This document shows positions 1 through 64,000 of a stretch of DNA of 64,000 bases, in pieces. The stretch is from an uncultured Massilia sp. Its GTDB lineage: Bacteria > Pseudomonadota > Gammaproteobacteria > Burkholderiales > Burkholderiaceae_D. Positions within the stretch are counted from its first letter, which is position 1. Every line of letters begins with the position of its first letter. The notes under the pieces were generated by a model. The model was not told the origin of the DNA. It did not search any database and saw only the letters and a list, made by a program, of their open reading frames with translations. Both the position numbers and the translations under genes were made by a program. Location: positions 237,894 through 301,893 of the forward strand of contig NZ_CAJYEB010000010.1 of NCBI RefSeq assembly GCF_913773735.1. The letters run 5' to 3'.

Positions 1-446
1 CGGACGCGTCCCGGCGGCGCGAATTTCAGCTGGCGCGCCATCACCGCGGCCATCGACCAGTTCTCGAGGTCTGGCATCGCATCGAAGGCGCGCGCCAGGC
101 GCAGCCAGGCCATGTGCGGCGCCCGCCCGGCCACCGGCGGCCCGAAGTCGCCGAAGCCGTGGAAGAAGCGGTTGCCGGCGTGGCCCCAGTCGCGAAATTC
201 GATGCCCAGCTTGTAGGTGGCCTGCGTCGTGCGCATGAAGTCGGCCTCGTCGAGGCCCAGCGCCTGGTTGTAGAAGCGGATGGTGGGCAGGGTCGCCTCG
301 CCGACGCCGATGGTGCCGATCTCGGGCGACTCCACCAGCGCCACCTCGCAGCGCTTGCCGAGCCGCTGCACCAGCGGCGCCGCCGCCATCCACCCGGCCG
401 TGCCGCCGCCGACGATGACGATCCTGCGGATGGCGTTGTCCTGCAT
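1..446 (-). CDS. Tryptophan halogenase family flavin-dependent enzyme (5' part; runs off the window)
   Basis: Manual translation from ATG at 446: MQDNAIRRIVIVGGGTAGWMAAA...VESPEIGTIGVGEAT...ATYKLGIEFRDW. Contains the GxGxxG motif and the typical GVGEAT and ATYKLGI halogenase motifs. Not in the ORF track because it is incomplete. Confidence 0.85.
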   Translation of the reverse strand, partial: MQDNAIRRIVIVGGGTAGWMAAAPLVQRLGKRCEVALVESPEIGTIGVGEATLPTIRFYNQALGLDEADFMRTTQATYKLGIEFRDWGHAGNRFFHGFGDFGPPVAGRAPHMAWLRLARAFDAMPDLENWSMAAVMARQLKFAPPGRV

Positions 447-529
447 GCTGGTCTCCTGTCGCTGTCTCCCGGGATAGGCCCGTGTCATAGCGCAGCAGTG
501 TAGAGCACGCCCCACCCGGCGGCAACCAC

Positions 530-548
530 AATGTTAGCGCCCAACATT
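530..548. promoter_or_regulatory. Inverted repeat resembling a LacI-family operator
   Basis: AATGTT-AGCGCCC-AACATT, about 85 bp upstream of the halogenase start. Resembles TGTTAGCGCTAACA-type LacI operators with one extra base. Confidence 0.4.
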
Positions 549-559
549 TGCATCCCCTC

Positions 560-594
560 AAACCGGGGTCAGAGCCGGGGTCAGAGCCCGGTTT
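560..594. repeat. REP-like element: tandem CCGGGGTCAGAG x2 inside an AAACCGGG/CCCGGTTT inverted repeat
   Basis: Read directly. A related GGGGCAGGGCCC/GGGCCCTGACCCC inverted pair lies at ~54780-54820. Confidence 0.5.
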
Positions 595-654
595 TTGGCA
601 ATGGCTTGTCGGCATCGCTTCGCGTAGCTCGCTGGCGCGCCATGGGCCACCATG

Positions 655-682
655 AAAAACGGCAGCGCGTGGCTGCCGTTTC
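655..682 (-). terminator. Intrinsic terminator
   Basis: On the minus strand the stem AAACGGCAGC/GCTGCCGTTT is followed by a T-run, downstream of 731..1135. Confidence 0.7.
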
Positions 683-730
683 GGTGATATGAAGCGCGAC
701 TGACCGCGCGGCGGTGATATGTGGGTCGAC

Positions 731-1135
731 TTACATATTGCTGGGCGCTACCGGATTCGCGCCGCCGATCTCGACCTTCTCGACGAAATACGACGTCTCG
801 CCGAAGCAGGTGGTCGGCAGCCCGCCGTGCTGCGAATAGCTCAGCTGCACGCGCTGGCCCATGGCCGACTGCAGCTGCTTGACGATGGCGTCGTCGCGCA
901 CGGTAAAGGCGAAGCGCTCGGGAATCGCGCCCGGCATGCTCGACAGCAGGATCTCGCCCTCCCAGGTCTTGCACAGCCAGCCCTTGCGCGACAGTTTCTG
1001 CAGGTAGCCGGCGCGCTCGCCTTCGGAATACGACCAGTTCAGCACCGCCCAGACATACAGGGCGAACAGGCCGCCGATGACGACGATGACGGAGAGGACG
1101 ATGGCGCTGGCGCGGCGTGGGATGGAAGTCGGCAT
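731..1135 (-). CDS. Conserved-looking hypothetical membrane-anchored protein
   Basis: One N-terminal TM segment, then YSEGERAGYLQKLSRKGWLCKTWEGE. Codon pattern fits a real gene. Confidence 0.75.
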   Translation of the reverse strand: MPTSIPRRASAIVLSVIVVIGGLFALYVWAVLNWSYSEGERAGYLQKLSRKGWLCKTWEGEILLSSMPGAIPERFAFTVRDDAIVKQLQSAMGQRVQLSYSQHGGLPTTCFGETSYFVEKVEIGGANPVAPSNM

Positions 1136-1216
1136 GGGCGGATGGATCCGTGTCGAAAAAGGGGGGAAGCGTGCGGCGCGCCCATTCTGCCGACGGGCGC
1201 GCCGCTTGTCAAAACG

Positions 1217-1792
1217 TCAGACGTTCACGCCGAACGAGCGTGCGAGGGGGCCCAGGCCGCCGTTGTAGCCCTGGCCGACCGCGCGGAACTTCCATTCGCT
1301 GCCGTAGCGATACAGTTCGCCGAAGATCATCGCGGTCTCGGTCGAGCTGTCTTCCGACAGGTCGTAGCGCGCGATCTCGCGCTCGCCGTCGGCGTTCATG
1401 CAGCGGATGAAGGCGCGCGCGACCATGCCGAAGTTCTGGCGGCGCTGCTCGGCGTCGTGGATGGTGACGGAAAACGCGATCTTCTCGATGTCCGGCGGCA
1501 CGCGGCCGAGTTCCACGACCAGGCGCTCGTCGTCGCCCTCGCCCTGGCCGTCGCGGTTGTCACCCGTGTGCACGACCGAGCCGTCGCTCGATTTCAGGTT
1601 GTTGTAGAAGATGAAGTCGTTGTCGGCGCGGACCTTGCCGTCGCCGCGCAGCAGGAAGGCGCTGCCGTCGAGGTCGAAGGTGGCGCCGTCGGTCGCGCGC
1701 GGATCCCAGCCCAGGCCGATGATGACCTTCTTGAGGGTCGGGTCTTCCTTGGACAGGTTGACGTTGCCGCCTTTCTGCAGACTGATTGCCAT
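1217..1792 (-). CDS. terD: TerD-family protein
   Basis: MAISLQKGGNVNLSK...GLGWD...FDLDGSAF...FIFYNN...HTGDNRDGQGEGDDE...GELYR...WKFRAVGQG. Confidence 0.93.
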   Translation of the reverse strand: MAISLQKGGNVNLSKEDPTLKKVIIGLGWDPRATDGATFDLDGSAFLLRGDGKVRADNDFIFYNNLKSSDGSVVHTGDNRDGQGEGDDERLVVELGRVPPDIEKIAFSVTIHDAEQRRQNFGMVARAFIRCMNADGEREIARYDLSEDSSTETAMIFGELYRYGSEWKFRAVGQGYNGGLGPLARSFGVNV

Positions 1793-1867
1793 GTTGTTTC
1801 CTTTCCGCTTGGATGATGGCGGCCGTGTGCCGCCGGATACCGGCCGGCCCGTGGACCGGCCGCTTCG

Positions 1868-2905
1868 TCAGGTCGCGTGGCCGAGTTCGCGCTTGCGATA
1901 GCGCACCGAGGACCACAGCGACACGAGGATGAAGGCCACACCGGACAGCCCGGTGAACCATTCGGGAATATGGTACTGGACGCTGGCGAACATGATCAGC
2001 GCCAGGATGCCGATCGCGTAGTGCGCACCATGCTCCAGGAACACGAATTCTTCCAGCGTGCCCTTGTTGACCAGGAACACGGTCAGCGAACGCACGAACA
2101 TCGCGCCGATGGCCAGGCCCAGCATGATGATCACGACGTCCTTGGTGATCGCGAACGCGCCGATCACGCCGTCGAAGCTGAACGAGGCATCCAGCACTTC
2201 GAGGTAGAGGAAGCCGCCGATGCTGCCCTGCGAGATCGCCTTGCCGATCGCGGGATCCGTTTCTTCTTCCTCGAGCAGGCCGCTGAACCAGTCCACGCCC
2301 ACGTACACCAGCACGCCGACCACGCCGGCGATGAGCACCGACAGCTTCTTGCCCTCGGGTTCCAGGCTCATGCAGGCGAACACGGCGAGCAGCGTCAGCA
2401 GGATCGCCAGCCCTTCGGTGCCGTATTTCCCGATCTTCTCTTCGATCCAGCCCAGCCAGTGCAGTTCCTTCTCTTCGTCGAACAGGAAGTTGAGGAAGAC
2501 CAGCAACAGGAAGGCGCCGCCGAACGCGGCCACCTCGGCATGCTTGGAGGTCAGGTGCAGCGCATACTGGTCCGGATTGTTGGTGGCCATGTGCCAGACG
2601 TCGATGAGGCCGAGGCCGGTCGCCATCGACACGATCAGCAGCGGGAACAGCAAGCGCATGCCGAACACGGCGACCAGGATGCCGACCGTCAGGAACAGCT
2701 TGCGCCAGAACGCGTTCCAGTTGCGCAGCACCGAGGCGTTCACGACCGCGTTGTCGAAGGACAGCGACACTTCAAGCACGCCCAGCACGGCCGCGATCCA
2801 CAGGGCCTGCAGCAGGCCGGACGTGCCGCCGTGGTCGTAGCCCCACCAGGCGGCCAGTGCCAGCAGGACCGCCGTGACCACGAACGACAACCTGAAATGT
2901 TGCAT
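1868..2905 (-). CDS. DUF475 / TerC-like integral membrane protein
   Basis: LEVSLSFDNAVVNA and FLYLEVLDASFSFDGVIGAFA motifs; multiple TM segments. Start chosen at ATG 2905 after GGAGG. Confidence 0.88.
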   Translation of the reverse strand: MQHFRLSFVVTAVLLALAAWWGYDHGGTSGLLQALWIAAVLGVLEVSLSFDNAVVNASVLRNWNAFWRKLFLTVGILVAVFGMRLLFPLLIVSMATGLGLIDVWHMATNNPDQYALHLTSKHAEVAAFGGAFLLLVFLNFLFDEEKELHWLGWIEEKIGKYGTEGLAILLTLLAVFACMSLEPEGKKLSVLIAGVVGVLVYVGVDWFSGLLEEEETDPAIGKAISQGSIGGFLYLEVLDASFSFDGVIGAFAITKDVVIIMLGLAIGAMFVRSLTVFLVNKGTLEEFVFLEHGAHYAIGILALIMFASVQYHIPEWFTGLSGVAFILVSLWSSVRYRKRELGHAT

Positions 2906-3072
2906 CAATTCCTCCATTGACTGAAATGCCACAATAATCCTTGCATATTACCTTGTATCCAATGTCTATGGGCGCAAGGAATGTCGCCGCTAGACAATGC
3001 TTCTGCGATAATGCCCGCCGACATATCGCGGCGCACCGCGCCGTGCTTCCGGTCTTTAACCCAAGGATATTC

Positions 3073-3492
3073 ATGGATCTTACCTATCTGGTCACGCCGG
3101 TGCTGACCTGGCTGGTCGTCGGCCCGATCAAATTCCTGATCAACAGTGCGCGCCAGCGCCGCTGGGCATTCAACCTGATCGGCAACGGCGGCTTCCCGAG
3201 CAACCACAGCGCCACCGTCGTCAGCATGGCCACGCTGATCGCGCTGCGCGAGGGCATGGGCCATCCGGCCTTCGGCGTGGCGGTCACGCTGTGCTTCATC
3301 GTGATGATCGACGCCAACAGCCTGCGCCAGCACGTCGGCCGCCAGGCCGCCGCCATCAACCGCCTGGCCGCCGGCCAGCCGGACTTCAAGGTCTTGCGCG
3401 AGCGGATGGGCCATACGCTGGTGGAGATTTCCGGCGGGATCGTGACGGGGATCTTGATGGGGAATCTGATCTATCGGGTGCTGGTGAAGTAA
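3073..3492 (+). CDS. Divergent PAP2 (DUF212) family protein
   Basis: GNGGFPSNHSA, VMIDANSLRQHVG and LRERMGHT motifs. ATG at 3073 follows AAGGA. Confidence 0.88.
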   Translation: MDLTYLVTPVLTWLVVGPIKFLINSARQRRWAFNLIGNGGFPSNHSATVVSMATLIALREGMGHPAFGVAVTLCFIVMIDANSLRQHVGRQAAAINRLAAGQPDFKVLRERMGHTLVEISGGIVTGILMGNLIYRVLVK

Positions 3493-3510
3493 TGTCTGCG
3501 CTTGGTGAAA

Positions 3511-3593
3511 TTGGGTCCCGGCCTGCGCCGGGACGACGTTTCACCCAGTGTTGGCCGTGAAACCGTCTCCCCTGCGCAGGCCGTGGTCCAATT
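3511..3593. repeat. REP doublet (family A, CGTCGTCCCGGCGCAGGCCGGGACCCAA)
   Basis: Minus-strand copy at 3511-3538 and a degenerate plus-strand copy at 3564-3593. The same family occurs at 43994-44140 and ~51794-51822. Confidence 0.65.
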
Positions 3594-3653
3594 TCCATCC
3601 ACCCACCCGCCCCGGACGTCCGCCCCCGTCCGCCCCCGTCCGCCTGTGGCGCG

Positions 3654-3701
3654 TTTCATACTCGACCACATGCATTTCATCGCGCCTATCTGCATTTCAT
3701 C
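3654..3701 (+). promoter_or_regulatory. Triple direct repeat (TTTCAT core, 21/20-bp period) upstream of the RND operon
   Basis: TGCATTTCATC at 3671 and 3691, plus a degenerate GCGTTTCATAC at 3651. Confidence 0.45.
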
Positions 3702-3823
3702 CCTTCAAAACCGCGCTTGGCCGATCCCTCGTTGACTGTGTCGACGGGGTCCCGGATACTGCGCGCTGGCTTTTTCTATTCTTATTTTTACAGGTCAAGA
3801 GTCCAACTCGGGGGAACCAAGAA

Positions 3824-5002
3824 ATGCTGCGCAAAACCATCATCGTCCTTGCCATCGCCGCTGCGCTGAGCGCCTGCGGCCAGGGTGGCAAGGACGCCGC
3901 CAAGTCCGACAACACGACCGCCCAGGCGGACGGCAAGAAAGATGCCAAGGCCGTCCAGTTGCTGGTGGCCCCCGAAGACGTGCTGACGGTGCAGAGCAAT
4001 GCGCTCGCCTCCGGCCCGGTGATCACCGGATCGATCCAGCCGGAACGCCGTGCCGACCTGCGCGCCGAAGTGTCCGCCATCGTCCTGCAGGTCCTGAAGG
4101 AAAACGGCGAGCCGGTCAAGCGCGGCGACGTCCTCGTCAAGCTCGACGAAACCTCGATCCGCGACAGCCTGATGTCGGCCGAGGAATCGTCGCGCGCCGC
4201 CACCCAGGCCTTCGAACAGTCGCAGCGCGCCCTCGAGCGCCTCAAGACCCTGCGCGCCTCGGGCATGACCTCGGCCCAGGCCCTGGACGACGCCGAAGTG
4301 CGCCGCAATACCGCCCAGAGCGAAGTCTCGGCCGCCAAGGCGCGCCTGGTGGCCGCGCGCCAGCAGGTCGACCGCACCGTGGTGCGCGCGCCGTTCGACG
4401 GCATCGTGTCCGACCGCAAGGTGTCGCCGGGCGACACCGCGTCGATCGGCAAGGAATTGCTGAAAGTGATCGATCCGGCCAGCATGCGCTTCGAAGGCCG
4501 TGTCTCGGCCGACAAGATCGCCGCCGTCAAGCTGGGCCAGCCGGTGCTGTTCCGCGTCAACGGCTACGGCGAGCAGCAGTTCGCCGGCAAGGTGCGCCGC
4601 ATCGACCCGTCCGCCAACGACATCACCCGCCAGGTCGAGGTGCTCGTCTCGTTCACCGGCGAGAACCAGCCGCGCGTGGCCGGCCTGTACGCCGAGGGCC
4701 GCATCGACGCCGAACTGTCCGACGTCCTGATGCTGCCGGAGTCGGCGCTGGTCAAGACCGGCGACAAGACCTATGCCTGGAAGGTCAAGGGCGGCGCCCT
4801 GGCCAAGGTCGACCTGGGCATGGGCACGCGCGATGCGCGCACCGGCAACTACGAGGTCAGGACCGGCCTGGCCGCCGGCGACACCGTGCTGCGCCACCCG
4901 AACTCGAACCTGAAGGATGGCCAGAAGGTCGAGATGGCGGCGGCCAAGGCGCCGGCGTCCACGCTGGCCGCCGCCGGCAACGGCCAGGCCCAGGGCAAGT
5001 AA
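3824..5002 (+). CDS. RND efflux periplasmic adaptor (MFP), lipoprotein
   Basis: Lipobox ALSAC, biotinyl-lipoyl/hairpin architecture, VRAPFDGIV motif. Confidence 0.92.
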   Translation: MLRKTIIVLAIAAALSACGQGGKDAAKSDNTTAQADGKKDAKAVQLLVAPEDVLTVQSNALASGPVITGSIQPERRADLRAEVSAIVLQVLKENGEPVKRGDVLVKLDETSIRDSLMSAEESSRAATQAFEQSQRALERLKTLRASGMTSAQALDDAEVRRNTAQSEVSAAKARLVAARQQVDRTVVRAPFDGIVSDRKVSPGDTASIGKELLKVIDPASMRFEGRVSADKIAAVKLGQPVLFRVNGYGEQQFAGKVRRIDPSANDITRQVEVLVSFTGENQPRVAGLYAEGRIDAELSDVLMLPESALVKTGDKTYAWKVKGGALAKVDLGMGTRDARTGNYEVRTGLAAGDTVLRHPNSNLKDGQKVEMAAAKAPASTLAAAGNGQAQGK

Positions 5003-5023
5003 ACAGCGAGCCAGGAAAACCTC

Positions 5024-8000
5024 ATGTTCCTTTCCAATTTCAGCGTCAAGAAGCCGATCGCCACGATCGTGCTGATCATCGCGATGATGTGCATGGGCCT
5101 GCTGGCCCTGAGCCATCTGCGCGTGAACCAGAACCCGGACGTCGACATCCCGATCATCGTCGTCACCATCCCGTACCCGGGCGCCTCGCCGGAAACCTCG
5201 GAGCGCGAGCTGATCGAGCGCCTCGAGAAGCAGATGCAGGCGATCACCGGCGTCACCGAGGTGAACTCGTATGCCAACGAAGGCAGCGCCACGATCGTGC
5301 TGCGCTTCGACTTCAAGCGCAACCTGATCGAGGCGTCCGACGACGTGCGCAACGCCATCGCCGCGGTGCGCTACAAGCTGCCGACCGAGATGCGCGAGCC
5401 GGTGCTGCGCCGGGTCGACCCGTCGTCCCAGCCGATCATGAACCTGGCGCTGTCGTCCAGCTCCCAGACCCACGCCGAGATCTCGCGCCTGGCCGAGGAC
5501 GTGCTGGCCGACCGCCTGCGCGCCATCGACGGCGTCGCCAACGTCAACGTCAGCGGCTCGCTGCGGCGCGAACTGTCGGTGCTGCTGCATGCCGAAAAGC
5601 TGCGCGAGTACAACGTCTCGGTCAGCGACGTCACCAACGCGCTGTCGCGCCAGAACACCAATGCGCCGGTGGGCAAGGTGCGCAGCGAGCTCGACGAGAA
5701 GGGCATCCGCCTGGTCGGCCGCATCGAGCGTCCGGAGGATTTCTCGCAGGTCGTGGTCAAGCGTAACGGCGACACCATCGTGCGCCTGAACCAGGTGGCC
5801 GACATCCGCGACGGCTTCGCCGAAGTCGAGAGCATGTCCAGCCGCAACGGCAATCCGAACGTCGGCATCCAGATCATCCGTTCGCGCGAGGCGTCGACCG
5901 TGTCGATCGCCAAGAAGGTGCGCGAAGAGATCAAGGAAATCCAGAAGGAACTGCCGGCCGGCACCAAGCTGGACATTTCCTACGACGGCGGCAAGGATGC
6001 CCAGAGCAGCCTGAACAACGTGGTCGAGTCGCTGGTGTTCGGCGCCGTGCTGACCATCTTCGTCGTCTACGCCTTCCTGAATTCCTGGCGTTCCACCCTG
6101 ATCACGGCGCTGTCGCTGCCGACCTCGGTGCTGGCGGCCTTCATCGCCGTCTGGCTGTGCGGCTTCACGCTGAACTTCATGACGCTGCTCGGCCTGTCGC
6201 TGGCGATCGGCGTGCTGATCGACGACGCCATCGTGGTGCGCGAGAACATCGTGCGCCACATGGAAAACGGTTCCGACCGCCGCACCGCCGCCCTCGAAGG
6301 CACCGCCGAGATCGGCATGGCCGTGGCCTCGACCACCTTCTCGATCATGGCCGTGTTCATCCCGGTCGCCTTCATGCCCGGCATTTCCGGCGAGTGGTTC
6401 CGGCCGTTCGCGCTGACCGTGACCTGCTCGGTGATCGTCTCGCTGCTGATCTCGTTCACGCTCGACCCGATGCTGTCTGCCTACTGGGGCGACCCGCCGG
6501 GCCACCACCACGCCGAGCGCAAGGGCCTGGAAAAATACCTGGCGCGCTTCAACACCTGGTTCGACCACCAGGCCGACCGCTACGGCCGCGTGATCGCCTG
6601 GGCGCTGCACCACCGCCGCTGGATGGCCGTCATCGCCGTCGGCAGCCTGATCGTCGCGCTGGGGCTCAACAGCATGTTCGGCGGCACCTCGTTCCTGCCG
6701 AAGATGGACGCCGGCCAATTGCAGATCGAGGTGCGCACCCCGGCCTCGTCCTCGGTGTACTACGCCCAGAAGAAGATGGAAGAGGCGGCCGTACTGGCAC
6801 GCACGCTGCCGGAAGCCAAGGAAACCAACAGCACGATCAAGTCGAGCGGCGGCACCGTCTACGTCGACATCGGCAAGCGCAGCGAACGCAAGCGTAGCGC
6901 GGCCGAGGTCGCCGTCGAGCTGCGCGCCAAGATCGCGCGCCTGGTCGGCGCCGAATACACGGTCATGGACGACATGAACGGCAACGGCAAGCCGGTGCAG
7001 ATCGAGTTCACCGGGCCGGATTCGCGCAAGCTGATGGAACTGACCAATGCCTACATGGACAAGCTGCGCATGGTCCCGGGCGCGGTCGACGTCACGCTGT
7101 CCCAGCAGGATCCGAAGGACGAGCTGCAGATCGAGCTCGACCGCGGCCTGGCGAACATGATGGGCATCTCGGTGGGCGACGCCGCCACCGCGCTGCGCGT
7201 GGCCTTCGCCGGCATCGAGGTAGGCGACTGGGTCGACCCGACCGGCGAGACCCGCGACGTGGCCGTGCGCCTGGCGCCGGAAGACCGCGTGGGCACCGAG
7301 AACATCGAGCGCCTGCCGATCGCCGTCAGCGGCGCCAACATGATGGTGCCGCTCGACCAGATCGCGAAGATCACGATGGGCAAGGGCCCGTCGGCCATCG
7401 AGCACAAGGACGGCAAGCGCGTCGTGCGCGTGTCGGCCAACGCCCAGGGCCGTTCGAACGGCGAGGTCATGAACGACGCCATCAAGCTGGCCAAGACGAT
7501 GGACTTCCCGCCGGGCTACGGCCTGTCGCTGGGCGGCCAGAGCAAGGACCAGCAGGAACTGTTCACCCAGATGGGCATCGCCCTGCTGTCGGGCATCGGC
7601 CTGATGTACCTGGTGCTGGTGATGCAGTTCGGTTCCTTCACCGCGCCGCTGGGCGTCATGATGTCGCTGCCGCTGTCGCTGATCGGCGTGGTGGTGGCGC
7701 TGCTGCTGACGCGCGGCACGCTGAACCTGATGAGCTTCATCGGCATCATCATGCTGATGGGCCTGGTGGCCAAGAACGCGATCCTGCTGCTGGACGCGGC
7801 CCGTACCCGCGAGGCCGAGGGCATGGACCGCGAGGAGGCGCTGATGGAGGCCGGCCGCGCGCGCCTGCGTCCGATCCTGATGACGACCTTCGCGCTGATC
7901 GCCGGTATGCTGCCGGTGGCGCTGGCCCTGGGCGACTCGGGCGAGTTCTACCAGCCGCTGGCCATCTCGATCATTGGCGGCACCATCACGTCGACGCTGC

Positions 8001-8227
8001 TGACGCTGCTGGTCGTGCCGACCTTCTACGACAGCATCGAGATCGCCCGCGACCGCATGGCCGCCAAGTTCCACCGCCGCGTGGAGCGCTTCACGGTGCT
8101 GCCGGCCTTCGCGATGACCCTCGTCGAGGCGATCCTGACGTTGACGCTGGTGCGCTTCGTGTTCCGCATGATCGTCAAGCTGGGCCGGCTGCTGACGGGG
8201 CGCGCGCGGCGTCCGGCGGCGGCCTGA
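5024..8227 (+). CDS. RND efflux permease (AcrB/AcrD/AcrF family)
   Basis: 1067 aa. GVLIDDAIVVRENI, KNAILL and RLRPILMTT motifs. Confidence 0.95.
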   Translation: MFLSNFSVKKPIATIVLIIAMMCMGLLALSHLRVNQNPDVDIPIIVVTIPYPGASPETSERELIERLEKQMQAITGVTEVNSYANEGSATIVLRFDFKRNLIEASDDVRNAIAAVRYKLPTEMREPVLRRVDPSSQPIMNLALSSSSQTHAEISRLAEDVLADRLRAIDGVANVNVSGSLRRELSVLLHAEKLREYNVSVSDVTNALSRQNTNAPVGKVRSELDEKGIRLVGRIERPEDFSQVVVKRNGDTIVRLNQVADIRDGFAEVESMSSRNGNPNVGIQIIRSREASTVSIAKKVREEIKEIQKELPAGTKLDISYDGGKDAQSSLNNVVESLVFGAVLTIFVVYAFLNSWRSTLITALSLPTSVLAAFIAVWLCGFTLNFMTLLGLSLAIGVLIDDAIVVRENIVRHMENGSDRRTAALEGTAEIGMAVASTTFSIMAVFIPVAFMPGISGEWFRPFALTVTCSVIVSLLISFTLDPMLSAYWGDPPGHHHAERKGLEKYLARFNTWFDHQADRYGRVIAWALHHRRWMAVIAVGSLIVALGLNSMFGGTSFLPKMDAGQLQIEVRTPASSSVYYAQKKMEEAAVLARTLPEAKETNSTIKSSGGTVYVDIGKRSERKRSAAEVAVELRAKIARLVGAEYTVMDDMNGNGKPVQIEFTGPDSRKLMELTNAYMDKLRMVPGAVDVTLSQQDPKDELQIELDRGLANMMGISVGDAATALRVAFAGIEVGDWVDPTGETRDVAVRLAPEDRVGTENIERLPIAVSGANMMVPLDQIAKITMGKGPSAIEHKDGKRVVRVSANAQGRSNGEVMNDAIKLAKTMDFPPGYGLSLGGQSKDQQELFTQMGIALLSGIGLMYLVLVMQFGSFTAPLGVMMSLPLSLIGVVVALLLTRGTLNLMSFIGIIMLMGLVAKNAILLLDAARTREAEGMDREEALMEAGRARLRPILMTTFALIAGMLPVALALGDSGEFYQPLAISIIGGTITSTLLTLLVVPTFYDSIEIARDRMAAKFHRRVERFTVLPAFAMTLVEAILTLTLVRFVFRMIVKLGRLLTGRARRPAAA

Positions 8228-8232
8228 CCCTG

Positions 8233-8277
8233 GCAGGGTGGGCATGTGGGGCCCCTGGCCTCGGATGCCCACCCTGC
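8233..8277. repeat. 13-bp perfect hairpin, similar to the GTAG-type REP family B
   Basis: GCAGGGTGGGCAT...ATGCCCACCCTGC just after the RND stop codon. Confidence 0.55.
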
Positions 8278-8306
8278 ACCTGTATTCCGTCCGAAAATCA
8301 CTTCTC

Positions 8307-8350
8307 AAAAAACAACGGCGCGACGATCGATGACATGATCGCCGCGCCGT
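8307..8350 (-). terminator. Intrinsic terminator
   Basis: Minus-strand ACGGCGCGGCGATC/GATCGTCGCGCCGT stem followed by TGTTTTTT. Confidence 0.6.
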
Positions 8351-8444
8351 CGCGGCGGCATGCGCTGGAGCCGCGTCTGCCGCGCCAGGGCATGCCGGAA
8401 CCGAACCTCCGCAAAGAGCCGCGTGGCCCTTTGCCCGCACGCCA

Positions 8445-8885
8445 TCAGCGGCCGGTGTTCGAGGTCGTGCCGGTCGAACCGGTGTTCGAGGTGTCGTTGC
8501 CGGCGCCGCTGCCCGACGTGCCCGACATGCCCGAGGTACCCGACGAGCCGGTGCCGGCCGGCGGGGTGGTGGTGGTGCCGGTGCCCGTGGTGCCGGTGCC
8601 GGTGGCATCGGTCGGCGGGGTGGTGGTGCCGGTGCCCATGGTGGCATCGGTGCCGGTGGTGCCGGTACCCGTGGTGCCGGTGCCGGTTGCGCCCGTGCCG
8701 GTATCGCCGGTCGTGCCGGTCGCGCCGGTCGTGCCGCTGGTACCGCTGCTGGTGGTGCTCGGCGTGGTGGCCGTGGTGTCACCGGTACCGGTGGTGCTGG
8801 TGGTGTCGTTCTTCTTGCAGGCTGCCAGGCTGGCCACCAGGGCGGCTGCAAACAGGATCTTCGATGCGTTGCTGAGTGCGTTCAT
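8445..8885 (-). CDS. Thr/Gly-rich low-complexity lipoprotein
   Basis: MNALSNASKILFAAALVASLAAC lipobox, GAGGAG RBS, then TTGTG-type repeats. Confidence 0.8.
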   Translation of the reverse strand: MNALSNASKILFAAALVASLAACKKNDTTSTTGTGDTTATTPSTTSSGTSGTTGATGTTGDTGTGATGTGTTGTGTTGTDATMGTGTTTPPTDATGTGTTGTGTTTTPPAGTGSSGTSGMSGTSGSGAGNDTSNTGSTGTTSNTGR

Positions 8886-9180
8886 TTGTTTTACTCCTCG
8901 TTCACGTCTATTACGTGCCGCCGTCTCCAGGTGAGGCGCTGGAGGGCCGGCGGCGCCTGTTCGGTTCCTTGCCGGCTTGGCACGAAACCTTCGGAACCGA
9001 CGCAATACGCGGCCCCGTGAGCACGCGAATCCGACTGTCTGCGTTTGACCGGTATGGTGCGGGCCGGTTCGCCGGATTGCCTGCTTCTGCTTGTCGAGCC
9101 CATGCCGTCAGGCCTGTCTGCCTGTTGGGCATGCACCCCCATCCGCGGTACGGCATGCGGATTCGATGAAAGCCGAACCG

Positions 9181-10161
9181 TCATCGTTCGACCCTCGATC
9201 CAGCGGCAACACCGCCGGATGGCCATGCGGCCGCGTCGGCGTCGCCGCCGGCGGCCTGTTCCAGGAGCGCGGGAATTTCCTGCGGTAGTTCCCGCGCCAG
9301 ATAACCGAGTTTTCCAAAGCGTTGCGCCAGGCATTCGCCGGCGCGCGCATGCAGCGCCACGCCCCAGGCGGCGGCCTGGGGCAGCGTCGCGCCGCGCGCC
9401 GCCAGGCCCGCGATGATGCCGGCCAGCACGTCGCCCGAACCGGACGCGGCCAGGCCGATGTTGCCGCCCTCGTGCTGCCAGCGCTCGCCGCCCGGCGCGG
9501 CGATGATCGTGCGCGCGCCCTTGAGCGCCACCACCGCGTTCCAGCGCTCGGCCGCGTCCAGCGCATGGCGGTCGGGCGCGGCGCAGATGTCCTCCTTGGC
9601 GATGCCGGTCAGGTGCGCCATCTCGCCGGCGTGCGGCGTCAGCAGCACCGGCGTGGCGAAGCGGCACGGTGCCGCGCCGCCCGCCGGCGGATGCAGCAGG
9701 GCGCCCATGGCGTTGGCGTCGAGCAGCACCCGCGCGTCGCTGCCCGCCAGGCGCGCCAGCAGCGCGTGCACCAGGCGCGCCGTCGCGACCTCGTCCTGCA
9801 TGCCGGGCCCGGCGACGATGGCGTCGACCTTGTCGGCCAGCGGGTCGAGCGCGGCGACGGATTCCACCGTGAAGCCGCCGGCATCGGTTTCGAGCAGCCC
9901 CAGCACGCGCGACTCCGGCAGCGCCAGCGCGACCAGCTGCGCCACGCTGCGGCCGGTGGCGATGGTCAGCTTGCCGGCGCCCGCGCGCAGCGCCGCGGTA
10001 GCCGCCAGGATCACGGCGCCCGGCATCTCACGCGAGCCGCCCAGCACCAGCACGTGGCCGCGGGCTTCCTTGTCGCCGTCGTGCGACGGCATCGGCAGCG
10101 GCCAGCTGCGCAGCAGGCTGGCGTCGACGTCGCGCGGGCGGGCGTTGGTGGACAGCGTCAT
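9181..10161 (-). CDS. NAD(P)H-hydrate dehydratase (YjeF C-terminal / NnrD-like), no epimerase domain
   Basis: DGDKEARGHVLVLGGSREMPGA, AGPGM, LLDANA, LTPHAGEM, VALKGA and LAASGSGDVLAG motifs. Confidence 0.88.
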   Translation of the reverse strand: MTLSTNARPRDVDASLLRSWPLPMPSHDGDKEARGHVLVLGGSREMPGAVILAATAALRAGAGKLTIATGRSVAQLVALALPESRVLGLLETDAGGFTVESVAALDPLADKVDAIVAGPGMQDEVATARLVHALLARLAGSDARVLLDANAMGALLHPPAGGAAPCRFATPVLLTPHAGEMAHLTGIAKEDICAAPDRHALDAAERWNAVVALKGARTIIAAPGGERWQHEGGNIGLAASGSGDVLAGIIAGLAARGATLPQAAAWGVALHARAGECLAQRFGKLGYLARELPQEIPALLEQAAGGDADAAAWPSGGVAAGSRVER

Positions 10162-10172
10162 GGTGGGGAGCC

Positions 10173-10940
10173 TCAGGCCTTGGCGGCCGCGGGAATGTCC
10201 TTGCCGGAGGTGACCGGCGTGCCGGTGGCTTCGAGTGGCGCGACGAAATTGACCAGGCGCAGCGCGAGTTTGCCGCGCTTGCCCAGCGTGGGGTCGAAGG
10301 CGTAGGAGGTGACGGAGCAGTTCGGCACGTCGCCGGCGCGGTCGTGCGCCAGGATCGTCGCCTCGTCGAGCCGTTCGATCAGGTAGCGGAAGCAGTTGAC
10401 GATGACCTGGTGGCCGACGATCAGCACGCGCTCGCGCGGGTATTCGCGGGTGATGGTTTCCAGCACGCCGCGCAGTCGCAGGATGACGTCGCACCAGCTC
10501 TCGCCGCCGGGCGGGCGGAAGTAGAACTTGCCGACGTGGCGGCGCTGCTCGTACAGCTCGGGGTATTTCTGGGCGATGCCGTGCGTGGTGAGGCGGTCGA
10601 GGATGCCGAATTCCTTTTCGCGCAGGCGTTCGTCGGCATGCACCGCGAGCAGTTCGTCGCGGTCCAGCCGCTGCATCAGGATGTTGGCGGTCTCGGCGGC
10701 GCGCACATAGGGCGAGTGCAGCACCACGTTCGGCTGGCTGCCCGGGGGCAGGGCGGCGAACCAGTTGGCCAGCGCTTCCGACTGGCGCATGCCCAGCTCG
10801 GACAGCGGCACGTCCACGTCGCGCTCGGCGATGTCGATGTGCAGGCCGGCCGCGGCTTCGGCGGCGTCACGCGCGACGTTGCCCGCGCTCTGCCCGTGCC
10901 GCACCAACCATATTTCTTGTGGCCACTTTTGTTCCATCAC
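10173..10940 (-). CDS. Histidine phosphatase (phosphoglycerate mutase-like) family
   Basis: RHGQS, SPYVRA, RLREKEFG, GGESW and VGHQ motifs. Confidence 0.9.
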   Translation of the reverse strand: MMEQKWPQEIWLVRHGQSAGNVARDAAEAAAGLHIDIAERDVDVPLSELGMRQSEALANWFAALPPGSQPNVVLHSPYVRAAETANILMQRLDRDELLAVHADERLREKEFGILDRLTTHGIAQKYPELYEQRRHVGKFYFRPPGGESWCDVILRLRGVLETITREYPRERVLIVGHQVIVNCFRYLIERLDEATILAHDRAGDVPNCSVTSYAFDPTLGKRGKLALRLVNFVAPLEATGTPVTSGKDIPAAAKA

Positions 10941-11049
10941 CCGGTCGCATCCGATAACGATATGACATCATCATAGACGGATTCGGCGGGACGTCTGCGC
11001 ACGATTCCTTTGGAAAACGTGCGCAGGAAAAGACAGGAAAATCCGGTGC

Positions 11050-12450
11050 TTACGCGACCTGCTCGTCGCCGTCCAGGTTCAGGTCGGCGTTGCTGTTGAA
11101 TACCTGCATGTCGGTCTGGCCCAGCACGCGGCTGGTCAGCGTGCCCGCCGTGATCGAGCCGCTGACGTTCAGCGCCGTGCGGCCCATGTCGATCAGCGGT
11201 TCGATCGAGATCAGGAGGCCCGCCAGCGCCACCGGCAGGTTCATGGCCGACAGCACGATCAGCGCGGCGAAGGTGGCGCCGCCGCCCACGCCGGCCACGC
11301 CGACCGAGCCGATGGTGATCACGCCGACCAGGGTCAGCAGGAAGTGGCTGGTGAACGGGTCGATGCCGACGGTCGGCGCGATCATCACCGCCAGCATGGC
11401 CGGATAGATGCCGGCGCAGCCGTTCTGGCCGATCGTCGCGCCGAAGCTGGCCGCGAAGTTGGCGATGCCTTCCGGCGTGCCCAGGCGCGCGGTCTGGGTC
11501 TGCACGCTCATCGGGATCGAACCGGCCGAGGTGCGCGAGGTGAAGGCGAAGGCCAGCACCGGGAAGATCTTCTTGACGTAGCGCGCCGGGTTCAGGCCGA
11601 CCAGCACGATCAGGAGCAGGTGCACGCCGAACATCAGCACCAGCGCGCTGTACGAGGCCAGCACGAAGTCGATCAGCTTGAGGATGTCCTGCATGCTCGA
11701 GCGCGCCAGCACCTGGGTGATCAGGGCGAACACGCCGAACGGGGTCAGGCGCAGCACCAGCGTCACCATCCGCATCACGATCACGTGGGCCACGTGGACG
11801 AAGTGGCTGAACGATTCGAACACTTCCGGCTTCTTGCCGGCGATGCCGGTGGCCGAGACGCCGACGAAGATCGAGAACAGCACCACGGCGATCGTCGAGG
11901 TGTTGCGCGCGCCGGTCATGTCGAGGAAGGGGTTTTCCGGGATGAACGACAGGATCATCTTCGGCAGCGACAGGTCCTGCGTCGTCGCCAGCTTGCCTTC
12001 GAGGTAGGCGCCGCGCGCGAGCTCGGCCGCGCTCGACGTCAGGCCGACGGCGGACAGGCCGAACAGCTTGGCCATCAGGATGCCGATCGACGCCGCGACG
12101 GCGGTCGTGACCATCAGCGTGCCGATGGTCAGCACGCTGATCTTGCCGAGCGACGAAGCGTTGCGCAGCTTCAGGATGGCCTGGACGATCGACACCATGA
12201 TGAGCGGCATGATGATCATCTGCAGCAGCTTGACGTAGCCGCTGCCCACGATGTCGAGGTAGGCGTTGGTGTCCTTGATCACGGCCGCGCCGTTGCCGTA
12301 CGCCGCCTGGAACCCGGCGCCCAGCAGCACGCCCAGGCCGAGGGCGGAAAAGACGCGCTTGGTGAAGGACACGTGGCGCTGCTGCATGACATACAGCAGC
12401 GCGCACACCGCGGCGGCGATGGCCAGGTTCAGGATCAGTTGAAGGCTCAT
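11050..12450 (-). CDS. tcyP: L-cystine transporter (TcyP-like, dicarboxylate/amino acid:cation symporter)
   Basis: FAFTSRTSAGSIP, GATIGQNGCAGIYPAMLA and IEPLIDMGRTALNV motifs. Confidence 0.85.
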   Translation of the reverse strand: MSLQLILNLAIAAAVCALLYVMQQRHVSFTKRVFSALGLGVLLGAGFQAAYGNGAAVIKDTNAYLDIVGSGYVKLLQMIIMPLIMVSIVQAILKLRNASSLGKISVLTIGTLMVTTAVAASIGILMAKLFGLSAVGLTSSAAELARGAYLEGKLATTQDLSLPKMILSFIPENPFLDMTGARNTSTIAVVLFSIFVGVSATGIAGKKPEVFESFSHFVHVAHVIVMRMVTLVLRLTPFGVFALITQVLARSSMQDILKLIDFVLASYSALVLMFGVHLLLIVLVGLNPARYVKKIFPVLAFAFTSRTSAGSIPMSVQTQTARLGTPEGIANFAASFGATIGQNGCAGIYPAMLAVMIAPTVGIDPFTSHFLLTLVGVITIGSVGVAGVGGGATFAALIVLSAMNLPVALAGLLISIEPLIDMGRTALNVSGSITAGTLTSRVLGQTDMQVFNSNADLNLDGDEQVA

Positions 12451-12465
12451 GGTTTCCTTGGAAAA

Positions 12466-12535
12466 GAGGCTGTCGCAAAAGGCACATGGCGGCGTTGCGG
12501 CGCCGCGCCTCGCCCTGCACCGTTTGCGATCGCCC
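12466..12535. mobile_element. Candidate ~70-bp MITE-like element
   Basis: Left end GAGGCTGTCGCAAAA, imperfect inverted right end TTTGCGATCGCC. The first 25 nt match 44010-44034 at 24/25. Confidence 0.45.
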
Positions 12536-12744
12536 CGACAACGGGGTTCCGGACGCTTTTATATGCGCTTGGGAAATATAAGACTGGCATTTTATATCCA
12601 AATCCAGCACTTCTGCACGAAGGCCCCGGCGTTGCCGGGGGCCGTTCCGCACAACACCTTAATATGACAGAAATATTGTTCACAGGTATATTCTTGCTTG
12701 CAATATTTCACTGGCCATCTTGTTCGCTGATCCGGGAGATTCCG

Positions 12745-15700
12745 ATGCCTGTCGTGCTGCGCGCGCTGTTCCTGGTACTGCTGTGCTGCGGGGCGGCCCG
12801 CGCGCAGACGACGGTCGACTCGTTCACCCCGGACGGCGAAGTGCGCGAGGTGAGGCAGGCGGTCGCGCGCTTCTCGGCGCCGATGGTGGCGTTCGGCGAC
12901 TTGCGTGCCCCCGCGCCGTTCGCCGTCGACTGCCCGGTGGCGGGCAGCGGGCGCTGGATCGACGAGCGCAGCTGGAGCTACGACTTCGAGCGCGACCTGC
13001 CGGGCGCCGCCTCCTGCCGCTTCACGCTGGCGCCCGACGCGCGCGACCTGGCCGGCCGGCCGCTCGCGGGCCGGCGCGCGTTCGCCGTGCGCACCGGCGG
13101 CCCGGCCGTGCTGGAATCGCTGCCGGGCGAGGGCGCCGGCGGCATCGACGAGCAGCAGGTGTTCCTGCTGGCGCTGTCGGCCCCGGCCAGCGACGAGAGC
13201 ATCCTGGCGCACGCCTGGTGCCGCGCCGACGGCATCAACGAAAAGATCGGCGTGCGCGTCGTCACCGGCGACACGCGCCTGCAACTGCTGCTGCGCAACC
13301 GCTGGTTCGCCGGCCAGGCCGTCGATCCCGATCCCGATCACGAGCGCGGCGCGGACAAGGACCGGGCCTGGAACGCATCCGAGGCGCACGTGCGCGCCGC
13401 CGAGCGGGCCGGGCGGCTGCGCCGGCTGGTGGCGCTGCAGTGCAAGCGCACCCTGCCGGCGGCCACCGAGGTCGCGCTGGTCTGGGGCGCCGGCGTGGCC
13501 GCGCCGAACGGCGTGGCGACCAGCCAGGAACAGGCGCTCGGCTTCAAGACCCGCGCCGACTTCACGGCCCGCTTCAATTGCGAGCGCGTCAGCGCGCGCT
13601 CCCAGTGCATCCCGTTCCAGCCCATGCGCGTCGACTTCAGCGCGCCGGTCAAGGCCGCGGACGCGGCCCGGGTCTACCTGGAGGGGCCCGGCGGCAAGCG
13701 CTGGCCGGCGGCGCCCGGCCGCGACGGCCGCGACCGGCAGGACGGCCTGGTGGACAGCGTCAGCCTGCCGGGACCGTTCCCGGAACAGGCGCGCTTCACG
13801 TTGCACCTGCCGGCCGGGCTGCGCGACGATGCCGGCCGCGCGCTCGTCAACGCCGGCCGCTTCCCGCTGGCCGTGCGCACGGCCGAGCAGCCTCCCTTGA
13901 TCAAGTTCGCGGCGCCGTTCGGCATCGTCGAGGCCAGCGGCGAGCGCCTGCTGCCGGTCACCGTGCGCAACGTCGAGGCCAAGCTGGCCGTAGGGTTGGC
14001 CAATGAGCAACACGGTGGCGGCGCCACCTTGCGCCTGGGCGCGGCGCGCGCGGCCGACGTGCTGGCCTGGATGCGCAAGGTGGCCGGGCCGGGCGGCGGC
14101 TTGACCCCGGACCAGCCGTCCGGCAAGCAGCTGGAGACCTCGATCTTCGCCGGCGTCAAGGACAGCGCGCTACAGCGCTTCGACCTGCCCAGGCCGCGCG
14201 GGCGGCGCGCCTTCGAGGTGATCGGCATTCCGCTGCGCCAGCCGGGCTTCTATGCCGTCGAGCTGCGCAGCGCGCGCCTGGGCGCGGCCATCAATCCGAA
14301 GGGCCGCGTGGCCTATGTGCGCAGCGCCGCCCTGGTCACCAACATGACCGCCCACTTCAAGCACGGCGCGCAATCCTCGCTGGTGTGGGTGACCTCGCTC
14401 GACAAGGGCGCGCCGGTGGCCGGCGCGCGCGTCGACGTGCGCGACTGCGCCGCCCGGCTGCTGTGGAGCGGCACCAGCGACGCCGCGGGCGTGGCCCACA
14501 TCCGCAAGGCGCTGGCGCCGGCGCGCTGCAAGACCGGCAACAGCTACTTCATCGCCGCCAGCCGCGGCGACGACTTCACCTTCACGCTGTCGGACTGGCA
14601 GCAGGGCATCGAAGCCTGGCGCTTCCACCTGCCGACCGGCGCGCGCGACGAGGACAGCCGCCTGGTCGCCACCGTGTTCGACCGCACGCTGCTGCGCGCC
14701 GGCGAGACGGTGCACATGAAGCACTTCCTGCGCCGCCGCACCCAGGGCGGTTTCGCGCTGGTGCGCGCGAGCGAGCCCGCGCCGAAGTCGGTGCAGGACT
14801 GGCGCGCCCAGGAACTCGGCCCGGACAAGTCGGCGCTGCCGGCGCGCGGCTTCCTGGTCCACCAGGGCAGCGGCGAGAAGACCGAGTTCCCGATCGAATG
14901 GGACGCCAACGGCAGCGCCACCGGCGAATGGGCAATCCCGGCCGAGGCAAAACTGGGCGCCTACGACGTGCTGGTCGGCGGCCAGGTGGCCGGGCAGTTC
15001 CGCGTCGAGCAGTTCCGCGTGCCGACCATGAAGGCGGTGCTGGCCGGGCCGAAGCAGCCGGCGGTGGCCCCGGCGGCGGTGGCGCTGGACGCCCAGGTCA
15101 GCTACCTGGCCGGCGGGCCGGCCGGGCAGGCGCCCGTCAAGCTGCGCAGCGTGGTGCAGGACACCAGCGTGCAGTTCCCCGGCTACGAGGATTTCTCGCT
15201 GGGCAGCGGCGACGTGCGCGAGGGCGTGGTGCGCCGGGAAGAGAGCGGCGAGGAGATGGACGAGGAGGGCGGCGAGGAAGACGGCGCCGGCGGCCAGGAC
15301 GTGGCGCGCACGCAGTCGCTGCAGCTGGACCGCGCCGGCGGCGCGCGCATCGTGGTCGACGGCCTGGCGCCGGTCGAGCGGCCGAAGAGCCTGCTGGCCG
15401 AGCTGTCCTACCAGGACGCCAATGGCGAGACGCTGACCGCCTCCACGCGCGTGCCGCTGTGGCCGGCGCAGTACGTGCTGGGCATCAAGCCGGACGGCTG
15501 GCTGCTGCGGCGCGACGCCATGAAGTTCCAGGTGGTGGTGCTGGACGTGGGCGGCAAGCCGGTGGCGAACGTGCCGGTGGCGGTCGACTTCCTCAAGCGC
15601 CATACCTATTCGCACCGGCGCCGCATGGTGGGCGGCTTCTACGCCTACGAGAACAGCAGCGAGATCAAGCGCCTGGGCGAAGCCTGCGGCGGCGTCACCG

Positions 15701-18531
15701 ATGCGCGCGGCCTGCTGCTGTGCGAGGTGCGCGCGCCCGAGGACGGCGACCTGATCCTGCGCGCCCGCGCCGCCGACCCGCAGCGGCGCGCGGCCGCGGC
15801 CAACCGCGAGGTCTGGGTCGCGGGCGCGGACGAACAGTGGTTCGCCGGCGCCGACCACGACCGCATCGACCTGCTGCCCGAGCACAAGCGCTACGAGCCG
15901 GGCCAGCAGGCGCGCTTCCAGGTGCGCAGCCCGTTCCGGCGCGCGACCGTGCTGGTGACGGTGGAGCGCGAGGGCATCCTCGACACCTATGTGCGCCGGC
16001 TGTCCGGCACCGACCAGCAGATCGCGATCCCCGTCAAGGACAGCTACGCGCCGAACGTGTTCGTGTCGGCCCTGGTGGTGCGCGGGCGCGTGGCCGGCGT
16101 GCAGCCGACCGCGCTGGTCGACCTCGGCAAGCCGGCCTACAAGCTCGGCATCGCGCCGATCCGCGTCGGCTGGGGCGCGCACGAGCTGAAGGTCGAGGTG
16201 GCGGCCGACAAGCCGGCGTACAAGGTGCGCGAGCGCGCCCGGGTGACGGTGCGCGTGCGCGCGCCCGGCGGCGGGCGGCCGGCGGCGGGCACCGAGGTGG
16301 CGCTGGCCGCCGTCGACGCCGGCCTGCTGGAACTGATGCCCAACGAGAGCTGGAACCTGCTCGACACGATGATGCGCGAACGCAGCCTGCAGGTGGAGAC
16401 GGCGACGGCGCAGATGCAGGTGGTGGGCAAGCGCCACTACGGCCGCAAGGCCTTCCCGCACGGCGGCGGCGGCGGGCGCGCGGCGGGGCGCGAGCTGTTC
16501 GACACGCTGCTGCTGTGGAAGGGCAGGGTGGCGCTGGATGCGAACGGCGAGGCGCGGGTCGAGGTGCCGCTGAACGATGCGCTGACGTCGTTCCGCATCG
16601 TCGCCGTGGCCAGCGGCGGGGCCGGCCTGTTCGGCACCGGTGCCACCGAGATCCGCAGCACGCAGGACCTGATGCTGGTGTCCGGCCTGCCGCCGCTGGT
16701 GCGCGAAGGCGACCGCCTGCGCGCCGGCTTCACCGTGCGCAACGCGTCCGACCGGCCGCTGCAGGTGCGCCTGCAAGCCGGGATGGGCACGAGCGACGCC
16801 ACGCTGCGCGCGCTGGCGCCGCAGGACGTGTCCCTGGCCCCGGCCGAGGCGCGCGAGATCGGCTGGGACGTCCAGGTGCCGGCCGGCGCGGCGGCGCTAC
16901 GCTGGGACGTGCGCGCCGACGTCGACGGCGATGCCGCCGCGTCCGACCGCATCCGCTTGAACCAGCAGGTCGGCGCGGCCGTGCCGGTGCGCACGCTGCA
17001 GGCGACGCTGGTGCAGCTCGACGGCGCCACGGTGCTGCCGGTCGAGCGCCCCGCCGACGCGCTGCCGGGACGCGGCGGCGTGCGCACCACCCTGCAGGCG
17101 CGGCTGGGCGCGGACCTGCCCGGCGTGCGCGACTACATGGCGGCCTATCCCTATACCTGCTTCGAGCAGCGCACCTCGCGCGCGGTGGCGCTGGGCGACG
17201 GCGCCATGTGGGACACCGTCGCCGCCACGCTGCCGGCCCACCTGGACGGCGACGGCCTGGTCAAGTACTTCGCGCCGATGGACCAGGGCAGCGACGTGCT
17301 CACGGCCTACGTGCTGTCGCTGACCGCCGACGCCGGCTTCGCCATCCCCGACGACCTGAAGACGCGCATGCAGGCCGGCCTCGCGGCCTTCGTCGAGGGC
17401 CGCATCGTGCGCGGCAATGCGCGCGCCAGCGGCGAACTGGCGGTGCGCAAGCTGGCGGCGCTGGAAGCGCTGTCGCGCGCCGGCCTGGTGCGGCCCGGCA
17501 TGCTCGACACGCTGGCGGTGCAGCCGAACCTGTGGCCCACGTCGGCCTTGATCGACTGGTACCTCGTGCTGCGCCGCACGCCCGACCTGGCGCAGCGCGA
17601 CACCCACCTGGCGCAGGCGGCGCAGGTGCTGCGCGCGCGCCTGAACCTGCAGGGCACGACGCTCGGCTTTTCCACCGAGCGCGGCGACGCCTGGTGGTGG
17701 CTGATGACGTCCGGCGACACCAACGCCAACCGGCTGCTGCTGGCCGTGCTCGACGATCCGGCCTGGCGCCAGGACGCTGGCCGGCTGGCGCGCGGCGCGC
17801 TGGGCCGCCAGCGCCGCGGCCACTGGGACACGACCACCGCGAATGCCTGGGGCACGGTGGCGCTCAAGCGCTTTTCCGAGACCTTCGAGCGCGCGCCGGT
17901 GACGGGCGACACCAGCGTGGTGCTGGCCGGCGCCGCCGGCAAGCCGCTGGCCTGGACCGGCACGATCCCGGCCGACAAGCCGGCCGTCGTGCTGCAGGCT
18001 TGGCCGGAGGGGCGCGCCAGCCTGACGCTGCGCCAGCTCGGCGGCGGCAAGCCATGGGCGACGATCCAGAGCCTGGCGGCCGTGCCGCTGGCGGCGCCGC
18101 TGTCCTCGGGCTACCGCATCGTGCGCACCGTGACCCCGGTCGAGCGCAAGGACAAGGGAACATGGAGCCGCGGCGACGTCTACCGCGTGCGCCTGGACAT
18201 CGATGCCCAGGCCGACATGAGCTGGGTCGTGGTCGACGACCCGATCCCCGCCGGCGCCAGCGTGCTCGGCTCGGGCCTGGGCCGCGATTCGCAGATCGCC
18301 ACCGCGGGCGAGCGCCGCGGCGGGTGGGTGTGGCCGGCCTACGAGGAGCGCACGCACGCCGGTTTCCGTTCCTACTTCGAATGGGTGCCCAAGGGCCGCT
18401 TCAGCGTCGAGTACACGGTGCGCCTGAACAATGCCGGCGCCTTCTCGCTGCCACCGACGCGCGTGGAGGCCATGTACAGCCCCGAGATGTTCGGCGAGCT
18501 GCCGAACGCCGGCGTCGCGGTGCGCCAGTGA
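12745..18531 (+). CDS. Bacterial alpha-2-macroglobulin
   Basis: About 1928 aa with a signal peptide, MG domains (VFDRTLLRAGETV) and the thioester motif CFEQ at 17158-17169. Followed by pbpC. Confidence 0.93.
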   Translation: MPVVLRALFLVLLCCGAARAQTTVDSFTPDGEVREVRQAVARFSAPMVAFGDLRAPAPFAVDCPVAGSGRWIDERSWSYDFERDLPGAASCRFTLAPDARDLAGRPLAGRRAFAVRTGGPAVLESLPGEGAGGIDEQQVFLLALSAPASDESILAHAWCRADGINEKIGVRVVTGDTRLQLLLRNRWFAGQAVDPDPDHERGADKDRAWNASEAHVRAAERAGRLRRLVALQCKRTLPAATEVALVWGAGVAAPNGVATSQEQALGFKTRADFTARFNCERVSARSQCIPFQPMRVDFSAPVKAADAARVYLEGPGGKRWPAAPGRDGRDRQDGLVDSVSLPGPFPEQARFTLHLPAGLRDDAGRALVNAGRFPLAVRTAEQPPLIKFAAPFGIVEASGERLLPVTVRNVEAKLAVGLANEQHGGGATLRLGAARAADVLAWMRKVAGPGGGLTPDQPSGKQLETSIFAGVKDSALQRFDLPRPRGRRAFEVIGIPLRQPGFYAVELRSARLGAAINPKGRVAYVRSAALVTNMTAHFKHGAQSSLVWVTSLDKGAPVAGARVDVRDCAARLLWSGTSDAAGVAHIRKALAPARCKTGNSYFIAASRGDDFTFTLSDWQQGIEAWRFHLPTGARDEDSRLVATVFDRTLLRAGETVHMKHFLRRRTQGGFALVRASEPAPKSVQDWRAQELGPDKSALPARGFLVHQGSGEKTEFPIEWDANGSATGEWAIPAEAKLGAYDVLVGGQVAGQFRVEQFRVPTMKAVLAGPKQPAVAPAAVALDAQVSYLAGGPAGQAPVKLRSVVQDTSVQFPGYEDFSLGSGDVREGVVRREESGEEMDEEGGEEDGAGGQDVARTQSLQLDRAGGARIVVDGLAPVERPKSLLAELSYQDANGETLTASTRVPLWPAQYVLGIKPDGWLLRRDAMKFQVVVLDVGGKPVANVPVAVDFLKRHTYSHRRRMVGGFYAYENSSEIKRLGEACGGVTDARGLLLCEVRAPEDGDLILRARAADPQRRAAAANREVWVAGADEQWFAGADHDRIDLLPEHKRYEPGQQARFQVRSPFRRATVLVTVEREGILDTYVRRLSGTDQQIAIPVKDSYAPNVFVSALVVRGRVAGVQPTALVDLGKPAYKLGIAPIRVGWGAHELKVEVAADKPAYKVRERARVTVRVRAPGGGRPAAGTEVALAAVDAGLLELMPNESWNLLDTMMRERSLQVETATAQMQVVGKRHYGRKAFPHGGGGGRAAGRELFDTLLLWKGRVALDANGEARVEVPLNDALTSFRIVAVASGGAGLFGTGATEIRSTQDLMLVSGLPPLVREGDRLRAGFTVRNASDRPLQVRLQAGMGTSDATLRALAPQDVSLAPAEAREIGWDVQVPAGAAALRWDVRADVDGDAAASDRIRLNQQVGAAVPVRTLQATLVQLDGATVLPVERPADALPGRGGVRTTLQARLGADLPGVRDYMAAYPYTCFEQRTSRAVALGDGAMWDTVAATLPAHLDGDGLVKYFAPMDQGSDVLTAYVLSLTADAGFAIPDDLKTRMQAGLAAFVEGRIVRGNARASGELAVRKLAALEALSRAGLVRPGMLDTLAVQPNLWPTSALIDWYLVLRRTPDLAQRDTHLAQAAQVLRARLNLQGTTLGFSTERGDAWWWLMTSGDTNANRLLLAVLDDPAWRQDAGRLARGALGRQRRGHWDTTTANAWGTVALKRFSETFERAPVTGDTSVVLAGAAGKPLAWTGTIPADKPAVVLQAWPEGRASLTLRQLGGGKPWATIQSLAAVPLAAPLSSGYRIVRTVTPVERKDKGTWSRGDVYRVRLDIDAQADMSWVVVDDPIPAGASVLGSGLGRDSQIATAGERRGGWVWPAYEERTHAGFRSYFEWVPKGRFSVEYTVRLNNAGAFSLPPTRVEAMYSPEMFGELPNAGVAVRQ

Positions 18532-20732
18532 AGGGCATCGCGGCGGCGCTGCTGGCGGCGTGCGTGTCGGTCGCGGCGGGCGCCGCGGTGCCGACGCCGC
18601 AGGAGGTGAGGGCGGCCTGGCGCGCGTCCGACGCGCGCCTGCTCGACCGCCACGGCGTGCTGCTGGACACGGTGCGCATCGACATGGCGGCGCGGCGCCA
18701 GGCCTGGGTGGCGCTGGACGACATCTCGCCGGCGCTGGGCCGCGCCGTGCTGCAGGCCGAGGACCAGCGCTTCATGGAGCACGGCGGCATCGACCTGCGC
18801 GCGGCCGGCAAGGCCGCCTGGGACAACCTGTTCGACCGGGCCGGCCGCGAACGCGTGCGCGGCGCCTCGACCATCACCATGCAGCTGGCCGGCATGCTCG
18901 ACCCGAAGCTGGCGCCCCGTTCGGCCGGCCGCAGCTGGGGCGCCAAGTGGGACCAGGCGCTGGCCGCGCGCGAACTGGAAGCCGGCTGGACCAAGCGCCA
19001 GATCCTCGAGGCCTACCTGAACCTGGCCAGCTTCCGCGGCGAGCTGCAGGGCATCGGCGCGGGATCGCGCGGCCTGTTCGGCAAGGCGCCGTCCGGGCTG
19101 GACGCGGGCGAGGCGGCGATCCTGGCCAGCCTGCTGCGCGCGCCCGGCGCCCCGGGCGCGCAACTGGCGCGCCGCGCCTGCGCGCTGGCGCGCGAGATCG
19201 ACGCGCGCGCCGACTGCGCCGCGATCGAATGGCAGACGCTGGCGGCGCTGGCGCGCAGCAATCCGCCGGCCGCGGTGGCGCCGCTGGCGCGCCGCCTGGC
19301 CCGCGAGGCCGGCGCGGCCGTGCGCACCACGCTGGACGCCGACGTGCAGCGGGTGGCGGCCGGCGCGCTGCGGCGCCACCTGGCCCAGCTGGCCGGGCGC
19401 AACGTCGGCGATGGCGCCGTGGTCGTGCTGGACAATGCCAGCGGCGAGATCCTGGCGTACGTGGCGAATGCCGGCGCCGGCGAAGTGGACGGCGCGACGG
19501 CGCTGCGCCAGGCCGGCTCCACCCTGAAGCCCTTCCTGTACGAGCTGGCGCTGGAACGCGGCCAGCTGACCGCCGCCTCGTTGCTGGACGACACGCCGGT
19601 CGGCATCCCCGTCGCGGGCGGCCTGTACGTGCCGCAGAACTACGACCACCAGTACCGCGACGCCGCCAGCGTGCGCACCAGCCTGGCCGGCTCGCTCAAC
19701 GTCCCGGCCGTGCGCACGCTGGTGCTGGTGGGGCAGGAGCGCTTTCACGAGCGCCTGCGCCTGCTGGGCATCTCCAGCCTGACCGAGGCGCCGGAATTCT
19801 ACGGCTGGTCGCTGGCGCTGGGGTCGGGCGACGTCAGCCTGCTGGAACTGGCCAATGCCTACCGCACGCTGGCCAACGGCGGCCTGCAGGGCCCCGTCAC
19901 GGTGGCGCCCGGCGGCGCGGCGCGCGCTGCGGTGGGCACCACCCGCGTGCTCGACGCGCGCGCCAGCTTCATCGTGTCCGACATCCTGTCCGACCGCGCC
20001 GCGCGCAGCGTGACCTTCGGCCTGCGCAACGAGCTGGCCACCGGCTACTGGAGCGCGGTCAAGACCGGCACCAGCAAGGACATGCGCGACAACTGGTGCC
20101 TGGGCTATTCGGACCGCTACACGGTCGGCGTCTGGGTCGGCAATTTCGACGGCCGCTCGATGTGGGACGTGTCCGGCGTCGCGGGCGCGGCGCCGGTATG
20201 GCGCGACGTGATGGACTGGCTGCACCGCGACCGCCCGGGCCGCGCGCCCGCGCCGCCGCCAGGCGTGGTGCGCCAGGAGGTGGCGTACGCGCCCGCCGTC
20301 GAGCCGCGCCGCGCCGAATGGTTCGTGCGCGGCACCGAAACGGCCGTCGTCGAGATGCTGGAGGCGGCGCGGCGCACGCCGAAGATCGTCTACCCGGCCG
20401 ACGGCAGCCTGGTCGCGCTCGACCCGGACATCCCGGCGCCGCTGCAGCGCCTGCGCTTCCGTGCCCAGGCCGGCAAGGGACTGCAGTGGGAACTCGACGG
20501 CCAGGCGTACGGCCCGGCCGATGGCGACGCCGGCTGGCAGCCGGTGCCCGGCCGCCACGAACTGAAGCTGGTGGATGCCGGCGGGCGGGTGCTGTCCGCC
20601 GCCGGCTTCGAGGTGCGCGGCGCGCAGCCCGCGCCTCAGGCGCCGGCGGTGTCGACGCGCTCGACCAGCACCGGCGGCTCGTCCGGCGAAGCGTCCGGCG
20701 GCGGCACGAACAGCGGCGAATCGGAGCGGTAG
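18528..20732 (+). CDS. pbpC: Penicillin-binding protein 1C
   Basis: GTG overlaps the A2M stop. Glycosyltransferase motifs EDQRF and GASTITMQLA; transpeptidase motifs STLK, SLN, KTGTS. Confidence 0.92.
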   Translation: MKGIAAALLAACVSVAAGAAVPTPQEVRAAWRASDARLLDRHGVLLDTVRIDMAARRQAWVALDDISPALGRAVLQAEDQRFMEHGGIDLRAAGKAAWDNLFDRAGRERVRGASTITMQLAGMLDPKLAPRSAGRSWGAKWDQALAARELEAGWTKRQILEAYLNLASFRGELQGIGAGSRGLFGKAPSGLDAGEAAILASLLRAPGAPGAQLARRACALAREIDARADCAAIEWQTLAALARSNPPAAVAPLARRLAREAGAAVRTTLDADVQRVAAGALRRHLAQLAGRNVGDGAVVVLDNASGEILAYVANAGAGEVDGATALRQAGSTLKPFLYELALERGQLTAASLLDDTPVGIPVAGGLYVPQNYDHQYRDAASVRTSLAGSLNVPAVRTLVLVGQERFHERLRLLGISSLTEAPEFYGWSLALGSGDVSLLELANAYRTLANGGLQGPVTVAPGGAARAAVGTTRVLDARASFIVSDILSDRAARSVTFGLRNELATGYWSAVKTGTSKDMRDNWCLGYSDRYTVGVWVGNFDGRSMWDVSGVAGAAPVWRDVMDWLHRDRPGRAPAPPPGVVRQEVAYAPAVEPRRAEWFVRGTETAVVEMLEAARRTPKIVYPADGSLVALDPDIPAPLQRLRFRAQAGKGLQWELDGQAYGPADGDAGWQPVPGRHELKLVDAGGRVLSAAGFEVRGAQPAPQAPAVSTRSTSTGGSSGEASGGGTNSGESER

Positions 20733-21661
20733 GGCACGCGCCCGGCCGGCACGTGGATGGCGGCCGGATCGAGGTGCAGGTCCTGGTCGTCGAAGAACAG
20801 GTGGGCGCGGAAGGCCTTGACCACCTTCGACTTGGGCACGCCGCCCAGGAAGAAGATCTCGTTCACGTACACGCCCCAGTGGCGCAAGGTGTTAATTACC
20901 CGCATCTCGGCCGGCGCGCTGCGCGCGGTGACGATGGCGATGCGCAGCGGCGAGGCGTCCGCGCCGAACGGCAGCCGCTCCTGCAGGCGCGCCAGCTTGC
21001 GCAGCAGGATCGCGTAGGGGCCGTCGTTCATCGGTTCGTTGCGCTTCTCGTCCTCGACGGTGTGGAAGCGGTCCAGTCCCTCGGTCTTGTAGACCAGTTC
21101 GCTGGCATCGTCGAACAGCACGGCGTCGCCGTCGAAGGCGATGCGCACCTGGTCTTCCGGCGGCGCCTCGGCCGCGTGCGGCGGCGGCTTGAGCACCGCC
21201 GCGGCGCAGGCCTGGGCGTCGATCACGCGCTGGGCGTCGTCGACGTTGGTGGTCAGGAACAGGTCGACGGCGAAGGCGTCGAGGTAGTCGACCACCGACT
21301 CGCCGCCGGTGAAGGCATGGCGCGCGATCGGCAGCCCGCGCGAGCGGATGTTGTTGAACACGCGCATGCCGGTCTCCGGGCTGTTGCGCGACATGACGAC
21401 CACCTCGACCAGCGGCTTGCCGTCCGCCCCCGCGTGGCGGTTCAGGCCGAGCAGGGCGCGCACCAGCGCCATGCCGGTGCCGTCGCGCAGCGGCTCGTTC
21501 TCGCGCTCGAGCATGTAGGCGCGGTATTCGTCCAGCCCGCTGCGCGGATTGCGGGCATGCCTGGCCTTGCCGGTCTTGTAGACGGCGTCGGCCTCGGCCA
21601 GGTCGAACAGGGCGGTGGCGGAAATGCCGACCACGAGGGTATCGGAGGGATCGAAGGGCAT
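20636..21661 (-). CDS. 5'-nucleotidase (PF06189-type)
   Basis: LVVGISATALFDL, VVVMSRNSP, RIAFDGDAVLF and HLFFDDQ motifs. Confidence 0.88.
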   Translation of the reverse strand: MPFDPSDTLVVGISATALFDLAEADAVYKTGKARHARNPRSGLDEYRAYMLERENEPLRDGTGMALVRALLGLNRHAGADGKPLVEVVVMSRNSPETGMRVFNNIRSRGLPIARHAFTGGESVVDYLDAFAVDLFLTTNVDDAQRVIDAQACAAAVLKPPPHAAEAPPEDQVRIAFDGDAVLFDDASELVYKTEGLDRFHTVEDEKRNEPMNDGPYAILLRKLARLQERLPFGADASPLRIAIVTARSAPAEMRVINTLRHWGVYVNEIFFLGGVPKSKVVKAFRAHLFFDDQDLHLDPAAIHVPAGRVPYRSDSPLFVPPPDASPDEPPVLVERVDTAGA

Positions 21662-21824
21662 GGCGGTCCGGAGCGGTTGGTTGGGGGCGTCACGGCCGAG
21701 TTTACCGGACGCACGGCCAGCCTAGCGTATTCCTTTTAGGAAAACTCCGTACGGGCAAGCGACGCGGCGTTTGAGCCCGAGCAAGACGTATCGCCGCGGG
21801 GGCGTGGTTTTGCGGATTTTTCTT

Positions 21825-21843
21825 GATAATGATTCTCATTTAC
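21825..21843 (+). promoter_or_regulatory. Fur box overlapping a sigma70 -35
   Basis: GATAATGATTCTCATTTAC matches GATAATGATAATCATTATC at 15/19. -35 TTTACA (21839-44), 17-bp spacer, -10 TACAGT (21862-67). Confidence 0.78.
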
Positions 21844-21897
21844 AAAGCGCGAACGATGCGCTACAGTGGTTGTTCCGACAGCCACCCGATCCCTGCC

Positions 21898-22149
21898 ATG
21901 ACCATTTCCGATTCCGCCTGCCGCTGCATCGTCCTGGCCGCCACCGGCGCCGGCAAGGTGACCACCTGCGCCGCGTGCGGCACGGTCCACGTCGCGATGG
22001 CGCAGATGTCCCTGCGCCTGACGCGCGCGACGTTCCAGGACCTGGCCGCGCTGGTGGGGCCCGCCGCGCTGGCCGTGGCCAGCGACGGCGCCATCGTGTC
22101 ACACCGTGACGACCACGCCGGGCGCCTCCCGGACCGCGCGCTGCACTGA
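21898..22149 (+). CDS. Small CxxC-containing hypothetical protein (83 aa)
   Basis: MTISDSACRC...TTCAACGTVHVAMAQMSLRL. Lies directly downstream of the promoter, and its stop overlaps the GAGGAG RBS of the next gene. Confidence 0.65.
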   Translation: MTISDSACRCIVLAATGAGKVTTCAACGTVHVAMAQMSLRLTRATFQDLAALVGPAALAVASDGAIVSHRDDHAGRLPDRALH

Positions 22150-22159
22150 GGAGCCGACC

Positions 22160-23353
22160 ATGTGCGACCACGCCCGTTCTCCCTCCGCCCGCCACGACGA
22201 CGCCTGCGGCTCGCGCCGCCGCCGCCTGTGGGAACTGCCGACCAACTGCCACTGCCCGATCATCGGCGTGTGCCTGCCGCTGGCGCTGCTGCGCAAGCTG
22301 GTGGGCAAGGCCGCGGCGACGCCGGTGCAGGGCGACGACTACGACCTGCACGTCTGGTCCGTGCACGAATGCGGCAACCGCAGCCGCATGGCCGACCTGC
22401 TGCAGCGCACGCTGGACGAGCGCTTCGCCGGCGTGATCCGCCAGTTCAAGGGCGCGCGCGACGGCGACGCGCTGCTGGCGCTGTGGCGCCGCGCGATGGA
22501 CAGCGGCGACACGGCCGGCGCCTTCTGGGCCGCGCTCAGCCACCCGCGCTGCGACGCCTGGATGACCGAGTCGATCGTGCGCGACATGCACATGATCCAG
22601 CACCAGGCCGGCGCCAGCGTGCGCGTCGACATCGGCCGCTTCGCCGAGCTGCAGCGCCAGAACGCGCTGCTGGCGGCGGAACTCGAGCAGACCCGCGACA
22701 AGGCCGCGCGCGCCGCCGAGGCGCGCGCGAAGGACGCCGCGCGCACGACCGAGCAGGCGGCGCAGCTGCGCGCCGAACTGGCCCAGCGCGACACCGCGAT
22801 CGAGGCGCTGCGGCGCCAGCGCGACGCGCTGGAAGCCGCGCTGCCCGACATGCGCGACCGCGAGCGCCTGCTGCGCCGGGTCGAGGAACTGGAAGCGCGC
22901 GAACGGGCGCTGGCCGACAGGCTGGCGCAGCTGCGCCAGCGCGCGGCGCGCGCACGCCAGGAAGCGGCGGCCCACCCGCCGCCGCCGCCCGCACCGGCGG
23001 CGCCGCGCACCCCCGTGGTGGTGCCGATCGCGCTGGCCGACAAGACGGTGCTGTGCGTGGGCGGGCGCAGCGCCAACGTGCCGAACTACCGCGAACTGCT
23101 GGAAAAGGAGGGCGCCCGCTTCATGCACCACGACGGCGGCATCGAGCAGGCCAGCGAACTGCTGGACACGAGCCTGGCCGCGGCCGACCTGGTGATCTGC
23201 CAGACCGGCTGCATCAGCCACCAGGCCTACTGGCGCGTGAAGGACTTCTGCAAGCGCACCGGCAAGCGCTGCCTGTTCGTCGACAACCCGAGCACGTCGA
23301 GCCTCTCGTCCTGCCTGCGCAAGGTGGCCGAGGCGGCGCCGGCGCTGGACTGA
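22160..23353 (+). CDS. DUF2325-domain protein with Cys/His-rich N-terminus and coiled coil
   Basis: N-terminal RRRLWEL..CHCPIIGVC; C-terminal VLCVGGR...DLVICQTGCISHQAYWRVKDFCKRTGKRC, typical of DUF2325. Confidence 0.82.
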   Translation: MCDHARSPSARHDDACGSRRRRLWELPTNCHCPIIGVCLPLALLRKLVGKAAATPVQGDDYDLHVWSVHECGNRSRMADLLQRTLDERFAGVIRQFKGARDGDALLALWRRAMDSGDTAGAFWAALSHPRCDAWMTESIVRDMHMIQHQAGASVRVDIGRFAELQRQNALLAAELEQTRDKAARAAEARAKDAARTTEQAAQLRAELAQRDTAIEALRRQRDALEAALPDMRDRERLLRRVEELEARERALADRLAQLRQRAARARQEAAAHPPPPPAPAAPRTPVVVPIALADKTVLCVGGRSANVPNYRELLEKEGARFMHHDGGIEQASELLDTSLAAADLVICQTGCISHQAYWRVKDFCKRTGKRCLFVDNPSTSSLSSCLRKVAEAAPALD

Positions 23354-23369
23354 ACGGGGCCGGCGCCGT

Positions 23370-24272
23370 TCACGTCCCGGCGCCGAAATACGCGGTGGCC
23401 GCGTCCACGAACGCCTCGCGCAGGCGCGAGCGGTCGTCGCGCCGCCACGCCAGCGCGATCTCCAGTTCCAGGTGTTCCATGCGGTCCTCGAGCTCCCGGT
23501 AGATCACGCCGGGGTGCGCGATGTTGACGATCTGCGACGGCAGCAGCGCGATGCCCACGCCCGCCGCGATCAGGCTCACCATCGTCGGCATCTGCCAGGC
23601 GCTCATGCCCAGGCGCGGGCTGAAGCCCGCGGCCTGGCAGGCCATCAGGGTCTTGGCGTGCAGGCTGAACACGCGGTCGGCGGGGAACATCATGAAGGTC
23701 TCGCCGGCCAGGCTGGCCAGCGGAATCGCCGGCAGGGCCGCGAGCGGATGCGCGCGCGGCAGCACGGCGATCATCCGCTCGCGCTTGATCACGCGCATTT
23801 CCAGGTCGTTGGCGCCGCCCAGCGGCAGGCGCACGATGCCCAGGTCGATCCGGCGCGCCTTCAGGTCCTCGATCTGTTCGACCGACGTCGCCTCGCGCAG
23901 GTCGAACGCCACGTCCGCATGGTGCTTGCGGAACTGCGTCAGCAGTTCCGGCAGCAGCCCGTAGCTGACCGATCCCACGAATCCCAGCACGATCGTTCCC
24001 ATCAGCCCCGCCGCGGCCTGGCGCGTGTGCGCGACCGCCTGCGCCTGCTGGTCTTCCAGGCGCCGGGCCTCCTTGAGGAACACGCGGCCGGCGTCGGTCA
24101 GGGCGATGGTCCGGTTCGCGCGGTCGAACAGCGCCACGCCGATGTGCTCTTCCAGCCGCTGGATCGCCTGGCTCAACGGCGGCTGCGACATGTGCAGGCG
24201 CAGCGCCGCGCGGCCGAAGTGCAGTTCCTCGGCGACGGCGATGAATTGCGCGAGCAGGCGGGACGAGATCAT
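23370..24272 (-). CDS. LysR-family transcriptional regulator
   Basis: FIAVAEELHFGRAALRLHMSQPPLSQAIQRLE helix-turn-helix; divergent from the TRAP operon. Confidence 0.95.
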   Translation of the reverse strand: MISSRLLAQFIAVAEELHFGRAALRLHMSQPPLSQAIQRLEEHIGVALFDRANRTIALTDAGRVFLKEARRLEDQQAQAVAHTRQAAAGLMGTIVLGFVGSVSYGLLPELLTQFRKHHADVAFDLREATSVEQIEDLKARRIDLGIVRLPLGGANDLEMRVIKRERMIAVLPRAHPLAALPAIPLASLAGETFMMFPADRVFSLHAKTLMACQAAGFSPRLGMSAWQMPTMVSLIAAGVGIALLPSQIVNIAHPGVIYRELEDRMEHLELEIALAWRRDDRSRLREAFVDAATAYFGAGT

Positions 24273-24274
24273 TG

Positions 24275-24290
24275 ATATGATATTTCATAT
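24275..24290. promoter_or_regulatory. Inverted repeat in the AT-rich divergent promoter (candidate LysR site)
   Basis: ATATGA-TATT-TCATAT next to the LysR start. Confidence 0.4.
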
Positions 24291-24380
24291 GAAAAACAAC
24301 ATAAATCATATTGTCCCATATATCGCTTACTCTCTAGAATTTACCTTACAAAAGTTTCATAAAATTATTAAGGAGATACC

Positions 24381-24923
24381 ATGCAAATGCTTGAGCGCTG
24401 GCTCCAGCGCATCGAGGCCGTGTGCCAATGGATTGCCGGGCTGCTGATCCTGGCCATCATGCTGATCGTGTTCGCGGACGTGATCGGCCGCTACCTCTTC
24501 AACAGCCCGCTGCGCTGGGCCTACGACCTGATCAACCTGTACCTGATGGCGGGCCTGTTCTTCCTGTCGCTGTCGTTCGCCCATGCGGCGCAGGCGCACG
24601 TCGGCGTGGACATCGTCGTGCAGAAGCTGTCCGACACGGGCCGCCGCTACGCCGAATGCCTGGCCTGCCTGGTCGCGCTGCCGCTGTTCGGCCTGATCTG
24701 CCGCGCCGGCGCCGGCCGCGCCTGGACCAACTGGGAAAACGGCGACGCCATGTCGGGCCTGATCGCCTGGCCGACCTGGGTCGGCGCCGCGCTGATGGCG
24801 CTGGGCAGCGGCGTGCTGGTGCTGCGCCTGGCGCTGCGCCTGGTGGGCAACCTCGCCAGCCTGGCGACCGGCACCGACGTCGTCGCGCCGCCGGCGGCGC
24901 ACGGCCACGCCGGGGGGGAGTGA
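24381..24923 (+). CDS. dctQ: TRAP transporter small permease
   Basis: Four TM segments, DVIGRYLFNSPL and HVGVDIV motifs, AAGGAG RBS. Confidence 0.9.
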   Translation: MQMLERWLQRIEAVCQWIAGLLILAIMLIVFADVIGRYLFNSPLRWAYDLINLYLMAGLFFLSLSFAHAAQAHVGVDIVVQKLSDTGRRYAECLACLVALPLFGLICRAGAGRAWTNWENGDAMSGLIAWPTWVGAALMALGSGVLVLRLALRLVGNLASLATGTDVVAPPAAHGHAGGE

Positions 24924-24925
24924 GC

Positions 24926-26212
24926 ATGACGTCCGCACTCGTTCTCGTCCTGATGTTCGTGCTGCTGGCGCTCGGCGTGCCGGTCGGCTTCACGATGGCC
25001 GCCGCCGGCGCCATCGGCCTGTTCGCGCTGGGCGGCCTCGACATGCTGCTGGGCGTGCTGCAGACGGCGCCGCTGTCCACCGTCAGCGCCTACGAGCTGG
25101 TGACGGTGCCGATGTTCCTGCTGATGGCGGAATTCGTCATGGCCAGCGGCATCGCCGACGACCTGTTCCGCGCCGCCGCGGCCTGGATCGGCCACATCCG
25201 CGGGGGCCTGGGCATGGCGACGGCGCTGACCGGCGCCGGCTTCGGCGCCATGTGCGGCACCAGCACGGCGTCCGCGGCGGCGTTGTCCGCCACCAGCCTG
25301 CCGGCGATGCTCAAGCAGGGCTACGAGCCGAAGATGGCGGCCGGCGTGGTCGCCATCTCGGGCACGCTGTCGATGCTGATCCCGCCGGCGGTGGCGCTGG
25401 TGATCTTCGGCCTGCTGGCCGAGGTGAACATCGGCAAGCTGCTGGTGGCGGGCCTGATCCCGGCCTTCCTGGTCATGCTGACCATCATGGCGACGGTGTA
25501 CCTGCTGGCCGTGTTCGACCCGCAATCGGCGCCGGCCAGCGCCCGCGTGGGCCTGCGCGAACGCTTCCATCGCCTGCGCGTGATCTGGCCGATGCTGGCG
25601 CTGATGCTGGTGGTGACCGGCGTGATCTACACCGGCGTGGCCACGCCCACCGAGGCCTCGGCGATCGGCGCGTTCGGCGCCTTCCTGCTCAGCGTCTGGA
25701 AGCGCGGCTTCAAGCCGGCCGTGATCCGCCAGGCCGCGCTGCGCGCCGCCGTCAGCTCCTGCATGATCGCCACCATCATCATGGGCGCACAGATCTTCGG
25801 CTACTTCTTCGCCATGACCCACGTCACCCAGGACATCGTGCTGTGGGTCGGCGCCCTGGACACCTCGCGCTGGGTGATCATCGTCTGCATCCTGCTGATG
25901 TACATCGTGCTGGGCGCCTTCATGGACCAGATCGCGATCCTGGTGCTGACCGTGCCCGTCGTCATCCCGGTCATCGTCTCGCTCGGCTTCGACCCGATCT
26001 GGTTCGGCGTCGTCAAGATCGTCACGGCCGAAGTGGGGATGATCACGCCGCCGGTGGGCCTGAACTGCTTCATCGTCGCGCGCTACGCCAACCGGCCGAT
26101 CGGCGAAGTCTTCCAGGGCATCTGGCCGCACTTCGGCGCCCACATCCTGATCATCGCGGTGTTCCTGCTCTTCCCGCAACTGACGCTGTGGCTGCCCTCG
26201 CTGATGAAATGA
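24926..26212 (+). CDS. dctM: TRAP transporter large permease
   Basis: VPMFLLM, GTLSMLIPP, GVATPTEAS and GMITPPVGLN motifs. Confidence 0.92.
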   Translation: MTSALVLVLMFVLLALGVPVGFTMAAAGAIGLFALGGLDMLLGVLQTAPLSTVSAYELVTVPMFLLMAEFVMASGIADDLFRAAAAWIGHIRGGLGMATALTGAGFGAMCGTSTASAAALSATSLPAMLKQGYEPKMAAGVVAISGTLSMLIPPAVALVIFGLLAEVNIGKLLVAGLIPAFLVMLTIMATVYLLAVFDPQSAPASARVGLRERFHRLRVIWPMLALMLVVTGVIYTGVATPTEASAIGAFGAFLLSVWKRGFKPAVIRQAALRAAVSSCMIATIIMGAQIFGYFFAMTHVTQDIVLWVGALDTSRWVIIVCILLMYIVLGAFMDQIAILVLTVPVVIPVIVSLGFDPIWFGVVKIVTAEVGMITPPVGLNCFIVARYANRPIGEVFQGIWPHFGAHILIIAVFLLFPQLTLWLPSLMK

Positions 26213-26244
26213 CACCGACAACGATACGCTACCAGGAGACCGAC

Positions 26245-27303
26245 ATGCATCCTCGACACACCACCATCGCCGCGCGCCGCAGGGGCGCCATGCTCGCCGC
26301 CGCCACCGTCGCCGCCATGATGGCGGCCGCGCCGGCCATGGCGCAGGACGTCACGCTGCGCGTGGCCGACAGCCTGCCCAGCGGCCACATCATCCACCAG
26401 ATCGCCACCAAGCCCTTCCTGGACGCGGTGGCGCGCATGTCGCAGGGGAGAATCAAGCTGCAGCACTTCCCGGGAGAGCAGCTGGGCAAGGCCAAGGACC
26501 TCCTGATGCTGACGCAGGCGGGCGTGGCCGACATCGGCTACATCGGCCCGTCCTACCAGTCGGACAAGATGCCGCTGTCGTCCGCGCTGGAGCTGCCGGG
26601 CATGATCGCCGACGACTGCCAGGGCGCGCGCGCGCTGTGGGCGCTGACGCACGACGGCGGCTACCTGGAGAAGAACGAGTTCGCGCCGAACCGCGTCGTG
26701 CCGCTGCTGACGATGGTCCTGCCGCCGTACCAGATCCTGCTGGCCAGCGGCAAGAAGGTCGCCACGCTGAAGGACCTGTCCGGCCTGAAGGTGCGCTCGG
26801 CCGGCGGCGCGATGGACTTCATGGTCAAGAGCCTGGACATGGTCCCGGTGCGCATGACGCCGCCCGAAGTCTACGAAAGCCTGAGCCGCGGCACCGTCGA
26901 CGGCGCCATCTTCCCGTACCAGAGCGCGAACTCCTACGGCTTCGCCAACAAGATCAAGACCGGCACCTACAAGGAAAACTTCGGCACCGTGGTGCTGACC
27001 TATTCGATCGGCGCGATGAAGTGGCAGCAGCTGCCGCAGGCGACGCGCGCGATCCTCATGAAGGCCGGCCAGGAAGTCTCGCTGTCGGCCTGCACCCGCT
27101 TCAAGACGGCCGAGAGCGAGGCGTTCAAGAAGACCACGGCCCTGGGCATGAAACCGCTGGAACTGGGCGCCGCCGACGACCAGGCCTTGTCCGCCATCTT
27201 CGCGCGCGTCGCGACCGACTGGGCCGCGAGCCTGGACCGCCGCGGCAAGCCGGGCACGCCGACGCTGAACGCGGTGCGCCAGGCCCTGTCCAGCGCCAAA
27301 TGA
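26245..27303 (+). CDS. dctP: TRAP substrate-binding protein
   Basis: Signal peptide ending AMA-QD; DLSGLKVR and EVYESLSRGTVDG motifs. Confidence 0.9.
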   Translation: MHPRHTTIAARRRGAMLAAATVAAMMAAAPAMAQDVTLRVADSLPSGHIIHQIATKPFLDAVARMSQGRIKLQHFPGEQLGKAKDLLMLTQAGVADIGYIGPSYQSDKMPLSSALELPGMIADDCQGARALWALTHDGGYLEKNEFAPNRVVPLLTMVLPPYQILLASGKKVATLKDLSGLKVRSAGGAMDFMVKSLDMVPVRMTPPEVYESLSRGTVDGAIFPYQSANSYGFANKIKTGTYKENFGTVVLTYSIGAMKWQQLPQATRAILMKAGQEVSLSACTRFKTAESEAFKKTTALGMKPLELGAADDQALSAIFARVATDWAASLDRRGKPGTPTLNAVRQALSSAK

Positions 27304-27322
27304 CGAGGACCATGCAAGCATC

Positions 27323-28555
27323 ATGAGCGCCAACACTTCTTCCGGGCCGCTGGCCGGCGTGCGCATCGTCGATCTGACGACCGTGCTGATGGGGCCCTAC
27401 GCCACCCAGATCCTGGGCGACATGGGCGCCGACGTCATCAAGGTGGAGTCGCCCGGCGGCGACGCCTTCCGCTACGCCGGGCCGGCACGCCACAAGGGCA
27501 TGGGCGCGCTGTTCCTGCACGTGAACCGCAACAAGCGCAGCGTGGTGCTCGACCTCAAGACCGCGCCGGGACGCGCCGCGCTCCTGCGCCTGTGCGCCAC
27601 GGCCGACGTCGTCGCCTACAACGTGCGGCCGCAGGCGATGGAGCGGCTCGGCCTCGGCTACGCGGACGTGCGCGCGGTCAACCCGAACATCATCTATGCC
27701 GGCATGTTCGGCTTCGGGCGCGACGGCGCCTATGCGAAGGACCCGGCCTACGACGACCTGATCCAGGGCCTGTCGGGCTTCCCCGCCATGCTCGGCCGCT
27801 CGACCGGCAATGCGCCGGCCTACGTGCCCGCCAACATCTGCGACCGCACGGTGGGCCTGTACGCGGTGGGCGTCATCAGCGCCGCCCTGTACCACCGCGA
27901 GCGCAGCGGGCAGGGGCAGGAGATCGACATCCCGATGTTCGAGACCATGGCCCAGTTCATGGCGGGCGACAACCTGTACGGCGAGACCTTCGTGCCCGCC
28001 ATCGGCGGCACCGGCTATGCGCGCCTGATGGCGCCGGAGCGCCGGCCGTTCGCCACCAGCGACGGTTACCTGTGCGTGCTGCCCTACACGGACCGCCAGT
28101 GGCAGGCGTTCTTCGCGCTGGCGGGCCTCGGCGGCGAGCTGGCCGCCGATCCGCGCTTCGCCACGATGGCGGGCCGCACCGCCCACATCGGCGAGTTGTA
28201 CGGGATCGTCGCGCGCGCGCTCGCCGGCGGCACCACCGCCGACTGGCTGGCGCGCCTGAAGGCGGCCGACATCCCCGTCGCGCGCATGCACACGATCGAA
28301 TCGCTGCTGGAAGACGAGCACCTGGCGGCCAACGATTTCTTCAAGCAGGTGGAGCATCCCAGCGAAGGGACGATCCGCATGATGGACATCCCGAGCCGCT
28401 GGTCGGGCACGGCGCCCGACGTGCGCCGCCTGGCGCCGCAGCTGGGCGAGCACAGCGCCGAGGTGCTGGCCGAAGCCGGCTACAGCGCGGACGAGATCGG
28501 CCGCTTGTTCGACCAGCGCATCTCGGCGCCGCCGGCCGTGGCGAGGGCCGCATGA
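27323..28555 (+). CDS. Family III CoA-transferase (CaiB/BaiF)
   Basis: GPLAGVRIVDLT, LGDMGADVIKVESP, NRNKRS and APQLGEHS motifs. Confidence 0.93.
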   Translation: MSANTSSGPLAGVRIVDLTTVLMGPYATQILGDMGADVIKVESPGGDAFRYAGPARHKGMGALFLHVNRNKRSVVLDLKTAPGRAALLRLCATADVVAYNVRPQAMERLGLGYADVRAVNPNIIYAGMFGFGRDGAYAKDPAYDDLIQGLSGFPAMLGRSTGNAPAYVPANICDRTVGLYAVGVISAALYHRERSGQGQEIDIPMFETMAQFMAGDNLYGETFVPAIGGTGYARLMAPERRPFATSDGYLCVLPYTDRQWQAFFALAGLGGELAADPRFATMAGRTAHIGELYGIVARALAGGTTADWLARLKAADIPVARMHTIESLLEDEHLAANDFFKQVEHPSEGTIRMMDIPSRWSGTAPDVRRLAPQLGEHSAEVLAEAGYSADEIGRLFDQRISAPPAVARAA

Positions 28556-29472
28556 AAGGCCAAGGACGGATGCCGGCCGCCGTCAGGCTGGTGGAAGTCG
28601 GCCCGCGCGACGGCCTGCAGGCCGAGAAGACGCCGGTCCCCACCGCGGTCAAGGTCGCGCTGATCGAGCGGCTCGGCGACACGGGCCTGACCACCATCGA
28701 AGCCACCAGCTTCGTCTCGCCGCGCGCGGTGCCGCAGATGGCCGACCACGCCGACGTGATGCGCCTGCTGCGGCGCCGGGCGGACGTCGCCTATCCGGTG
28801 CTGGTGCCGAACCTGAAGGGCTGGGAACAGGCGCGCCAGGCCGGCGTGAGCGAGATCGCGGTCTTCATCTCGGCCTCGGAAGCCTTTTCGCGCGCGAACC
28901 TGAACTGCACGATCGCCGCGAGCCTGGAGCGCGTGGCGGCGGTCGCCGCGGCGGCGCTGGCGCAGGGCGTGCGGGTGCGCGGCTACATCTCGTGCGTGCT
29001 GGGCTGCCCGTTCGAGGGCCACGTCGCGCCCTCGGTCGTGGCGCGGCTGGCGCGCGCGCTGGCCGACCTGGGCTGTTACGAAATCTCGCTGGGCGACACC
29101 ATCGGCACCGGCACACCCGGCGCCACGCGCGACATGGTCGAGCTGGTGGCGGGCGAGGTCGGCATCGGCCGGCTGGCCGGCCATTTCCACGATACCTATG
29201 GCCAGGCGCTGGCGAACATCCACGCGGCGCTGCAGGCCGGCATGACGGTGTTCGACGCCTCGGTGGCGGGCCTGGGCGGCTGCCCGTACGCGCCCGGCGC
29301 CACCGGCAACGTGGCGACCGAGGACGTCGTCTACATGCTGCACGGGATGGGCATCGCCACCGGCGTCGACCTGGACAAGCTGCGCGCCGTCGGCGACGAC
29401 ATCTCGCGCCACCTGGGGCGGCCGTCGCAGTCGCGGGTGGCGCGGGCGCTGGCGGCGAGGAGGGCGGCATGA
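28552..29472 (+). CDS. Hydroxymethylglutaryl-CoA lyase family
   Basis: EVGPRDGLQ, EATSFVSP, ISLGDTIG, GHFHDTYGQ, GLGGCPYAPGATGNVATED motifs. Confidence 0.92.
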   Translation: MKGQGRMPAAVRLVEVGPRDGLQAEKTPVPTAVKVALIERLGDTGLTTIEATSFVSPRAVPQMADHADVMRLLRRRADVAYPVLVPNLKGWEQARQAGVSEIAVFISASEAFSRANLNCTIAASLERVAAVAAAALAQGVRVRGYISCVLGCPFEGHVAPSVVARLARALADLGCYEISLGDTIGTGTPGATRDMVELVAGEVGIGRLAGHFHDTYGQALANIHAALQAGMTVFDASVAGLGGCPYAPGATGNVATEDVVYMLHGMGIATGVDLDKLRAVGDDISRHLGRPSQSRVARALAARRAA

Positions 29473-29785
29473 GCGCCCGGGCCCACGCGGCCACCGGTGG
29501 CGCGACGCGCGCGGACGGAGCGCCCTCGGCCTGCCGCGCGATCCGGTACGCGAAGTTCTTCATGTCCGGCGGCATTCCCGATCTCGCTGCAGCGGCGTCG
29601 CGGCGGGTGACGTCGCCGGCCGGCGTGGTGATCCCCCGGGAGGCAGTGCGATAGACCGTTGCGGTCAAGCTGCCCGGCGCGTGCGACGGCGCCGCGCGTG
29701 ATGCATCGCGGGCTGGCGGCGAAGCCAGGGCATGCGCGGGAGGGATGTGGGAGGGACAACTTGCGGTGCGCGGCGGCGCCAGAAC

Positions 29786-29817
29786 AAAAAAGGCGTCACG
29801 ATCGCTCGTCACGCCTT
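29786..29817 (-). terminator. Intrinsic terminator downstream of tRNA-Lys
   Basis: Minus-strand AAGGCGTGACGA/TCGTGACGCCTT stem followed by a T-run. Confidence 0.75.
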
Positions 29818-29837
29818 CATTTGCTGCTGCTGTATTC

Positions 29838-29913
29838 TGGTAGGCCGTGCTGGGCTCGAACCAGCGACCAACGGATTAAAAGTCCGCTGCTCTACCAACT
29901 GAGCTAACGACCC
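29838..29913 (-). tRNA. tRNA-Lys (anticodon TTT)
   Basis: GGGTCGTTAGCTCAGTTGGTAGAGCAGCGGACTTTTAATCCGTTGGTCGCTGGTTCGAGCCCAGCACGGCCTACCA, 76 nt, cloverleaf with encoded CCA. Confidence 0.97.
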
Positions 29914-29966
29914 GAAGAAGCAAGATTATAGGAGGGATCGCGAGCGCTGTCAAACGCTCATCAGGA

Positions 29967-30731
29967 TCACTTCAGCGCCGCCAGGCGATCCTTGGCCGTC
30001 TGGCCGGCCGCGCTGTCCGGGAATTTCTTCAGCAGCGCCTGCAGGGTCTTCTTGGCGTTCTTGGCGTCCTTCATTTCCGTGTAGCTGCTGGCGATGTTGA
30101 GCATCGCGTCCGGGGCCTTGGCGCTGGTGCCGTAGTTGGCGACGACGGCTTCCTGGGCGGCGATCGCGTTCTTGTAGTCGCGCTGGGCGTAGTAGGCGTT
30201 GCCGAGCCAGTACTGGGCGTTGGCGGCGTAGGCCGATTCCGGGTACTGGCGCACGAAGCCCTGCAAGGCGCTGGCGGCACCCTTGTAGTCGCCGCCCTTG
30301 AACAGTTCCATGGCGGCGTCGTAGGCGCTCTTTTCGCTCGGCAGCACTTGCGCGGCCTGGCCGTCGATCACTTCCTGGCGCGGCTCGAGCTTGCGCATGC
30401 GGGCGTCGAGGTCGGCGTACAGGTCTTTCTGGTTCTTCTGCGAGACGGCGATCTGGTTGGCCAGCACCTCGATCTGGCCGCGCAGGCGGGCGATTTCCTG
30501 CATCGTCTGCTCGTGCTGGTTCAGCATGTCCAGCGTGGCGCTCTTGTCCGCCTTGGTGTCGATGCGGGCGTTGACGTCGCGTGCCAGGGCTTCGACCTTG
30601 GCGCGCAGGTCGAGGATCGCGCGGCGGGCTTCGTCGTCGTCGAGCAGGCCGGCGTTCGCGTGCAGGGGGAACCAGGCGGCCAGCGCGAGGGCGGCGGCGG
30701 CAAGGCGGAGCTGTGGCAGTTTGATCATCAT
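29967..30731 (-). CDS. cpoB: Tol-pal system TPR protein YbgF/CpoB
   Basis: Coiled coil plus TPRs (YAANAQYWLGNAYY, KAPDAML); downstream of pal. Confidence 0.92.
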   Translation of the reverse strand: MMIKLPQLRLAAAALALAAWFPLHANAGLLDDDEARRAILDLRAKVEALARDVNARIDTKADKSATLDMLNQHEQTMQEIARLRGQIEVLANQIAVSQKNQKDLYADLDARMRKLEPRQEVIDGQAAQVLPSEKSAYDAAMELFKGGDYKGAASALQGFVRQYPESAYAANAQYWLGNAYYAQRDYKNAIAAQEAVVANYGTSAKAPDAMLNIASSYTEMKDAKNAKKTLQALLKKFPDSAAGQTAKDRLAALK

Positions 30732-30766
30732 TGACTCTTTCTAAAACCGGTAAATCCAGATGGAAA

Positions 30767-30802
30767 CGGGGCGGGATGCAGTCTGCACTGCATCCCGCCC
30801 CG
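30767..30802 (-). terminator. 16-bp perfect hairpin between pal and cpoB (partial terminator or stabiliser)
   Basis: CGGGGCGGGATGCAGT/ACTGCATCCCGCCCCG, with a short T-run on the minus strand. Confidence 0.55.
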
Positions 30803-30843
30803 CTGTCAATCAAGCGTCGAGCGACGCCGGCGACAGCGCCAGA

Positions 30844-31371
30844 TTATTGGTAGACGATGTCGGCGCGGCGGTTTTCAGCCCAGGCGGCTTCGTCGTGGCC
30901 GGTTGCCTTCGGCTTTTCCTTGCCCAGCGAAACGGCTTCCAGCTGGCTGTCCGACACGCCCAGGGCGGTCATCGACTTGCGCACGGCTTCGGCGCGCTTC
31001 TGGCCCAGGGCCAGGTTGTACTCGGTGCCGCCGCGTTCGTCGGTGTTGCCCTGGATCAGGACCTTGCGGCCGGTGTTCTTGGTCAGGTAGGCCGAGTGGT
31101 TCTCGACGACCGGCTTGCCGTCGGCACGGACGACGTAGCTGTCGAAGTCGAAGTACACGCTGCGGTTCGCCAGGACGCCTTTCGGGTCGTTCAGCGGATC
31201 GACGGTGCCGGTCTCGACCGGACGGATGTCACGGCTGGTGTCGGCCGGCGGCGGGGTCTGGGCGACCGGCGGCTGCTCGACCACCGGGGCTTCTTGCAGT
31301 TTGGGCGACGAGCAGGCCGACAGGACGGCCGCGACCGACGCGATGAGGGCTACACTTTTCAGATTGCGCAT
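30844..31371 (-). CDS. pal: Peptidoglycan-associated lipoprotein
   Basis: Lipobox LSAC; VYFDFDS and GNTDERGGTEYNLALGQKRA motifs. Confidence 0.96.
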   Translation of the reverse strand: MRNLKSVALIASVAAVLSACSSPKLQEAPVVEQPPVAQTPPPADTSRDIRPVETGTVDPLNDPKGVLANRSVYFDFDSYVVRADGKPVVENHSAYLTKNTGRKVLIQGNTDERGGTEYNLALGQKRAEAVRKSMTALGVSDSQLEAVSLGKEKPKATGHDEAAWAENRRADIVYQ

Positions 31372-31397
31372 GGGTTTTTCTCCTGGTCAAAAAATTT

Positions 31398-32660
31398 TTA
31401 CTTCATAAACGGGCCCCAGCTGGGCTCCCGAATGTTCCCCGCCTGGGTGCTCAAGCGTTGCTTGATGCGCCCGTCGACCGACACCACGGCCAGCGCGGTA
31501 CGGCCGCCGCCCCTGGTTGCATACATGATGTATTTGCCGTTCGGCGAAAAACTCGGTTCGGTGGCCCCTTCGGCCAAGCGCTGTTCCTGGCCGCTGGCCA
31601 GGTCCATCGCATACAGGGAAAAACCCCCTTCGCGTTGCGAAATCCACGCCAGCGTCTTGCCGTCCGGGGATACTCGAGGGCTGATGTTGTAGTTGCCATT
31701 GAACGTGACGCGGGTGGCCTGGCCACCGTTCACGCCCATCTTGTAGATCTGCGGACCGCCGCTGCGGTCGCTGGTGAAATAGACGCTCTGGCCGTCGGCC
31801 GAGAAGCGCGGTTCGGTATCGATGCCGTTGCTGGTGGTCAGGCGGCGCATGCCGCTGCCGTCCGCGTTCACGATGAACACCTGGGTATTGCCGGTGCGCG
31901 ACAGCGCCAGCGCCAGCTTGGTGCCGTCCGGCGACCAGGCCGGCGCCGAGTTGTTGCCCTTTTCGTTGGCCACGATCGTGCGCTGGCCGGTGACCAGGTT
32001 CTGCACGTAGATCACGGGCTTGCGCAGCTCGAACGAGACGTAGGCCACCTTGGTGCCGTCCGGCGACCACGACGGCGAGATGATCGGTTCCTTGCCGTGC
32101 GCCGCCACCTGTTCGCCGAAGCCGTCGGCGTCCGACACGACCAGCTTGTAGTCGCGCGGACCGTCCTGGCGCACGTAGGTGACGCGGGTCGAGAAGATGC
32201 CGCGCACGCCGGTGAGCTTTTCGTAGACGTCGTCGGCGATGCGGTGCGCCTCGAGACGCGTGTTGCGCGCGCTGACGGCGTCGGCCAGCTGCGAGATCTG
32301 GGCCTGCTTGACGGTGTCGAGCAGCTTGTAGCGGACCTGGAAGCGGCCGTCCGGCATCTTCTGCACCGAGCCCACGACGAGGGCGTCGGCGCCGCTGGCC
32401 TTGAACGCGGCCAGGTCGACGCTGGCGCTGTCCGAGATCGGCTGGCGCGCGTCGATGACCTTGAACACGCCGCTGCGTTCGAGGTCGGCGCGGATGATGG
32501 CGGACACCTGTTCCGGCGCCACCGATTCGTCGGCGAAGGCCGCGACGGCGACCGGGATCTGGTTGCTGCCCACGCCGGCGATCTCGACGCGCAGCTGGGC
32601 ATGTGCAGCCACGCCCATCAGCAGGGTGGCGGAAAACAGCAGGGTATGTAGTTTCTTCAT
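31398..32660 (-). CDS. tolB: TolB
   Basis: N-terminal domain plus beta-propeller SPSWSPDG repeats, in tol-pal context. Confidence 0.96.
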   Translation of the reverse strand: MKKLHTLLFSATLLMGVAAHAQLRVEIAGVGSNQIPVAVAAFADESVAPEQVSAIIRADLERSGVFKVIDARQPISDSASVDLAAFKASGADALVVGSVQKMPDGRFQVRYKLLDTVKQAQISQLADAVSARNTRLEAHRIADDVYEKLTGVRGIFSTRVTYVRQDGPRDYKLVVSDADGFGEQVAAHGKEPIISPSWSPDGTKVAYVSFELRKPVIYVQNLVTGQRTIVANEKGNNSAPAWSPDGTKLALALSRTGNTQVFIVNADGSGMRRLTTSNGIDTEPRFSADGQSVYFTSDRSGGPQIYKMGVNGGQATRVTFNGNYNISPRVSPDGKTLAWISQREGGFSLYAMDLASGQEQRLAEGATEPSFSPNGKYIMYATRGGGRTALAVVSVDGRIKQRLSTQAGNIREPSWGPFMK

Positions 32661-32696
32661 AAATGTCTCAACGCTATGGTTTGGCTCGGGACGCGA

Positions 32697-33743
32697 TCAC
32701 TGCAGATCCTTCATATGGAAGTCGATCACGAGGGAACGCTCTACCGTACCATCTTTCTTCTTTGGCAGTGGGGACGATTTGGTGATGCCTTTTTCCACCG
32801 CGTCGTCGAACGCCGGGATGCCGCTGCTCTTGATCTTGCGGACCGAAATGATCTCGCCGGTAGGCAACTGCTCGACGCGGAACGAGGCCGTCGGATTGCC
32901 CGGCTCGTCGGTGCTGCCCGGGTACGAGGTATTGCCCTTGACCTTGGCCGTGATGGCGGCGACATAGCCCTTGTCGCGGCCCGGCGCGCTCGACTGGGCG
33001 GCCGTGCCGTTGCTGCTGGTGCCGGTGCCGGCGGCCGCGGCCATCATGCGTTTCATTTCGTCGGCGCGCGCGGCCTCGCGTTTCTTCTGGTCCGCCGCTT
33101 CCTGCTTCTTCTTCTCGGCCTCGGCCTTTTTCTTCTTCTCGGCGTCCTCTTTCTTCTTCTGCTCGGCTTCCTTCTTCTCGGCGTCCTCGCGCGCCTTCTT
33201 CTCGGCCAGTTCCTTTTCCTTCTTCTCGGCCAGCGCTTTCTCTTTCTTCTCGGCGAGCTCGCGTTCCTTCTTCGCCTCGAGCTCCTTCGCTTTCCTGTCT
33301 TCCGCGCGCTTCTGCTCGGCCAGCTCGCGCTCGCGTTCCTGGCGCGCCTCTTCCTTGCGCTTCAGTTCTTCCTGGCGCTTCTTCTCGCGTTCGAGGGCGA
33401 TGTCGGGCTGCTTGGGCGGGGCCGGGCGTTCGACCGGCGGCGGCGGTTCCACGGCGCGCGGGGCCGGCGCCGGTGCCGGCGGCGTCTCGGGTTCCGGCTC
33501 CGGTTCCGGTTCGGGTTGCGGCGGCGGGGGCGGCGGGGCGGCGACCTGGGTCTGGACGTCCCAGATCTCGGCCTCGACGGCGACCGGCGTATTGTTTTGC
33601 CAGCTCACGCCGATCATGAGGAAGGCCAGCAGCAGGGCGTGCACGCCCACCGCCAGGCCGATCGCGGGCCAGCGGTTCGGTTCGGGCGGGACCCGGTAAT
33701 GCGGGCCGTCCGTGTCGGTGCGGTGGGGCTTCGTTGCTGCCAT
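32697..33743 (-). CDS. tolA: TolA
   Basis: TM segment, Pro-rich and K/E/A helical region, TonB-like C-terminal domain. Confidence 0.92.
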   Translation of the reverse strand: MAATKPHRTDTDGPHYRVPPEPNRWPAIGLAVGVHALLLAFLMIGVSWQNNTPVAVEAEIWDVQTQVAAPPPPPPQPEPEPEPEPETPPAPAPAPRAVEPPPPVERPAPPKQPDIALEREKKRQEELKRKEEARQERERELAEQKRAEDRKAKELEAKKERELAEKKEKALAEKKEKELAEKKAREDAEKKEAEQKKKEDAEKKKKAEAEKKKQEAADQKKREAARADEMKRMMAAAAGTGTSSNGTAAQSSAPGRDKGYVAAITAKVKGNTSYPGSTDEPGNPTASFRVEQLPTGEIISVRKIKSSGIPAFDDAVEKGITKSSPLPKKKDGTVERSLVIDFHMKDLQ

Positions 33744-33758
33744 CGGTTCAGTTCATCG

Positions 33759-34187
33759 TCACTTGGTGGCCAGGCCGACGCGCGTGATGCCCATCTTCTT
33801 GGCTTCCGAGATCAGCTGGATCACGTCGTCGTACTTGCTGTCGCGGTCGCCCGAGATCAGGACCGGATAGTCCGGATGCTCGGCGTGGATCGCGGCCAGG
33901 CGCTGCACCAGCGCGGCGCGGTTCGACACGTCCTCGAGGCCCTGCGGCGTCTTGCCGTTGACGCCGATCGCCAGCTGGCCCTTGTCCTTGACGGCGATGG
34001 TGATGTAGTCGTCCGGCGGCTGGGTCGAGCGCTCGGCGCTCGGCAGCTTGATCTCGCTGGGGTTCTGGGCCGGCGGCGTCACCATGAAGATGATGAGCAG
34101 CACCAGCATCACGTCGATGTACGGCACGACGTTGATGTCGGCTTTGAGCTTGCGGCGCGTGCTGCGCATGCTGCTGTTGAAGGCCAT
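33759..34187 (-). CDS. tolR: TolR
   Basis: INVVPYIDVMLVLLIIFMVT motif. Confidence 0.94.
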   Translation of the reverse strand: MAFNSSMRSTRRKLKADINVVPYIDVMLVLLIIFMVTPPAQNPSEIKLPSAERSTQPPDDYITIAVKDKGQLAIGVNGKTPQGLEDVSNRAALVQRLAAIHAEHPDYPVLISGDRDSKYDDVIQLISEAKKMGITRVGLATK

Positions 34188-34208
34188 GGCAATGCTCCCG
34201 GGCGGCGG

Positions 34209-34892
34209 TCAGCGCGACTGGCGCTGCAGGATGTTCGAGAATTCCTCGACGAAGCTCTCGAAGCGGATCGCGAGGCGGTCGATGTCGTGCGTGAAGCGGT
34301 TGTACGCCACCACCGCCGGGATCGCCGCGAACAGGCCGATCGCGGTCGCGATCAGCGCTTCGGCGATGCCGGGCGCGACGGCGGCCAGCGTGGCCTGCTG
34401 CACGTTGGCCAGGCCGCGGAAGGCGTTCATGATGCCCCAGACCGTGCCCAGCAGGCCGATGTAGGGCGAGACCGAGCCGACCGAGGCCAGGAAGTTCAGG
34501 TGCGTGTCGAGGTGGTCCAGTTCGCGCTGGAAGGCGGCGCGCATGGCGCGGCGGGCGCCGTCCAGCACGGCGCTGCCGTCGAGAGCGTCGCGCGCGGCCT
34601 GCTTGCCCTTGATGAACTCGCCCATGCCGGCCTCGAAGATGCGCGCCAGCGGACCGCTCTGGTCGCGCTGGCTGCTGGCGCTCTGGTGCAGCGTGTGCAG
34701 GTTGCCGCCGGCCCAGAAGCTGCGCTCGAACTGCTCGGTCAGGCGGCGCGCGGCGCGGATCGCGAACAGCTTGCGGAAGATGTAGGTCCAGCTGGTGAGC
34801 GAGAGGGCGAACAGCAGTGCCATGATCAGCTGCACCAGTACGTGCGCGTTGCGGATCAGTTCAATGAAGGAGAGGTCTTGGGCTGCGCTCAT
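34209..34892 (-). CDS. tolQ: TolQ
   Basis: SPYIGLLGTVWGIM and VAPGIAEALIATAIGLFAAIPAV motifs. Confidence 0.95.
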   Translation of the reverse strand: MSAAQDLSFIELIRNAHVLVQLIMALLFALSLTSWTYIFRKLFAIRAARRLTEQFERSFWAGGNLHTLHQSASSQRDQSGPLARIFEAGMGEFIKGKQAARDALDGSAVLDGARRAMRAAFQRELDHLDTHLNFLASVGSVSPYIGLLGTVWGIMNAFRGLANVQQATLAAVAPGIAEALIATAIGLFAAIPAVVAYNRFTHDIDRLAIRFESFVEEFSNILQRQSR

Positions 34893-34918
34893 CGTTGTGG
34901 TCGTAGGGATGGATGGAT

Positions 34919-35323
34919 TCAGGCGGCACGCATTTTAGCAGCGGCAAGGTCGGGCAGGGGGCGGGGACGCATGGTCGCCGCGTCCACGCAGCCGACCTTC
35001 ACGTCCGCGCTCGCCAGCAGCGTGTCGCCACGCCAGGCCTGCTGGACGAACTGGACCGACGCGCGGCCCAGCTTCCCGATGGCCAGCGTCAGCCGGACCT
35101 CGTCGTCCAGGCGCGCCGACGCCACGTAGTCGACGGACGCGCTGCGCACCACGAAGGCCACGCGTTCGTTCGCGAGCAGGTCCTGCTGGTGAATGCCGAG
35201 CGAACGCAGCCATTCGGTGCGCGCGCGTTCGAAGAACTTCAGGTAGTTGGCGTAATACACGATGCCGCCGGCGTCCGTATCTTCGTAATAGACCCGGACG
35301 GTCCAGGTGAAAACTGAAGGCAT
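34919..35323 (-). CDS. ybgC: Tol-pal-associated acyl-CoA thioesterase
   Basis: RVYYEDTDAGGIVYYANYLKFFERART motif. Confidence 0.95.
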   Translation of the reverse strand: MPSVFTWTVRVYYEDTDAGGIVYYANYLKFFERARTEWLRSLGIHQQDLLANERVAFVVRSASVDYVASARLDDEVRLTLAIGKLGRASVQFVQQAWRGDTLLASADVKVGCVDAATMRPRPLPDLAAAKMRAA

Positions 35324-35566
35324 TTCAGCTGCCGTGATTAAGAATGAAAGACATTTTACGCCATTTCACTCATCCATATGTACGCTGAAACACATATACA
35401 TTGGTATGAGCCGGTTAAGTCATGGCGAAGCGATCAAACAATCGAAAGATTTATCTAACGATTACTTGTGCTAAGTCAGCAACTCTATCATTTTTCCACA
35501 TGGCCCGACGGAGCTGTTACAAATCGAAAACAATTGTTTGCGCGCCGCTCCCGTCGCGCTGCCGGC

Positions 35567-36313
35567 TCAGCCGCGCTTGACGTTGAACGGCGAGAAGCCC
35601 TGGCAGGTCGGCATCAGCTCGATCAGGTTGACGTTGACGTGCGCGGGCAGCGTGGCGATCCAGTAGGCGGTCTCGGCGATGTCCTCCGGGGTCAGCGGCT
35701 GGGTGCCCTCGTAGACCTTGGCGGCCGCGGCGTCGTCGCCCTTCAGGCGCACGTTGGAGAACTCGGTGCCGCCGCACAGGCCCGGCGCGATGTTGGTGGC
35801 GCGCACGCCGGTGCCCACCAGGTCGGCGCGCAGGTTCAGCGTGAACTGCTCGACGAAGGCCTTGGTGGCGCCGTACACGTTGCCGCCCGGGTAGGGGTAG
35901 TGGCCGGCCACCGAGCCGAGGTTGATGATCAGGCCGCTGCCGCGCTCGACCATGGCGGGCAGCAGCGCATGGGTCATCGTCACCAGGCCCTTGACGTTGG
36001 TGTCGATCATGGTTTCCCAGTCGGCCAGCGGCACTTCGTGCGCGGGCCTGGTGTTCAGCGCCAGGCCGGCATTGTTCACCAGCACGTCGATCTGGCGCCA
36101 GGATTGCGGCAGCATCGACAGCGCTTCCTCGATCGAGTCCTTGTCGGTCACGTCCATCGCGATCGGCAGCGCGGATTCGCCCAGCTCCCTGGCCAGCGCG
36201 TCCAGGCGCTCCTTGCGGCGCGCCGCCAGCACTACCTGGTGGCCGTTCTTGACGAAGGTGCGCGCCATCGCGGCGCCGAAGCCGGCCGATGCGCCGGTGA
36301 TGAAAACGATCAT
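35567..36313 (-). CDS. YdfG-like NADP-dependent short-chain dehydrogenase
   Basis: TGASAGFG, NNAG and YGATK motifs. Start at ATG 36313. Confidence 0.9.
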   Translation of the reverse strand: MIVFITGASAGFGAAMARTFVKNGHQVVLAARRKERLDALARELGESALPIAMDVTDKDSIEEALSMLPQSWRQIDVLVNNAGLALNTRPAHEVPLADWETMIDTNVKGLVTMTHALLPAMVERGSGLIINLGSVAGHYPYPGGNVYGATKAFVEQFTLNLRADLVGTGVRATNIAPGLCGGTEFSNVRLKGDDAAAAKVYEGTQPLTPEDIAETAYWIATLPAHVNVNLIELMPTCQGFSPFNVKRG

Positions 36314-36450
36314 GGTGGGAATCCAGGGCAAGGAGTTGAACCCGTGGATTGTAGCCGAAATTGATAGCCGAAATTGATCGTCGAAACTGATCGCCAGTGC
36401 GCCATGCCCGGCGCCGGTCGCGGCGCCTTGCCAGGGCGTCATCGGTTTCC

Positions 36451-36480
36451 TTGCCTGCCGGCCGCGTCATCCCTTACAAT
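36451..36480 (+). promoter_or_regulatory. Sigma70 promoter for the riboswitch-glyA transcript
   Basis: TTGCCT-N18-TACAAT. Confidence 0.55.
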
Positions 36481-36494
36481 CGGGAGTTCCTTAT

Positions 36495-36616
36495 CATCCC
36501 GCGTAACTGGCGAAAACCGCGCACCGGCGCCCGCTTCCCAAGCGACCGGCCGGCGTGCGGCGAAGGTGGACATCCACCGGGGAACGCGGGGTGTCTTATG
36601 CCGTTCGCCTGGGCAG
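36495..36616 (+). ncRNA. ZMP/ZTP (pfl) riboswitch
   Basis: P1 ATCCCGCGT/ACGCGGGGT, conserved ACTGGCG, P2 GTGG/CCAC, GGGGAAC, and 3' GCCGTTCGCCTGGGCA pseudoknot partner. Upstream of glyA. Confidence 0.9.
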
Positions 36617-36736
36617 CCATCGATGGGTACGCGTTCATGCGATGCATGAGGAGGCGCCCCGGCTGGCCCGTTGCCGCCGGTCCCGCCCCGTTCAGCGCTG
36701 CCCGTCGCCTGGTTCTCTTATCGATTGGAGTTTTTC

Positions 36737-37984
<1,248 letters not shown>

Positions 37985-38101
37985 GCTTCTGCGTTAAGCT
38001 ATACGGCGAGGCGCCCGCGGGCGCCGCGCCTTCCCGGCGCTTCCTCGTGGGCGCCGGTATTCTTTAGTAATCCAGCACTATCTCAGTAGCATCGGCGCTC
38101 C

Positions 38102-38560
38102 ATGAAATGTCCGTTCTGTCAGCATGACGACACCCAGGTCCTCGATACCCGCGTATCGGAGGTGGGGGACGCCATCAAGCGCCGCCGCCGCTGCGTGCAG
38201 TGCGACAAGCGCTTCACCACCTACGAGCGCATCGAACTGTCGATGCCGATCATCGTCAAGAAGAACGGCAGCCGGACCGAATTCGAATCCTCCAAGCTGC
38301 GCGGCAGCCTCATGCTGGCGCTGCGCAAGCGGCCCGTGGCGGCCGAGGCCATCGACCGCGCCGTCGCCTCGATCGAGGAAAAGCTGCTCACCAGCGGCCG
38401 CCGCGAAGTCGATACCGGCTACGTGGGCGAACTGGTGATGCAGGAACTCAAGCGCCTCGACGAAATCGCCTACATCCGCTTTGCCTCCGTGTACAAGAAC
38501 TTCGCCGACCTGGCGGAATTCCAGGAAGCCATTGCGGAAGTCGGGCAGCCGCGCAAGTAA
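38102..38560 (+). CDS. nrdR: Transcriptional repressor NrdR
   Basis: MKCPFC...[15 protein letters not shown] zinc ribbon, ATP cone, AYIRFASVY. Confidence 0.97.
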
Positions 38561-38681
38561 CGTTCGTTAGTCCATCTCGTCCCCATCCGGGTTGCATCGG
38601 CACGCTTGAGCGAGCGCATGGCCGAGCCTGGCCTCGCTGCTACCTTCGCATCTCATGCGCAACGGATGCGGGAGGCAAGGC

Positions 38682-39209
38682 ATGCTTGGCAGCAAGGGTT
38701 TCACGCTGGTGGAAGTATTGGTGGCCCTGTTCGTGCTCGCGCTGGGCATCGCCGGCGCGGCCGGGTTGCAGACGCTCGCCGTGCGCACGGGCCAGGAGGC
38801 GGCGCGCCTGGCGGACGGCGCGCAGCTGCTGGCCGCGCTGGCCGAGCGCATGCAGGCCAACCGCGCCGCGATGGCGCTGGACGCCGCCGCCAATCCCTAC
38901 CTCGAACTCGACTATGACGCCGCCGCGGGACCGCCGCCGGCCGCCACGCTGTGCTACGGCGGCGCCGCCTGCGATGCCGCGCAACTGGCCCGCTTCGACC
39001 TGTTCGAGGTGGCGCAGGCGGTGGCGGCGCGCTATGCCGGCGGGCGCATCCAGGTCTGCCGCGACGCCGATGCCGCCCCCGGCTGGACCTGCGCGGGCGG
39101 ACCCGGGGCGCCGCTGGTCGCGCGCCTGGGCTGGCGCGAGGCCGGCGACGGCGGCCGGGACGGCGTCGCTCCCAAGCTGAGGCTGGTGCTGGCGGGAGCC
39201 GCGCCATGA
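38682..39209 (+). CDS. pilV: Type IV pilus modification protein PilV
   Basis: Prepilin cleavage site G/FTLVE; LAERMQAN motif. Confidence 0.85.
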   Translation: MLGSKGFTLVEVLVALFVLALGIAGAAGLQTLAVRTGQEAARLADGAQLLAALAERMQANRAAMALDAAANPYLELDYDAAAGPPPAATLCYGGAACDAAQLARFDLFEVAQAVAARYAGGRIQVCRDADAAPGWTCAGGPGAPLVARLGWREAGDGGRDGVAPKLRLVLAGAAP

Positions 39210-40141
39210 CGCGCATGCGCCTGCCCGCGCGCCGCGCCGGCGGCATGACGCTGGTCGAGATGCTGGTGGCGCTGGCCGTCGGCCTGGGCGTGCTGCTGGG
39301 CGCCGGCCGCCTGCTGGCGCACGCCAACGCCACGTACGCGGCGCAGATGGAGATGGCGGCGGTCGACGACGGCGGGCGCTACGCCCTCGAACTGGTCGGG
39401 CGCGCGCTGCGCCAGGCCGCGGCCGTCGATCCCGAGGCGTTGCTGGGTCCTGCCGCGCCGGAGACCTTGCCGGCGCGTCTCGCCGGACTCGACGCCAGCT
39501 CGGTCGGCCGCACCTCGCCCGGCATCGATGCGCCCCTGCCGGATGCCGCCAACGGCAGCGACGTGCTGGCCGTGCGCTTCCCCGGCGCCGGCCCGGCGCC
39601 GGACGGCGACGGCAGCACCGTCAGCTGCGCCGGCTTCACGGTCGCCCGGGGCGAGGAGGGCTGGAGCGTCTTCCACGTGGCGCGCAACGCCGACGGCGAG
39701 GCGGAGCTGCGCTGCAAGTACCGCGGCGCGGCCAACTGGAGCGCGGATGCCGTCGTGGCCGGCGTCGACGGCTTCCAGCTGCTGTACGGCATCGATACCG
39801 ACGAACCGCGCGACGGCGTGCCCAACCGCTACGTGAACGCCGCCGCGATCCGCGCGCTGGACGACGCCCTCGGGGCCGCCGACGCGCAGGACCTGAACCG
39901 GCGCACCTGGTGGAAGCGCGTCGCCAGCGTGCGCGTCGCGCTGCTGCTGCACGGCGCGCGCGCCACCCGCGCGCAGCCGGGCAGCGCCGACTTCGCGCTG
40001 TTCGGGGCCGCCCATGCCGGGGCCGAGGGCGACGACGACGCCGGCACGGTGCTGCACGAAGCGACGATGCCGGCCGACCTGCGGCGGCGCGAGCGGCGCC
40101 TGTTCACGACGACGGTCGCGCTGCCGGCTGCCTTGCCATGA
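39206..40141 (+). CDS. pilW: PilW-family minor pilin
   Basis: G/MTLVE; FQLLYGID and VASVRVALL motifs; ATGA coupling. Confidence 0.85.
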   Translation: MTRMRLPARRAGGMTLVEMLVALAVGLGVLLGAGRLLAHANATYAAQMEMAAVDDGGRYALELVGRALRQAAAVDPEALLGPAAPETLPARLAGLDASSVGRTSPGIDAPLPDAANGSDVLAVRFPGAGPAPDGDGSTVSCAGFTVARGEEGWSVFHVARNADGEAELRCKYRGAANWSADAVVAGVDGFQLLYGIDTDEPRDGVPNRYVNAAAIRALDDALGAADAQDLNRRTWWKRVASVRVALLLHGARATRAQPGSADFALFGAAHAGAEGDDDAGTVLHEATMPADLRRRERRLFTTTVALPAALP

Positions 40142-41046
40142 GCGTCCCGCCTCCCTCTGCGCCGCCGCGCCCGCCGCGTCCGCGACGCTTGCTCCCGCTG
40201 CCACGCCGGCCGCGTGCGCGCGCCCAGCGCGGCGTGGCGCTGGTCTGCGCGCTGCTGTTGCTGGCGGCGGCGATGGTGATCGGCGTCGCGGTCGTGCGCG
40301 GCGCGTTCGCTCTGCTGGCCTCGGCGCGCAACGAAGGCGACCGCATCGCGGCGCGCGCCATGGCCGGGGCGGCGCTGCGCGATGCCGAGCGCGACATCGC
40401 AGGCGCCGCGGCGACGGCGCGGGCGGCGTGGTTCGACCCGGCGGGCGGCGGCGACTTTCCCGGCGGCTGCGGCAGCGGCGCCACCGACCTGGGCCTGTGC
40501 CGCGCGGCGTCGCCGCCCGCCTGGCAGCGCGTCGACCTGGCCGCGGCCGACCCGGGCGCGCTGGTGCCGTACGGCCGCTTCAGCGGCGCCGTGCTGCCGG
40601 TGGGCAGCGACACCCTGCCGGCGCGGCTGCCGCGCTACCTGATCGAGAAGCTGGAGCCGGCCGGCGCCGATGCCGCGCACGGCAGCTTCTACCGCATCAC
40701 CGCCATCGGCTTCGGGATGCGCGCGTCCACCTGGGTCGTACTGCAGGCGCTGTACCGCAAGCCGCGGCCGGCGCCGCCGGACGGACACGCGGGCGAGCAC
40801 GCGGGCGAGGGCGCCGGCGCAGGCGGTCCCGGCCAGGACGCCTCCGGCGGGGGGGACGCCGGACCGCCTGCGGGGCAGGGGCCGGCGCAGGAACCGGAAC
40901 AGTCACCGGCGCAGGCACCGGCACAAGCCCCTCCGGCGGCACCGGACCACCAGCCCGCGGACCCGCCCCGCACGCTGCCCGCCGGCCGCATCGGCTGGCG
41001 CGAAATCGCCAACTGGCCCGAACTGCACGCCCGCGCCAACCAATGA
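40138..41046 (+). CDS. pilX: PilX-family minor pilin with a Pro/Gln/Ala-rich insertion
   Basis: RG/VALV without E5; PRYLIE and YRITAIGFG motifs. Confidence 0.82.
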   Translation: MSVPPPSAPPRPPRPRRLLPLPRRPRARAQRGVALVCALLLLAAAMVIGVAVVRGAFALLASARNEGDRIAARAMAGAALRDAERDIAGAAATARAAWFDPAGGGDFPGGCGSGATDLGLCRAASPPAWQRVDLAAADPGALVPYGRFSGAVLPVGSDTLPARLPRYLIEKLEPAGADAAHGSFYRITAIGFGMRASTWVVLQALYRKPRPAPPDGHAGEHAGEGAGAGGPGQDASGGGDAGPPAGQGPAQEPEQSPAQAPAQAPPAAPDHQPADPPRTLPAGRIGWREIANWPELHARANQ

Positions 41047-41546
41047 CCGCCACCGTGAGGCTCACCATGAAACCATGTCGCGTCACCACCGGATTCACGC
41101 TGCTCGAAGTGTTGATCGTGCTCGCTATCGTATCGATCCTGGTGTCGATCGCCTACCCGACCTATGCCGGCTACATCGTGCGCACGCGCCGCACCGAGGG
41201 GCAGGTGGCCCTGATCGAGGCGATGCAGAAGCAGGAGCGCTACCGCGCCCAGCACAACCGCTACGTCGCGTTCTCGGCCGGCGCATCGGCCGAGGGCGAC
41301 GGCGACGATGCCGGCGGCTTCGCCTGGTGGTCCGGGCACGATGCCGCGTCCAGCGCCTACGAGCTCGATGCGCGCGCCTGTCCGGACATGGCGATCGACG
41401 ACTGCGTCGAGCTGCGCGCGCGGCCGGGCACGGAACGCGTGGACCGGCGCTTCCGCGACCCCGAATGCGGCGCGCTGACGCTGGACAGCCTGGGGCGCCA
41501 GGGGGCGCAGGGCGTGCGGGCCGACGGCGCGAGCTGCTGGCCATGA
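41043..41546 (+). CDS. pilE: Type IV minor pilin PilE
   Basis: G/FTLLEVLIVLAIVSILVSIAYPTY; CGALTLDSLG motif. Confidence 0.85.
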   Translation: MTATVRLTMKPCRVTTGFTLLEVLIVLAIVSILVSIAYPTYAGYIVRTRRTEGQVALIEAMQKQERYRAQHNRYVAFSAGASAEGDGDDAGGFAWWSGHDAASSAYELDARACPDMAIDDCVELRARPGTERVDRRFRDPECGALTLDSLGRQGAQGVRADGASCWP

Positions 41547-42109
41547 GGCGCCTGCCCTCGCGCGGCGGCGCCGGCTTCGCGCTGCCCGAGCTGCTCGTCG
41601 TGCTGGCCATCGCCGCCGTCCTGCTCGGCATCGCCGCGCCGGACTTGCGCGCGCTGGTGCGCACGCTGCAGCTCAAGGCTGCCGCCGGCGACCTGTTCGG
41701 CGCGATCAACCTGGCGCGTGCGCAGGCGCTGGCGCGCGGCCGCCAGGTCAAGCTGATGCCGCTCGATCCGGCGGGACGGGACTGGAGCCGCGGCTGGATC
41801 GTGTTCCAGGACAGCGACGGCGACGGCCAGCCCGGCGCGGGCGACGAACCGATCGCCCGGCACGGGCCGCTGGCGCCGGGGCTGGCCGTCGTCTTCGCCT
41901 TCACGAGCCCAGCGCCGCCTTACTATATCGCCTACAATGGCGCCGGGCGCAGCTGCAGCGAGACCAATAGCGCGGCGGCGCGCTGGGGCACGCTGTCGCT
42001 GTTCCATGGCGACGGCATCCGCCGTATTAAAATCAATATGCTGGGGCGGGCGCGCGTCTGCGATCCGGCGCGCGACGACACCTGCGAGGGCGCGGCCGCG
42101 CCTCCGTGA
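41543..42109 (+). CDS. fimT: FimT/GspH-family pseudopilin
   Basis: G/FALPELLVVLAI; LARAQAL and DWSRGWIVFQD motifs. Confidence 0.82.
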   Translation: MRRLPSRGGAGFALPELLVVLAIAAVLLGIAAPDLRALVRTLQLKAAAGDLFGAINLARAQALARGRQVKLMPLDPAGRDWSRGWIVFQDSDGDGQPGAGDEPIARHGPLAPGLAVVFAFTSPAPPYYIAYNGAGRSCSETNSAAARWGTLSLFHGDGIRRIKINMLGRARVCDPARDDTCEGAAAPP

Positions 42110-42170
42110 TGCTGCGTTCCCCACGAGGCAGCGCCGCACCGGCACAGGAAGCGAGGAACCGGAACACACC

Positions 42171-43277
42171 GTGCAGATCAAGAGCGATACCGAAGGCATG
42201 GCGCTGGCCCTGGAATGGGCGGCGAAGGGCATGTACATCACCGCGCCGAACCCGCGCATCGGCTGCGTGATCGTGCGCGACGGCGCCGTCATCGGCGCCG
42301 GCCACACCCAGCCGGCCGGGCAGGCGCATGCCGAGATCCAGGCGCTGCGCGACGCCCAGGCGCGCGGCAACGACGTGCGCGGCGCCACCGCCTACGTGAC
42401 GCTGGAGCCGTGCAGCCACTACGGCCGCACGCCGCCGTGCTCTAACGCGCTGGTGCAGGCCGGCCTGGGGCGCGTGGTGGCCGCGATGGTCGATCCGAAT
42501 CCGCTGGTGGCGGGACGCGGGCTGGCGCAGCTGGAGGCGGCCGGCATCGACGTCGCCTCCGGCGTGCTGGCCGAGGAGGCCCACGAGCTGAACATCGGCT
42601 TCTTCCGGCGCATGCGCCATGGCCGCCCCTGGGTGCGCCTCAAGACGGCCGCCAGCCTGGACGGCGCCACCGCGCTGGACGATGGCGAGAGCCAGTGGAT
42701 CACCAGCGCGCAGGCGCGCGCCGACGGGCATGCCTGGCGCGCCCGCGCGAGCGCCATCCTCACCGGCATCGGCACCGTCAGGCAGGACGATCCGCAACTG
42801 ACGGCGCGCGGCGTCGATACGCCGCTGCAGCCGCGCCGCGTGATCGTCGACAGCCGCCTCGACATCGATCCCGGCGCGCGCATCCTGCGGGGCGAGCCGT
42901 GCTGGATCGTGGCCGCCGTCGCCGGTACCGCCAAGGAAGCGGCGCTGCGCGCGGCCGGCCACGAGGTCATCGTGCTGCCCAACGCCGCCGGCAAGGTCGA
43001 CCTGCCGGCGCTGATGCTGGAGCTGGGCCGGCGCGAGATCAACGAGTTGCACGTGGAGGCCGGCGCCAGGCTGAACGCCTCGCTGGTGCGCGAAGGCTGC
43101 GTGGACGAGCTGCTGGTCTACCTAGCGCCCAGCCTGGTCGGGCCGGGGCAGGGCATGTTCGCGCTGCCGCCGCTGGCGCGCCTGGCCGACAAGCGCCAGC
43201 TGCGCTTCCATGGCGTGGCCCAGGTCGGGCCGGACCTGCGCATCCTGGCGCGCTTCGCTCACGACCATGCCGAATAA
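42171..43277 (+). CDS. ribD: Bifunctional riboflavin deaminase/reductase
   Basis: PNPRIGC, HAE, YVTLEPCSHYGRTPPC, ASLDG and VEAG motifs. Start GTG 42171 or ATG 42198. Confidence 0.95.
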   Translation: MQIKSDTEGMALALEWAAKGMYITAPNPRIGCVIVRDGAVIGAGHTQPAGQAHAEIQALRDAQARGNDVRGATAYVTLEPCSHYGRTPPCSNALVQAGLGRVVAAMVDPNPLVAGRGLAQLEAAGIDVASGVLAEEAHELNIGFFRRMRHGRPWVRLKTAASLDGATALDDGESQWITSAQARADGHAWRARASAILTGIGTVRQDDPQLTARGVDTPLQPRRVIVDSRLDIDPGARILRGEPCWIVAAVAGTAKEAALRAAGHEVIVLPNAAGKVDLPALMLELGRREINELHVEAGARLNASLVREGCVDELLVYLAPSLVGPGQGMFALPPLARLADKRQLRFHGVAQVGPDLRILARFAHDHAE

Positions 43278-43347
43278 AAACCCTACGGATCATTCATCGA
43301 GCACCGAATAACGACCTCAACCGAACACAAGGAAGGAACCTCAAGCC

Positions 43348-43983
43348 ATGTTTACTGGAATCGTCGCTGCCGTCGGCAGCATCAAGTCGGTCGCGCCGCT
43401 CGCGGGCGGCGCGGACGCCGGCGTGCGCCTCGAGATCGATGCCGGCGGCCTGCCGCTGGCCGACGTCGCCCTGGGCGACTCGATCGCCATCAACGGCGCC
43501 TGCATGACCGTCGTCGAGAAGACCGCCGATGCGTTCGCCGTCGACGTCTCGCGCGAGAGCCTGAACCGCACCGTCGGGCTGGACCAGCCGGGCGAAGTCA
43601 ATCTCGAGAAGGCGCTGACGCTGGCCGAGCGCCTGGGCGGGCACCTGGTGTCGGGCCACGTCGACGGCCTGGGCAGCGTGCACGCCTTCGAGCAGGTGGG
43701 CGAGTCGTACAAGCTGGTCGTCGATGCGCCCCATGAGCTGGGCAAGTTCCTGGCCTACAAGGGATCGGTGGTCGTCAATGGCGTGTCGCTGACCGTCAAC
43801 AGCGTCGAGGACGTGGCCGCCGATGGCGCCGCAGCCGCCTGCTGCCGCTTCTCGATCAACCTGATCCCGCACACGATCGCCGTCACCACGCTCAAGCACC
43901 TGCACGCGGGCGCCCGCGTGAACCTGGAAATCGACCTGATCGCGCGCTACGTCGAGCGCATGCTGGGCGCGGCCAAGGCCTGA
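43348..43983 (+). CDS. ribE: Riboflavin synthase
   Basis: MFTGIV N-terminus; GDSIAINGACMT and RLGGHLVSGHVD motifs. Confidence 0.95.
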   Translation: MFTGIVAAVGSIKSVAPLAGGADAGVRLEIDAGGLPLADVALGDSIAINGACMTVVEKTADAFAVDVSRESLNRTVGLDQPGEVNLEKALTLAERLGGHLVSGHVDGLGSVHAFEQVGESYKLVVDAPHELGKFLAYKGSVVVNGVSLTVNSVEDVAADGAAAACCRFSINLIPHTIAVTTLKHLHAGARVNLEIDLIARYVERMLGAAKA

Positions 43984-43993
43984 CCGGCAACGC

Positions 43994-44144
43994 CGTCGTC
44001 CCGGCGCAGGAGGCTGTCGCAAAAGGCGCATGGCCGTGCACGCACTGACGTGCACGTCGTCCCGGCGGAGGCCGGGACCCAATGCGCATGCAGTGCGACG
44101 GCGCATGCAGCATTGGACCCCGGCCTGCGCCGGGGCGACGTGCT
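43994..44144. repeat. Composite REP/REPIN: truncated REP, MITE-like end, and a long inverted REP doublet
   Basis: REP fragment at 43994-44010 fused to GAGGCTGTCGCAAAAGGC. Inverted copies at 44055-44082 and 44113-44140 form a ~90-nt hairpin. Confidence 0.7.
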
Positions 44145-44298
44145 GGCAGAGCACGCACCCGCAAAACAACCGTGTCCCCTCATCCATTTGACGTAGACTG
44201 CCCGCTGGCAATTCCGGCCGCATGGCGGCGCCCGCGCGCGCCTGTCTCGACGGCGGCGTCGCCCGACATCACAACGACGATACCAAGAGGTAAGCGAC

Positions 44299-46257
44299 AT
44301 GACCCAACGACACCCCACGGCGCTCGCACGCGCCGCCACCCTGGCCGCGCTGCTGGCCGCAGCCGGCGCCGCGACGGCCGATCCCGCCGGCTTGCGCAGC
44401 TACCGCGCGCTGGCGATCTCGGCCGATGGCGAGCGCATCGCGGCGATCGAGACCGTCGACGGCGAACCCAAGGCGGGACCGCGCGTCGTCGTCCGTGCGC
44501 GCAGCGACGGCGCCATCGCCGCCACCTACCAGCTGGCCGAATGCGCCGCCTGCCGCCTGGATGCGCCCAGCTGGTCGCCCGACCAGGCAGCGCTGGCCGT
44601 GATCGGCAGCGATCCGCAAGCCGGTACCGCCACCGTCTACCTGCTGCGCGACGGCCGGATGACGGCGCTCGCGAGCGTCAAGGGCGTCGCCAGCACGGTG
44701 CGCTGGTCGCCGGACGGGCGCCAGCTGGCGTTCCTCGCCACCGTCGGCGCCAGGAAGCTCACCGGCGCCGTCGAGGCGGGAGCGCGCCAGGTCGGCGAGA
44801 TCGGCCTGGCCCAGGAAGAGGATGCGCAGCGCGTGGCCGTCGTGCCGGCGGCGGGCGGCGCGGTGCGGCTGGTGTCCCCGGCCGACACCTTCGTCTACGA
44901 ATACGACTGGACGCCGGACGGCAAGGGTTTCGTCGTCACCAGCGCCAGGGGCAACGGCGACAACAACTGGTGGGTCGCGACGCTGGGCCACGTCGATGCG
45001 GCCAGCGGCGCGCTGCGCGTGCTGGCGGCGCCGAAGATGCAGATGAACATGCCGCATGTGTCGCCGGACGGCCGCACGGTCGCCTTCATCGGCGGCCTGA
45101 TGAGCGATTTCGGCTCGGTCGGCGGCGACGTCTACACGGTGCCGTTCGCGGGCGGCCAGCCGGTCGACGTCACGCCGGGCTACAAGGGGACGTTCAACGG
45201 CATCGCCTGGCGCGGCAAGGAATTGCTGGCGTCGGTGCTGGCCGGCGCCGACGCCGGCGTGGCCGCGATCGACCCGGCCGCGCGCAGCACGCGCCTGCTG
45301 TGGAAGGGGCCGGTGACGGCGACGGCCTCGCGCGACGGCCGCTTCGTGTTCAGCGCCGACGGCAAGGTCGCGGCCTCCGTGCACGAGGATTTCGGCAGTG
45401 CGCCGCGCATCGTCGCCGGCCGCCTGCCTGCGCTGGCGCCCGTCACGCGCGACAACGCACACTTCGCGCCGGCGCTGTCGGCGCGCAGCGTGGCCTGGAC
45501 CAACGAGGGCCATGACGTGCAGGGCTGGCTGGTCGGCCCCGCCCGGGTCGAGCCGGGCAAGACCTACCCGATGATCGTGCAGGTGCACGGCGGCCCGGCG
45601 GCGGCGGTGACGCCGCGCTACGTGGCGGCCGGCGGTACCGGCAACCTGCTGCGCGACCTGGTGGACGAAGGGTATTTCGTGTTCATGCCGAATCCGCGCG
45701 GCAGCTTCGGCCAGGGCAGCGCCTTCACCAGCGCCAACCGGCGCGACTTCGGCGGCGGCGACTGGCGCGACATCCTGGCGGGCGTCGACGCGGCCCTGAA
45801 GGCGGCGCCGATCGACGGCGCGCGCCTGGGCCTGATGGGCCATTCCTACGGCGGCTTCATGACGATGTGGGGCGTGACGCACAGCACCCGCTTCAAGGCC
45901 GCCGTCGCCGGCGCCGGCATCGCCAACTGGATCAGCTACTACGGCCAGAACGGCATCGACCAGTGGATGGTGCCGTTCTTCGGCGCCACCATGTACGACG
46001 ATCCGGCCGTGTACCGCGCCGCCTCGCCGATCGAGTCGATCAAGGCCGCCCGGACGCCGACCTTCATCTACGTGGGCGAGCGCGACGTCGAATGCCCGCC
46101 GGCGCAGTCGCTGGAATTCTGGCACGGGCTGAAGGCGATGGGCGTGCCCACCTCGCTGGTGATCTACGCCGACGAGGGGCACTCGCTGCGCAAGCCGGAG
46201 CACCAGCGCGACCTGCGGGCGCGCGAAATCGGATGGTTCAACAAGTATTTGAAGTAA
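44299..46257 (+). CDS. Secreted S9 (prolyl oligopeptidase-like) peptidase
   Basis: Signal peptide, WSPD propeller repeats, VHGGP, GHSYGG nucleophile and DEGH. Confidence 0.92.
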   Translation: MTQRHPTALARAATLAALLAAAGAATADPAGLRSYRALAISADGERIAAIETVDGEPKAGPRVVVRARSDGAIAATYQLAECAACRLDAPSWSPDQAALAVIGSDPQAGTATVYLLRDGRMTALASVKGVASTVRWSPDGRQLAFLATVGARKLTGAVEAGARQVGEIGLAQEEDAQRVAVVPAAGGAVRLVSPADTFVYEYDWTPDGKGFVVTSARGNGDNNWWVATLGHVDAASGALRVLAAPKMQMNMPHVSPDGRTVAFIGGLMSDFGSVGGDVYTVPFAGGQPVDVTPGYKGTFNGIAWRGKELLASVLAGADAGVAAIDPAARSTRLLWKGPVTATASRDGRFVFSADGKVAASVHEDFGSAPRIVAGRLPALAPVTRDNAHFAPALSARSVAWTNEGHDVQGWLVGPARVEPGKTYPMIVQVHGGPAAAVTPRYVAAGGTGNLLRDLVDEGYFVFMPNPRGSFGQGSAFTSANRRDFGGGDWRDILAGVDAALKAAPIDGARLGLMGHSYGGFMTMWGVTHSTRFKAAVAGAGIANWISYYGQNGIDQWMVPFFGATMYDDPAVYRAASPIESIKAARTPTFIYVGERDVECPPAQSLEFWHGLKAMGVPTSLVIYADEGHSLRKPEHQRDLRAREIGWFNKYLK

Positions 46258-46268
46258 CGTGAAGGGGT

Positions 46269-46340
46269 GGTGCGCACGGGGTGCGCACCCTACGGCGCTG
46301 GCTCGATGCGAACGTCACGCGTGGGCACCCCGTGCCCACC
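46269..46340. repeat. GTAG-type REP pair (family B)
   Basis: Minus-strand GTAGGGTGCGCACCCCGTGCGCACC (46269-46293) and related CGCGTGGGCACCCCGTGCCCACC (46318-46340), between convergent genes. Confidence 0.7.
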
Positions 46341-46364
46341 AAGCGCCGGCATGACATCGCGGCG

Positions 46365-49220
46365 TCATTTCGGCGCCGCCGGCGCCTCCGGATTCAGCAC
46401 CACCTGCACGTAATTCTGCGGATCGAGGTAGCGCTGCGCCGCCTCCCGCACGTCGTGCACCGACAGCGCCGCGACTTCCTTGTCCAGCGTGAGGACGGTG
46501 GACGGGTCGGTCCCCTCGGTCAACGAGGTCTGCAGCACCGCCAGCCAGTAGCCGTTCTCCTGCAGCGACTTGCGGTAGGTCTGCATCCAGTTCGCCTTGA
46601 TCTTGTCCAGGTCGGCCTGGTCCGGGCCGCGCGCGCGCATGCGCTCGATCTCGGCGAAGGTCGTGTCGACCACCTTGCCGACGTTCTGCGGGCCGGTCGG
46701 CAGCGTCACGCCGACCGTGTAGTGCGGGTAGGGCAGGCGCGTCATCGAGCCTTCCATGCCGCCGCCGTAGATCAGGCCCAGCTTCTCGCGCAGCACGTCG
46801 ATGATGCGCAGGTTCATCAGCTCCGTCAGCGCCGACAGGCGCAGTTCCTCGTGCTCGTCGACGTCGGCGGCGCCGGTGAAGGTCAGCGATACCGTGCTGC
46901 GTTCTTCCGAGCCGCTGTTCACCACGCGCTTGACCACGCCGCGCACCGGGCGCACGCCCAGGTCGCGGTAGGCGGTCGGCAGCGGCGGCGTCGGCAGGCT
47001 GCCCAGGTAGGTCGCCAGCAGCGGCTTGATGGCGGCCACGTCGAAGCTGCCGACGAAGATGAAGGTCAGGTCGCGCGCGCTGGAAAAGCGCTCGCGGTAG
47101 ATGGCGATCGCGCGGTCCAGGTCGATGCGCGTGACGTCGTCCGGGCGCAGCGCGCGCGGCGCGCGCGGGTTGTTGTCGTACAGCGTGGCCAGCACGGTGT
47201 CGCCGAACTGCGCGCCCGGCTGCGCCAGGCGGTTGCGCGCCAGTTCCATCTGCTTGCCGATGAACGATTTATACAGATCCTCGTCGCGGCGCACGCCGGC
47301 GAACTTCAGCCATACCATCTGCAGCATCGTCTCGACGTCGGTGGCGCCGGCGGTGCCGGCCACGACGTCGGTGTGGCTGCCCAGGCCCGCGCTGACGGCG
47401 GCCGCCTTGCCGGCCAGGATCTTGCGCAGGTCGAGCGGCGAAAAGTCCTTCAGGCCCATCGAGGCGACGATGGCGTCGGCATAGCGCGCATTGAAGATGT
47501 CACGCTCGTCGAACAGGCTCTGGCCGCCGAAGCGGGCGGCGCTCATCAGCACCTGGTCGTTGCGGAACGTGGTGGGCTTGAGGATCACCTTGACGCCGTT
47601 CGACAGCGCCAGGCGGGTCAGGCCGAGGCGCTCGTCGTGCGTCTCCCCGACGATGCGTCCCGGCGCCGGCGGCTTGTCCAGCAGGCGCGCGGCGACGGCC
47701 TTCTCGGCGTCGTTCGCCTGCACGTCGAGGCGCTCGGCGCGGGCGACGGCGGCCAGCAGCTCGTCGCCGCTCGGGATCGCGGCGCCGTCCTTCTCCGCGC
47801 CCTGGGCCGGGCCGGTGTAGACCACCAGCTTGCCCGAATCGGCCGGGATGGTGCGGCGCGCATAGGCGTTGATCTCGTCCAGCGTGATGCCCGGCACCAG
47901 TTCGCTGACGTAGCGGTACTCGGCATCGATGCCGGGGATCGCCTCGCCTTCGAGGAAGTGGCGCATGTATTCGGACGCGTAGACGGCCGAATCGGTCTTG
48001 TCGCGCTCGTTCCAGGCCCGTTCGTAGGTGCGCAGCAGGGTCTTCTTGACGCGCTCCAGTTCCTGCGCGCCGAAGCCGAACTTGCGGGCGCGCTCGTTTT
48101 CCTGCACCAGCGCGTCGATGGCGGCCGGGGCGCCGTTCTCGCCCAGCGCCGCGGTCGCGTTCCAGGAGCGGTAGCGCGGGGTCAGGCGCGACAGCGCGCT
48201 GCTGGCCGCCATGAACGGCGGCGTCGGCAGCTGCGCCAGTTCCGCCAGGCGCTGGTTCAGCATGCCCGAGAACAGGCTCTCGACCAGCTGCTCGCGGTAG
48301 CCGCCGATGGTGGCGCGCTCGCGGTAGGGCAGCACCGGATAGCGGATCAGGATCGAGGCCGGCCCCGCTTCCTTGTCGGTGACGACCAGCGCCTCGGTGC
48401 CGGCGCGCGGCGGGATCGCGGCGTACTCGCGCGGGCGCGCCGGCGCCGGGTTCTTCAGGCCGGCGAAGTGGCGCTTGACCAGTTGCTCGATGTGGGCCGG
48501 ATCGACGTCGCCGACGGCGACCACGGCCATCAGGTCGGGCCGGTACCAGTCGCGGTAGAAGCGGCGCAGCGCGTCGGGACGGAAGTTGCGGATCACGTCT
48601 TCCTGGCCGATCGGCAGGCGCTCGGCGTAGCGCGAGCCATTGTAGATCTTCGGCATCAGGACTTTCTGCATGCGGTCGCCGGCGCCCTTGCCGAGGCGCA
48701 GCTCCTCCAGGATGATGTCGCGCTCCTTGTCGATGTCGGCGTCGTTCAGCGTCAGGCCGTGGGCCCAGTCTTCCAGCACCAGGAAGGCCTTGTCCAGTTC
48801 CTGCCGGCCCGCGACCGGGACCGGCAGGATGTACACGGTTTCGTCGAACGAAGTGTAGGCGTTCAGGTCGGCGCCGAACTTCACGCCGATCGACTGCAGG
48901 TAGGACACCAGTTCGTGCTTCTTGAAATGCGTCGAGCCGTTGAACGCCATGTGCTCGGTGAAGTGGGCCAGGCCGCGCTGGTCCTCGTCCTCCAGGATCG
49001 AGCCGGCCTTGACGACCAGGCGCAGCTCGAGCTTGCGCTCCGGCTTGCGGTTCTGCTGGATGTAATAGGTGAGGCCGTTCGGCAGCTTGCCGACCCGGAC
49101 CAGGGGGCCGACCGGCAGCGGATCGTCGAGCCTCAGCGCGGCGGCACCCGCCAGGCCGCTGGCGCACAGGATGAGGAACAGGACGATCGACTGGGTGAAA
49201 CGGGCGAAACGATGAGTCAT
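46365..49220 (-). CDS. M16 zinc peptidase (PqqL-like)
   Basis: Signal peptide, HFTEH inverted zinc motif, [20 protein letters not shown]; 951 aa. Confidence 0.92.
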
Positions 49221-49472
49221 GCGGAGGATGTCCGGTTGAGGCAGGAAACACCCATTCTACATGGCAAGTTAGTCGACACAATGGTAGAAAACCATGACCG
49301 TGCCCCTGCAGCGCGGACCGCGTCGTTGTCGAAGTGCAACGAAGATCCCCGCCAAAAGGCGGTTCGGGGCGGCCGGCGGCCGGCGGATGGCCCGGGGAGG
49401 CAGTGAAATGCTGGCAAATCCATTAAAATAACGGATTTGGCGCGCCCCGCCGCCCCGTTTCGAGGAACCCAC

Positions 49473-50585
49473 ATGCCCATCTCCACCACCCAGGAAATCG
49501 TCGAAGAACTGCGCGCCGGGCGCATGGTCATCCTGGTCGACGAAGAAGACCGCGAGAACGAGGGCGACCTGGTGCTCGCCGCCGAGCACGTCACGCCCGA
49601 GGCGATCAACTTCATGATCCGTCACGCGCGCGGGCTGGTCTGCCTGACCCTGGCCGAGGAGATCTGCGACCGCCTGGAACTGCCGATGATGACGACCCGC
49701 AACGGCACCTCGTTCGGCACCAATTTCACGGTGTCGATCGAGGCCGCCGAAGGCGTCACCACCGGTATCTCGGCGGCCGACCGCGCGCGCACGATCCAGG
49801 TGGCGGTGGCCAAGGACGCGAAGCCGGAAGACCTGGTGCAGCCGGGCCACATCTTCCCGCTGCGCGCGGTCAAGGGCGGCGTGCTGATGCGCGCAGGCCA
49901 TACCGAGGCGGGCTGCGACCTGACCGAGATGGCGGGCCTGACCCCGGCGTCCGTCATCTGCGAGATCATCAAGGAAGACGGCACCATGGCGCGCCTGCCC
50001 GACCTGCTCGCCTTTGCCGAGGAACACGGCCTGAAGATCGGCACCATCGCCGACCTGATCCATTACCGCAGCCAGACCGAGACGCTGGTCGAGCGCGTTG
50101 CCGAGCGCACGCTGGCGACCGCCCACGGCGAATTCCAGCTGATCGCCTTCCGCGACCAGCCGAGCGGCTCGGCCCACCTGGCGCTGGTGCACGGCACGCC
50201 GTCCGAGGAGCGCGAGGCGCTGGTGCGCGTGCACCAGCCGGTGTCGATCCTGGACGTGCTCGATACCGCGTGCACCTCGCACTCGTGGAACCTGGCGGCG
50301 GCGATGGACACGGTCAAGCGCGCCGAGGCCGGCGTGATCGTCCTGCTCAATGCCGGCGAGACCGCGGCCGAGCTGTTCGAACGCTTCGAGGCGATGGACA
50401 AGCCGGCCAGCCGCCCGGCCGGGCGCGCGGCCAACCTCGACCTGCGCACCTACGGCATCGGCGCGCAGATCCTGCGCCAGCTCGGCGTGCGCAAGATGAA
50501 GCTGCTGGCCAACCCGCGCAAGATGCCGTCGATGACCGGCTTCGACCTGGAGGTCACGGGCTACCTGGCGCGCCCGGAGGCGTGA
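49473..50585 (+). CDS. ribB: DHBP synthase fused to a GTP cyclohydrolase II-like domain (RibB/RibBX)
   Basis: [12 protein letters not shown] and RAGHTEA motifs. The C-terminal domain lacks the canonical zinc cysteines. Confidence 0.92.
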
Positions 50586-50682
50586 CGCGCGATCCACACA
50601 CGGGGTACCGCGCCGCACGGCGAACGCGGTACCATTGACGTATCCATCCACATTCAACGTAGCAAGAGAACAAGAGGCAGCC

Positions 50683-51162
50683 ATGACGGTAGGAACTTTT
50701 GAAAGCAATCTGGCAGGCGAAGGCCTGCGCATCGGGATCGTGCAGGCGCGTTTCAACGCGGACGTCGGGCACGGCCTGCTGTCGGCATGCCTGGCAGAAC
50801 TGAAACATCTCGGCGTGGCCGACGAGGACATCCTGCACGTGACCGTACCGGGCGCCCTCGAAGTCCCGCTGGCCCTGCAGAAGATGGCCGAGACCCAGCA
50901 GTTCGACGCGCTGGTCGCGCTGGGCGCCGTCATCCGCGGCGAGACCTATCACTTCGAACTGGTGTCGAACGAATCCGGCGCCGGCATCACCCGCGTGGGC
51001 CTGGACTATGGCATGCCGATCGCCAACGCGATCCTGACCACCGAAAACGACGAGCAGGCCGAGGCCCGCATGGCCGAAAAGGGCACCGATGCCGCGCGCG
51101 TCGCGGTCGAGATGGCCAATCTGCTGCTGGGCCTGGAAGAACTGCAGGCCGAGGAAGACTGA
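50683..51162 (+). CDS. ribH: 6,7-dimethyl-8-ribityllumazine synthase
   Basis: [14 protein letters not shown] and [12 protein letters not shown] motifs. Confidence 0.96.
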
Positions 51163-51178
51163 AAGCAAGGCAAGGAAC

Positions 51179-51649
51179 ATGACTGAAAAAACTACGCACG
51201 CCAACCCGAACAAGAACCGCACGCCGCGTCACCGCGCGCGCGAGTTCGCCCTGCAGGGTTTGTACCAATGGCTGCTGAACAATGAGCCGGCGGCCACGAT
51301 CATCGCCAACATCCGTACCGCGCACGGTTTCGACAAGGCCGACAGCGAATACTTCAAGGAGTTGCTGCACGGCGCGATCGCCCAGTCGGTCGAGCTGCGC
51401 GAGCTGCTGGCGCCGACCGTCGACCGTCCGGTCGCCGAACTGTCGCCGATCGAGCACGCGGTGCTGTTGCTGGGCGCCTATGAGCTGAAGAACCAGCTCG
51501 AAATCCCGTACCGCGTCGTCATCAACGAAGCGGTCGAGCTGACCAAGTCCTTCGGCGGCATCGACGGCCATAAGTACGTGAACGGCGTGCTCGACCGCCT
51601 GGTCGGCAGGCTGCGCCCGGACGAGGCGGGCGCGGACGCGAAGCGCTGA
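51179..51649 (+). CDS. nusB: Transcription antitermination factor NusB
   Basis: RHRAREFALQGLYQW, VINEAVELTKSFGG and YVNGVLD motifs. Confidence 0.96.
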   Translation: MTEKTTHANPNKNRTPRHRAREFALQGLYQWLLNNEPAATIIANIRTAHGFDKADSEYFKELLHGAIAQSVELRELLAPTVDRPVAELSPIEHAVLLLGAYELKNQLEIPYRVVINEAVELTKSFGGIDGHKYVNGVLDRLVGRLRPDEAGADAKR

Positions 51650-51676
51650 TCGTTTTACCCTCTATATATAGAGAGA

Positions 51677-51708
51677 GGCCGCGCCGGGGAACCGGGGCGG
51701 CCTTTTTG
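51677..51708 (+). terminator. Intrinsic terminator after nusB
   Basis: GGCCGCGCCGGGGAACCGGGGCGGCC followed by TTTTT. Confidence 0.7.
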
Positions 51709-51829
51709 TTTGTCCTGCGGTCCAGGTGCATGACCTGTCGCTGCGGCGCAGGCTGGGGCGGACTGCGCATGTGGCGTCGAAACGCGGGAACCATCGGGCC
51801 CCCGGCACGCGCCGGGGTGACGGGGCGCC

Positions 51830-51869
51830 AAAAAGAAAGCCACCGCGGCTCCCGCCAACGGTGGCTTTC
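51830..51869 (-). terminator. Intrinsic terminator after the slt gene
   Basis: Minus-strand GAAAGCCACCG/CGGTGGCTTTC stem followed by TTTTT. Confidence 0.75.
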
Positions 51870-51884
51870 GACCAGGAAGGGGTG

Positions 51885-52787
51885 TTACAGCCCGGCGACG
51901 GTCTCGCCGTTCTGGCTGTTGCCGTGCGCCGTCTCGGCGGCATCGGCCTTCGGCGCGGGCGCCGATTTCTGGGCCAGCGTCGCGGCCGGCGCGACCGGGG
52001 CCGCAGGGGCGGTGTAGATCGGCACGTTCTTGCCGCGCGCGACCTGCTTCAGGCGGTTGTACTCGGCCATGACCTTGTTGCCGTAGCCGGAATCGTCGTC
52101 GAAGGCGCCGGCGCCGACGTAGGTCTTGAGGCCGCCCTCGACGGAACCGGTGCGGGTCACGTAATCCTTCAGGATCTGGGCGCCGACGCGGATGTTGGCG
52201 ACCGGATTCAGGGCAGCCTGCTTGCCGCCGACTTCCTCGAACTTGTCGCTGTGGACCTTCGACATCACCTGCATCAGGCCCTGCGCGCCCATCGGGCTTT
52301 CCGCGAACGGATTCAGGCCCGATTCGATGGCCATCACGGCCAGGATCAGCAGCGGGTCGAGCTTGATCTCGTGGGCCGTGTTGTAGGCGGTCGTCACCAG
52401 CATGTTGGCGGCGTCGCCGGCTACGCGGTAGCGCCGCGACAGCCAGTCGGTCACGTACTTCTGCTGGCGCGTGACGCGGTGCGTCTTGTCGTCGTTGGCG
52501 ACTTCGACGGCGTGGGCCGCGGCGGCCTGCGGCCGTGCGGGAGCGGCCGCCACGACAGCGGGAGCTGCCTGTTGCGGGCTCAGGAAATCCGACACGCGCT
52601 TGGCGAAGTCGGGGCGGAGGTACAGCAGCGCCATCATGGCGACTGCGGAAATGCCGAATACGGTCATCGTATGTTTTGCGGTGGTAAAGACACCGCGCGC
52701 CGTTTTGATCACGGAAGACCACGTGATGGGCTGGCTGGCCGCCTGTTGGACGAGCCTTGCGCTCGTACCGATGAAGCGATGGATCAT
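51885..52787 (-). CDS. Lytic transglycosylase (SLT domain)
   Basis: LILAVMAIESGLNP, GAQGLMQVM and NIRVGAQILKDY motifs. GGAGAG RBS before ATG 52787. Confidence 0.9.
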   Translation of the reverse strand: MIHRFIGTSARLVQQAASQPITWSSVIKTARGVFTTAKHTMTVFGISAVAMMALLYLRPDFAKRVSDFLSPQQAAPAVVAAAPARPQAAAAHAVEVANDDKTHRVTRQQKYVTDWLSRRYRVAGDAANMLVTTAYNTAHEIKLDPLLILAVMAIESGLNPFAESPMGAQGLMQVMSKVHSDKFEEVGGKQAALNPVANIRVGAQILKDYVTRTGSVEGGLKTYVGAGAFDDDSGYGNKVMAEYNRLKQVARGKNVPIYTAPAAPVAPAATLAQKSAPAPKADAAETAHGNSQNGETVAGL

Positions 52788-53095
52788 CGTCTCTCCTTTG
52801 TCGCGGAAAAAGCGTTCCCATTGCGGCGCGCGAAGCGCTGCAGTCATGGACATACTCATGCCGTGCATCAGAAAACCGTCCGTCGCCGCTCGTTGCGGTC
52901 GACTAACGCCGTCGTTGCTTGCTACAGCTGGGCCGCGCTGCGATGGAGGCGCCCAGTGGCTAACAAGTTCTCGGGGGAGGTTGGGCAGACGCCCAGGGAA
53001 ACACTCCTTAAAATGTCGCTGGGGCCCCGTCCCCGTGAAAGAATGAGACCGGCTAAAATCACGTTCTGGACGGGCCTGTCTCACTAAGTAGGCGG

Positions 53096-53124
53096 ATTGT
53101 AGGGGCGCGTTTATACCAAGTCAA
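53096..53124 (-). promoter_or_regulatory. Sigma70 promoter of the slt gene
   Basis: Minus-strand TTGACT-N17-TACAAT. Confidence 0.7.
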
Positions 53125-53257
53125 TACTAGCACGCCTGTTCTTTATTACTTTCAGATCTAAAGTAAGCCTCGGGGCTCATCAATTCTTTGGCAAATCAAT
53201 CACTTGCCGCTGATTGTTAGCCAACCTCAAAAGATGTAAAAAAGAATTAAAAACGCG

Positions 53258-54742
53258 ATGAACTACTCTGATTTACGCGATTTCCTTGCTAAGTTGCAAG
53301 AAATCGGTGACTTCAAGCGCATATCGGTGCCCATTTCCCCGAATCTCGAGATGACGGAGGTCTGCGACCGCACGCTGCGCGCCGGCGGACCGGCCCTGCT
53401 GTTCGAAAAGCCCACCGGCCACACCATCCCGGTGCTCGCCAACCTGTTCGGCACGCCGCGCCGGGTGGCGCTGGGCATGGGTGCCGACGACGTCGGCGAG
53501 CTGCGTCGCATCGGCCACGTGCTGGCGCGCCTCAAGGAGCCCGAGCCGCCCAAGGGATTGCGCGACATCATGGACATGGGCTCGCTCGTCAAGGCCGTGT
53601 GGGACATGGCGCCCAAGGAAATCAAGGGCGCGCCCTGCCAGGAAATCGTTTGGGAAGGGCAGGACGTGGACCTGGGCCGCCTGCCGATCCAGCATTGCTG
53701 GCCGGGCGACATCGCGCCGCTGATCACCTGGGGCCTGGTCATCACCAAGGGGCCGAACAAGAAACGCCAGAACCTGGGCATCTACCGCCAGCAGGTGCTG
53801 GGGCCGAACAAGGTCATCATGCGCTGGCTGGCGCACCGCGGCGGCGCGCTCGATTTCCGCGAGCACTGCATCGCCAACCCGGGCCAGCCGTATCCGGTGG
53901 CCGTGGCGCTGGGCGCCGATCCGGCCACCATCCTGGGCGCGGTGACGCCGGTGCCGGACACGCTGTCCGAATACCAGTTCGCCGGGCTGCTGCGCGGCCA
54001 GCGCACGACGCTCACCAAGGCTATCGGCAGCGAGCTGCGCGTGCCGGCATCCGCCGAGATCGTGCTGGAAGGCCATATCTATCCGGACCAGAGCCATCCG
54101 ACCGGCTTCGAGCATGCGCTGGAAGGCCCGTACGGCGACCACACCGGCTACTACAACGAGCAGGACTGGTTCCCGGTGTTCACCATCGACCGCATCACGA
54201 TGCGGCGCGACCCGATCTACCACTCCACCTATACCGGCAAGCCGCCCGACGAGCCGGCCGTGCTGGGCGTGGCGCTGAACGAGGTGTTCATCCCGCTGCT
54301 GCAGAAGCAGTTCAGCGAGATCACCGACTTCTACCTGCCGCCGGAAGGTTGCAGCTACCGCATGGCGGTGGTGCAGATGAAGAAGCAGTACGCCGGCCAC
54401 GCCAAGCGCGTGATGTTCGGCGTGTGGAGCTTCCTGCGCCAGTTCATGTACACCAAGTTCATCGTCGTGGTGGACGAGGACGTCGACGTGCGCGACTGGA
54501 AGGAAGTGATCTGGGCGATCACGACCCGCGTCGACCCGACGCGCGACACGGTGCTGGTCGACAATACGCCGATCGACTACCTCGACTTCGCGTCGCCGGT
54601 CAGCGGCCTGGGCAGCAAGATGGGCATCGACGCCACCAACAAGTGGCCGGGCGAGACCGACCGCGAGTGGGGCACGCCGATCGTGATGACGCCGGAGGTC
54701 AAGGCGCGCGTGGACGGGATCTGGCAGCAGCTGGGACTGTAG
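53258..54742 (+). CDS. ubiD: 4-hydroxy-3-polyprenylbenzoate decarboxylase
   Basis: [28 protein letters not shown] and [10 protein letters not shown] motifs. Confidence 0.96.
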
Positions 54743-54870
54743 CGCGCGGGCGGTGCGCGTGCCGCGCCGTTCGACACCGGGGGCAGGGCCCATTGGACAT
54801 CGACACCGGGCCCTGACCCCTGCCGCATACACATATATATAGGGCATACATAGCGCGGCGACAAAGCCGT

Positions 54871-54899
54871 TTGCCTGCCCCTCCCGCGTCGGGTATAAT
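54871..54899 (+). promoter_or_regulatory. Sigma70 promoter of the SRP RNA
   Basis: TTGCCT-N17-TATAAT, 7 nt before the RNA 5' end. Confidence 0.8.
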
Positions 54900-54906
54900 G
54901 CGAGCT

Positions 54907-55002
54907 GGCGGGCCCCTGCGCATTGTGGCATGGTTTACCTGGTCAGGTCGGGAACGAAGCAGCCAAAGCCGTTCACCGCAAGTGCCGCAGATCAGGCTCG
55001 CC
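54907..55002 (+). ncRNA. ffs: Small bacterial SRP RNA (4.5S)
   Basis: Terminal stem GGCGGGCC/GGCTCGCC; domain IV motif TCAGGTCGGGAACGAAGCAGC; ffs-dnaX-ybaB-recR synteny. Confidence 0.93.
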
Positions 55003-55196
55003 TCTTTCGTTGTTCCCGTATTCCTCGCCGTCCTCGTCTTTCCGCCTCCCGTTTCCCTCTCGTTTCCATTTCGTCGTCGATGGCCCTCCAGGGCACGCTT
55101 CGTTGCGCCCGCGTGTTGCGCCGCCATCCCGCAGCGTCGTGTCCGCCGGACATGGAGTATTGGCCCTGCGCCCCCGGTCTACGGTAAAATCGCGGT

Positions 55197-57410
55197 ATGT
55201 CCTATCAAGTCCTCGCCCGCAAATACCGTCCCCGGAACTTCGAAACGCTGGTCGGCCAGGAGCACGTCGTCCGTGCCCTGACCCATGCACTGCGCACCGG
55301 GCGGCTGCACCACGCCTACCTGTTCACCGGCACGCGCGGGGTGGGCAAGACGACGCTGTCGCGCATCCTGGCCAAGTCGCTCAACTGTACCGGGCCGGAC
55401 GGGCAGGGCGGCATCACCGCCGAACCCTGCGGCCAGTGCGAAGCCTGCCGCGCGATCGACGCCGGCCGCTTCGTCGACTACATCGAGATGGACGCCGCCT
55501 CCAACCGCGGCGTCGACGAGATGGCGCAACTGCTCGAGCAGGCGGTCTATGCGCCCAGCAACGCACGCTACAAGGTCTACATGATCGACGAGGTGCACAT
55601 GCTGACCAACCACGCCTTCAACGCCATGCTGAAGACGCTGGAAGAACCGCCCGAGCACGTGAAATTCATCCTCGCGACCACCGACCCGCAAAAGATCCCG
55701 GTGACGGTGCTGTCGCGCTGCCTGCAGTTCAACCTCAAGCAGATGCCGCCGGGCCATATCGTCGGGCACCTGGAAAACATCCTCGGCCAGGAAGGCGTGA
55801 CCTTCGAGCAGCCGGCGCTGCGCCTGCTGGCGCAGGGCGCGCACGGGTCGATGCGCGATGCGCTGTCGCTGACCGACCAGGCCATCGCCTACGCCGCCGG
55901 CGCCGTCACGCTCGACGCCGTGCAGGGCATGCTGGGCGCGCTCGACCAGTCCTACCTCGTGCGCCTGCTCGACGCGCTGGCGCAGCAGGACGGCGCCGAC
56001 CTGATGGCGGTGGCGGACGAGATGGCCAGCCGCAGCCTGTCGTACAACGGCGCGCTGCAGGACCTCGGCACGCTGCTGCACCGTATCGCGCTGGCGCAGA
56101 CCGTGCCGACGGCCGTGCCGCAGGACCTCCCCGAACTGGCCGACATCCAGCGCCTGGCGCTCGCCTTCGATCCGCAGGAAGTGCAGCTGTACTACCAGAT
56201 CGCCGTGCACGGCCGCAACGAGATCGGCCTCGCGCCGGACGAGTACGCCGGCTTCACGATGACGCTGCTGCGCATGCTGGCCTTCCGTCCGGGGCAGGGC
56301 GGCGCCGAGCCAGCCGGCACCCCGGCGCCGGGCGCGCTGGCGCGCCCGCTGCCGCAGGCCCAGGCGGTCCGCCCGGCCGCGGCGCCGGCGCCGTCCGCAC
56401 CGGTCTCCCAGGCGCCGGCGCGTCCGGCGGCCGGGCCGGCTGCCGCCCATGGCCACGGCGCACCGGCCGGAGCGCCCGCTCCCGCTTCCGCAGCCGGCGG
56501 CGGCGCCCCGGCCATGAGCCTGGCCCGCGCCTCGATCAATGCCGCGCTGGAAGCGGCGCGCGCCGCCTCGCGCGGCGGCAGCGGCGGCGTCGCCAAGCGT
56601 CCGCCGCCGGCCGATGCCTCCGCCGCGCCCGCGGCGCCGGTGCCGGCGCCGTCCCCCGCATCCATCCCCGGGCCGCAGGCGAGCGCCGCCCCGGCCCGTC
56701 CCGCCGCCGCGTCGACGGCGCCGTGGGATGCGGCGCCGGGCGCCGGCACGCAGGCGCAGGCCCGCGCGCAGGCGCCGGCGCCGGCGCAGCAGCCCGCGGG
56801 CCGCGCGCAGCCGGGCGCCGTGGCGCGGCAGGCGCCGCAGGCCCATGAACAGACCGTGGCCGACGATGAGCCGCCGTCCTGGGTCACCGAATTTTCCGAC
56901 GATACCGCCGTCGCCGCGCCGGCCGCCGACGCCCCCGCGCTGGCGCCGCCGCCGGCGCGCGTGGCCGCGTCGAGCGTCGCGCCGTATCCCTACGTCGTCA
57001 CGCCGGTGGCGCAGCTCGGCTGGGACGGCAACTGGCCCGCGCTGGCCGCCTCGCTGCCGCTGCGCGGCGTGGCCCAGCAGCTCGCGTTCCAGACCGAACT
57101 GGTGGAGTGCCGGGCCGACGCCGGCGCCGCCACCTTCCGCCTGCGCGTGCCGGTCGACACGCTGCGCGCCAGCGGCAACAGCGAGAAACTGTGCGCGGCG
57201 CTGCAGGAATGCTTCCCGTCCGTGCGCGTGAACGTCGACACCGAGATCGCGCCGGTCTGGTACACCGCCAGCGCGGAAGCGAAGGCGCGCCGCGAGCGGC
57301 TGCAGCGCGAGGCCGAGGCGACCGTCGAGGCCGACCCGTTCGTGCAGGAGATGGCGCGCACCTTCGACGCGTTCGTGGTGCCCGGCTCGGTGCGGCCGAT
57401 CGCGACCTGA
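55197..57410 (+). CDS. dnaX: DNA polymerase III gamma/tau
   Basis: YQVLARKYRP, GTRGVGKTT, IDEVHML and SRC motifs; long Ala/Pro linker. Confidence 0.96.
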   Translation: MSYQVLARKYRPRNFETLVGQEHVVRALTHALRTGRLHHAYLFTGTRGVGKTTLSRILAKSLNCTGPDGQGGITAEPCGQCEACRAIDAGRFVDYIEMDAASNRGVDEMAQLLEQAVYAPSNARYKVYMIDEVHMLTNHAFNAMLKTLEEPPEHVKFILATTDPQKIPVTVLSRCLQFNLKQMPPGHIVGHLENILGQEGVTFEQPALRLLAQGAHGSMRDALSLTDQAIAYAAGAVTLDAVQGMLGALDQSYLVRLLDALAQQDGADLMAVADEMASRSLSYNGALQDLGTLLHRIALAQTVPTAVPQDLPELADIQRLALAFDPQEVQLYYQIAVHGRNEIGLAPDEYAGFTMTLLRMLAFRPGQGGAEPAGTPAPGALARPLPQAQAVRPAAAPAPSAPVSQAPARPAAGPAAAHGHGAPAGAPAPASAAGGGAPAMSLARASINAALEAARAASRGGSGGVAKRPPPADASAAPAAPVPAPSPASIPGPQASAAPARPAAASTAPWDAAPGAGTQAQARAQAPAPAQQPAGRAQPGAVARQAPQAHEQTVADDEPPSWVTEFSDDTAVAAPAADAPALAPPPARVAASSVAPYPYVVTPVAQLGWDGNWPALAASLPLRGVAQQLAFQTELVECRADAGAATFRLRVPVDTLRASGNSEKLCAALQECFPSVRVNVDTEIAPVWYTASAEAKARRERLQREAEATVEADPFVQEMARTFDAFVVPGSVRPIAT

Positions 57411-57482
57411 TCGGGCGCTGCAGACGACCCGGCCCGCTTTTCGAATCCCTTTCGTTTCACCCGACCCATTGGAGAACACACC

Positions 57483-57809
57483 ATGATGAAGAACCAGCTC
57501 GCAGGCATGATGAAGCAGGTACAGGCCATGCAGGACAACATGAAGAAGGCGCAAGACCAGCTGGCCCTCATCGAAGTCGAAGGCCAGTCCGGCGCCGGCC
57601 TGGTCAAGGTCGTCATGACCTGCAAGAACGACGTCAAGCGCGTCACGATCGACCCGTCGCTGCTGGGCGACGACCGCGACATGCTGGAAGACCTGGTCGC
57701 CGCCGCGTTCAACGACGCGATCCGCAAGGCCGAGGCGACCACCCAGGAAAAGATGAGCGGCCTGACCGCCGGCCTGCCGATCCCGCCGGGCTTCAAGATG
57801 CCGTTCTGA
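57483..57809 (+). CDS. ybaB: YbaB/EbfC nucleoid-associated protein
   Basis: [10 protein letters not shown] and [11 protein letters not shown] motifs. Confidence 0.95.
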
Positions 57810-57909
57810 GACGCCTGCAGCATCCGCGCCGGCGCGTGCCGGCGCCGTCCCTGCCGCCGCATCCCTGGTGCCCGGGGCAGGGGCGCCGATTCCTTTCACC
57901 GGAGCCATC

Positions 57910-58500
57910 ATGTCCAAATCGCTCGACTTCCTGACCGAGGCCCTGCGCCGCCTGCCGGGCGTCGGACCGAAGTCGGCGCAGCGCATGGCCTTCCACCTGC
58001 TGCAGCACGACCGCGAAGGCGCGGCCATGCTGTCGCGCGCGCTGTACCAGGCCGTCGACTCGGTGCACCACTGCGCCATGTGCAATACCTTTTCCGAGAC
58101 CGAGGTCTGCGAACTGTGCGCGGACGAGGAGCGCGACCGCGCGCTGCTGTGCGTGGTCGAGACGCCGGCGGACCAGATCATGATCGAGCAGACCCTGACC
58201 TACAAGGGCCTGTACTTCGTGCTGATGGGCAGGCTGTCGCCGCTGGACGGCATCGGTCCGCGCGACCTGCATCTCGAAAAACTGGTCAACCGCGCCAACG
58301 ACGGCCAGGTCGCCGAAGTGGTGTTGGCGACCAATTTCACCAACGAGGGCGAGGCGACCGCCCACTACATCAGCGAGATGCTGAAGGCGCGCGGGCTGAA
58401 GGTCAGCCGGCTGGCGCGCGGCGTACCGGTGGGGGGCGAACTCGAGTACGTGGACGCCGGCACCATCGCGCGCGCCATGCTGGACAGACGCAGTGCATAA
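57910..58500 (+). CDS. recR: Recombination mediator RecR
   Basis: [11 protein letters not shown], CxxC..CxxC zinc finger, Toprim domain, GELEYVD. Confidence 0.97.
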
Positions 58501-58599
58501 TGGGCCTCCCGTGAGGGTGGCGGCTCCAGCTTTGACGGTGCGCAAAGTGGACGCGGCATGTCCGCTGCTATCGTGGGGATACTTTGACCGGACCCCAGC

Positions 58600-59739
58600 A
58601 TGCACCTCGTCGACATCACCATGTTCTATGCCGCGGAAGGCGGCGGCGTCAGCACCTACCTGAACGCCAAGGCGCACTGGCTGTCGCGTCGCAGCCGCGT
58701 GCGTCACACGATCATGAGCCCCAACGTCGAGACCTGCGGCGCGCACGTGCCCGCGCTGGTGCGCATCCCGGCGGCCGGGCTGCCCGGCTTCCATGGCTTT
58801 CGCATGCCGCTGTCGGTGGCGGGGCCCGCGCGCCTGCTGGCGTCGGCCCATCCCGACCTCGTGGAAGCCGGCGACGCCGGGCATTGCGCCTGGGCCGCGC
58901 TGCGCATGCGCGACCGCCACGACGTCCCCGCCGTCGCCTTCTACCACTCCGACCTGCCGCGCCTCGTGCAGCCGCGCCTGGGCAGCCTGGCCGCGCGCGG
59001 CACCTGCAACTACCTCGCCCGGCTGTACCGCCAGTTCGACCTGGTGCTGGCGCCCAGCCGCGCCATGGTGCAGCAGCTCGACGCCATCGGCGTGCATGGC
59101 GCCGTGCACCAGCCGCTCGGCATCGACAGCACCGTGTTCCGCCCGCGCCAGCGCGACGACGCGCTGCGCCGGCGCCTCGGCCTGGAGCCCGGCGTGCGCC
59201 TGCTCGTGTACGCGGGCCGCTTCACGCCCGAGAAAAAGCTCGACGTGCTGGTGCGCGCCATGCGCCGCCTGGGCCCGCGCTACCACCTGCTGCTGGTGGG
59301 GTCGGGCACGGCGCCGGCGTCGGCGCCCAACGTCACGCGCCTGCCGTTCGAGCGCGACCAGCGCCGCCTGGCGCGCCTGCTGGCCGGCTGCGACATGCTG
59401 GTGCACCCGGGCGACCGCGAAACCTTCGGCCTGATCGTGCTCGAAGCGATGGCCTGCGGCCTGCCGGTGGTGGGCGTCAACGGCGGCGGCATCGCGGAAC
59501 TGGTCGATGCCGACACCGGCCTGCTGGCCGAACCGGACAGCGTCGACAGCTTCGCCGGCGCCATCGAGGCGCTGTACCAGCGCGACATGGCGCGCATGGG
59601 CACCGCGGCGCGGCGCAAGGCCGCCGAACGCTACGACTGGAACGAAATCCTGCCGCAGGTGCTGGGGCGCTACGACGGCCTGCTGTCGCGCCGCGCCCAT
59701 GCGGCGCCCGACCCGGAGCGTGCCTGTGCCGTCGACTGA
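58600..59739 (+). CDS. GT4 (group 1) glycosyltransferase
   Basis: MFYAAEGGGVSTY, GRFTPEKK and ETFGLIVLEAMACG motifs. Confidence 0.92.
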   Translation: MHLVDITMFYAAEGGGVSTYLNAKAHWLSRRSRVRHTIMSPNVETCGAHVPALVRIPAAGLPGFHGFRMPLSVAGPARLLASAHPDLVEAGDAGHCAWAALRMRDRHDVPAVAFYHSDLPRLVQPRLGSLAARGTCNYLARLYRQFDLVLAPSRAMVQQLDAIGVHGAVHQPLGIDSTVFRPRQRDDALRRRLGLEPGVRLLVYAGRFTPEKKLDVLVRAMRRLGPRYHLLLVGSGTAPASAPNVTRLPFERDQRRLARLLAGCDMLVHPGDRETFGLIVLEAMACGLPVVGVNGGGIAELVDADTGLLAEPDSVDSFAGAIEALYQRDMARMGTAARRKAAERYDWNEILPQVLGRYDGLLSRRAHAAPDPERACAVD

Positions 59740-61549
59740 CATCCCCGACCAGCGCGTCGCCGAGCCGGCGAGCGCGGCTGCCCCCGCGCCGATGCTGTGC
59801 GTGTCGATCCACGACGTGGCCCCGGCCACCTGGGCCGACTGCCTGCGCCTCGTGCAGGCCGTGCGCGAGGTGGCGGACATTCCGCTGACCTGGCTGGTCG
59901 TGCCGCACTACCACTTCCGGCCCGAGCGCTCGGCGGCCATGGAAGCTTGCCTGGACGTGGTGCTGGAGCGCGGCGACGAGCTGGCGCTGCACGGCTACAG
60001 CCATCTCGACACCGAGGCCAACGGCGGCGGCCTGCGTGGCCGCTTCCTGCGCAACGTCTACACGCGCCGCGAGGGCGAGTTCGCCGCGCTGGACGAGGCC
60101 GAGGCGCGGCGCCGGCTGGAACTGGGCCGCGCCTGGTTCGCGGAACGCGGTTGGACGCCGTCCGGCTTCGTCCCTCCGGCCTGGCTGCTGGGCAAGGGCG
60201 CCTGGCGCGCGCTGCGCGCATCGGGTTTCGCCTACACCAGCACCTTCAGCCATTTCCACTGCCTGCCGGGCGCGGACGGGGACGGCGCCGGCACGGGCGG
60301 GCGCGCCGTGCTGTCGCCATCGCTGGTCTATGCCGCGCGCAACCGCGGCGGGCGCCTGCTGTCCCCGCGCATCGCCGACGCCACGGCGGCCATGCTGGCG
60401 AACGCGCCGCTGGTGCGCTTCGGCCTGCATCCGCCGGATGCGCGCTACCCGGAACTGGTGCGGCACACGCAGCGCGTGCTCGAACGCCTGCTCGAGCAGC
60501 GCGAGGCCGTGACCAAGCTGGCGTGCGCGCGGCGCCTGATGCAGCCGTCGCCGTCCGACGGCGCGGCGCGGGCGCCCGGCGAAGACGTCCTCGTGATCCG
60601 GACGGCGGCAGGCGAACCCGGGCCGGGCGTGGGCGGTACGCTGGCGGAGGCCGGGCGCGACGATGCCTTGCAGCCACACGATGCCGGCGCCAGCGCTGCT
60701 GGCGACCATGGCGGCATCGCGCCGGCGCGGGCCGATGCGGGTGCGCATGGTGCCGCCAGTGCCGGCGCCGGCGTCGATGCCGCTGGCGCGTGCGAGGGCG
60801 GGGTGGGGGCGCGTGCTGCCGGGGCAGGCGTAGTCGAAGCGCAAGTCGGGGACGAACGCGTGGCGGACGAACACGCCGCGGGCGTGCATGTTGCGGACGC
60901 GCATGTCGCCAACGCGCATGTCGCCAACGCGCATGTCGCCGACGCGGCGGTGCGCGTTGCAGGCACCGCAGGCATCGCAGACAGCGCCAGCGAGCATGCG
61001 CAAGCCGCGGCCGCGAACGTGTCGACCCGCGCGCACGCTGACGAGCCGGTGCACGCCAACGCGCGAGCGCAGGCCAACGATCAGGCGCAGGCCAGCCACC
61101 AGACGCAGCCCGACGAGCAGCTGCAGGCCAACGGGCAAGCGCACGCCGACGACCGAACGCGGGCCGGCAGCCCGGCGCACGCCGGCGACCGCACGCAAGC
61201 CCGCACCTACGCGCAGGCAAGTCGCGAGGCGCAAGCCGACGATCGGGCGCGGGCCGCCATCGCGGCCGATGCCACCGCCGACCTCACGGCGGACGCCACG
61301 GCGGGCCACCATCCGGCATCGTTACCCGACACGCGCCGTCCCGGCATCGACTTCGGCAACCGTCACTGCATCGTGCCGACGTTCGCGCGCCTGCCTGCTT
61401 CCGGCAGGCGCAGGGGCCGGGCCGGCTGGCCGGCTGCCGCCGGCGCTACCAGTACGGGCCCCACCAGCCGCCCGGCCAGCGGCCCATCCCCCAGCCGGCA
61501 TGGTAGTACGGATCGGGACCGTAGCGCGGCAGGTCGTCCTTTGCGCTGA
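59726..61549 (+). CDS. DUF2334 / polysaccharide deacetylase-like protein with a ~330-aa repeat tail
   Basis: VSIHDVAP, ELALHGYSH, GFVPPAW and FGLHP motifs in ~59792-60545. The frame stays open to 61549. Start GTG 59726 or ATG 59792. Confidence 0.8.
   Translation: MPSTDIPDQRVAEPASAAAPAPMLCVSIHDVAPATWADCLRLVQAVREVADIPLTWLVVPHYHFRPERSAAMEACLDVVLERGDELALHGYSHLDTEANGGGLRGRFLRNVYTRREGEFAALDEAEARRRLELGRAWFAERGWTPSGFVPPAWLLGKGAWRALRASGFAYTSTFSHFHCLPGADGDGAGTGGRAVLSPSLVYAARNRGGRLLSPRIADATAAMLANAPLVRFGLHPPDARYPELVRHTQRVLERLLEQREAVTKLACARRLMQPSPSDGAARAPGEDVLVIRTAAGEPGPGVGGTLAEAGRDDALQPHDAGASAAGDHGGIAPARADAGAHGAASAGAGVDAAGACEGGVGARAAGAGVVEAQVGDERVADEHAAGVHVADAHVANAHVANAHVADAAVRVAGTAGIADSASEHAQAAAANVSTRAHADEPVHANARAQANDQAQASHQTQPDEQLQANGQAHADDRTRAGSPAHAGDRTQARTYAQASREAQADDRARAAIAADATADLTADATAGHHPASLPDTRRPGIDFGNRHCIVPTFARLPASGRRRGRAGWPAAAGATSTGPTSRPASGPSPSRHGSTDRDRSAAGRPLR
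60854..60943 (+). repeat. 15-bp tandem repeat (AHVAN-type, 5 aa)
   Basis: GCGCATGTCGCC(A/G)AC x3 at 60899-60943 plus three degenerate units upstream. Confidence 0.8.
61031..61264 (+). repeat. 18-bp degenerate tandem repeat, 13 units (6 aa)
   Basis: AHADEP VHANAR AQANDQ AQASHQ TQPDEQ LQANGQ AHADDR TRAGSP AHAGDR TQARTY AQASRE AQADDR ARAAIA. Confidence 0.75.
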
Positions 61550-61835
61550 GGTTCAGCACGCAGTTGCGCCATGGATCGGACCCGGCGGCATAGCCGAGGC
61601 GCGTGCATGCCGGCCCGTACACCACCATCATGCGCTCGACCTGTGCCTGCACCTGGGCCGCCCGTTCCTGCGGCGTCGTGCATGCCGCCAGTGAGAGCAG
61701 GCCAGGCAAGAGCAGACCACGCAAGAGCAGGCCGGGCAGGCGCCGGCCGGGCAGCGGCGCAGGCGCCAGCACGCTTGCCGAGACAGGCCGCGCGAGCGCG
61801 GCAAGCGATCGCGACAGCAAAGGCTGCGGCTTCAT
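61446..61835 (-). CDS. Small lipoprotein with Trp/Gly/Tyr-rich C-terminus
   Basis: Lipobox SLAAC, then YGPAC..LGY....PWRNC and a YYHAGWGMGRWPGGWWGPYW tail. Start uncertain. Confidence 0.75.
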   Translation of the reverse strand: MKPQPLLSRSLAALARPVSASVLAPAPLPGRRLPGLLLRGLLLPGLLSLAACTTPQERAAQVQAQVERMMVVYGPACTRLGYAAGSDPWRNCVLNLSAKDDLPRYGPDPYYHAGWGMGRWPGGWWGPYW

Positions 61836-62007
61836 CGGTCAGTCTCCTCGTACGGGGCGCACGGCATGTGCGCCTGTCATCAGGATAGGCAGGATCGCAG
61901 GACGCTTGCGACACTGGCTCAAATGCGGGCCGGGAACCGCATCGGGCAGGGACTGTCGCGTACTCGCCGAGACATGTTTTTTCTGGCAAGATGCGCCTTT
62001 TCGAAGG

Positions 62008-64000
62008 ATGACGCGCATGCGAACACGCCGCTGGCTGACCTGGGGAACCCGCATGGCGCTGGCCGTTGCGGTCTTGCTGGCGCTGGCCGCGCTGGCCGCC
62101 TGGCTGTACCTGCGCGCCAGCCTGCCGCAGCTCGACGGCGCGCGCCGCGCACCGCTGCTGTCGGCGCCCGTGACCGTGGCGCGCGATGCCGACGGCGTCC
62201 CCACGCTCAGCGGCGCCAACCGGCTCGATCTCGCCTACGCCACCGGTTTCGTGCACGGGCAGGAGCGTTTCTTCCAGATGGACCTGCTGCGCCGCAGCGC
62301 CGCCGGCGAACTGGCCGAGCTGTTCGGCGCGCGCGCGCTGCCGCTCGACCGCGCGCACCGGCTGCACCGCTTCCGCGCCCGCGCCGAGCTGGCGCTGGGT
62401 CGCCTGGCGCCGGCCGAACGCGTCTTCATCGAACGCTACGCCGCCGGCGTCAACGACGGCCTAGGCGCGCTCGGCGCGCAGCCGTTCGAGTATGCGCTGA
62501 CCGGCACCGCGCCGCGCCGCTGGCGTCCGGCCGATTCATTGCTGGTCGTGTGGGCGATGTATTTCGACCTGCAGGGCAACCAGGAACCGCGCGAGCTGGC
62601 GCGCGGCTGGCTCGCTGCCAACCTGGACGACGCCCAGCGCGCCTTCCTGCTGCCGGCTTCCAGCGCCTGGGATGCGCCGCTCGATGCACCCGCGATCGCC
62701 GCCGCCGCGCCGCCCCCGGTGCCCGCCACGGCCCCGTCCTGGTGGGGCCGCAAGGATGCCGTGCCGGCGCGCCAGGTGGCGGGCATCGGTTTCACCGACG
62801 CCGTCGGCAGCAACAATTTCGCCCTGGCCGGCAGCCGCAGCGCCAGCGGCGCGGCGATCGTCTCGGACGACATGCACCTGGGGCTGCAACTGCCGAACAT
62901 CTGGTACCGGCTGGCGCTGCGCTTCACCGACGCGCAGGGAAGGGCGCGGCGCCTCGTCGGCGTCAGCCTGCCGGGCGCGCCGCCGCTCGTCATCGCGGGC
63001 AGCAACGGCCACGTGGCCTGGGGCTTCACCAACAGCTATGCCGACACGCTCGACCTGGTGCGCCTGGAGCGCGACGACGCCCATCCGGGCCAGCTGCGCC
63101 TGCCGTCCGGCTGGGAGACACCGGTAACGCACGTCGAGACCATCCTCGTCAAGGGCGAGACGGCGCAGCGCCTGGCGGTGCGCGAGACCAGCCTGGGGCC
63201 GGTGCGCGCGGCCGGCGACGCGGTGTATGCCGTGCACTGGGTCGCGCATGCGCCGGATGCGGTGAACCTGGAACACCTGAAGCTGGAGGCGGCGGTGACG
63301 CTGGACGAGGCGCTGGCCGCGGCCGCCGCGGACGGCATCCCGGCGCAGAACATCGTCCTGGGCGATGCGCGCGGCAACATCGCCTGGACCATCGCCGGCG
63401 CGCTGCCGCGCCGCGCGCAGGGAGGCGCGGCCGTCGCCTACCCGCTCGCTGCCGGCGGCGCCGTTCCCACCTGGGACGGCCTGCTGGCGCCGGACGCGCA
63501 CCCGCGCATCGTCAACCCGGCGTCCGGCCTGCTGGTGACGGCCAACAGCCGCCAGCTCGCCGGCCCCGGCGCCGACGTGCTGGGCGACGGCGGCTTCGAC
63601 CTCGGCGCGCGTGCCCGCCAGCTGCGCGACGGGCTGGCGGCGCTGCCCGCCGGGGCGGACGTCGGCGCGGCCTTCCGTACCGTGCTGGACGACCGCGCCC
63701 TGTACATCGACGGCTGGCGCCGGCGCGCGCTGGAGGCGCTCGATGCGCGCGCCGTCGCGGGCGATGCGCGGCGCGCCGAATTCGCGCGCCTGCTGCGCGA
63801 CAGCTGGGACGGCCATGCCGGCACCGGCTCGGTCGGCTACCGCCTGGCGCAGCAGTACCGCTGGTCGTTGTACGAACTGCTGTTCGCCGGCGCCGATGCC
63901 GGCATGCGCCAGCTCGACCCGAAGGCGACCATGCTGGCGGCGACGTCGCGCTGGTCCGACGTCGTCGCGCGCCTGCTCGACGAGCGCCCGGCCGCCTGGC
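62008..64000 (+). CDS. Penicillin acylase family Ntn hydrolase (partial; runs off the window)
   Basis: Manual translation: N-terminal TM, RDADGVPT, FVHGQERFFQMDLLRR, catalytic SNN at 62809, DMHL, GFTN and TANSR. Confidence 0.9.
   Translation, partial: MTRMRTRRWLTWGTRMALAVAVLLALAALAAWLYLRASLPQLDGARRAPLLSAPVTVARDADGVPTLSGANRLDLAYATGFVHGQERFFQMDLLRRSAAGELAELFGARALPLDRAHRLHRFRARAELALGRLAPAERVFIERYAAGVNDGLGALGAQPFEYALTGTAPRRWRPADSLLVVWAMYFDLQGNQEPRELARGWLAANLDDAQRAFLLPASSAWDAPLDAPAIAAAAPPPVPATAPSWWGRKDAVPARQVAGIGFTDAVGSNNFALAGSRSASGAAIVSDDMHLGLQLPNIWYRLALRFTDAQGRARRLVGVSLPGAPPLVIAGSNGHVAWGFTNSYADTLDLVRLERDDAHPGQLRLPSGWETPVTHVETILVKGETAQRLAVRETSLGPVRAAGDAVYAVHWVAHAPDAVNLEHLKLEAAVTLDEALAAAAADGIPAQNIVLGDARGNIAWTIAGALPRRAQGGAAVAYPLAAGGAVPTWDGLLAPDAHPRIVNPASGLLVTANSRQLAGPGADVLGDGGFDLGARARQLRDGLAALPAGADVGAAFRTVLDDRALYIDGWRRRALEALDARAVAGDARRAEFARLLRDSWDGHAGTGSVGYRLAQQYRWSLYELLFAGADAGMRQLDPKATMLAATSRWSDVVARLLDERPAAW

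Follow-up and report, generated by a model that had tools for sequence, protein, structure and literature searches.

A two-gene unit behind a conserved Fur box in Massilia encodes Cys/His-rich proteins, one of them a long-form DUF2325 protein

The window analysed here, that is, the whole stretch of 64,000 nucleotides from a contig of an uncultured Massilia sp. (NZ_CAJYEB010000010.1), contains a pair of genes on the forward strand, designated A and B, which are preceded by an operator and a promoter. The operator is a near-palindromic Fur box, GATAATGATTCTCATTTAC (21825..21843, with no strand assigned), recognised by its match to the E. coli Fur consensus at 15 of 19 positions on the forward strand and 16 of 19 on the reverse strand. 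This box overlaps the -35 hexamer of a predicted sigma-70-type promoter on the forward strand (21839..21867), for which the consensus scan gives TTTACA as the -35 element (21839-21844), a 17-nt spacer and TACAGT as the -10 element (21862-21867), and which was the single promoter-like match in the 2.1 kb scanned, where 0.1 would be expected by chance. An earlier note on this DNA had described a 15/19 Fur box lying over a sigma70 -35, and both elements were found exactly where it had placed them. In eight related species, the box is either the same or differs by one base in each, the flanks are variable, and the phylogenetic footprint also takes in the -35 hexamer and a -10 element of the form TA[CG]A[GT]T at a constant spacing. 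A search of Rfam over positions 21000-24000 found no RNA family. The neighbours of A-B in the window are genes for an alpha-2-macroglobulin, PBP1C, a 5'-nucleotidase, a LysR regulator, a TRAP transporter and a CoA-transferase, and no uptake gene is adjacent to the pair, which agrees with the previous statement that no receptor, transporter or siderophore gene is attached to it.

Gene A (21898..22149, forward strand) encodes a protein of 83 amino acids, with a GC3 of 0.95, which begins with a knuckle of the form C8-x-C10...C24-x-x-C27-G-x-V-H31; then come an amphipathic helix and a variable tail, with His83 as the C-terminal residue. The relatives of this protein were located through the neighbourhoods of B, and comprise 26 distinct homologues; a word-based homologue search gave only two. 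C24, C27, R40 and H83 are invariant in an alignment of 16 sequences, and the Cys knuckle, R40, F46 and the terminal His are kept across genera at 23-58% identity. Both motifs that had been read in A are present, the second of them being conserved as CxxCGx[VI]H, but CRC is conserved only as C-x-[C/H]. The homologues have the pattern C-x-[C/H]...C-x-x-C, with a His as the second ligand in most genera. The invariant C-terminal His is a feature that the earlier note had missed.

No family in Pfam or NCBIfam matches A above the cut-off, the scores against DUF6686 (PF20391), of 13.7 and 18.0 bits, being below the gathering threshold of 23.9, and the profile of A, when compared with the PDB, touched only zinc ribbons, at E values of 0.45-3 that are not significant. 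The protein shares with the zinc-ribbon mini-proteins (eS27, HVO_2753-like, RPA12 and LysW) the arrangement of two short Cys knuckles approximately 13-15 residues apart, and, to judge from its residues, A looks like a zinc ribbon or rubredoxin-like knuckle. Bfd is a small Fur-regulated [2Fe-2S] protein that is induced by iron starvation and has the ligands C-x-C...C-x-x-C, comparable to the C-x-[C/H]...C-x-x-C of A. The Cys pairs are separated by 13 residues in A, however, and by some 31 in Bfd, and A has an additional helix and the terminal His. A Bfd-like ferredoxin was rejected as a candidate for A, given this spacing and the lack of a Pfam match to Fer2_BFD at E <=0.1.

The TGA stop codon of A, described in the earlier note as overlapping the RBS, adjoins the Shine-Dalgarno GGAG of gene B (22150..22153, forward strand, read from the sequence), and B starts 10 nt after that stop, at 22160. 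This TGA(A)GGAG layout is kept in seven of the eight closest relatives, the other (L002) having TGAACGGAAACG, and it suggests translational coupling. The same layout might be expected of a leader or upstream ORF that merely sets the expression of B and does not yield a functional protein, a reading that also draws on the lack of a Shine-Dalgarno before the ATG of A and on the distribution of the gene, given that B is carried by 60 of 110 genomes of the genus and A by eight, and that A is shortened to 33 aa in two sister species. As A is absent from most B-bearing genomes, and cut short in these two species, it is dispensable, but that it should be only a leader is very improbable, given its conservation as a protein across genera, which is independent of the stop codon and of the A-B gap (10 or ~140 nt), its GC3, and the existence of another genus in which A has its own Fur box and is partnered by a coiled-coil-only fragment of the DUF2325 paralogue S (mini-S). 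Everywhere that A was found, its neighbour is either B or mini-S, and within the genus it is present as one copy, in every case immediately 5' of B.

Gene B (22160..23353, forward strand) encodes a protein of 397 amino acids, of which the N-terminal domain (aa 1-157; 22160..22630, forward strand) is modelled by AF2 as eight helices, with a pLDDT of 89 and a pTM of 0.82. The residues conserved in this domain are R20, W24, C32, P33, G36, C38, H64, W109, W123, H128, H144, M145 and H148. It matches no Pfam family, its model has no structural relative in the PDB (the best Foldseek match having E=1.5 and a TM of ~0.35), and its profile, compared with PDB sequences, retrieved coiled coils only. Weak matches to BtrH_N were obtained in 10 of 60 members, at E values of 0.0015 or worse, and were dismissed because the domain is all-helical. 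The CHC/C/H-rich character that had been ascribed to this domain is present, but of the CHC only H31-C32-P33 is conserved. The Cys of this domain that lack conservation in the wider family include C71 and C131.

The N-terminal domain is followed by a coiled coil (aa 158-263; 22631..22948, forward strand), which AF2 models as helices at 158-227 and 231-263, and for which the Pfam, NCBIfam and PDB searches return coiled-coil matches only, and then by a Pro/Ala-rich linker (aa 264-295; 22949..23044, forward strand) that is variable in length and sequence in the alignment, with a pLDDT of <50 for residues 262-288. The DUF2325 domain (aa 296-391) occupies, together with a short tail and the stop codon, positions 23045..23353 of the forward strand, and is matched by PF10087 over residues 297-388 with E=9e-24 and a score of 83.9 bits (the cut-off being 33.6). 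AF2 models it as a four-stranded beta-alpha x4 fold, Rossmann-like, in which, according to the model and the alignment, conserved residues sit on the loops that follow the beta-strands. The conserved positions of the domain are C299, GGR, H324-DGG, D343, C347, H354, C364 and C371. Both the coiled coil and the Cys-rich DUF2325 domain that had been recognised in B are thus present.

Searches with the full-length model of B gave generic, weak Foldseek matches to Rossmann, flavodoxin-like and receiver folds, at E values of 1.7e-3 or worse. The top match to the DUF2325 domain was the N-terminal Rossmann domain of CysG (siroheme synthase), with which it shares a beta-alpha-beta core whose first strand leads into a Gly-rich loop (in B, VGGR). 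The DUF2325 domain differs from CysG in that it is four-stranded and has a set of Cys and His residues which the latter lacks. Because the match has an E value of 1.7e-3, an identity of ~20% and an rmsd of 4-8 A, the likeness, as far as the models go, is a generic resemblance of fold, and no evidence of a tetrapyrrole function. The modelling and fold search that had been proposed for B thus yielded a well-modelled N-terminal domain with no PDB match, and a DUF2325 domain that is weakly Rossmann-like.

At least 1,700 sequence clusters have the three-part architecture of B (N-domain, coiled coil and DUF2325) as a fixed arrangement. The profile of the N-terminal domain retrieves at least 1,702 cluster representatives, in which the domain is nearly always N-terminal and the proteins are mostly of 390-470 aa, and a C-terminal DUF2325 was found in nine of the 10 representatives sampled. 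The signature of this long-form family, to which B conforms, is H-C-P/S...G-x-C, W109, W123, H128 and H144-M-x-x-H148. The earlier note had made its reading depend on the conservation of the Cys and His residues, and sets of conserved Cys, His and Met are found in both domains of B (60 representatives, 30-49% identity), just as the knuckle and terminal His are kept in A. No curated Fe-S, haem or zinc motif family in Pfam or NCBIfam matches any part of A or B.

The absence of a convincing signal peptide or membrane segment in B, together with the lack of an attached transporter, fits the cytoplasmic, non-uptake reading that had been put forward. Hardly any probability is given to the alternative that B is exported via Tat, on the strength of its SRRRR-hydrophobic N-terminus, or that the Fur match is fortuitous or non-functional in this organism. 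Residues 18-48 of B bear a superficial likeness to a twin-arginine signal, with a borderline Kyte-Doolittle maximum of 1.6, but the apparent hydrophobic region holds the near-invariant C32, P33, G36 and C38 (and H31 in the closer relatives), has acidic residues in distant homologues, and is folded by AF2 into the helical domain with a pLDDT of >93. Both a Tat signal and a membrane helix were rejected for B, given that the region after SRRRR is conserved, acidic in the distant homologues and globular in the model.

Consensus scans of the kind that revealed the Fur box do not prove function, but a scan of the host genome (5.9 Mb, 69% GC) at a threshold of >=16/19 found five sites, against 0.013 expected, and the A-B box is one of these five. 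Three of the other four (on C49, C18 and C12) precede genes for TonB receptors or PepSY_TM proteins, as checked with Pfam, and the remaining one (C14:10868) precedes the gene of the small protein designated X. A box of 15/19 is also found beside another TonB-receptor gene of this genome, and one beside ORFs which, from position only, we take to be feoAB. The genome encodes Fur itself (C41:73603-74031), with 54% identity to an E. coli-like Fur query, and has two additional genes of the Fur family.

The operator is also conserved across genera. Of 112 orthologous loci, 79 have a Fur box of >=13/19 upstream of B, compared with 19 of 112 control stretches, which are not a clean control, as nearby iron operons fall within them. 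Fur boxes are likewise present before some of the B homologues at ~30% identity and before long-form genes in other proteobacterial families, and no recognisable box was found within 1 kb at the Undibacterium loci, two Rhodoferax loci and one Aquabacterium locus. Gene X, where it stands by itself, has a Fur box in all 30 of the Massilia genomes checked, and the same is true of all 22 copies of S. Given these frequencies, the footprint in eight species and the presence of a fur gene, the Fur control proposed in the earlier note has strong comparative evidence in its favour, and repression of A-B by Fur is very likely on the basis of the sequences. Hundreds of relatives share the Fur box and B, and this combination is, as judged from their sequences, a real and widespread component of the way in which bacteria respond when iron is short.

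Three states are found upstream of B in its relatives, that is, gene A, hemP together with gene X, or nothing. The neighbourhood analysis for hemP that had been suggested for this locus revealed 54 loci with an operon of the form Fur box-hemP-X-B, in which hemP is at the head and B is the last gene, and three further loci in which hemP precedes A-B, for a total of 57 hemP loci. HemP/HmuP/ChuP (PF10636) are haem-uptake regulators, which are small, cytoplasmic and controlled by a Fur box, and HemP proteins regulate the genes of iron or haem receptors (PMC7377471, bioRxiv 10.1101/2022.02.10.479982). HemP is not homologous to A, B or X, and comparison with hhalign gave no relationship of A to X, or of X to the N-terminal domain of B. 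In the host genome, tblastn did not find hemP (PF10636). The neighbours were inspected in six loci, where the context consists of hemP, X, ORFs read as bfr and a DUF4198/ApbE/flavodoxin-reductase cluster, and where no haem transporter gene was seen beside hemP-X-B.

The sole other DUF2325 gene of the host genome is the paralogue S, which likewise lies behind a Fur box and matches half of the PF10087 domain, with 35.5 bits. S is restricted to genomes that have B, being present in 22 of 60 of these and in none of the 50 that lack B (p=2e-7). Genes A, B, S and X define a coherent Fur-linked set of four, which together span at least 1,700 sequence clusters. Fusion into one operon links them in some genera, and in others the link is a shared operator.

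None of the papers found to mention DUF2325 describes the long form (N-domain, coiled coil and DUF2325). The earlier note had known of no experimental characterisation, which needs correcting for cj1384c, a C. jejuni gene that encodes DUF2325 on its own and whose function is described as unassigned (PMC9426514). Loss of fur derepresses this gene, which has a Fur repression motif and is among the most iron-responsive of C. jejuni (PMC4491227, PMC3815106). Like B, Cj1384c has a Cys-rich PF10087 domain and is encoded in a two-gene unit (with cj1383c), but it has only 104 aa, consists of DUF2325 alone, with neither the N-terminal domain nor the coiled coil, and belongs to a different phylum, and its gene, unlike that of B, is found beside katA and is additionally under PerR and RacRS. 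In our reading, Cj1384c is the only experimental precedent, and this for regulation alone.

Given this precedent, A-B may also be viewed as an oxidative-stress module, in which a thiol-rich redox buffer or sensor would be controlled through an operator that serves a peroxide-responsive regulator of the Fur family as much as Fur. Apart from its position next to katA and its regulation by both PerR and Fur, cj1384c showed the strongest induction of any gene under violet-blue light, and a redox or ROS-quenching role was suggested for it in that study (PMC9426514). The 13 Cys of B and the two further Fur-family genes of the host genome would be compatible with such a module. The operator motif, however, is the same as that found before the TonB-receptor and PepSY_TM genes of this genome, and the neighbours inspected in six loci include no linked gene for a catalase or a peroxidase, so that the oxidative-stress module is considered improbable.

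The interpretation that we prefer, to which we would give about even chances, is that of a Fur-repressed operon for a cytoplasmic two-protein sensor or adaptor of iron or haem, acting in a second tier. Low intracellular iron would switch on the Fur-repressed A-B operon, and B, most likely a dimer through its coiled coil, would present two Cys/His-rich domains, and iron, haem or an Fe-S cluster may be bound by one of them or by both. By this means, B would report or relay the iron or haem status of the cytoplasm to other components of the iron-starvation response, as a second-tier sensor or adaptor beneath Fur, and would be neither a transporter nor an enzyme of uptake. A would be an accessory subunit, in which a helix comes after what looks like a small knuckle of the zinc-ribbon or rubredoxin type. 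It probably docks on the coiled-coil segment common to B and the short paralogue S, and its invariant C-terminal His may join a metal site. The sequences directly show the operator, the predicted promoter, the pair of genes and their domain architecture, together with the conservation and linkage of these elements. We infer the repression by Fur in vivo, the dimerisation, the contact between A and B, any cofactor and the regulatory role, as well as the sensing of metal, Fe-S or haem, from the sequences and their conservation, and, as the fold searches gave no significant match, the cofactor and the role of A and B are guesses.

Under the same regulation, B, with or without A, may instead have no regulatory role, and be a carrier, scaffold or salvage factor for iron, Fe-S or haem, which under scarcity would hold iron cofactors or pass them on to the enzymes that have priority, or would remove them from enzymes that the cell can do without. 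This is possible, though on the unlikely side. It would suit the Cys/His-rich nature of both domains of B, the Rossmann-like DUF2325 with its conserved residues on the loops after the beta-strands, and the four-ligand pattern of A, C-x-C...C-x-x-C, which recalls, as a pattern only, that of the Fur-regulated [2Fe-2S] protein Bfd. In a Rhodoferax locus, furthermore, two ORFs adjoining S and B are presumably bacterioferritin genes, as read from the sequence and not from Pfam, a link to iron that counts equally for the preferred interpretation. A carrier is opposed by the lack of a match to any carrier family, Isc, Suf, Nfu and Bfd included, by the 105-residue coiled coil and fixed three-part architecture, which are more typical of sensors and adaptors, and by the co-operonic HemP, which is described as a regulator and not as a carrier (PMC7377471, bioRxiv 10.1101/2022.02.10.479982).

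The N-terminal domain of B is new, as no Pfam model and no structural relative was found for it. More broadly, and only tentatively, the long DUF2325 proteins may represent a widespread class, overlooked so far, of proteins that sense the iron or haem status of the cytoplasm and act below Fur as regulators or adaptors of a second tier. In this class, A, X, HemP and the short paralogue S would be interchangeable small partners, the N-terminal domain would be a new cofactor fold, and DUF2325 would be an iron or Fe-S sensing unit shared with Cj1384c. Fur regulons are well mapped, and contain many conserved members that have no known function. In the Burkholderiales, the known second tier of iron homeostasis is made up of HemP and the small RNA BrrF. 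If A-B do sense or relay iron, haem or Fe-S, they would add a further protein layer to the iron homeostasis of this order, and would lead directly to what DUF2325 does.

Finally, B has a Cys-Pro dipeptide, C32-P33, with a His before it and a hydrophobic residue after it, which makes it a candidate for comparison with the haem-regulatory-motif proteins (e.g., the Irr of Bradyrhizobium). In B, this is a two-residue pattern that AF2 places in a folded helix and not in a flexible loop. The dipeptide is invariant in the closer relatives and is kept by 90% or more of the 60 representatives in the wider sample, with the clade at 30% identity having Cys-Ser in its place.

The Massilia genome in which the window occupies C10:237894-301893 (C-numbers denote contigs) comprises 5.88 Mb with 69% GC, and the nearest relatives of its proteins belong to Massilia and other Oxalobacteraceae. 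The Fur box that the earlier note had placed over a sigma70 -35 is present, i.e., the sequence GATAATGATTCTCATTTAC at 21825-21843 matches the 19-bp E. coli consensus at 15/19 positions on the forward strand and 16/19 on the other strand, and overlaps the -35 hexamer TTTACA (21839-21844), which lies 17 nt from the -10 TACAGT (21862-21867). These hexamers form the sole promoter-like site in 2.1 kb, where shuffled sequences gave an expectation of 0.1. The claimed gene pair was likewise recovered, given that ORF A (21898-22149, 83 aa) ends in a TGA that abuts GGAG (22150-22153), while ORF B (22160-23353, 397 aa) starts 10 nt past this stop. The pair is flanked by a divergent 5'-nucleotidase gene (PF06189) upstream of ORF A and a convergent LysR gene, and its inspected neighbours, which encode an alpha-2-macroglobulin, PBP1C, a TRAP transporter and a CoA-transferase, are unrelated to iron, in agreement with the claim that no receptor, transporter or siderophore gene is attached. 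The bacterial alpha-2-macroglobulin gene and the PBP1C-type penicillin-binding protein gene that follows it (12700-20732) form a known pairing. No RNA family was matched in the A-B region by the Rfam search.

The whole genome contains five sites of at least 16/19, against 0.013 expected at this base composition, and the A-B Fur box (C10:259718, in the window) is one of these and is more than a chance match. The other four precede a TonB-dependent receptor gene (C49), a PepSY_TM gene (C18:95645), a PepSY_TM-flavodoxin reductase gene (C12) and the 122-aa ORF of a small protein, here termed X (C14:10868). Boxes of 15/19 adjoin one more TonB-receptor gene and precede putative feoAB ORFs, which are read as such from their position only. 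The genome also encodes a Fur protein with 54% identity to an approximate E. coli-like Fur query, together with two additional Fur-family genes; given this protein and the genes behind the top boxes, the consensus picks out a real iron regulon. On C12 (50792-55205), the box lies between a 565-aa ORF on the minus strand and the gene of an 880-aa protein that combines PepSY_TM with flavodoxin domains and has an unannotated C-terminal part, while the PepSY_TM gene on C18, the only ORF there run against Pfam, is followed by putative DUF2271 and DUF4198 ORFs.

In a promoter alignment of eight species, the operator TGA[TG]AATGATTC[TG]CATTTACA shows essentially no variation, the -10 TA[CG]A[GT]T stands at a constant distance and the ATG of A is retained, with a variable spacer and flanks, so that the region has the form of a classic footprint. 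An inverted repeat, TTCCTTTTAGGAA, is also found at 21730-21742, between the 5'-nucleotidase gene and the Fur box, and its core, (AAGAA)TATTCCTT..AG[GA]AA, is kept in 7/8 aligned species with varying flanks; it may serve the 5'-nucleotidase gene as an operator or feed into the A-B promoter as a second input.

The analysis was extended to 127 loci set in a common orientation, each with a full-length orthologue of B (112 non-redundant), in which a box of at least 13/19 was found within 1 kb upstream of B at 79/112 loci, against 19/112 downstream control stretches, a control that is not clean because nearby iron operons fall inside it. Boxes of 14-15/19 precede four of the six full-length B homologues at ~30% identity, and long forms from other proteobacterial families have boxes of 15/19 at -58 (L198), 14/19 (L200) and 13/19 at -41 (L205; L-numbers denote loci of related genomes). 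No Fur box was found within 1 kb upstream of B in the Undibacterium loci, two Rhodoferax loci and one Aquabacterium locus.

The neighbourhoods of B follow three arrangements. The order Fur box-hemP (PF10636)-X-B occurs at 54 loci of Janthinobacterium, Duganella, Pseudoduganella and Rugamonas, A-B at 32 loci of a Massilia subset, Undibacterium and Rhodocyclaceae, with three further hemP-A-B loci, and B without an upstream partner, its Fur box lying at -40 to -120, at 36 loci, which include most Massilia. The neighbourhood analysis proposed earlier, which named hemP, thus places this gene upstream in both X-B and A-B loci of relatives. In Burkholderia, hemP is Fur-controlled and its 3' end harbours the iron-sparing small RNA BrrF (PMC7377471). 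In Janthinobacterium sp. GW458P (L085, 5224-8511), a cluster of flavodoxin/NAD-binding reductase, ApbE and DUF4198 genes converges on hemP-X-B.

X has ~108 aa (122 aa in the present genome, C14:10868-11295, directly behind its Fur box) and conserves the motifs LHLMSHY, IERHL and ATCQQLSxQW (ATCxQLSxQW here), with no relative in Pfam, NCBIfam or the PDB and no relationship to A or to the N-terminal domain of B. It occurs in 88/110 genomes of the genus, in all 30 checked of which its Fur box stands at -30 to -69, and in other genera it is fused into the hemP-X-B operons. The only other DUF2325 gene of the genome, S (C14:163323-163925, within the stretch 163323-163985), encodes 200 aa, i.e., a coiled coil and the second half of a DUF2325 domain, behind a 15/19 Fur box; the gene divergent to it encodes a glycine-zipper protein whose N-terminus is hydrophobic and signal-like. 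S is confined to genomes that contain B (22/60 with B vs 0/50 without, p=2e-7), and a Fur box precedes all 22 copies. On a contig labelled Rhodoferax ferrireducens (L100), S lies on the minus strand alongside two ORFs read from sequence as putative bacterioferritins, ~2 kb upstream of B; they diverge from B, and a weak Fur-like box occupies the interval.

The published counterpart is Cj1384c of C. jejuni, a 104-aa protein with seven Cys which consists of DUF2325 alone, whereas B combines this domain with an N-domain and a coiled coil. The cj1383c-cj1384c genes respond strongly to iron and are derepressed in a fur mutant, with a Fur repression motif at cj1384c (PMC4491227, PMC3815106); PerR and RacRS regulate cj1384c as well, and it is the C. 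jejuni gene most strongly induced by violet-blue light, and the purification of its product, of unknown function, failed (PMC9426514). As S, X and Cj1384c are Fur-linked in parallel with A-B, this behaviour, together with the quality, position and conservation of the operator, makes it very probable that A-B is repressed by Fur and, hence, induced by iron starvation. Fur-regulated DUF2325 genes had already been described in one organism, with no function assigned; the long architecture with its new N-domain, its association with A, X and S, the fusion with hemP and the breadth of the Fur link are new.

The coiled coil and DUF2325 domain that the earlier note had described in B are both present, the latter as a Pfam match to PF10087 (residues 297-388, E=9e-24), beyond which neither A nor B has a match at curated thresholds in Pfam or NCBIfam. 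The AlphaFold2 model (pLDDT 82, 44-sequence alignment) comprises an N-domain of eight helices (28-152), then a single long coiled coil (158-263), a low-confidence linker rich in Pro and a four-stranded beta/alpha DUF2325 domain (296-391). Modelled separately, the N-domain reached pLDDT 89 and pTM 0.82, with no relative in the PDB structure search (top match E=1.5) and no Pfam family, while the DUF2325 domain had weak generic Rossmann/flavodoxin-like matches (best, the CysG N-terminal domain, E=1.7e-3) and a sequence profile run against the PDB hit nothing but coiled coils. Searching 1.84 billion proteins with the N-domain profile returned 1,702 cluster representatives, nearly all of 390-470 aa with the domain N-terminal, and 9/10 sampled had a C-terminal DUF2325, which marks the three-part architecture as that of a fixed, large family. 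Such long DUF2325 proteins could, tentatively, be iron or haem sensors of a new class.

Many Cys and His residues are near-invariant in 60 representatives at 30-49% identity, although C71 and C131 are conserved in closer relatives only. The near-invariant set comprises R20, W24, C32, P33, G36, C38, H64, R74, W109, W123, H128, H144, M145, H148 and Q149 in the N-domain, and C299, G301, G302, R303, H324, D325, G326, G327, E329, D343, C347, S353, H354, Y357, K361, C364 and C371 in DUF2325. C32-P33 fits the minimal haem regulatory motif, which is a lead only, as it is a two-residue pattern and becomes C-S in the 30%-identity clade. The SRRRR-hydrophobic start has borderline hydropathy, and a Tat signal was ruled out there, since the hydrophobic part is conserved, acidic in distant homologues and modelled inside the domain. 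A and B are likely cytoplasmic proteins and not an uptake system.

The chances are about even that B acts as a second-tier sensor or adaptor of iron status, in which it would dimerise through its coiled coil, bind iron, Fe-S or haem through the conserved Cys, His and Met, and relay iron status, with A as an accessory seated on the coiled coil. The same proteins might instead serve as a carrier or salvage factor, which seems rather unlikely, and a mainly redox-protective role of A-B is improbable.

The proposed accessory A evolves fast, given that a word-based search yielded just two relatives and the neighbourhoods of B 26 distinct homologues from several genera. Of the two motifs claimed for it, CxxCGxxH is conserved, as C24-x-x-C27-G-x-[V/I]-H31, while CRC holds only as C8-x-[C/H]10; this knuckle is followed by a helix with conserved R40, F46 and L49, a variable tail and a C-terminal His in 24/26 sequences, and the zinc-ribbon-like matches in the PDB and Pfam were all weak, none significant. 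As the terminal His is retained across differing stop codons and A-B gaps of 10 or ~140 nt, and GC3 is 0.95, A is a real protein and not merely a leader ORF. A occurs in 8/110 genomes of the genus, in single copy and each directly 5' of B, and at the family level 7/10 solid copies are 5' of B. The loci L213 (G104:C224, 2994-3640) and L214 (G071:C24, ~1800-2377) of another genus have a Fur box and A followed by a ~90-aa protein that corresponds to the coiled-coil start of S, without the DUF2325 domain. The constant partner of A is, then, the coiled-coil segment, onto which A is predicted to dock. The two sequences without the terminal His are 33-aa versions from Massilia sp. TN1-12 and YIM B02763 (L058/L059), ~110 nt upstream of B, which have lost the helix and keep the stop-RBS junction with B, so that A or its C-terminal half is dispensable in those species.
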